A DNA stretch of 32,000 nucleotides from Trichlorobacter lovleyi SZ (GTDB lineage: Bacteria; Desulfobacterota; Desulfuromonadia; Geobacterales; Pseudopelobacteraceae). The DNA is taken from NCBI RefSeq assembly GCF_000020385.1, contig NC_010814.1:3090001-3122000 (forward strand). Reading direction: 5' to 3'. The notes below the pieces were generated by a model that searched no databases, was not told the origin of the DNA, and saw nothing but the letters and a program-made list of their open reading frames with translations. This document shows, piece by piece, positions 1 through 32,000 of this stretch. Both the position numbers and the translations under genes were made by a program. The first letter of the stretch is position 1. The number at the start of each line of letters is the position of its first letter.

Positions 1-823
1 GGCTGCGGATACTGCCCCGGAAGGGTTCTCCGTTGCGGATCATGGCTGCGCCCATTGCCGGAATCAGTTCCGAACGGTCCGGCAGCAACAGATCATCGGG
101 ATGCTCGATCTCCAGCAGATCGGCAAAGGCCTTCCGCAGGCAAGGAATAAACGTCAGCGGACCGCCTCCCACGAGAATTTTCCGTTCCATATCCCGGCCA
201 CTGGATAAGCTGACCACCTGCATGGCTACGGCATGAAAGACGGAGGCAGCGATATCCTCACGGGAAGCATTACGGCTCAGCAAGGCCTGGATGTCGGTTT
301 TGGCAAACACACCACATCTGGAGGCAATGGGAAAGAGTTGCGTCGATTTTTCGGCCAGACTGTTCAGTTCCGACACGTCAACATTCAACAGCACGGCCAT
401 CTGATCGATGAACGCGCCGGTGCCCCCGGCGCAGCTACTGTTCATCCGGATGTTGGGACGGCCGTTATCGTCGGAAAAGATGATCTTGGAGTCTTCGCCG
501 CCGATTTCGATAAAGGTTTTGATGTCGGGAAAGTAGGTCCCGAGGTAGTGCGCGGATGCTACCACTTCCTGGACAAAGGGCACTCTGAATGCCTCGGCCA
601 CGCCCATTCCCGCGGAACCGGTCAACGCCAGATCCAGATCCACATCTCCCAGCTCCTGGAGCGCCTCCAGGAAAATACTCCGGGTTGTCTCCATGGTTTT
701 GCCCTGATGACGACGGTAGCGGGAAAAAACAAGACCACCCTCTTCGTTGATGATGACTACTTTGACTGTAGTAGAGCCGATATCGATTCCGGCATAATAG
801 AAAACTGCACTATTTCGCGTCAT
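1..823 (-). CDS. BadF/BadG/BcrA/BcrD-type ATPase domain, the N-terminal part of an acyl-CoA dehydratase activase-like protein (partial; the 3' end lies beyond the window start)
   Basis: Absent from the ORF track because there is no stop inside the window. My translation of the minus strand from the ATG at 823-821 stays open to position 1. It reads MTRNSAVFYYAGIDIGSTTVKVVIINEEGG...FIEIGGEDSKIIF...SSCAGGTGAFIDQMA...ILVGGGPLTFIP, which carries ASKHA/BcrAD_BadFG-type phosphate-binding motifs. The ATG overlaps the TGA of the upstream gene (ATGA at 820-823). Confidence 0.75.
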   Translation of the reverse strand, partial: MTRNSAVFYYAGIDIGSTTVKVVIINEEGGLVFSRYRRHQGKTMETTRSIFLEALQELGDVDLDLALTGSAGMGVAEAFRVPFVQEVVASAHYLGTYFPDIKTFIEIGGEDSKIIFSDDNGRPNIRMNSSCAGGTGAFIDQMAVLLNVDVSELNSLAEKSTQLFPIASRCGVFAKTDIQALLSRNASREDIAASVFHAVAMQVVSLSSGRDMERKILVGGGPLTFIPCLRKAFADLLEIEHPDDLLLPDRSELIPAMGAAMIRNGEPFRGSIRS

Positions 824-1848
824 ATAAGTTTCTCTCCCGCCGCCGGACCGTCGTATCTGTCAGTTGTTTTCCCCGTTTCCCTCTTTTTATTCAGGGGCAG
901 GTAATCTCTGGTAGAACAGCAGGTGTCCACCAGGGAGACAATGAGCGACTCCGGATATCGTGGCGGCACAAGGGTTAATGGCCACATATGCTTTTTAATG
1001 ATGTCTTCTTCTTTTTGAGAGAGGTCTGTTATCCGGCGGGCATTGTTCAGGGCGATGGTATGATGCCTGAAGCCGTGCAGCCGCGGTCCTTCACGCAGCC
1101 AGTCGTAAAAGAAGAGATCGTGCAGCAGCGCGCCCCGGATGATCGCTTCACCATCCAGAGAGAGTCGCCGCCCCAGGAGAAAGCTCAGGTAAGCTACCTC
1201 CTTGACATGATCCAATCTCGTTTTTCCACGGTGATGCGGATATTGGGACAGTCTCGCCACATCAGGGAGGGCAAGAACCGGCGCTGCTGCATCCCTGAAT
1301 TCCAGATCAGCCTGGGCTCTTTCTTCCTTCGTCATGCGGAAAAAAGTCCGGACAACGGTCGTCAGCAAATCCACGAGCATGAAGGAAAGCACAACCCCGG
1401 CAAAGGCGCTCTTAACAACGGGGGGTAACTGCCCGAGCAGAACACGATATGGCGGCACTACCAGATATTCAAATGCAAAGGCCAGCGCCACCCAGTACAG
1501 TGAAAACTTAAGGCAGATATGCCCCTTGTAATGGAACCGCTCATCCGAATAGTCCCAGAGATGGGCGTGAAAAAGACGCTGGGCGATCACCCCCGAAAGC
1601 AGTTCGAGTCCGGTTGTGGCCACAAAATAGACCAGCGCCTTGACGGCAAACCCGGCAGCTAGCGTCTGCAGCAGGGCTGTCGCCACCATGAGAATCAAGG
1701 CGCCCGTGCCGTAAAGCATAAGATACGGACCCTTCAAGAGGCCCGGGTTTACAAATCGTCCGCCACGAGATGAACGATAGACAACCTCCAGTAACCACCC
1801 GAGAATTGCGAAACATGAAAAGGAAAAAAAATAATCTGTCATTGTCAT
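820..1848 (-). CDS. Multi-pass membrane domain (DUF1113-like) fused to an HD-domain phosphohydrolase
   Basis: 342-aa ORF. The N-terminal ~170 aa form several hydrophobic helices (FFSFSCFAILGWLLEVVYR, LMLYGTGALILMVATALL, ...). The C-terminal half has an H...HD signature (DHVKEVAYL...GALLHDLFFYD...HGFRHH). The family name for the N-terminus is from memory. Confidence 0.7.
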   Translation of the reverse strand: MTMTDYFFSFSCFAILGWLLEVVYRSSRGGRFVNPGLLKGPYLMLYGTGALILMVATALLQTLAAGFAVKALVYFVATTGLELLSGVIAQRLFHAHLWDYSDERFHYKGHICLKFSLYWVALAFAFEYLVVPPYRVLLGQLPPVVKSAFAGVVLSFMLVDLLTTVVRTFFRMTKEERAQADLEFRDAAAPVLALPDVARLSQYPHHRGKTRLDHVKEVAYLSFLLGRRLSLDGEAIIRGALLHDLFFYDWLREGPRLHGFRHHTIALNNARRITDLSQKEEDIIKKHMWPLTLVPPRYPESLIVSLVDTCCSTRDYLPLNKKRETGKTTDRYDGPAAGEKLI

Positions 1849-1850
1849 CT

Positions 1851-2798
1851 TCAGTTGGCCTTGCTCGCGACGGTCAACACCTTCAGCTGTTCAAGGGCAC
1901 ACTCGTAGCCTATCTGAATAATCTCCTCGGCCCGATCAAACTCCATGAACCGCAGGGTTCCAAGCGGCGGACGGATGATAAGAATATCCGGCATGTCCTG
2001 TCGCAGGCTTGCTTGGGTTATGCGCGCCTGCATGATGTAGATTGATGTCAACAGCACATCGAAAATACCCGGTACTGGTTCTTTATTCATCCATGCTTCA
2101 AATTGGGCCAAAACCGGACTTTCCATAGTTTGCAGAGTTGCCAGTAGGCGCGTCATGGTCTGGGCATAAGGTCTTTCGTATGGGCGTGGATCAGGGCGAG
2201 GAGCGCGGCTCGCAACGATGTCGTGATTAAGATCGACTGCGATGATCAGATCGGCGCTCATAGCGCGTACCACACTCACCGGTACAGGGTTGACCAGGCC
2301 GCCGTCGACCAGGACACGGCCATCGTTACGCACTGGAGTGAAGATGCCGGGAACCGAGATGCTAGCGCGCACCGCTTCAATCAGGTCTCCTGTGCCGAAC
2401 ACTACCTCCTCACCGCTCATGATGCAAGTAGCCACGGCGCGAAATGGTATCGGCAGATCCTCGATGTTGGTTGCTGGCACATGAGCACGCACGAAGTCAG
2501 TAATCTTTTGGCCGTCAATCAATCCAGAGCGGGGGAATACCGGGTCTAGCAGGGTGATGATGCTTTTCCAATCAAAATCGAGAAATCTTGCTGTCAATCC
2601 ATCCAGCTTTCCCGCAGCGAAAACAGCCCCGATCAAGGCTCCCATGCTGGTGCCTGCGATAACGTCGATGTTGATGCCAGTTTCATTGATGGCGCGCAAC
2701 ACACCTATGTGCGCCAGCCCCCGCGCTGAACCGCTGCCCAGTGCCAAACCAATTTTGAGCTGTCGGCCATGATCGTTGTCTGCTGACTTCCGAGTCAT
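1851..2798 (-). CDS. Patatin-like phospholipase (RssA-like)
   Basis: 315 aa. It has the oxyanion-hole GSGSARG, the nucleophile-elbow GTSMG (GxSxG) and the catalytic Asp motif VDGGLVNPVP. Confidence 0.9.
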   Translation of the reverse strand: MTRKSADNDHGRQLKIGLALGSGSARGLAHIGVLRAINETGINIDVIAGTSMGALIGAVFAAGKLDGLTARFLDFDWKSIITLLDPVFPRSGLIDGQKITDFVRAHVPATNIEDLPIPFRAVATCIMSGEEVVFGTGDLIEAVRASISVPGIFTPVRNDGRVLVDGGLVNPVPVSVVRAMSADLIIAVDLNHDIVASRAPRPDPRPYERPYAQTMTRLLATLQTMESPVLAQFEAWMNKEPVPGIFDVLLTSIYIMQARITQASLRQDMPDILIIRPPLGTLRFMEFDRAEEIIQIGYECALEQLKVLTVASKAN

Positions 2799-4543
2799 TG
2801 CGGTTTTTCCCTGTCCGCTCTACTGCTTTTCCAGATCGACACCAGCAACCATAGGCCACCTATCACCGCACCGGAGAAACCAAACAAAGCGAAAAATGAT
2901 AGCCCTATCAGACTGGGGCCACCGGTAACAGTCATTACTATGGAAGAGCCGATGATCAATGCAGCAACCACAATACCGACAACCAGCCGGTTGACAGCAC
3001 TATCAAGCTGATTGCCGACACGCTTCAAGTGCGTGACGTCAATGTGGATTTCCAGTCGGCCACGCCGTGCCGCGCGTAACAACCGTGATAAGTCCTGTGG
3101 CAAATCAGCGAGTAGCGAAAGAGCCTCGCCTGTTGCTTCCCAACTTCGTTTGATGATGGCGGACGGGGTGTGCCGAACACGCATTGCTTGTTCCAGCAAT
3201 GGCATGGCTTCACCAGCCATATCAAAGTTAGGATCCAGTTCGCGCCCCATCCCTTCAAGCGTAATGAAGGTTTTGACCAACAACGTAAGATCGGCCGGTA
3301 ACGTTAAATGATGCCGGCGGAGGATGGCCGCCAGATCAGAAAGCATGGTTCCTAGGCTTAAATGTTTCAGAGCCACACCATGATATTGATCCACGAACGA
3401 CTGAATTTCCAATTCAAGGGCACCCTCATCCACACTGCCATAGCTCGCCCAGTCAAGCATTACAGTAGTGACGCGCTCTGGCTTTTGTCGCACCAGCCCT
3501 AGCAACAGGCGGATCAGTTGATCACGACGCCCTTCGGAAAGCCTTCCTACCATACCAAAATCAATGATGGCAATCCGGTTTCCTGGCAGATAGAAGATAT
3601 TGCCGGAATGCGGATCAGCGTGAAAATAGCCATCCTCAACAATCATTTTAAGCACCGCGTGTGCACCTCGACGAGCAAGGACTTTGCGGTCAAGTCCGGC
3701 TTGATCGACTGCCTGAAGATCACGTCCCGGGATTCCTGTAATAAACTCCTGCACACAGATTCGCTCGCCGGTCCAGGTCCAATAAACTCGTGGGATTATG
3801 ATCTGGGGCAGTTCAGTCTCGCAGCTAGTATCTTTGCCGTCGGGATTGTTCTTATCGTGATACCCGGTAAAATTGTCTCTGATTCGCTCTGCATTGCGGC
3901 ACTCAACGGCAAAATCAAGTTCCTGTCGTAGTGACTGGGTAAACTGACTCACTACTTCTAGAGGGTGAAAGGCGCGCAATTCCTCACTTTCAGCTTCAGC
4001 AAGCTGTGCAAGCCTTGCTAACCAGCGCAGATCGGCTTCGATAATCGGACGGATACCGGGGCGACGCACCTTTACTATCACCTCGCTGCCGTCTTCCAAG
4101 CGGGCGCGGTGAACTTGGGCGATTGAGGCGGCCGCCAGCGGCTCGCGACTAAAGGCGGCAAACACCTCCTCGGGTTGAGCACCGAGGTCTTCAGTGAGCT
4201 GCCTGCGAACATCGTCCCAGGGGGCAGCGGGTGCACTGTCCTGCAGTTTGCTGAATTCGGCGATCCATTCCGGTTCAAACAGATCCACGCGGGTGGCGAG
4301 TACCTGACCGAGCTTGACGAAGGTCGGCCCCATCTCCTCCAACGCCAGGCGCACCCGTTCGGGCGGCGGCACATGAGCGAATCCTTCCGCTTTATCCCAG
4401 TGCACCGCCCGCCCGGCTCGCTCCAGCGCATTGGCGAGCCCCATTCTTTGTACAAGGTCGCCGAAACCGTAGCGGATCAGGATCGATGCAATGTCTTGCA
4501 GTCTGCCAAGATCGCGCACTGCTGTCATCGCCTGCCACAGCAT
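2795..4543 (-). CDS. ABC1/UbiB-family atypical protein kinase with a C-terminal membrane anchor
   Basis: 582 aa. Motifs are ASIAQVHRA, HADPHSGNI and IDFGMVG, followed by two C-terminal hydrophobic helices. The stop overlaps the patatin start (ATGA at 2795-2798). Confidence 0.9.
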   Translation of the reverse strand: MLWQAMTAVRDLGRLQDIASILIRYGFGDLVQRMGLANALERAGRAVHWDKAEGFAHVPPPERVRLALEEMGPTFVKLGQVLATRVDLFEPEWIAEFSKLQDSAPAAPWDDVRRQLTEDLGAQPEEVFAAFSREPLAAASIAQVHRARLEDGSEVIVKVRRPGIRPIIEADLRWLARLAQLAEAESEELRAFHPLEVVSQFTQSLRQELDFAVECRNAERIRDNFTGYHDKNNPDGKDTSCETELPQIIIPRVYWTWTGERICVQEFITGIPGRDLQAVDQAGLDRKVLARRGAHAVLKMIVEDGYFHADPHSGNIFYLPGNRIAIIDFGMVGRLSEGRRDQLIRLLLGLVRQKPERVTTVMLDWASYGSVDEGALELEIQSFVDQYHGVALKHLSLGTMLSDLAAILRRHHLTLPADLTLLVKTFITLEGMGRELDPNFDMAGEAMPLLEQAMRVRHTPSAIIKRSWEATGEALSLLADLPQDLSRLLRAARRGRLEIHIDVTHLKRVGNQLDSAVNRLVVGIVVAALIIGSSIVMTVTGGPSLIGLSFFALFGFSGAVIGGLWLLVSIWKSSRADREKPQ

Positions 4544-5097
4544 CAGTTGACCTTATCCCTGTCTTGAGGGTGATGGCCTGGCTTGACATGCTCGGTCAAG
4601 GTCTCCTTCAATTGCACGCCCACAGCGGAACTATCGATAGTGTACTCCCGTAGTACTGGTTGGCGCTTGAGGCCGCTTAGCAGGGATTCCAGGAAAGACT
4701 TCTCCATAATTTTCAGGTTGGCACGAGCATGGGCAAGATCCTCATTGAAAAATATCTGCGCGCTGTCTTCGGTTTCTTCCAGAGGCAGTCTGGATGCTTC
4801 AGCACACTGCTCCAGCGCCGCATCCAGTCCGGCAACGGCCTGTTTGATGTGTGCACATGCAGTTTTGTTTTGTAACGCAGGCAGTTTCAGCCCCTTTTGT
4901 ATTCCTGTCCCCGCACCACGCAGCACGGCACTCGTGATCATGCGCATGGTTTCGATATCGACTGAGTTTCCGCTAATCGTGCGCAAAATGAGTTGTCGAA
5001 CCACTTCCAGCACATCGTGACTCTGCTCGATGGCGCTTCGGACTTCAGCTTCAATCCTGTGCATATCGCTGTCATTGAAAATTATGTTATTTTGCAT
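4543..5097 (-). CDS. Hypothetical alpha-helical protein, translationally coupled to the UbiB-like kinase
   Basis: 184-aa ORF. Its TGA shares one nucleotide with the kinase ATG (TGATG at 4541-4545). I recognise no motif. Confidence 0.55.
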   Translation of the reverse strand: MQNNIIFNDSDMHRIEAEVRSAIEQSHDVLEVVRQLILRTISGNSVDIETMRMITSAVLRGAGTGIQKGLKLPALQNKTACAHIKQAVAGLDAALEQCAEASRLPLEETEDSAQIFFNEDLAHARANLKIMEKSFLESLLSGLKRQPVLREYTIDSSAVGVQLKETLTEHVKPGHHPQDRDKVN

Positions 5098-5134
5098 GGC
5101 AATCTCTTTTAATAGCGGCCTGAATAATGTTATG

Positions 5135-5581
5135 TCATCTGATCCAATCAGTCAGCGCATCCAGCGCTTTGTTGGCAGCCTCTCTGGTGGCGGCAACTGC
5201 TTTCCGGGCGGTATTCCTGGCAGTTTCTGCCGCATGCTGAGCCGCTTCTTTACCGGATTCGGTCACTTTTTTTACTGAGTGTTCACTCTTCTGCGCTGCA
5301 TCCCTGACGGCTTCAAGCGCTTGATCAGCCGCTTCCGAGGTTTTTTGCAGCGCCTCCCGGGTGGCATTCATAGTTTTGTCGACGAGCGTGGCATCAAACT
5401 CGGCAAGTCGGCCTTGGGCCGCCTTCAGATTTTCCTGAATGCGGGTATGCAAGTCGTCGATCTTCTCGCTGGTTTGCTCTGCAGTCGCCTGTAAAAGCGC
5501 ATCGGCATCCGCAACTATCTTCTTTACGTCGTCGATAAGTTTTTCTTTGGTCGTGGAATTGATTTTTTTTGGGTTAGACAT
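5135..5581 (-). CDS. Hypothetical helical-repeat protein (DUF883/YqjD-ElaB-like N-terminus, apolipoprotein/phasin-like composition, no TM anchor)
   Basis: 148-aa ORF rich in A/E/K/Q/T with a heptad-like pattern (LIDDVKKIVADADALLQATAEQTSEKIDDLHTRIQENL...). The similarity call is from memory only. Confidence 0.55.
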   Translation of the reverse strand: MSNPKKINSTTKEKLIDDVKKIVADADALLQATAEQTSEKIDDLHTRIQENLKAAQGRLAEFDATLVDKTMNATREALQKTSEAADQALEAVRDAAQKSEHSVKKVTESGKEAAQHAAETARNTARKAVAATREAANKALDALTDWIR

Positions 5582-5605
5582 GACACACCTCTCTTAGTAG
5601 TAGTA

Positions 5606-6109
5606 TTACACGATTGCGCCAAAACTCTCCCGTTCATCATCTGAAAATATCCGGTCAATATCCATGATAATCAATAATCGCTCAGCATGGTTGCATACGC
5701 CGGTGATAAATTCCAGTTCGACACCACCTGAGATCACTATCGAAGGCGGCGGCTGAATCTCGCTGCTGCGGATGCGGATAACTTCTGTAACTGAATCGAC
5801 AATAAAACCAATCAGAGTGCCGCAAACTTCCATGATGATGATTCGGGTCTGGCTGTTGTTTTCAATTTCCATCAGGCCGAAACGTTTACGCAAGGAGATA
5901 ACCGGAACAATCTCCCCGCGCAGGTTGATGACCCCCTCGATATAGTGCGGTGTGTTGGGCATTTTGGTGATGATCGGCATGCGTATGATCTCGCGCGCCT
6001 TGAGGACTTCAACGCCATATTCTTCACCTCCCAGCATGAAGCTGATCTGTTGGATAAGTTTGTCCTGTTGTGCAACATCATTCAATTTTACCAGTGCTTT
6101 TATGGCCAT
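5606..6109 (-). CDS. cheW: Chemotaxis coupling protein CheW
   Basis: 167 aa with typical CheW sequence (FMLGGEEYGVEVLKAREIIRMPIITKMPNTPHYIEGVINLRGEIVPVISLRKRFG). Confidence 0.9.
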   Translation of the reverse strand: MAIKALVKLNDVAQQDKLIQQISFMLGGEEYGVEVLKAREIIRMPIITKMPNTPHYIEGVINLRGEIVPVISLRKRFGLMEIENNSQTRIIIMEVCGTLIGFIVDSVTEVIRIRSSEIQPPPSIVISGGVELEFITGVCNHAERLLIIMDIDRIFSDDERESFGAIV

Positions 6110-6127
6110 GGATGTCTCCTTTTTTGC

Positions 6128-6202
6128 TATTCAGTTGAGCGCTGTCGTAGCCGATTAATGGGCACCTTGCGAAGTCTGCTGCACCACTTCGGTGATCTGC
6201 AT
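6128..6202 (-). pseudogene. Relic of the 3' end of an MCP gene (about 25 codons, interrupted by TAA)
   Basis: The minus strand reads ATGCAGATCACCGAAGTGGTGCAGCAGACTTCGCAAGGTGCCCATTAA, which is [16 protein letters not shown] 38-nt core (6165-6202) is identical to 8136-8173 inside the MCP at 8051-9700, which encodes [27 protein letters not shown]. The flanking ~35 nt is recognisably related but diverged. Confidence 0.65.
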
Positions 6203-6210
6203 ATAGATGT

Positions 6211-7914
6211 CTATTCTGCTCTCAGGTGTGCCATCTCATTTCGCAGCACCTGGATTTGGCCTGCCAGATTTTCCGCCCCGTTTTCAAGAATCCTGACTGA
6301 CGCCAGATTGATGTCCGCAGTCTGCGTAATCCGCTCCATGGACTGATTAATCTGGACGCTCCATTCCGACTGTTCCCCGCAGGCTTCCTTGATTCCCCGG
6401 GTCTTATCTTCCATGTTGGCTGTTGATGTAGCGATAGTCGTGCTCATCTGCCACTGCCGGACACTCGATGTCTGTACCAGCGCCGTGAATTCCCGCGTGC
6501 GTTCCGCAGCCTTCGTAATAGAGCGGCTGGCTTGTATCAGTTCCTGGCTGGACCGGAAGATATGAGCAACCATGTTGGTCATCGTACGGATCGACTTGTG
6601 CATGTTGCTGCTTCTTCTGGCCTGTTCTTCCGTTGAGTGGGCAATGTCGATGATCTGACGGCCGGCAGCCTCGACCCCACTGACGATTTTGGAAAGAGCT
6701 TCTCCAGAGCGGCGGGAGAGGTTTTCCCCGTCGGCGACCCGCTCTTCGGTGATGCGGATCGCGGTGACGGCCTTTCCTGTCTCCTCCTGTACCCCTTTGA
6801 TCAGGAGAGCGATCTCCATGGTGGATTGTCTGGTACGCTTGGCAAGTCCCTTGATTTCATTGGCGACGATGGCAAACCCTTTTCCGTGTTCTCCTGCCTG
6901 TGCGGCAAGGATGGCTGAGTTGAGGGCCAGAAGGTTGGTCTGGTCCGCTATGTCATCAATGACCGAAATAATCTTGCCAATGGCAGAAACCCTTTGGGAA
7001 AGAGTGGTGATTGAGTCATAGGCGCTTTTAGACGAGTGCACAATACCATTAATACATGATATTGCGGATAAAACCACCTGCTGCCCCAGTTCCGCATCCA
7101 GTCTGACCCCTTCAGCCGCTGCCGCGGTATTGTGCACTGTACCACCGACCTGCTGGATCAGTAGGTCTATTTCCTCGACAGACGAAGTCGTGGTGGATGC
7201 TGCATCCATCAAGCTGCCGACGTTCTTACCTACCTGCTCCATCAGGGTTGACATCTCGACCATTGCTGAGCTGACATCCTCAATGGAGGCGGACTGGGTT
7301 TCCGCATGCTGCCGGACTTCGTCTATATTGGCCGTCAGTTCGGAGATGCAGGCACTGTTCTCCTGTGCAGATACTGTCATTTGTTCGACGCTTTTACGCA
7401 CCAGTACTACAGATGCGTCGATTCCGGCCACGGCTGCCGAACCGACTGCAGCCTCCTCTGACTGGCTTCGGACGGTGGTTAGCACGTGGCTCGCAGCTTC
7501 GTTGTTTTGATCAGATATTTTCCCCAGTTCGCTGATGGTGTCATTGATTTGGAGCACCATCTTGCCGAACTTGTTAAAGAGTGAGTTTACCGTTTTCCCG
7601 AGATGACCGAGTTCATCGTCACTCGCCACCGCTACCTGGACAGTAAGATTACCCTCTGTCCCTTGACAGATTGCTGTTGTCAGTTCGGCGACCCGTCGCA
7701 CCAGACCGCGAGATGCCATGACCTTGATGACTGTAGCGAAGATTGAAGCGCAGGCCACAAACCCAGCAAGGACAAACTTGGTAAGCATGATGGAAGTATC
7801 TGATGCCGGTTCGGAGAGGAGGACAAAGGTTGCGCCTGCCCCGAAGAGTGCGATGCCTGTACCGGCGAACAGAAGAAACCTGATAATGCTTGAGCCGGAG
7901 GTGAGATCTGCCAT
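6211..7914 (-). CDS. Methyl-accepting chemotaxis protein (two TM helices with a minimal periplasmic loop, HAMP, long signalling domain)
   Basis: 567 aa. It has the conserved hairpin-tip [36 protein letters not shown]1 and TM2 are separated by only about 10 residues. Confidence 0.9.
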
Positions 7915-7999
7915 GTTATCATCCTTGGTAGAGTGAACACTCGCTTTACCGGACGCGGAAAGAGTTTTTATTCTACCCGCCTGTCAAAGCGATATTTTA

Positions 8000-8040
8000 T
8001 TTCTCCCAGCCCCTCCTAAAATACGAGCGGCTGGGAGAAA
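8000..8040 (-). terminator. Stem-loop in the MCP-MCP intergenic region (possible terminator or RNA-processing site)
   Basis: TTTCTCCCAGCC (8000-8011) and GGCTGGGAGAAA (8029-8040) form a perfect 12-bp inverted repeat with a 17-nt loop, 10 nt downstream of the MCP stop at 8051. No clean U-tract follows it on the minus strand. Confidence 0.3.
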
Positions 8041-8050
8041 TAAGGTTTTG

Positions 8051-9700
8051 TTACAGTCTAAACTGTCTCACCAACCGCTGCAGTTCCTCTGCATTGCCAT
8101 TCAGCTGTGCCGCCGCCGTAGCCGATTCATGTGCGCCTTGCGAAGTCTGCTGCACCACTTCGGTGATCTGCATTATGTTACTTGAAATCTCGCTGGTAGT
8201 GGCGGTCTGTTCTTCGGCGGCGGTAGCGATCTGGTTTACCTGCATGGCAACATCGTTGATAAGCTCCAGAATATGCTGAAGCGCCTGACCTGACTTACCT
8301 GCTTCAACGGTACCGCTCTCAACCTGGTGAACACCCTGCTCCATAGCAACAACAGCACCTTCGGTTTCAATCTGGATGGCCTTGACCATTTCACCGATCT
8401 CCTTGGTTGCGCGAGTGGTGCGCTTGGCCAGCTCACGGACTCCATCGGCAACGACGGCAAAGCCGCGGCCATGTTCTCCGGCGTGGGCGGCTTCAATGGC
8501 AGCATTCAAGGCCAGCAGGTTGGTCTGGTCGGCAATATCGTCAATCGTGCCGATAATATCCCCGATCTTGGCGGACCGCTCGCCCAGTTTTTCAACGGTC
8601 CTGGCTGTTTCTTGAACTTTTGCGGCAATCTGCCCTATAACCATCACGGTTCTCTCAACCACAGCTGCCCCGTCGCTGGCAGCCTGAGATGCGCGTTGAG
8701 CGCCTTCGGCGGCCATCTGGCAGTTCTGGGCAATATCGCCGGAAGTCGCCGACATCTCCTCGCCGGCTGTCGCAACCGTCCCAGTCTGGGCAGCAACCTC
8801 TTCGGCGCCGGTAGCGATTCGTTCGGCTGTAGAGCTTACCTGTGATGCCGCTACTGAAACCTGGGTGGAGGCGTCTGACACCTTTTGGAGCGCCTGTGTA
8901 AAGGAATCGGCCATGGCATCAAACGAATGACCGATAACACCGAATTCATCCTTTGTTGTAAGACGCAGCCGTTGCGACAGGTCACCCTGTGCCATGTCTC
9001 CACTGGCTTTGATCAGCGCCGCTACCGAACTTGTGATTGAACGTATGATTAAAAATCCTAAAATCAGCGCTATTGTGATTGATAGTACAATCGCGGCAGT
9101 AACAAGCGCCATGGTTGTATAATAATGGCTGACGGCATCTTCGTACGCCTTTTTAGCCTGTGCCTTCTCGTTGTCATATATTTTTTGTGCGGCTTCGTTG
9201 GCAACCTTGAAAAGCGGATTGGTCTTGGTCAAGGTGATACGAACAGCATCTTCAAACTTGCCGGCCAAAACCGCTTCGTGCGTTGCCAATAGTCCTTCCT
9301 TGACAAAATGCATCCTTTTTTCGGCAAAGTCGTCCGCCTGCTTTTTCTCTGCGGCGCTCAATATTCTTCCGGATGTATATTCTTTCCAGATGGCGGTGAT
9401 CTCTTCGATGTTCTTGATCAACTGGTCAGTATGAGCAGTAAGCGGATGATCGTGCATCTTGGCTATTTCAGGAATTGCCGGATTATGCTGGAGCGCCAGC
9501 AGCATCTGAATGCGATTGTTACGCATAAGGGCCATGATTTGGTTGATTTGGTCTGTATTCACCAGGTTTTTTTTGTACATCGTTTCAATAGAATCATTGG
9601 ATGATTTCATACCTGCCAGACCGAGAACCCCGGCAACGGTTACTGAAACGCAGGCAACCAGTAACATAATGAAAAGCTTGGATTTGATGGTGAAGTTCAT
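8051..9700 (-). CDS. Methyl-accepting chemotaxis protein with a four-helix-bundle (4HB/TarH-type) periplasmic sensor and HAMP
   Basis: 549 aa. An N-terminal TM is followed by a ~170-aa helical periplasmic domain, TM2 and HAMP. The hairpin tip is [34 protein letters not shown]. Confidence 0.9.
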
Positions 9701-9862
9701 TGTCTATACTCCTTTAAGTTGTTGATCTATAAAATGTCTCAGCCTCGCTCATCACATTTTTTTCCTCATATCTTCACCATTACGTTCCGCAACTCTTCAC
9801 CGATAGAGACATTAGCACCGAACTCCGGCATTTTTTTCCCATTGATTCCATTTCAGAGCCTT

Positions 9863-10294
9863 TTACTGACCATCCATGTTTTTCTGAAGGTGATTCATCA
9901 GTGCAAATAGTCTAGTCTTGTTTTCAACCGATATACCCCGGCCCGCGTCTTCGTTCATCTCCTCCGCTATCGGCAGGATGCGATCGCGGAGGTCTCGACC
10001 TTTGTCAGTAATAACGATAAAAAACGCCCGGCGATCGGTATTGTTATCATCACGTCGTATCAGTCCAAGCGCCATAAGTTTATCGAGAATTCTCGTTGTC
10101 GCCGGGTTGTCCTTGAAGGTGCGGCCAGCCAGCTCCCGCTGTGAAACTCCATCCTGCTCCGCCAGACAGTCCAGCACCAACCACTGCTCAGGAGTTACAC
10201 CAAACGGTTTGAGACGTCGCAGCATTTCGGTACGAAGTTTCATTGCCGTCCGGTACACGATGAAAGCTAAAGATTCAGTCATGATAAAAGACAT
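9863..10294 (-). CDS. MarR-family transcriptional regulator
   Basis: 143 aa with a winged-HTH pattern (VSQRELAGRTFKDNPATTRILDKLMALGLIRRDDNNTDRRAFFIVITDKG). GGAGGG lies 6 nt upstream of the ATG. The nested palindromes AACAAtagTTGTT (10315-10327) and TTAAC...GTTAA (10313-10334) lie 20-40 nt upstream. Confidence 0.9.
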   Translation of the reverse strand: MSFIMTESLAFIVYRTAMKLRTEMLRRLKPFGVTPEQWLVLDCLAEQDGVSQRELAGRTFKDNPATTRILDKLMALGLIRRDDNNTDRRAFFIVITDKGRDLRDRILPIAEEMNEDAGRGISVENKTRLFALMNHLQKNMDGQ

Positions 10295-10475
10295 TGGCTA
10301 CCCTCCATTGTCTTAACAATAGTTGTTGAGTTAATAGATGTCAAGACACCTATATTTTCTGTGTCAAAAAAATGTGGAAGACATATATATGCCTTCCCCA
10401 TAGTGCGTTATAACTGCTTTAAGACAAGCAATCAGTGATCAATGACGTGTCCTGTCAACAGTAGACACTCCCAAC

Positions 10476-11336
10476 TCAAGCGACTTGCTGCTGATTGTTG
10501 TAATTCTGTGCAAATATTGCCGGTGCAACATATCCAAGACGGGAATGGCGTCTTTGGCGGTTATAAAAGATCTCAATGTATTCCTGGATAGAAGCTTTTG
10601 CTTCATCTCTGGTTTCATAGCGGCAATGATGTACAAGTTCGTTTTTGAGGCTGCCCCAGAAGCTTTCCATCGGCGCATTATCATAGCAATTTCCTTTGCG
10701 TGACATGGATGTCTTCATTTTGAACTGCTTCAGAAGCTTTCTATAATCGTGAGCGCAGTATTGACTGCCGCGATCAGAATGATGAATCAACCCGGCAGCA
10801 GGTCGTTTTTGTTGTACCGCTCGAAAGAGAGCCCGGCCTGTCAACTCCTGCGTCATTCGTTTTGACATGGCGTAACCGACTATTTCGCGTGTAAAAACAT
10901 CCTTAACTCCAGCAAGGTAAAGCCAGCCTTCTCCTGTTGGGATGTAGGTGATATCGGTAACCCATACTTCGTTTGGTGCGCTTGGTGTAAAAGTTTGATC
11001 AAGAAGGTTCTCTGCCACAGGAAGATTGTGGTTTGAGTTCGTAGTTGCTTTAAACTTGCGCTTCTGCCGGCAGCGTAATCCCAATTCTCGTCGTAAGCGA
11101 GCGATGCGATCACGACCGACAATAAAGCCATCTGCTGCCAGTTCAGGTTGTAACCGTTTCGCGCTGTAACTCTCACGAGTACGTGTATGCGCTACCTTGA
11201 TTGCAACCTTGAGGCGCTCATCCTCCTGAGTCCGCCGTGACGGGTTTCTTTTTAACCACGCATAAAAGCCGCTACGGGACACATTAAACATACGGCTCAT
11301 AGTTACAGTAGGATAGTGGAGTCGCCATTTTTTCAT
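10476..11336 (-). CDS. IS3-family transposase OrfB (DDE integrase core)
   Basis: 286 aa. DDE-region motifs are WVTDITYI, HHSDRGSQY and ESFWGSLKNE, followed by YNRQRRHSRLGY. Confidence 0.9.
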   Translation of the reverse strand: MKKWRLHYPTVTMSRMFNVSRSGFYAWLKRNPSRRTQEDERLKVAIKVAHTRTRESYSAKRLQPELAADGFIVGRDRIARLRRELGLRCRQKRKFKATTNSNHNLPVAENLLDQTFTPSAPNEVWVTDITYIPTGEGWLYLAGVKDVFTREIVGYAMSKRMTQELTGRALFRAVQQKRPAAGLIHHSDRGSQYCAHDYRKLLKQFKMKTSMSRKGNCYDNAPMESFWGSLKNELVHHCRYETRDEAKASIQEYIEIFYNRQRRHSRLGYVAPAIFAQNYNNQQQVA

Positions 11337-11641
11337 GAACGCGTACCGGGTAGCGACTCCCTGGCAAAGTACGCCGTTGCCTTTTTTAAGATATCACGCT
11401 CCATGCGGGTTTCTGCCAGCTCCTTCCTCAACCTGGCATTCTCTGCCAAGAGATCAGGTGTTGAACGTGACCCTGGAGCAGATGGTTTTGAAGAAGATCT
11501 AACAGCTGCCATCCAGCTGGCCAACGTTCCTTCTGGGATACCCAGTCGCTTGGATGCTACTGAAAGCGACAGATTTTGCTCTAATACGAGTTTAACTGCT
11601 TCAGACCGAAATTCCGGGGTGTAACGTTGCTGCTTGCCCAT
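11333..11641 (-). CDS. IS3-family transposase OrfA (HTH DNA-binding)
   Basis: 102 aa: MGKQQRYTPEFRSEAVKLVLEQNLSLSVASKRLGIPEGTLASWM... plus a leucine-zipper-like C-terminus. The stop overlaps the orfB ATG (ATGA). Confidence 0.9.
   Translation of the reverse strand: MGKQQRYTPEFRSEAVKLVLEQNLSLSVASKRLGIPEGTLASWMAAVRSSSKPSAPGSRSTPDLLAENARLRKELAETRMERDILKKATAYFARESLPGTRS
11381..11387 (-). promoter_or_regulatory. Programmed -1 ribosomal frameshift heptamer A_AAA_AAG for the OrfAB fusion transposase
   Basis: orfA codons read TTA AAA AAG (ILKKAT). After a -1 slip the frame reads KKGNGVLCQGVATRYAF-MKKW..., which is open into orfB. Confidence 0.7.
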
Positions 11642-11931
11642 GACTTCCTCCCACTCGGTAATTTATCAAGTGGTAGTGTCTGTTGTCATCAGGATACGTC
11701 AATCGGTGATACCCGGATGTCTGGCTACATCTACCAGCTCTACCGCAGCCAGCAACGGGTGGACAGGAGTATCAGGTCGATTCTATCCTCGCCGCAGCAT
11801 GACGGCTACTACCGTGAAATGCTCGGTGTAAATGATTGATGAGGAAGCGAGTATGACGAGATCAGCTCAAAATATTGTGGTAAACCAATTGAAACAGCGG
11901 TCTTTAAATTTACGAGTATTGTGTTAATCCA

Positions 11932-11967
11932 ATGAACTACCCCGCAGCAAGCTACGGGGTAGTTCAT
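11932..11967. repeat. Perfect 13-bp-stem palindrome (ATGAACTACCCCG / CGGGGTAGTTCAT, 10-nt loop)
   Basis: Read directly from the sequence. It lies in non-coding DNA between the IS3 right end and the kinase relic. Confidence 0.85.
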
Positions 11968-12040
11968 CCCGTTCGTTTTCGAGGGTCTGGAAACTGGTCC
12001 ATTGAAAGACCTCGCCAAAAGGCACGGACAAGGATGAATC

Positions 12041-12084
12041 AAAAAAACCTCAAGCACCCTATTTATAGGAGCTTGCGGTTTTTT
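12041..12084. terminator. Bidirectional intrinsic-terminator-like hairpin flanked by A7 and T6
   Basis: The sequence is AAAAAAA-CCTCAAGC-A-CCTA-TTTA-TAGG-A-GCTTGCGG-TTTTTT. It sits ~110 nt downstream of the kinase relic, which ends at 12198. Confidence 0.5.
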
Positions 12085-12197
12085 AAAATCTTTGTGAACC
12101 AGCCAGGCTGTCCGGTTGGCATTTATAGTTCATCACACAAATCAGTGCAAACCTTTCTGCTGGTTAAGAAAGTCAGGAACCCAGCATATCCCGTTGC

Positions 12198-12650
12198 TCA
12201 TACCTTCTTCATTGGAAGAGCAAACCAGACCTGAAAGCCTTTCGGTACATTCCTGGCTCCAATCTCTCCATGATGCAGAGTGATGATTTTCCTGGTGATG
12301 GCCAGGCCAAGTCCAGTGCCTTCGCCAGTATTCTCCTTCAACCGGTAAAATGGATTGAAAATCAGTTCCAGCTCTCTAGGCTCTATTGGCGGGTGAGAGT
12401 TTGTTATTTCAAAAAACAGTGCCGTGTCCTCCCGGCGCATAGCAACGTGTACGTTACCGCCCTCCTCAGTATGCCGCACGGCGTTCTCCAACAGGTTCTT
12501 AAACGCCGTTCGAAGCCATTCTTCATCTCCTGTGACGTGTTCCTCCTGAAGAAGGTCAATCTCAAAGTTGATGTTCTTCGTTTTAGCCAGCGGCCCGAGC
12601 GTCTTTATGAGCCCCGCAATCAGCTTTGCCGGAGCGACCTCTTCAGACAC
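12198..12650 (-). pseudogene. 5'-truncated sensor histidine kinase relic (HATPase_c domain only; no HisKA/H-box, no sensor)
   Basis: 150 codons with the N-box LLENAVRHT and the G-boxes EITNSHPPIEP and GEGTGLGLAITRKII. The frame is closed by TAA seven codons upstream of the GTG at 12650. A + strand ORF of different character begins there. Confidence 0.7.
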
Positions 12651-12707
12651 CGGAAGCGGCTCACAAACTTACGGCTCTGGGACTACCAGCCCGATCAGCC
12701 TCCCAAC

Positions 12708-12941
12708 ATGGACACCTTGGCGCTGTTGTGCGAACGTTGCCGCGACCTGGCAAATGGCAGGAAAGCAGATGCAAACGAACTGCGCTCGATCCGCAATGCC
12801 CTCTGGAGCAATGTGCCGGCAGTGGCTGAAGGTTCTGCCCGGGTGCTGGCCCAGTGCAAGGAGGCTTGGGCGCGCGAGGCGATCGAGGAGAGCTTTATTG
12901 ATGACGCGGTCAAGGCGACCCTCCTTAAACAGTTCACCTAA
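12708..12941 (+). CDS. Hypothetical 77-aa ORF (possibly a fragment)
   Basis: It is the distal part of track ORF 12270-12941, which no longer overlaps the kinase relic (MDTLALLCERCRDLANGRKADANELRSIRNALW...). No SD is visible upstream. Confidence 0.25.
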   Translation: MDTLALLCERCRDLANGRKADANELRSIRNALWSNVPAVAEGSARVLAQCKEAWAREAIEESFIDDAVKATLLKQFT

Positions 12942-12960
12942 TCAGTCAGGAGTATTGTAG

Positions 12961-13137
12961 ATGTTTGAAACGCAGTACAACGAAGAAATGGAAGCTGAGG
13001 TCAGAAGGCTCGATGCCAAGCAGCGCGCAATCAGCGCCGGCCATCCCGAATGGGACAATGCCTGCAAGATATGTTCTTGCCGCTTGGAAGGAACCAGAGA
13101 TGCAATCTGCGTAACGTGTGTTCTAAGCCCGAAGTAA
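12961..13137 (+). CDS. Hypothetical 58-aa protein with two CxxC motifs (zinc-ribbon-like)
   Basis: Absent from the track (<60 aa). AGGAG lies 8 nt upstream of the ATG. The product is MFETQYNEEMEAEVRRLDAKQRAISAGHPEWDNACKICSCRLEGTRDAICVTCVLSPK. Confidence 0.4.
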   Translation: MFETQYNEEMEAEVRRLDAKQRAISAGHPEWDNACKICSCRLEGTRDAICVTCVLSPK

Positions 13138-13522
13138 GGTCGTTCTGCTGAAACTAAGGATGATCAATGGTCTCCACACCGAAGGACAGCTGCTCACTGA
13201 AACCATGGCAACCGATATGCTGCTGGTGACTGATCTACTTCGCCGCAGCGGTGAATTTTGCAAGGCGAAGAGGCGGCCACGCTGGGCCTTTGTCTGGAAA
13301 CTGATGAGAATACAAACAAGGCATTTGACTACGAGCTGTTTCTGATACATGAGCGCAACCGCAGTACCCGTAGGTTTCAAGAAGCACCGGGCGTAGAGAA
13401 TGAGGAACCCGCTCTGGAAGATTTTTGAAGCTTCTGGCCGTACAATGAGACCAGTCCGAATGCTGCAGCAAGAAAGCCTGACGTGTTATATGGCTACAGA
13501 TTTGCCATCCCCTAGTATTTAG

Positions 13523-14842
13523 CTAGAGGCTTGTATTAAAGCGGCTTCGTACGCTTTTCATTCCATTGAATACGGAGTTGGCAACTTCTTCCGGAAAACC
13601 CTGTGGCAAAATGCTTTGCACATGCTCAATAACATCATCCATCTGGCCAAACAAATTCTTAACAATTGACTCCATCTCATCCGCAGGAAAACCGCAGGCT
13701 TTTGCAGTAGACAGCCAATGCCGGAGTTGTATTTTTTGCCACTGGTAATGGGTACTTTTCCCTCTGACAGCCATTGCCATTTTCATTTTTTGTGGTTCCA
13801 CCAACCTTTTCTCCACGAGCGGATAGGCAGACATGACATCATAGAATGGGGCAAGTTGAAAACTACCCTCCGGCAGCAGGAAGATGCTGAAGTTCTTTGC
13901 ATGACCATCGATGGCGCCAAGTAGCCAGAACAGCACCTGGGTCTTGAGAAACAGGCTGCGATCCGCCAGCGCGTTCACCGACCCCAGAAGCAGGGCCATG
14001 ATGCGCTGAATGCCCGGTCCGCCATCGCTTTCGTATTTCAAGGCCGGTGATATGTTCAGCGCCTGACACATATCTTCTTGCGGCAAACGGATCAACCAGG
14101 AACGGTCGTCGGCCCACCTGCGATCAAATCGTTCCACTACCAGAACCTTTACATCCTCGAACGTTGCTATATCAGCATTGGCGACTGGGATACCGTATGC
14201 CTTGAGAATAAGATGACAAAGCCATTCGTTCTCCACGCTGTCGGTCAGATCCATGCCACTATGAGCAATCTTGCCGATTGGAAGTTTGAATATGTGGCTG
14301 GTCGGTGTGACACCCAGGGGGCGATGCCACTTGTCATTCAAGCGCAGCAGCGCAGTCTTCTCCTGTGCTCCGGCTATCGAGATGCGAAAATCATTATCTC
14401 CCTGCATGCCGAGTGGCAGGGTTGCGTAGTTGCGCAACAACCCCGCGATCTGTGAATCTGTAAGCACCTCGGATTCAATCCGGCGCACATCAACTTCAGC
14501 AGCATCTTCTGGAAGAAGCTGGAGCGCTCCGACGCAATCCCGTCCAACGTGCCAGAGAAGATCAAAACAGCGATTACTCTTTGCTCCGAATCGAGCCTGA
14601 ATTCTGCTGCGTATTGATTGGCTGTCCGGCAGCAGGTTGTCAAAAAAGTTTTCTACCACATCACCGCTGAAAATCTTTTGACTGAGCGGCATCGAGAGTG
14701 ATAACGGTCGCCTGAATGCAGAATGCAGCCATTCGTCACCGTACTCAAAACGAAGCTGTCCAACTGCGGTCCGAGTCAGACATCCTACTTTTTTGCCGTT
14801 CATAAAGAGGTGCAGGTCAGCTGTTATTTTTGGTCGGGCCAT
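13523..14842 (-). CDS. hipA: Type II toxin HipA-family serine/threonine kinase
   Basis: 439 aa. The N-terminus parallels E. coli HipA (RPLSLSMPL...FFDNLLPDS...FDLLWHVGRDCVGALQLLPED). The C-terminal kinase core has IAGAQEK and DGHAKNFS. Confidence 0.92.
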   Translation of the reverse strand: MARPKITADLHLFMNGKKVGCLTRTAVGQLRFEYGDEWLHSAFRRPLSLSMPLSQKIFSGDVVENFFDNLLPDSQSIRSRIQARFGAKSNRCFDLLWHVGRDCVGALQLLPEDAAEVDVRRIESEVLTDSQIAGLLRNYATLPLGMQGDNDFRISIAGAQEKTALLRLNDKWHRPLGVTPTSHIFKLPIGKIAHSGMDLTDSVENEWLCHLILKAYGIPVANADIATFEDVKVLVVERFDRRWADDRSWLIRLPQEDMCQALNISPALKYESDGGPGIQRIMALLLGSVNALADRSLFLKTQVLFWLLGAIDGHAKNFSIFLLPEGSFQLAPFYDVMSAYPLVEKRLVEPQKMKMAMAVRGKSTHYQWQKIQLRHWLSTAKACGFPADEMESIVKNLFGQMDDVIEHVQSILPQGFPEEVANSVFNGMKSVRSRFNTSL

Positions 14843-15094
14843 TTACCACTGGTCTCCCGTATTTTCAAAGGTAGGCTTCTGACGAGGTTGAATAGTTAAT
14901 TCAAGGTCTAAAGCGGCGAGCAGTCGAAAAAGTGTGTTTAGTTCAGTGCCAGGGTTTCCTTTTTCGATTTTAGAAATCGTGTGTTGCTCCATGCCTACAG
15001 AATGGCCGACGACTTTCTGCGACATTCCCTTGTTTTTGCGTTCAGCTCGCAACGCTTGGCCAAGGGTTTCTGGTGAGCTGATTTTATGAACCAT
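14843..15094 (-). CDS. hipB: HipB-like XRE-family HTH antitoxin
   Basis: 83 aa (LGQALRAERKNKGMSQKVVGHSVGMEQHTISKIEKGN). Its TAA directly abuts the hipA ATG (TAAATG). Confidence 0.9.
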   Translation of the reverse strand: MVHKISSPETLGQALRAERKNKGMSQKVVGHSVGMEQHTISKIEKGNPGTELNTLFRLLAALDLELTIQPRQKPTFENTGDQW

Positions 15095-15136
15095 TACGAG
15101 CTCCTGCTACACTTGGGAATAGCAATCTGCAGAAAC

Positions 15137-15165
15137 AAAATATACCCTTAAGGATATAATGTCAA
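15137..15165 (-). promoter_or_regulatory. Candidate sigma-70 promoter of hipBA with an embedded operator palindrome
   Basis: On the minus strand, TTGACA (15165-15160) is followed by TATATT after 15 nt or TATTTT after 17 nt. The spacer holds an 18-bp near-perfect palindrome, TATACCCTTAAGGATATA (15141-15158), with one mismatched pair. It carries a TATCC/GGATA-type half-site like the E. coli HipB operators. Confidence 0.4.
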
Positions 15166-15281
15166 AATATATTCGATAGAGTGTATTTGCGGTTTATGTT
15201 GTATGGAGTATGGGGTCTGCATGGAGTCGGACGGTTAGTAACGATGAGCATAATATGCCAGTAGATAGGCTAAGCATCGAT

Positions 15282-15600
15282 GCAGTTGGAGCAGTTGAGG
15301 CAGTTGAGGCAGTTGAGGCAGTTGGAGCAGTTGAGGCAGTTGAGGCAGTTGAGGCAGTTGAGGCAGTTGAGGCAGTTGAGGCAGTTGAGGCAGTTGAGGC
15401 AGTTGAGGCAGTTGAGGCAGTTGAGGCAGTTGAGGCAGTTGAGGCAGTCGAGGCAGTCGAGGCAGTCGAGGCAGTTGAGGCAGTTGAGGCAGTTGAGGCA
15501 GTTGAGGCAGTTGAGGCAGTTGAGGCAGTTGAGGCAGTTGAGGCAGTTGAGGCAGTCGAGGCAGTCGAGGCAGTCGAGGCAGTCGAGGCAGTCGAGGCAG
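15282..15600. repeat. Minisatellite: 35 head-to-tail copies of a 9-bp unit GCAGTYGAG plus a partial unit
   Basis: Counted directly. Units 1 and 5 are GCAGTTGGA. Units 2-4, 6-18 and 22-30 are GCAGTTGAG. Units 19-21 and 31-35 are GCAGTCGAG. A final GCAG follows, and there are no spacers. Confidence 0.97.
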
Positions 15601-15707
15601 AAAAACGATTTTGATGAATTTTTACGATTCGGGTTGCATTCAAAAATTGAATTTTAGTTTTTTAAATTCGTGCCATCAATTTTTGAGATAAACAGTTTTT
15701 AAATGAT

Positions 15708-16553
15708 TTAAAGATTTGAACAATGAAGAAATGCTTTCTCTAAAATGCAGTGTTTATGGGGTTTAATGGTATTTTTTGAATTTTCTTGTAATATATTTTT
15801 CAATTTTGCCAAGGTTGAAGTCGCGAGTTCGAATCTCGTTATGTCGCAGGTCTGATCGAGGTTTTCAATGATCCGGTCAAAGCTGCCTTTACCGCTTACG
15901 AACGGACGTTGCAGATTATGAACATCCGGTGGCCCGTCAATGGTAAAGCGGACCGAGACAAAGCCCAGCTCCTTGAGTTCCTGCGCCACCTCACGGGTCA
16001 ACAGCGTGGCGTTACTGACCAGATTGAAAGAGGCTTGCGTGCCTGCCTCAGAAGCCTTATGCCGCACACGAGCGGCAATATCCTTCATCATTGTCAGGGA
16101 AAGCAGCGCCTCGCCTCCGTAGAAGTCCAGCGTGACATCCAGCCCCCGTTCAATCTGTGCAGAGACGTACTGCACCAGCAGGTCGGCGGTCTCTGGCGTC
16201 ATATAGCGCTTGCCCCTGAAATGATCCTCATAGCAGTAACCGCAGGCCAGATTGCAGTCCAGGTTCATGGTAACCAGGGCGGTAAACTGCCTGCTGCGGC
16301 GATTGCCCTCCTCAAACAGGGTCCGCATCTGCTCCTGTTCAGCCAGCCGGTCAGGGACCAGAACACCTATTTTTGCCAACAGGGCCTGTTCCTGATCAGA
16401 AAGTTTCTGGTCCCGGGCATCGGCCAGAACCGAGCTGTCAAGTTTTACAATGGCGCCACGGGCCGTTGAATAGACCAGCAGCTTGCCGGGCTCATGGGCG
16501 TAGGAATAGGTTTTAAGGTAGATTGAAAGTTCCAAGATGTACTCCGAGACCAT
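15708..16553 (-). pseudogene. Radical SAM peptide-maturase-like gene, 3'-truncated (SPASM/C-terminal domain missing)
   Basis: It has the CX3CX2C cluster CNLACGYC and the GGEALL motif. My preferred start is the ATG at 16553 (MVSEYILELSIYLKTYSYAHEPGKLLVYSTARG). Native-looking sequence stops at about 15850 (...FDRIIENLDQ), after ~234 codons. The last ~47 codons are read from the tRNA fragment and ~25% GC DNA. Confidence 0.7.
15801..15840 (+). pseudogene. Internal fragment of a tRNA-Gly(GCC) gene (anticodon stem-loop, variable loop and T-arm; no D-arm and no acceptor stem)
   Basis: The sequence is CAATT-TTGCCAA-GGTTG-AAGTC-GCGAG-TTCGAAT-CTCGT. From the anticodon loop on, it matches 31 of 35 nt of E. 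coli tRNA-Gly(GCC) as I remember it (TTGCCAAGGTCGGGGTCGCGAGTTCGAGTCTCGTT). Upstream is AT-rich non-tRNA sequence. Downstream runs straight into rSAM coding sequence. Confidence 0.6.
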
Positions 16554-16576
16554 CAGGGGGATACACCCCCCTGATG
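16551..16576 (-). promoter_or_regulatory. Perfect GC-rich hairpin (10-bp stem, 6-nt loop) between the small ORF and the rSAM gene
   Basis: CATCAGGGGG-ATACAC-CCCCCTGATG on the + strand. On the mRNA, the 3' arm ends in the AUG proposed as the rSAM start. Confidence 0.55.
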
Positions 16577-16591
16577 GCAGCCAGACTGGTC

Positions 16592-16687
16592 TTACCGGAC
16601 AAGAGACATAGCGGTGAAGCAGCAGCTGTAGGTCGGGATGTCGATGAATGAACATGATCCCTGCTCAAGAACGTCGATTCGCTCCAT
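16592..16687 (-). CDS. 31-aa Cys-containing peptide, a candidate RiPP precursor (geopeptide-like)
   Basis: Absent from the track (<60 aa). AAGGAGGT (16702-16695) lies 7 nt upstream of the ATG. The product is MERIDVLEQGSCSFIDIPTYSCCFTAMSLVR, ending in TAA. It sits immediately upstream of the rSAM gene and is co-oriented with it. Confidence 0.6.
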   Translation of the reverse strand: MERIDVLEQGSCSFIDIPTYSCCFTAMSLVR

Positions 16688-16743
16688 GGTCGTTACCTCC
16701 TTTCTTTGTGTTGGTGCAAAACACCCTCTGGCATTGGACAGAC

Positions 16744-16759
16744 AGGCACGGATTCTGCT
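16744..16759 (+). promoter_or_regulatory. Candidate sigma-54 (-24/-12) promoter upstream of the TonB-dependent receptor operon
   Basis: aGGCACG-GATT-cTGCT compared with the consensus TGGCACG-N4-TTGCW, with correct GG-N10-GC spacing. The caveat is that the predicted transcription start is only ~8 nt before the ATG at 16778 and no SD is visible. Confidence 0.3.
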
Positions 16760-16777
16760 AGAGTGCTTGACTGACCC

Positions 16778-18607
16778 ATGGAAACCATTCTACGCCATAG
16801 CCTGAAGATACTGCTGCCCCTCTGGCTGCTCACGGCACCGCTTACGGCCGCTGCCGAGCCGGACGACAGCATCGGTCTGCTTGATGCCTGGCAGGGGGAG
16901 ACCGTCTCTGCCAGCCGCCTGCCCAAGCCGGTTTCCCATACCGCTGAAAACGTCACCGTGGTAACCGCCGCTGAGATCCAGTCCATTAACGCCCATACCC
17001 TGATCGATATCCTTGCCAACGTACCCGGCATGCAGCTTGAATCAACCAGAACATTAGGTGGGCTGATTTACTTCCGCTCCCAAGGCTCCTCTTTCAACCA
17101 CATTCTGGTGATGATTGACGGGGTGCCGTTCAACAACCTTGGCGACAACTTCAGCGATATCGGCCTGATCCCGGCCCGGATCATTGAGCGGGTCGAGATC
17201 GTCAAGGGTGCCGCCTCATCATCCTGGGGCCAGGCGCTGGGCGGGGTGATCAATGTCATCACCAAGACACCTGACCGGGAGAGAAGAAGCGGCGGCAGCC
17301 TGTCCAGCTCAGTTGGTGAACGGCGCACCAGTGACAGCGGTGCCGAACTATCCGGGAGCATTGAACGGTTCGGCTACTACCTCTCAGGTGGCTACAGCGG
17401 CTCCAAGGGTCTGCTTGCCAACAATCACGGAGATTATAGCAACGCCTATGCCAAGCTTGTGTACGACCTGCCGGGCAAGGGGCAGCTGGCCGGGACATTC
17501 GGCTACAGCCAGGCCAACCGCGGTGATTTTGCCTTTGCCCCGCTTGATCTGAAGGAAGAGACCTACCCCCGCCAGCTGTTCAGCACCCTTACACTGAGAA
17601 CAACACTAACTGATCAGCTTGAACTGGAGCTTAACGGGCGGCACGCCACAAGGGAGCTCGGCTTAGATATCGGCCTGATCAGCACCTACCTGCCGCTGCA
17701 AAGCTACAACATTGATGAGACCGTATCAGGGGTGGGTGCGAAACTGCTCTGGAGAACCAGCAGTAATCTCCTGGCCGTGGGGATTGAATACGACCATGTC
17801 TGGATGCGCTCAACCGACTCTATGGTCCATGTCGATACCCTGAACAGAAAAACCGACCGCTGGGGGTTTTACCTGAACGACACCCTGACCGTTGGCAACT
17901 TCTCATTCTCACCTGGCGTGCGGCTTGATCTGACCGGCACCTCCGGTGATCAGTTCAGCCCATCCTTCGGTATCACCTGGCAGCTGACCGACACCACGCT
18001 GCTGCGTGCCTATACGGCCAGAGGCTACAGCCTGCCGGCCTTTCTGCTGGATCGCACCTCAGAGAAGGTCTGGACGTCACAAATCGGTTTTGAAAGCACC
18101 ACCATACCGTATCTCTGGCTGAAAGGCACCCTGTTCCGTAATGACACCTGGGACATTGTCACCTACGACTCGTTTTCCAACAGCTTCAACCATGAACGCC
18201 ACCTCAAGCAGGGCTTTGAGGTGGAGGCAAAGACCGCCTCGCTGTTCAACACGTCGCTATCGGCAGGCTACGATTATATTGATGCCCGCAACACCTCAAC
18301 CCACCAGATCGTCCAGGATATCCCGCGGCATACGCTGCTGCTGGGCTTGCAGTACGATGACCGGCAGTACCTCAAGGGGGTACTGAACGGCCGCCATATC
18401 TGGTGGAATGCAGCCAGCTACCACAACGGCAGCTACCAGGGGGTGATCTGGGATCTGCACCTGACCGCCACGCCGTTCGGCCGCAAGCAGCACGCCCCGG
18501 AACTGTTCTTTTCCATCCGCAACATCTTTAACGGGTCGCAATATCTTGACGAGTTCTTCAAGAACGCCGGACGCTGGGTTGAAGGCGGCATGAGGATTTC
18601 GTTTTGA
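16778..18607 (+). CDS. TonB-dependent outer-membrane receptor
   Basis: 609 aa. It has a signal peptide (LLPLWLLTAPLTAAA) and a plug domain (VTVVTAAEIQSINAHTLIDILANVPGM...GVINVITK). It also has beta-barrel-type alternating sequence and a terminal aromatic (GGMRISF). Confidence 0.9.
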   Translation: METILRHSLKILLPLWLLTAPLTAAAEPDDSIGLLDAWQGETVSASRLPKPVSHTAENVTVVTAAEIQSINAHTLIDILANVPGMQLESTRTLGGLIYFRSQGSSFNHILVMIDGVPFNNLGDNFSDIGLIPARIIERVEIVKGAASSSWGQALGGVINVITKTPDRERRSGGSLSSSVGERRTSDSGAELSGSIERFGYYLSGGYSGSKGLLANNHGDYSNAYAKLVYDLPGKGQLAGTFGYSQANRGDFAFAPLDLKEETYPRQLFSTLTLRTTLTDQLELELNGRHATRELGLDIGLISTYLPLQSYNIDETVSGVGAKLLWRTSSNLLAVGIEYDHVWMRSTDSMVHVDTLNRKTDRWGFYLNDTLTVGNFSFSPGVRLDLTGTSGDQFSPSFGITWQLTDTTLLRAYTARGYSLPAFLLDRTSEKVWTSQIGFESTTIPYLWLKGTLFRNDTWDIVTYDSFSNSFNHERHLKQGFEVEAKTASLFNTSLSAGYDYIDARNTSTHQIVQDIPRHTLLLGLQYDDRQYLKGVLNGRHIWWNAASYHNGSYQGVIWDLHLTATPFGRKQHAPELFFSIRNIFNGSQYLDEFFKNAGRWVEGGMRISF

Positions 18608-18618
18608 GGCGATTGCAG

Positions 18619-19488
18619 ATGCTGATAGTTGTTTTAGGACTGCTGGCACTGCTACCGCTTAGTGTTGAGGCCTATGAGGTGCTGGTTCTGCAGAGCAGCC
18701 GGGCACCTGCCTATGACGAAGCCCTGAAGGGAATCAGGTCGGTACGCCGCTTCAGTGAGCGGTTACTGATACTGAGCGACTACATGGATGTTGACCTGCA
18801 ACGGATTGCCCGTGAAGATCGCCCTCTGTTGATTATCGCCCTGGGAGACAATGCGTATCTTTCTGCGAGTAAAATCAGACAGATACCGGTGGTGGTAGTG
18901 ATGGCCCCCAACTACCGGGGCGGTTCAGGGGGGCACCCTGCACTAACCGGTGTTGAGCTGCATCTGCCCCCTGAACGTTATCTGGCCGTCTTCAACACCA
19001 TGGGGCTGAAACGGGTTGGCATTATCGGTAACCCGGCAAAGAGTAGCCATTACATCCGTCTGATTCAGCAGTCCGCACCACGCTACGGTATTGAAGCTAT
19101 TGTGCGCGAGGTATCGTCCCCAAGGGAGGTCACGGGGCAACTTTCCTCGTTACGGGGAGAGGTTGACGCACTCTGGCTGCTACCCGACGATACGGCGGTC
19201 ACCAGAGAAACCACCGATGCCTACTTCCTGTTTTCCATGCAACAGCAGGTGCCGGTTGTGGCGTTTTCAAGCGCCTATCTGCAATCGGGTGCAGCAGTGG
19301 CAGTTGAAATACAGCGATACGATATTGGGCGTCAGGCCGGTGAAATAGTCACATCCCTGCTGGATGGCAATGATGTCTCAGGCCATCCGGCAGCATCTCC
19401 CCGCAAATCATCACTCAGGATCAATCCCACGGTACTGCACAGGCTGGGCTTATCGCCGGATAGCATTAGGGCAGGAAGCAGCCGATGA
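18619..19488 (+). CDS. Periplasmic ABC-type substrate-binding-like protein (ABC_sub_bind/PF04392-like)
   Basis: The track ORF starts at TTG 18604, overlapping the receptor stop. I prefer ATG 18619 (MLIVVLGLLALLPLSVEA signal peptide, GAGG 9 nt upstream). The VLVLQSSRAPAYDEALKGI pattern is typical of the family, from memory. Confidence 0.7.
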   Translation: MLIVVLGLLALLPLSVEAYEVLVLQSSRAPAYDEALKGIRSVRRFSERLLILSDYMDVDLQRIAREDRPLLIIALGDNAYLSASKIRQIPVVVVMAPNYRGGSGGHPALTGVELHLPPERYLAVFNTMGLKRVGIIGNPAKSSHYIRLIQQSAPRYGIEAIVREVSSPREVTGQLSSLRGEVDALWLLPDDTAVTRETTDAYFLFSMQQQVPVVAFSSAYLQSGAAVAVEIQRYDIGRQAGEIVTSLLDGNDVSGHPAASPRKSSLRINPTVLHRLGLSPDSIRAGSSR

Positions 19489-21071
19489 GCCGGCTCAATC
19501 AAATCAAACAGTTTCTGGGCAGTTTCCAGAGCAGGATTTTTATTGCGTTTACGCTCTTGACTCTGTTGATTGCCATCGCATTCATGATCATAATGGCCAA
19601 CAACGAGATACAGAATTATCGTCAAAGGTCCCGGGAAAAGGCTCGTTTGCTGGCCACCATACTGGCAGACAGCGTCAAACTGCCATTATTCTCAGGAGAT
19701 GTGGCGACGCTTAAGACTCTGGCTGATACATTGCTTGAAACACCTCAAGTAGCTCATGTAGTGATCGCAGACCATGACCAGCGTGTCCTGGTCGAACGTT
19801 TTTCAAAATATATTCACAGCCCCCCCTCAGACATGACAACCGAGGGGATGCCGGTACACGCAACAGCTTCAACGCCTTCAGTGGATTCGGCACTTTCTGG
19901 CGGCCCTGCAACCCAGTCTCCTCCATTCGGTTCAGTGCGTGTCTCTATCGACACCAGAGATCTGAAGCTCTCCATCAGGAACACGCTGTTCAAGACCGGA
20001 GCAGTTGTGCTGGTGTTCTGGCTTGCCGTGCTTGCGGCAACCTACCCCATACTCAAACGGATCACCAGGTCATTTGACGTACTTACTCAAGGGTTGGGAA
20101 CTATGATGGAGGGAGACTTTTCCCTGAAGATTCCGGTGGAAAGTGACGATGAAGCCGGACGTGCCACACAGGCGGTCAACCGTCTGGCATCTGCACTGGA
20201 AGAACGCGAGACGGAAAACCGGAATCTGCAGGCTGAACTCGTGAACGCGTTGCAACTTGAAATACAGGAAGAAAAGCGCAAGTTCATGGCCAAGATGATC
20301 CAGACAAACCGGATGACGTCGCTGGGGTTGCTTATCTCCAGCATGGCACACAACATCAATACACCGAATGGCGCCATAAAACTGGCAGGGCACTACATTC
20401 AACGCTCCTGGAAAGACCTACTGCCAATCCTCGAAGGCGTGACAAAAGATGAAGGGGATTTTCAGGTTGGCGGGTTGCAGTTCAGTGAAGCCAAAACCGA
20501 GTTTTCGAGTGCCGCTGAGTCCATCTGCCGTAACGCAGAACGGGTTGAGCGGGTAATCCACGATCTGCGCGCCTACAATGTGGGGGAGCGCAGCGCCTTT
20601 GCCCCCGGGGTGTCGGTCAACCAGGCTGTGGAGGGGGCTTTAACCATTGTGCGCGCCCATGGCAGTCAGGCCCAGGTAAAGATCGTACACCGGCTTGACC
20701 CGGCTCTCCCGACCATTACCGGCAACCAAAACCAGATTGAGCAGGTGGTCGTGAACCTCTTGCTGAATGCCATGCAGGCAACACCCGGCAACGCTGAGGG
20801 GATCACGATTACAACCTGCCATATCCCGCTGCAGCATGAGATCCAGATTATCGTTATGGACGAAGGAGAGGGACTGCCCGAACTGGTTGCACAGAACCTG
20901 TTCAAACCATTCACCTCCACACGGATCGACAAGGGAGGCAGTGGCCTGGGCCTCTACATCTCCAACTTCATCATAACCGAACACAAAGGCAGGATTGAGT
21001 TCAGCTCAAACAGCCCCCAAGGAACCATTGTGACCGTATGCCTGCCGGTTATCCCCGCCGGTGACTGCTAA
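19485..21071 (+). CDS. Sensor histidine kinase (2 TM, ~150-aa extracytoplasmic domain, HAMP, DHp, HATPase)
   Basis: 528 aa. It has the H-box SSMAHNINTPNG, the N-box VVNLLLNAMQA and the G-boxes DEGEG and GGSGLGLYIS. The ATG overlaps the upstream TGA (ATGA at 19485-19488). Confidence 0.9.
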   Translation: MSRLNQIKQFLGSFQSRIFIAFTLLTLLIAIAFMIIMANNEIQNYRQRSREKARLLATILADSVKLPLFSGDVATLKTLADTLLETPQVAHVVIADHDQRVLVERFSKYIHSPPSDMTTEGMPVHATASTPSVDSALSGGPATQSPPFGSVRVSIDTRDLKLSIRNTLFKTGAVVLVFWLAVLAATYPILKRITRSFDVLTQGLGTMMEGDFSLKIPVESDDEAGRATQAVNRLASALEERETENRNLQAELVNALQLEIQEEKRKFMAKMIQTNRMTSLGLLISSMAHNINTPNGAIKLAGHYIQRSWKDLLPILEGVTKDEGDFQVGGLQFSEAKTEFSSAAESICRNAERVERVIHDLRAYNVGERSAFAPGVSVNQAVEGALTIVRAHGSQAQVKIVHRLDPALPTITGNQNQIEQVVVNLLLNAMQATPGNAEGITITTCHIPLQHEIQIIVMDEGEGLPELVAQNLFKPFTSTRIDKGGSGLGLYISNFIITEHKGRIEFSSNSPQGTIVTVCLPVIPAGDC

Positions 21072-22513
21072 GACTTTGCGCCGGACCACTTCCTGCTGTC
21101 ACACAGATCGAGCTTCTTCTGCAGCGTCGGCCTGCTGACCCCCAGCAGTTCGGCAGCGGCACTGCGGTTACCGTTCGCCTCTTCAATGGCTTCTTCGGTC
21201 AGAAGCAGTTCCAGCTCTTCATAGGTTGGAAACTCTGAAAAGATTCCATGCAACACAAACTGGTTACTGCCGATCCGGCGGATCATGTTGTTAAGGCCGC
21301 CACAACCGGTTGACAACCCGGGGAAATCATCAAGTTGCAGGGTACCGGAACGGTTATTGGTAACCGCGTTATTAATCTTGTTGATCAACTCCCTGACGTT
21401 GCCGTGAAAATCATAACACCTGAGCGACTTACGCACCTCACGCGAAAACCGTGGGATCGCCTTTTTCAGCTCTTGCGCTATGCGGGCAGCATAATGCTCC
21501 GCCAAGGGCAGGATATCTTCGCGGCGGTCACGCAGTGGCGGGACATGCAGGGAATGGGCGCTGATCCGGTAGTAGAGATCCTGCCGGAAGGAACCGGACT
21601 CAAAGAGGGCCTCAAAATTGGCGTTTGAAGCGGCAATGATGCGGGCACTGCTTTTTTGCAGCACATCGGAACCAACGCGGTAATATTCATTCTGTTGAAT
21701 AAGCCGGAGCAGCTTAACCTGTGACTGGACACTGATCTCGCCGATCTCGTCCAGAAAAAGTGTGCCGTCTTTTGCCTTTTCAATCAACCCCTCCCGGCTT
21801 TCGGTAGCGCCGGTGAACGCCCCTTTTTTGTGGCCAAAGAGAGAATCAGAGAACATGCTGTCATCCAGCCCGGCAACATTAACAGTTACCATGGGCCCCC
21901 TCAGACCGCTGGAGCGGTGAATGGCCTTGGCGATCAGCTCCTTGCCGACTCCGGTCTCACCGGTAATCAGAACGGGCTGTCTTGAGTGGCGCATGGCTTC
22001 AATAATCTTGAAAAGCGACTGCATCCGGTCACTACAGCTGATGATATCACTGAAGCATTCCGGATCTTCAAGGGGCTGCCCTTGCAGGTATCCTGTCAGC
22101 TTCTTGTTCTGACTGGCCAGTTCTTCCGTGGTAAAGGCCTTCTGAACAATAGAAACCAGACGGTTGGCGTCAAGGGGTTTGGTTATGTAGTCATAGGCCC
22201 CCTGCTTGATACAGCTGACCACATTCTCAAGATCAGCCACACCGGTCAGGATAATGACCGGCAGATAGGGATGCTGCCTGACTATCTCCGGCAGCAGGTC
22301 TGCACCGCTCAGACCGGGCATAACCCAATCGAGTATCAGTACGCTGTGCCCCCCCTCAGAGAGCTCCTGAAAAATTTTACTGCTGTCTTGCAAGGTTGTG
22401 ATGTTGGTTATCCCCTGGGTATGCAGGGTACGGCGGGCTTCTTCAAGGAATCCGGCATCATCATCAACCAGCAAGACTCCTTGTGCTTGTTTCGTTTGAG
22501 CAGGCTTCGACAT
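21068..22513 (-). CDS. Sigma-54-dependent response regulator (REC + AAA+ + Fis-type HTH; NtrC family)
   Basis: 481 aa. It has the receiver LILDWVMPGLSG, Walker A GETGVGKE, the GAFTGA motif, and a C-terminal HTH (NRSAAAELLGVSRPTLQKKL). AGGAGA lies upstream of the ATG. The 3' end overlaps the kinase 3' end by 4 nt (convergent). Confidence 0.93.
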   Translation of the reverse strand: MSKPAQTKQAQGVLLVDDDAGFLEEARRTLHTQGITNITTLQDSSKIFQELSEGGHSVLILDWVMPGLSGADLLPEIVRQHPYLPVIILTGVADLENVVSCIKQGAYDYITKPLDANRLVSIVQKAFTTEELASQNKKLTGYLQGQPLEDPECFSDIISCSDRMQSLFKIIEAMRHSRQPVLITGETGVGKELIAKAIHRSSGLRGPMVTVNVAGLDDSMFSDSLFGHKKGAFTGATESREGLIEKAKDGTLFLDEIGEISVQSQVKLLRLIQQNEYYRVGSDVLQKSSARIIAASNANFEALFESGSFRQDLYYRISAHSLHVPPLRDRREDILPLAEHYAARIAQELKKAIPRFSREVRKSLRCYDFHGNVRELINKINNAVTNNRSGTLQLDDFPGLSTGCGGLNNMIRRIGSNQFVLHGIFSEFPTYEELELLLTEEAIEEANGNRSAAAELLGVSRPTLQKKLDLCDSRKWSGAKS

Positions 22514-22674
22514 CTCGTTCTTCTCCTGAAGCTACAGCAGGTTATTGGGTGTTGAGTAACGTAGCAGAAGGCATGCCAAGATGTCAGACAGGTGTAAACT
22601 AAAAAGCAACAAGATGGCTACGTACCGTACCAGAACCACATGGGGAGATCAACGCTGCCACCTTCAGCAGAGAT

Positions 22675-23160
22675 CTACGGTTCCATCACAAATGTCAGGT
22701 CTCCGATCAGGCTCTCCGTACCGGTGTCGCGATTCCAGAGATAAAACTCGATCTTCCAGGGACCGGTCTGGCCACCGGCATTGATAAAAACAGTCGTAAA
22801 GCCGGGATTGTAAAAACTGTGGGGGCCAGACAGGCTGCTTTTGCCGGAGGGCTCGGTCAGACGGTAGCGGTAACCATAGAGGGGTACTCCGTAACGGTTC
22901 AGATAGCTGTTCACCGGAGGCCCAACCAGCCAGGCACCAAATTTCTTGTCCCGGTTGGCAAAGTATCCCTGTTCATACAGCTGTTTCTGTGACCAGCGTT
23001 CCCCCCGCTGGAGTACTGAGAGCACCGTGTCGTATCCTGCCGACTCGTCATAGACACCGACCCCCATTTCCTTCATCTGCCAACCGGCCGCAGGTGCGGT
23101 TACCACCAGAGCGCACAGAAGCGTCATTCCCAGTATCAGCATACGGAAAACAGCTTGCAT
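22675..23160 (-). CDS. Secreted hypothetical protein
   Basis: The track ORF starts at 23199. I prefer ATG 23160 (AGGGGAG SD, then MQAVFRMLILGMTLLCALVVTAPAAG signal peptide). No recognisable domain. Confidence 0.6.
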   Translation of the reverse strand: MQAVFRMLILGMTLLCALVVTAPAAGWQMKEMGVGVYDESAGYDTVLSVLQRGERWSQKQLYEQGYFANRDKKFGAWLVGPPVNSYLNRYGVPLYGYRYRLTEPSGKSSLSGPHSFYNPGFTTVFINAGGQTGPWKIEFYLWNRDTGTESLIGDLTFVMEP

Positions 23161-23202
23161 CTCATCTCCCCTTTCCAGGCCTGGGCCTGCTGCCATCAAT
23201 AC

Positions 23203-23985
23203 TTACCGGTCGCTAAAGACCGGCGCACGTTTTTCCAGGAAGGCAGCCATCCCTTCCTGCTGGTCAGCGGTGGCAAAGCTTAACGCAAACAGATCAGCTT
23301 CATAGCTGCAGGCCCGGTCAAGGTCCATTTCCAGACCATTCACCACCACCTCTTTGCAGAGTTTGAGGGCCATCAGGCTCTTGCCGGCCAGCTTCTGCGC
23401 AACTGCATTCGCAGCGGCCATCAGTTCTGCTGCCGGCACGACCTTGTTGACCAGGCCGATACGCCAGGCCTCCTGGGCATCAATCATATCGCCGGTCAGG
23501 ATCATCTCCAGTGCCCTGCCCTTCCCCACCAGACGGGGCAGACGCTGGGAACCGCCAAAGCCCGGCAGGGTGCCGATATTGATCTCAGGTTGTCCGAACC
23601 TGGCGTTCTCCGCTGCAATCCGCATATCGCAGCACAGGGCAAGTTCGCAGCCGCCGCCGAGGGCATACCCGTTGACGGCGGCAATAAAGGGCTTGGGGCT
23701 CTGCTCAATGGCCCGGCAGAGCCCATGGGCCAGCAGTGCCAGTTCACGCGCGGCAACAGGCCCCAGTTTCTGCAGCATGGCAATGTCGCCACCGGCGATG
23801 AAGGCCTTTTCGCCCGCACCGGTAATGATGACAGCCCGCACCACTGCAGAGGCTGACAATTCCTGCACAACAACGCTCAGTTCCTGCAGTGTGGTAACGG
23901 TCATGGCATTCATGCTGGCCGGCCGGTTGACCGTTATGGTGGCAATACCGTCTTTGGTCTCAACCATCAGTGTCGTCGTCGTCAC
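23203..23985 (-). CDS. Enoyl-CoA hydratase/isomerase (crotonase family)
   Basis: 260 aa with FIAGGDI and AAVNGYALGGGCELALCCDMRIA. Confidence 0.9.
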   Translation of the reverse strand: MTTTTLMVETKDGIATITVNRPASMNAMTVTTLQELSVVVQELSASAVVRAVIITGAGEKAFIAGGDIAMLQKLGPVAARELALLAHGLCRAIEQSPKPFIAAVNGYALGGGCELALCCDMRIAAENARFGQPEINIGTLPGFGGSQRLPRLVGKGRALEMILTGDMIDAQEAWRIGLVNKVVPAAELMAAANAVAQKLAGKSLMALKLCKEVVVNGLEMDLDRACSYEADLFALSFATADQQEGMAAFLEKRAPVFSDR

Positions 23986-24003
23986 CGTTTTACCCTCCCC
24001 CTG

Positions 24004-24879
24004 TCACAGTTCGCCATACACTCCCTCATCAATATCAACCGGTGCCATCACCTCAAAGTCCTCCATCGCCTCAACCGGCAACATGCCGGTTTCAACCCGC
24101 ATATAGGTCTGCAGTTCCTTCAGGCTTTGCAGGATGACCTCTTCATTTTTCGGAAACTCATGGGGACTGACCTCAAGGGTGACACAGCCTTTGTAGTCGG
24201 TATGTTTCAGGTGGTTCAGAAAGCGGGTCAACGGCAGGCGGCCATGGCCGGGGATCAGATGTTCGCGGTCAAAGCCATAATCCGAGAAATGGATATTGCG
24301 TATCCGACCTGACTCGTAGAACAGGTAGAAGTCATTGATGAAGTTGGCCTTGCCTGATCCCATGTGAGTGGTATCAAAAGTCAGAAAGAGGTTGTGATCG
24401 TGAATAAAGGTGATCATATCCCGGGTGGAGGAGAGGATATTGGGATTCAGCTTGAAGCGGCCGATACAGGGCATGTTTTCTATCGTAACCAGCACCTCGC
24501 CATCAATGCCGATCTCTTTTTGAAAATCCCGGATACGATACAGCCAGCGCCAGAATCCGATCTCCATCCCCATCCAGGATGGTGGATGGAAGTTCACCAG
24601 CGGGATACCGGTATCAGCAGCAAGTTCAATACTGTGAAAGAGTGATTGAATCGGACCGCCCCAGCCGTCCAGCGGCATAAAGGGGGCGTGAATGGAGTTG
24701 ATCGGTGCAATTTCCTGCAGGGAACGAACCACCTTCACCGGATTAACCCGTTGAAAGTCCTGATTGATGATCAGCTCAACCCCGTCGAAACCGGCCTCGG
24801 CAGATAGCTCAAAGGCCCGGCATATCGGCAGGGTAAACAAAGATCCGCTTGAAAGCGATATCTTCAGACAGCTGCTCAT
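24004..24879 (-). CDS. Sugar phosphate isomerase/epimerase (xylose isomerase-like TIM barrel)
   Basis: 291 aa. It shows AEAGFDGVELI, HAP, VNFHP, ENM and H..D...LEV-type patterns of the AP_endonuc_2 fold. Confidence 0.75.
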   Translation of the reverse strand: MSSCLKISLSSGSLFTLPICRAFELSAEAGFDGVELIINQDFQRVNPVKVVRSLQEIAPINSIHAPFMPLDGWGGPIQSLFHSIELAADTGIPLVNFHPPSWMGMEIGFWRWLYRIRDFQKEIGIDGEVLVTIENMPCIGRFKLNPNILSSTRDMITFIHDHNLFLTFDTTHMGSGKANFINDFYLFYESGRIRNIHFSDYGFDREHLIPGHGRLPLTRFLNHLKHTDYKGCVTLEVSPHEFPKNEEVILQSLKELQTYMRVETGMLPVEAMEDFEVMAPVDIDEGVYGEL

Positions 24880-26087
24880 CTGTAGGCACCAAAACTGACC
24901 TGCAGATAACGCTGCAGGTCGCCAACCGTCTCCAGCGAGAGCCGCAGCCGTTCAGACTCGGCGGCACCCAGTGCTGCCGTCGGCAGATAGAGAATATCCC
25001 TGCAGTCCAGCCCCGGCATTGCTGTTTGCTCAAGCACAAGCCGGTGTTCACTGAAACAGTACCAGGCATGCAGGGTACGCTCTGCCAGATCGACATCCAG
25101 TTTGCTGATCCGAACCAGTCCGCGCAGCCGTTCCGGCGTACCAACCAGGTTGACCCCATGCATCAGACTCAGGGCTGCCACCGCAGCAGCCAGGGGCAGA
25201 AAGGCATGATCTAGCAGCGAGAAACCGCCCCGATGGGGACCGCTTTTCTCAAGTTTAAGGCTGCCCATCATGCCGACGCCGTTTGAGAGCAACAGACAGC
25301 GTTCCACCAGGTTGGCGATAAAATCCCGCTGGCCAAGATACTGCTGACACAGGTTTCCAAAGCTGTCGGCAACGGCACTATCACCGGCCAGCGCAGTCCG
25401 GTCGGCCAGTCGCAGCAGCTCAATCAGTACACGCTGGTCTTTCTTGGCTGCCGCTGCTTCAAAACGGGTCTGCCACTGGTCAAGACTGCCACGCCAGTCA
25501 GGATTAAGCGGCGTGATGGTCTCCTCAAGGCTAACGCCACAGACCCGCAACCAGGCAACCAGTTCCTCTCCCAGTTGTACCATCAACGCCTCAGGCGCCT
25601 CACCATCCCAGACCAGTGCCAGCTGTACCCGGCAAAAACGGGTTGCTTCACGGCGGCCGGCCGGCCCCATGACCAGCAGCGCAAGCGGTGGTAATGGAGC
25701 ATCAATCTGTTGCCTGGCCAGGCGCAGACAGCAATCGCCCAAGGCAGAGAGAAAGGTTTCCGTCATGCTGAACATCGCGATCGGAGAGCCGAAGCGGCCA
25801 AAATGCCGGTAGGCGCGGTCGTAGAAATCAGCCAGCAGGGTACGCAGCTGAGACTGTTCTCCGGCAGAGGAGAGTTCCTTGGTCAGCCTCTCCAACCCTT
25901 CGCTCATGCTGTTGTTTTCACGTTCAACGACAGAGAGCAGATCCTCGGTCAACTCCAGCAGCTGTGCGATCCCTTCCGGATGACGGCGAGATGCGAGGCG
26001 GACTGCAGCCTCACGATAGGAAACCGCAAACTCCTCCACTCCGCGCCAGGAGGCAAAATCCTCACCTTTAGCAAGCAGAAGCGCCAT
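24876..26087 (-). CDS. DUF294-like putative nucleotidyltransferase / substrate-binding domain protein (no CBS/cNMP N-terminus)
   Basis: 403 aa. It has an NTase-like GPAGRREAT segment and a C-terminal helical domain (GMMGSLKLEKSGPHRGGFSLLDHAFLPL). Its position next to the DUF4212/SSS pair matches the known VC_2705-type neighbourhood, from memory. Confidence 0.55.
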   Translation of the reverse strand: MALLLAKGEDFASWRGVEEFAVSYREAAVRLASRRHPEGIAQLLELTEDLLSVVERENNSMSEGLERLTKELSSAGEQSQLRTLLADFYDRAYRHFGRFGSPIAMFSMTETFLSALGDCCLRLARQQIDAPLPPLALLVMGPAGRREATRFCRVQLALVWDGEAPEALMVQLGEELVAWLRVCGVSLEETITPLNPDWRGSLDQWQTRFEAAAAKKDQRVLIELLRLADRTALAGDSAVADSFGNLCQQYLGQRDFIANLVERCLLLSNGVGMMGSLKLEKSGPHRGGFSLLDHAFLPLAAAVAALSLMHGVNLVGTPERLRGLVRISKLDVDLAERTLHAWYCFSEHRLVLEQTAMPGLDCRDILYLPTAALGAAESERLRLSLETVGDLQRYLQVSFGAYR

Positions 26088-27616
26088 TATTTCCCTCCGG
26101 TGTCGTGGACATCACGAATCAGGAAGGCAACCATCTCATCAGAGGGGGGACGGGTCAGCAGCGACACGACAATCATCACCAGGCTGACCACTGGCGCGCC
26201 GATAAAAGCTGAAGAGGTCAGGGGAAAGATCACCTTGACCAGCGGCAGCAGCTCTCCGAACAAGGGGGAGGCAGCGGTAATCAGAACGCCAAGCAGCATG
26301 CCGCTCAACACACCGGCAGCATTGGTGCGGCTCCACCAGATCCCCAGCAGAAAGGCCGGAAAGATGGTGTTGCCGGCCAGGGCAAAGGCTACTGCCGCAA
26401 TCTCGGCAATCAGGCCGGTCTGATTCAGGGAGAAAAGCATCACAATACCGGCCAGCAGCAAGAATATCCCTTTGGCAACCACCACCTTGTCACTATCAGT
26501 TGCACTGCGGTTGATGAGACGGGGGTAGATATCATAGGCAAAGGCGGCAGCCCCGGACTGCAGCAGACCTGCTGCGGCATAAAAGGCGGCAGCCATGCCG
26601 CCGGCCACCAAAAGTCCCAGCACCCAGCTTGGCAAACCGGCCTGGGTAACCGCGGTCAGGGTGACCAGGTCCGCTGTTGCCGGATCAGGCAGTTTGAAGG
26701 CATTACCGGCCCGGGCATCAAACAGACGGGCCAGCACCCCGTACGCAGGGGCCGACCAATAGATCAGGGAGATGAAGAACAGCCCCCAGACCACCCCCCA
26801 GCGGGCGTCGCGCATACTGGGGGCCAGATAAAAACGGGAGAGCACATGGGGCAGCCCGGCGGTGCCGAACATCAACGTGAAGCAGAGCGCCAGCCACTGG
26901 AAGAGCGAGATCGAGGCAAACGGCTCTGACCAATAGAAACCGAACTGTTCCTGCAGGGTGGTAATTGCCTCGCCATAGCCAAACTGTGGCAGCACCCAGA
27001 AGTAACCCAGCTTACGGTTGATGAACATCAACGGCAGGACAAAGGCGATGATCAGCACAAAGTACTGCAGCCGCTGGTTTCTAATCACCCCCAGGGTGCC
27101 GGAAATAACCACAAAGGTAACCAGCAGGGCGGCACCGGTCAGTACTGCCTCCCTGTACTCCAATCCAAAGAGCCAGGAAACCAGCAGGGCGATCCCCCTG
27201 AACTGAGCCACACAATAAATTATCGAAATAACAATTGAGATCAGCGCCACAACCGTACGGGCCGTGGCTGATTCATAACGGAATCCGACAAAATCCGGGG
27301 CGGTAAATTTACCGAAACGCCTGATCTGGGTCGCCATCAGCACCAACAGCAAGACATAGCCGCCGGTCCAGCCGATCACAAAAGCCATGGCATAGTAGCC
27401 CTTCAGATAGAAAAGACCGGCCAGCCCCAGGATACTGGCAGCGCTCATCCAGTTGCTGGCAATGGCGGCACCGCTGCCGACCCGGCCGCTATAGCTGCCG
27501 GAGAAACCGTAGTCGCTGGCCTGACGCATCTTGCTGCCCAGACCACTGACAATAAAGAGCAGAAACAGAGCGGCAACCATTAGAAGCGGTATAAACTGCA
27601 CACCTTTTGCCACCAT
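26087..27616 (-). CDS. Sodium:solute symporter family transporter (VC_2705-like subfamily)
   Basis: 509 aa with ~13 hydrophobic helices. It is paired with the DUF4212 small subunit, and both gene junctions overlap by 1 nt. Confidence 0.88.
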   Translation of the reverse strand: MVAKGVQFIPLLMVAALFLLFIVSGLGSKMRQASDYGFSGSYSGRVGSGAAIASNWMSAASILGLAGLFYLKGYYAMAFVIGWTGGYVLLLVLMATQIRRFGKFTAPDFVGFRYESATARTVVALISIVISIIYCVAQFRGIALLVSWLFGLEYREAVLTGAALLVTFVVISGTLGVIRNQRLQYFVLIIAFVLPLMFINRKLGYFWVLPQFGYGEAITTLQEQFGFYWSEPFASISLFQWLALCFTLMFGTAGLPHVLSRFYLAPSMRDARWGVVWGLFFISLIYWSAPAYGVLARLFDARAGNAFKLPDPATADLVTLTAVTQAGLPSWVLGLLVAGGMAAAFYAAAGLLQSGAAAFAYDIYPRLINRSATDSDKVVVAKGIFLLLAGIVMLFSLNQTGLIAEIAAVAFALAGNTIFPAFLLGIWWSRTNAAGVLSGMLLGVLITAASPLFGELLPLVKVIFPLTSSAFIGAPVVSLVMIVVSLLTRPPSDEMVAFLIRDVHDTGGK

Positions 27617-27966
27617 CAGGGCACCTCCCCCTTCTTGCGACCTGTTGCTCTGAAGCGAATCGTCCCCTCCATCCGCCGCAGCTCATGACGATCCATCCAG
27701 AGGTTAAAGACCAGTCCCAGCACAATAAACAGCAGCGGCAGGAACTGCCCTGAGATCCAGAAATGAATCGGCAGATTAAAGAAGATCAGCTCGGTCAACC
27801 AGAAGCCGTCCAGCGACTCTTCCAGGATCCAGATGGCAACCTGAGTCCCCACCACCGCAAGCAGACAGGCAACCAGCAGCATGGCAATCACCTGTACCTC
27901 ACCCTGCATGGTCCCGGGTAGCGGCTTAAAGATATTGATGCTCCGTTTCAGACCGTTATCCGACAT
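27616..27966 (-). CDS. DUF4212 solute:sodium symporter small subunit
   Basis: 116 aa with two TM helices and the typical FFNLPIHFWISGQ motif. Confidence 0.8.
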   Translation of the reverse strand: MSDNGLKRSINIFKPLPGTMQGEVQVIAMLLVACLLAVVGTQVAIWILEESLDGFWLTELIFFNLPIHFWISGQFLPLLFIVLGLVFNLWMDRHELRRMEGTIRFRATGRKKGEVP

Positions 27967-27984
27967 GGTTGCACCTCCCCTGCG

Positions 27985-28632
27985 CTACTCCGCCGTCCGG
28001 CGGCGGTACTGCACAAAATAGATCTCTTTGCCTTCAGCCATAAACTTCAGCATGTATTTGGTGCGGGGATATCCTTCCAGGTCATGGCGCCAGTGATCAG
28101 GTGCCAGCAGGTTCTCAAAACCGGGCTGCCGCCGCAGCAGATTGGCTACATCAATGCCGTAATCATCAAAATCAGTGGCAAAGTGCAGTATCGCTCCGGG
28201 CTGCAGATACGGCTCCAGAAAACTGATAAACTCCTGATTCACCAGACGCCGTTTACGCTGATAGCGCTTGGGCCATGGATCAGGGCAGTTGATGAACACT
28301 GCCTGCAGCGAGGCCGGGGCGAGGCAGCGGCGGATAAACGAGCGGGCTTCATCCCGCACGATCCTGACATTGGTCAGCTCAGCCCGCTCAGCCCGCTTGC
28401 AGCTTTTCAGGCAGCCTTTGTTGTAAAAGTCGAGGGCAATGAAGTTAAGCTCCGGATGCCGGGTTGCCATGGCAACCACAAAATCGCCGATTCCGCAGCC
28501 GATCTCCAGCACCAGCGGGTTCCGGTTGCCAAAGATCATAGCCCATGCCGGTTGTTCGTCAAGCTCGCTGCCTGACAAAAAAAGAGGGGATTCAATCGGA
28601 ATAAGTGTGTGCATAATCGCTACTTGTAGCAT
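27985..28632 (-). CDS. trmB: tRNA (guanine46-N7)-methyltransferase
   Basis: 215 aa with the SAM motif [10 protein letters not shown] and the signature [14 protein letters not shown]. The true start may be the internal ATG (MHTLIPIE) at 28614. Confidence 0.9.
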
Positions 28633-28664
28633 AGCAGTCCCGTTTTTTCACGTTTTTTGCATGT

Positions 28665-28693
28665 TTGCCATTTAGACTCAGGTATGGTATAGC
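28665..28693 (+). promoter_or_regulatory. Candidate sigma-70 promoter for the small ORF-fabI-hflX transcription unit
   Basis: TTGCCA-N17-TATAGC, read directly from the sequence, in the divergent trmB/fabI intergenic region. Confidence 0.3.
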
Positions 28694-28744
28694 CTTTGCG
28701 GTTGTTACGCGAAGCCACACAGGTAAAGGGAGCGGCCAGACCGG

Positions 28745-28999
28745 ATGGAACTTTTTGGCGGATTCATGATCATGTCGATCCTACTGGGCCTCTTCTTTGC
28801 GGCTGTCTGGCTCAGCTTACCCGTTCTGTTACTGGGGCTGCGCCGCCAAATCATGGAATCACACACAACACTGATACGACTTGAAGGACGGATTGCCCGC
28901 CTTGAGCAGCAGATACTACACCATCAGGCTTCAGCCAACCAGTCGGCAGAGAGCATTGATACGGTATCCGGAGGAATTGATGGGACTGTTGAACGGTAA
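28745..28999 (+). CDS. Small membrane protein (one TM plus a coiled-coil-like tail), hypothetical
   Basis: 84 aa: [32 protein letters not shown] then [16 protein letters not shown]. It overlaps the fabI start by 20 nt. The SD is weak or distant. Confidence 0.4.
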
Positions 29000-29747
29000 A
29001 AAAGCGCTTATTCTGGGCGTTGCAAACGAAAAGAGTATTGCCTGGGCCATGGCCAAGCTGTTTCAGGCCGAAGGTGCGGAACTGATGCTGACCTACGCCG
29101 GTGAGGCGATTGAGAAGCGGGTCCGTCCACTGGCTGAATCAATCGGCGCCATTGTTGCCCCCTGCAACGTTACCAGCGACGAAGAGATAGCCGCCCTGAT
29201 GGAGCTGGCGCAGCAGCGCTGGGGCGGGATCGATATCCTGATCCATTCGGTGGCCTTTGCCGACAAGGAAGAACTGAAAGGCACCATCCTCTCCACCACC
29301 CGCGCCGGATTTGCCACCGCCCTGGATATCAGCGCCTACTCGCTGATCGGACTTTTAAAGGCTGCCCAGCCGCTGATGACCGGACGCAATGCCTGTGCCC
29401 TGGCCATGAGCTATTACGGCGCTGAAAAGGTATTCCCCAACTACAATGTGATGGGGGTTGCCAAGGCCGCCCTGGAAGCCTCGGTGCGTTACCTTTCCGC
29501 CGGCATGGGAGAGGACAACATCCGGGTCAATGCCATCTCGGCCGGTCCGATCAAAACCCTGGCCGCAGCCGGTGTCAACGGTTTCAATCAGATCCTCAAC
29601 ACCGTCGAAGAGCGCGCTCCGCTACACCGCAACATCACCCAGGAAGAGGTGGCCAAGTCAGCCCTCTACCTCTGCAGCGATCTGGCCTCCGGAGTCACCG
29701 GCGAAATCCATTACGTTGATGCCGGCTACAACATCACCGGCATCTGA
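28980..29747 (+). CDS. fabI: Enoyl-[acyl-carrier-protein] reductase (NADH) FabI
   Basis: The start is set at the ATG preceded by GGAGGA ([26 protein letters not shown]). The Tyr-x6-Lys active site is [12 protein letters not shown]. 255 aa. Confidence 0.92.
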
Positions 29748-29759
29748 CGAGGCCCTCCC

Positions 29760-31442
29760 ATTCACGAACTCCACGGCAACCTTGCAGGCCTGAAGCAGAG
29801 CCAGATTCAGGCGGCAGAACGGCTCTACCGCCGCCGCATTCCGGCTGATGAGCTCTGTTCAGCCGAACTGGCCGGCCGCCTGCTTGAACTCTCTCTTGAA
29901 CTGCGCCGCCAGATCGGCCTGCTGGTCAACCGCCAGGGCGCCATTGAACTGATCCTGATCGGCACGGAAAAAGGGCTGTTGATCCCTGACCTGAAAGAGT
30001 ATCCCCTGGGCCGTAAGCGGCTGCGGGGATTACGCCTGATCCACACCCACCTGAAGTCTGAACCGCTGACCGAAGACGACCTGACCGACCTGAAGCTGCT
30101 CAGGCTTGACCTGATCGCTGCCCTCTGCCCCCTTGACGGCCGGCGCAGTATTGTGCATCTGGCCCACCTTTCCACCGAACCGGGCGGCATCAGCGTACTT
30201 CCTCCGCAACTGCTGGAAAAGGCGGTTGATTACGGCAACGACTTTATCAGTACGCTGGAACGCAGCCTTGACAGGGCGATCCAGACCGAGGCTCCGGCAC
30301 AGGATGGCCAGGAGCGGGCGATCCTGATCTCGGTCAGGGCCGGTGGTGAACGACGTGAGGTGGATGATTCCCTGGCAGAACTGCAGGAACTGGCCCGCAC
30401 CGCCGGGGTACAGGTGTTGGACAGTTTTATTCAGCTGCCCCGCAAACTGAACCCCCGCACCCTGATGGGGGAAGGCAAACTGCAGGAAGTGGTGATCCGT
30501 GCCCTGCAGCGGGGCGCCACCCTCTTGATCTTTGATCAGGAACTGACGCCGGCCCAGGTCAGAGCCATCTCCACCATGACTGAACTGAAGGTCATCGACC
30601 GCAGCCAGCTGATTCTGGATATCTTTGCCGGACGGGCCAAGAGCAGGGACGGCAAGGTACAGGTGGAACTGGCACAACTGAAATACCTGCTGCCCCGCCT
30701 GACCGGCCGGGGGGTCCAGATGTCGCGGCTGATGGGCGGCATCGGCGGACGGGGGCCGGGCGAGACCAAGCTCGAGATCGACCGCCGCCGGATCAGGGAC
30801 CGGATCACCGCGTTGGAACGGGAGCTGCAGGAACTTTCCCGCGACCGGGAACAACGCCGCAGCAGACGGGTACGTTCCGGCGTACCGATCATCTCGATTG
30901 TGGGCTACACCAACGCCGGCAAATCCACCCTGCTGAATGCCCTGACCCAAAGCGAGATCTTTACCGAGAACCTGCTGTTCGCCACCCTGGACACCTCCAG
31001 CCGCCGCCTGCGTCTGCCCCGCGAACGGGAGGTGATCATCACCGACACGGTCGGTTTCATCCGTTCCCTGCCGGCCTCCCTGATGGGGGCCTTCAAGGCC
31101 ACCCTGGAAGAGCTGCAGGATGCCGACCTGCTGCTGCACCTGGTGGATGCCTCCAACCCCCGCTTTGAAGCCCAGATTGCCCAGGTCCGCACCATCCTGG
31201 CCGAACTGGGACTGGCGGAAAAGCCGGAGCTGGTGGTCTTCAACAAGACCGATCAACTGGAAGGACTCAAGCGCAAAGACACCATTGCCTTCCTGCGGAT
31301 CGCCCAGGCCAAACGCCGCCATAACGCCATCAGCATCAGCGCGGTTGACCGCAAGTCACTTGCCCCGCTGCTGGACGAACTGAAGCGTAGATTCTGGCCT
31401 GATGCGGATGATTCTTTTCAGACACCAACAGACATCCTCTGA
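29760..31442 (+). CDS. hflX: GTPase HflX, long form with an N-terminal extension; the start codon is uncertain (proposed ATT)
   Basis: It has G1 GYTNAGKST, G3 DTVGF and G4 NKTD, plus the HflX N-domain (IDRSQLILDIFAGRAKSRDGKVQVELAQLKYL). The frame is open from 29748. The coding-looking N-terminus (IHELHGNLAGLKQSQIQAAERLYRRRIP...) precedes the first ATG/GTG/TTG, which is the TTG at 29979. GAGG lies 7 nt before ATT 29760. Confidence 0.85.
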   Translation: MHELHGNLAGLKQSQIQAAERLYRRRIPADELCSAELAGRLLELSLELRRQIGLLVNRQGAIELILIGTEKGLLIPDLKEYPLGRKRLRGLRLIHTHLKSEPLTEDDLTDLKLLRLDLIAALCPLDGRRSIVHLAHLSTEPGGISVLPPQLLEKAVDYGNDFISTLERSLDRAIQTEAPAQDGQERAILISVRAGGERREVDDSLAELQELARTAGVQVLDSFIQLPRKLNPRTLMGEGKLQEVVIRALQRGATLLIFDQELTPAQVRAISTMTELKVIDRSQLILDIFAGRAKSRDGKVQVELAQLKYLLPRLTGRGVQMSRLMGGIGGRGPGETKLEIDRRRIRDRITALERELQELSRDREQRRSRRVRSGVPIISIVGYTNAGKSTLLNALTQSEIFTENLLFATLDTSSRRLRLPREREVIITDTVGFIRSLPASLMGAFKATLEELQDADLLLHLVDASNPRFEAQIAQVRTILAELGLAEKPELVVFNKTDQLEGLKRKDTIAFLRIAQAKRRHNAISISAVDRKSLAPLLDELKRRFWPDADDSFQTPTDIL

Positions 31443-31449
31443 AACGCCG

Positions 31450-31478
31450 ACAGGCCGCCCCGATCAGAAGCGGCCTGT
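31450..31478. terminator. Hairpin between convergent hflX and the IPT/TIG gene (possible bidirectional terminator)
   Basis: ACAGGCCGC (31450-31458) and GCGGCCTGT (31470-31478) form a 9-bp stem with an 11-nt loop. There is no strong T-tract. Confidence 0.4.
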
Positions 31479-31506
31479 ATAAGATCTCATCAACGGCTTA
31501 TTTACC

Positions 31507-32000
31507 CTACTGCACCACCAGACCGCTTGCCTGCAGGCTGCCGTTGCCGATGGTCAAAACACCTTTGACGGTAACGCTGTCCACCCTGGCAGTACCACCT
31601 GTCACGGTCAGGCTGCCGTTCAGGGTGGTGGGCAGGCTGTCCTTGGCACTGAATGCCATGTCGTAACCGCCATTCAGGATAATATCCCTGACAAGGCTGA
31701 AGGCCCCGTCAAACTGGCCGCCATAGGCCCGGATCTCATGCCCGGCTGATGCGCTGGCAATAGCTTCTGCAAGGGTGGTGTAGGGAGTGTATGGATTGGT
31801 ACTCTGGTTTTGGGCCTGATACTGCAGGGTGTAAGTGAACTGATCCGCGCTGCTGGTGGCGCTGGTGCCTCCCGGTGTGGTGACGGTGATATCCACGGTC
31901 TGACCAACCAGACCGGTTGGAGAGGTGGCGGTAAGTAGTGTGGCAGAGTTGGTCGTAAAAGCGGTTGCATTTGTAGAGGCAAACTTGACGGCGGTAACGT
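31507..32000 (-). CDS. Surface protein with an IPT/TIG domain (partial; the 5' end lies beyond the window end)
   Basis: The frame is open to position 32000 upstream of the track's GTG start. It reads ...VTAVKFASTNATAFTTNSATLLTATSPTGLVGQTVDITVTTPGGTSATSSADQFTYT, then a Gly/Thr-rich beta-type C-terminus. Confidence 0.7.
   Translation of the reverse strand, partial: VTAVKFASTNATAFTTNSATLLTATSPTGLVGQTVDITVTTPGGTSATSSADQFTYTLQYQAQNQSTNPYTPYTTLAEAIASASAGHEIRAYGGQFDGAFSLVRDIILNGGYDMAFSAKDSLPTTLNGSLTVTGGTARVDSVTVKGVLTIGNGSLQASGLVVQ

Follow-up and report, generated by a model that had tools for sequence, protein, structure and literature searches.

Within the 32,000-nucleotide stretch of the Trichlorobacter lovleyi SZ chromosome analyzed here (the window), a precursor peptide gene is located on the minus strand at positions 16592..16687 (stop codon included), as deduced from the ORF listing, a profile search, and an alignment. 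Its reading frame begins with ATG and ends with the TAA at 16592-16594, and the Shine–Dalgarno sequence AAGGAGGT (16695..16702, minus strand) is positioned 7 nt 5' of the start codon. The encoded product of 31 amino acids, MERIDVLEQGSCSFIDIPTYSCCFTAMSLVR, features the leader IDVLEQG, the invariant residues G10, C22, and C23, and a tail of eight residues. The first-pass annotation of this DNA had described a 31-codon minus-strand ORF with a consensus Shine–Dalgarno site upstream of a radical SAM gene, and its translation was found to be exactly as claimed. The gene order that it had proposed, namely, a short Cys-containing peptide followed by a hairpin and then by a CX3CX2C radical SAM enzyme, could likewise be read at the locus in all its parts.

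The hairpin is a GC-rich structure of 12 bp in the interval from the peptide stop codon to the start of the maturase gene (16549..16578, minus strand), and is conserved in the related loci L001 and L003. A folding energy of -33 kcal/mol was calculated for the 71-nt stretch around it (z = -2.85 versus shuffled sequences). In this genome, no T-run follows on its 3' side. Scans of the region 15600-16900 detected neither an intrinsic terminator nor a sigma-70 promoter for the peptide gene.

The truncated geopeptide radical SAM maturase, consisting of 275 amino acids (WP_167320577.1), is encoded at 15708..16535 on the minus strand. Divergent from the peptide gene, a TonB-dependent receptor of 609 amino acids, comparable to BtuB in size, is encoded at 16778..18607 on the plus strand, and was identified as WP_012470932.1/ACD96607.1 by exact look-up. 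It is followed on the same strand by the gene for a periplasmic binding protein of the PF04392 (ABC_sub_bind) family (18604..19488) and that for a membrane histidine kinase with two transmembrane segments, a HAMP domain, and a HATPase domain (19485..21071). An NtrC-type sigma-54-dependent response regulator (TIGR01818, E = 6e-104) is encoded at 21068..22513 on the minus strand. Regarding the PF04392 gene, the start codon was placed differently on near-identical DNA: the protein comprises 294 amino acids from the TTG at 18604 in the window and 289 amino acids on the conspecific contig L089 (3200-4069), and the exact 294-amino-acid form was absent from the protein collection.

Evidence for a Genuine Small Gene

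To score the small ORFs of the window (20-60 amino acids), a profile HMM was derived from 28 peptides encoded upstream of the maturase at other loci, with the close relative L001 being excluded. Among the 323 small ORFs, the peptide ORF was the sole match (24.6 bits, E = 2.8e-7), and the runner-up reached 3.3 bits. Compared to L001, the DNA of the ORF is 64.6% identical, and 22 out of 31 residues are shared. Third codon positions hold 20 of the 34 base differences, and the 23 changed codons were distinguished into 14 synonymous and 9 nonsynonymous ones. Conservation of the frame in related genomes, proposed at first pass as a check on the ORF, was confirmed: the peptide frame is kept in L001, L003, and the conspecific genomes, and both alternative frames are interrupted by stop codons in L001. 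Furthermore, the ribosome-binding site, the ATG, the stop codon, and the hairpin all co-align across the window, L001, and L003.

Within T. lovleyi, six variants of the peptide were found, each being 31 amino acids long, with conservative changes confined to positions 11 and 24-29. No copy of these variants carried a name or an accession number in an exact look-up against a large protein collection, and a Pfam and NCBIfam domain search with the window peptide yielded no match. As judged from these sequence comparisons, the region 16592-16687 of the minus strand is a genuine, conserved small gene that has been left unannotated. Very probably, it encodes the precursor of a ribosomally synthesized and post-translationally modified peptide of the geopeptide kind, the partner of which is the truncated maturase of the TIGR04280 family.

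Distribution and Conservation of the Peptide in Related Loci

A single fragment from the window used as the query in a genome contig scan recovered no relatives; an alignment of 18 full-length maturases recovered 40 further family loci in GTDB genomes. The DNA upstream of the maturase gene was readable in 42 related loci, and in 37 of these, a short ORF encoding a Cys-Cys pair immediately precedes the gene for this radical SAM enzyme, showing that the peptide and this enzyme family co-occur, as the initial reading of the locus had anticipated. The remaining five loci comprise one single-Cys variant and four cases with no peptide ORF within 450 bases. The single-Cys variant, MKKLVILSKGASVQKMAQAQANCAPGSPK, belongs to a member of the Desulfurivibrionaceae (L042, 3558-3647), and the loci with no peptide ORF up to 450 bases upstream of the maturase are L032, L033, L037, and L043.

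In the nearest loci, L001 and L002, the maturase of which is 75% identical, the peptide MERIQILESGTASFIDTPTYSCCWTNMTLVR occupies the equivalent place, and in L003, it is MKKPILLVLEEGACPFMSGPDYACCYSNLGLFR. The common signature consists of a hydrophobic leader of the type (I/V)x(V/I)L-x-x-G, an invariant Gly, an invariant Cys-Cys pair, and a short tail; in an alignment of 23 peptide sequences, G10, C22, and C23 are invariant. Across 30 loci, all four Gly codons and, for each Cys, both codons are used, and the spacer between Gly and Cys-Cys measures 6-12 residues (11 in the window) and the tail 7-13 residues (8 in the window). This free choice of codons at the invariant positions, together with the constrained spacing, indicates that selection acts on the protein. 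The ORF varies between 27 and 46 amino acids in length across the loci, and a GGAGG-type site is found 6-9 nt 5' of the ATG in nearly all of the 30 loci checked. An aromatic residue following Cys-Cys is a feature of one clade only. The window peptide represents a divergent subfamily with the core motif F-x-x-x-P-x-Y-[SA]-C-C-[FWY].

Longer ORFs 5' of the maturase gene were observed in a member of the Thermodesulfovibrionales (L022, ~3605-3790) and in one of the Nitrospirae (L028, ~3601-3790). Both encode a K/A/T-rich N-terminus resembling a histone tail ahead of the Cys-Cys core (...AVAPKIACCRPSGIGYGVK and ...AEVAGAACCMGKPYVLK, respectively).

Relationship to the Curated Geopeptide Families

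TIGR04229 is an NCBIfam equivalog model of 22 positions with a cut-off of 30 bits. Neither the window peptide nor its conspecific variants matched this model, even at E <= 10. Three other peptides reached 12-14 bits, and the peptide of Geotalea toluenoxydans, which belongs to the same alignment as the window peptide, passed the cut-off with 40.5 bits, which ties the peptide set to the curated geopeptide family. Regarding its position, the window peptide gene is located immediately 5' of a TIGR04280 gene on the same strand, and regarding its signature, it encodes the hydrophobic-VLxxG leader, the Cys-Cys pair, and the short tail.

The radical SAM protein of the window was recognized by TIGR04280 (E = 1e-87, 294-295 bits), with the match covering positions 2-240 of the 428 profile positions, and falls below the cut-off of 400 bits; it is a truncated member of the family, i.e., the product of a pseudogene. 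Intact orthologues achieved values between 544 and 624 bits; among these, the intact conspecific protein P0056 scored 623.9 bits, with its residues 1-426 aligning to profile positions 1-427. The CX3CX2C motif of the window protein reads CNLACGYC, and the radical SAM domain PF04055 was matched with E = 7e-16.

The suggestion made at first pass that the locus might hold a geopeptide and geopeptide maturase pair therefore stands for the enzyme, which is TIGR04280, and has to be modified for the peptide, which is no member of TIGR04229 by score, being instead a divergent relative. The restriction to Geobacter assumed there did not hold, since the system also occurs in metagenome-assembled genomes (MAGs) labelled Nitrospirota, Thermodesulfovibrionales, Desulfobulbales, and Desulfurivibrionaceae. 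The impression that the family is experimentally unexplored agrees with our search of the accessible literature, which retrieved no geopeptide paper and no experimental study of the geopeptide system. The curated peptide model misses an entire subfamily, the genes of which go unnamed.

The Maturase and Its Proposed Chemistry

By sequence, the nearest solved structure to the maturase is that of CteB (5wgg, E = 2e-31). In the AlphaFold structure predicted for the L001 orthologue (pLDDT 82), the radical SAM barrel and the SPASM domain are preceded by an N-terminal unit with the topology strand-strand-helix-helix-helix. The best fold matches of this model were the CteB chains (5why/5wgg), which were aligned over the full length (TM 0.69, 435 columns), and the second-best structural match was anSME. 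The next NCBIfam matches were maturases of Cys-rich peptides, ranthipeptides, and the PapB family, and cyclophane-forming, PQQ-type, and epimerase enzymes were also among the matches. The maturase is accordingly homologous to characterized thioether-forming radical SAM/SPASM enzymes, as expected for a sacti- or ranthipeptide system.

Based on this kinship, the enzyme is predicted to form one or two Cys-to-carbon thioether bridges at the Cys-Cys pair, as made by its nearest characterized relatives, CteB and PapB. We consider the chances of this prediction to be even, because conservation points to no fixed acceptor residue and because anSME-, cyclophane-, and PQQ-type enzymes are found among the relatives. 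A possible, somewhat doubtful alternative is that the peptide is a true precursor undergoing a different chemistry at Cys-Cys. Candidates are an oxidation of Cys to a formylglycine-like residue or a thioaldehyde (as in the case of anSME), a C-C cyclophane formed on the adjacent aromatic residue, an epimerization, or the excision of a small fragment that serves as a cofactor or binds metal (in the manner of PQQ or mycofactocin). The rank of anSME in the structural comparison and the enzyme types just named among the matches are in line with such a chemistry, as are the invariant residues, being Gly and Cys-Cys only, with no evident fixed thioether acceptor, and the linkage to a TonB-dependent receptor, which is typical of metallophores and cofactors. 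However, the thioether formers (CteB, PapB, and the Cys-rich peptide maturases) are the best matches in both sequence and fold, and the aromatic residue after Cys-Cys, being specific to one clade, is not general.

Loss of the Maturase C-Terminus in Strain SZ

In strain SZ, the maturase retains the N-terminal domain resembling peptide-binding domains and the CX3CX2C core, and is devoid of SPASM; by exact look-up, it was also found as ACD96606.1 (281 amino acids, T. lovleyi SZ, a species formerly placed in Geobacter). Alignment to the intact T. lovleyi loci assigned codons 1-231 (15841..16535, minus strand) to the native gene. The homology extends through ...CAGACCTGCGACAT up to base 15841, and positions 15708..15840 (minus strand) are foreign, AT-rich DNA contributing a read-through tail of 44 residues up to the first stop; the GC content of the region 15600-15899 is 0.32. 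The contig L089 is 99.3% identical to the window over 22687-15841, and encodes an identical peptide and an enzyme of 436 amino acids. A second conspecific locus, L090 (CP058409.1), is 90.6% identical down to base 15841 and encodes the peptide MERIDVLEQGSCSFIDIPTYSCCYVALTIVR together with the maturase WP_265551347.1. Other T. lovleyi genomes feature a protein of 430 amino acids that has been named "geopeptide radical SAM maturase" by NCBI.

In the intact protein P0056, the SPASM domain spans residues 324-403. The invariant cysteines of the family are located beyond the break, and all SPASM cysteines are lost in SZ. Auxiliary clusters are required for cross-linking, as established for AlbA, CteB, and related enzymes. 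Given this requirement and the loss of SPASM, the SZ locus cannot mature its own peptide. The lost half of the maturase was found nowhere else in the window by tblastn, which excludes a simple insertion of less than 15.8 kb. The assumption that the maturase is truncated and the locus dead for maturation in this genome was thereby substantiated: homology ends at 15841, and SPASM is absent from the window. A recent rearrangement has swapped everything past codon 231 for foreign AT-rich DNA and has left the precursor, receptor, and sensor genes intact.

The break looks recent and tied to mobile elements. A hipA/hipB-like toxin–antitoxin pair (13523-15094, minus strand) and an IS3-family transposase (10476-11336, minus strand) reside in lower-GC DNA of the window; on the same side of the break, L090 carries HepT/MNT, MORN, and rhomboid genes instead of the hipBA/IS3 DNA. 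The foreign DNA past the maturase also contains a tandem repeat of 9 bp, GCAGTTGAG, at 15282-15600 (35.4 copies, 97% matches), which is open in several frames, e.g., as (STA)n. At the breakpoint itself, a sub-threshold, tRNA-like 3' fragment was detected on the plus strand (15787..15847; Rfam tRNA 18.7 bits versus a gathering score of 29, E = 1.1), the T-arm of which (CGCGAGTTCGAATCTCG) abuts the junction 15841/15840. ARAGORN called no tRNA at the breakpoint, and it is speculative to see in the fragment what is left of the attachment site of an island. A split maturase was also noticed in a Geobacteraceae MAG (L004, 5001-6268), where it is represented by pieces of 300 and 107 amino acids; this is possibly a second broken maturase, the split being due to a frameshift or an assembly error.

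A Conserved Receptor and Sensor Neighborhood

Relatives of the neighboring genes were found near the maturase in the majority of the 46 non-duplicate loci (receptor, 40; binding protein, 39; kinase, 29), with varying orientations; NtrC-type sigma-54 regulators are often present in the related loci, too. The identity of the receptor tracks that of the maturase, decreasing from 78% in L001 to 54% in L003 and to ~30-35% in distant phyla. The module was found in Geobacterales/Desulfuromonadales, Nitrospirota, and Desulfobulbales. Clustering of all ORFs from the 46 loci revealed no conserved protease or exporter.

A sigma-54-type -24/-12 element, GGCACGGATTCTGCT, is located at 16745..16759 on the plus strand, where it faces the receptor operon, and its position is kept in L001/L002, L003, and L005. 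A second element of this type, GGCATGCCTTCTGCT, is found upstream of the regulator gene (22563..22577, minus strand). The sigma-54 pattern occurs four times in the window compared to 2.8 occurrences expected, which is no enrichment over chance, so that these two sites are supported by their position and conservation only. Together, they suggest an autoregulated circuit. The arrangement is different in L004, L014, L019, and L047, where such an element points toward the peptide gene.

Since the peptide–maturase pair is co-inherited with a TonB-dependent receptor, a binding protein, a kinase, and a sigma-54 regulator, the product would probably act outside the cytoplasm, and the module may take up and sense the mature peptide, either free or complexed with a metal. 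We put this reading forward tentatively, giving it somewhat less than even chances; the absence of a conserved exporter or leader protease from the neighborhood sits awkwardly with an extracellular role.

A different and unlikely account holds that the receptor, binding protein, kinase, and regulator sense an unrelated cue and merely switch on a peptide–maturase pair that works inside the cell. Apart from the missing conserved exporter and protease, it draws on the four loci in which the sigma-54-type element faces the peptide gene, and on the solved PF04392 relatives, which are listed only as solute-binding or uncharacterized proteins. Several PF04392 proteins have aromatic amino acids, not peptides, as their ligands. 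Two points argue against this account: the sigma-54 element in the clade of the window faces the receptor operon and not the peptide gene, and the tight co-inheritance of a dedicated receptor with the pair across phyla is explained most simply by a shared ligand.

Taking the uptake and sensing of the peptide one step further, the locus may represent a self-contained circuit, built on a peptide signal or a metallophore, of anaerobic bacteria that cycle metals and sulfur, in which strain SZ listens or scavenges without producing; in this full form, we regard the proposal as rather unlikely. In such a circuit, the modified Cys-Cys peptide would be released and taken up again through the TonB-dependent receptor, either alone or as a metal complex. 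The PF04392 protein would then bind the peptide and signal via the kinase and the sigma-54 regulator to the receptor operon.

Expression of the Intact Loci and the Start of the Maturase Gene

In intact loci, the strong ribosome-binding site would drive translation of the peptide, and the hairpin past its stop codon would reduce read-through into the maturase gene. Abundant precursor but scarce enzyme would result, the proportion of the two probably being adjusted by the hairpin. A stable GC hairpin is located just past the peptide stop in nearly all loci, and T-runs follow several of them. The leader strand (I/V)-x-V-L-x-x-G is envisaged to dock on the winged-helix-like N-terminal domain of the TIGR04280 enzyme, as deduced from its CteB-like fold, whereupon the 5'-deoxyadenosyl radical and the auxiliary clusters of SPASM would modify the core at Cys-Cys.

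The short ORF could, in principle, encode a trpL-like leader peptide, with stalling at the tandem Cys codons governing the formation of the downstream hairpin or terminator and thereby coupling the maturase to the cysteine supply. The invariant pair of identical residues, the nearly universal hairpin with its frequent T-run, and the ORF length of 27-46 amino acids, which is typical for attenuation leaders, resemble such an arrangement. We nevertheless consider it very unlikely: attenuators conserve regulatory codons only, whereas here, the leader motif and the Gly are conserved as amino acids with free codons and constrained spacing. Moreover, an enzyme that groups with peptide maturases and has a CteB-like N-terminal domain requires a peptide to act on, for which the neighborhood offers no other conserved candidate, and no alternative antiterminator pairing was seen.

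A GGAG ribosome-binding site (16542..16545, minus strand) is located 6 nt 5' of the maturase TTG, and the succession of GGAG/GAGG, a spacing of 6-8 nt, and TTG is kept in L001 and L003. The intact conspecific protein starts with MELSIYLKTY at the TTG equivalent to 16535. The true start of the maturase is the TTG at 16535 and not position 16655. An N-terminal extension from 16655 was also considered and rejected, its frame being interrupted by stop codons in two related loci (L001 and L003) and in the conspecific L090. The notion that the region encodes this extension (MFIHRHPDLQ...) and that the 31-codon ORF is open by chance, rated at first pass as the weaker of two competing readings, can be dismissed: the ATG at 16655 does open an ORF of 315 amino acids in this genome, and the long form has been chosen by gene callers for some contigs (P0052 and P0054), but besides these stops, the long ORF enters the TIGR04280 alignment only at its residue 42, residues 1-426 of the intact TTG-initiated protein already cover the profile positions 1-427, and the extension would have to be translated through the hairpin.

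Significance of the Locus

The locus is a known NCBIfam geopeptide system, and its value lies mainly in the missed peptide subfamily, the conserved partnership with the receptor and sensor genes, and the maturase-null strain with its intact sister strains. Geopeptides represent a named, experimentally untouched family of ribosomal peptides, which is now directly testable. Their spread far beyond Geobacter and the fixed receptor and sensor partners point to extracellular signaling or metal handling rather than to an antibiotic. A natural experiment is also offered by the cultured strain SZ, which possesses no working maturase at this locus, in comparison to strains that are 90-99% identical at the locus and carry an intact one. 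If the proposed circuit were true, SZ would be a natural maturase-null strain in which the precursor, the receptor, and the sensor are kept and which could use the product of its neighbors. If the locus turned out to be ordinary, the annotation would still be improved by adding the small gene, labeling the maturase as a pseudogene, and correcting its start codon.

Comparison with Known Systems

The geopeptides of TIGR04229 and TIGR04280 were named from their genome context, and the window peptide resembles them in position, size, the VLxxG leader, and Cys-Cys. It differs from TIGR04229 by its longer spacer between Gly and Cys-Cys (11 residues), the clade-specific F-x-x-x-P-x-Y, and the aromatic residue after Cys-Cys, and its maturase differs from the TIGR04280 members in being a remnant of 231 codons.

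With CteB/thermocellin and PapB/freyrasin, the locus shares a short Cys-containing precursor and the gene order from precursor to maturase. However, the match of CteB to this maturase amounts to only ~22% identity, a single Cys-Cys pair takes the place of the several spaced Cys residues of the CteB and PapB substrates, and the host is Gram-negative, with receptor and sensor genes in the neighborhood instead of those for ABC exporters or proteases.

Methanobactin is a peptide-derived copper chelator, the uptake of which proceeds via the TonB-dependent MbnT together with the periplasmic binding protein MbnE. PQQ is made from PqqA with the participation of PqqE, and is imported by the TonB-dependent PqqU. 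The geopeptide module is similar to these two in combining the processed product of a small ribosomal peptide with a TonB-dependent receptor and a periplasmic binding protein. In contrast, methanobactin is modified by MbnBC and not by a radical SAM enzyme, the window peptide has no sequence relation to PqqA or MbnA, and the geopeptide module has no exporter and includes a histidine kinase and a sigma-54 regulator. By analogy with methanobactin and PQQ, one might conjecture a metal or cofactor role for the geopeptide module.
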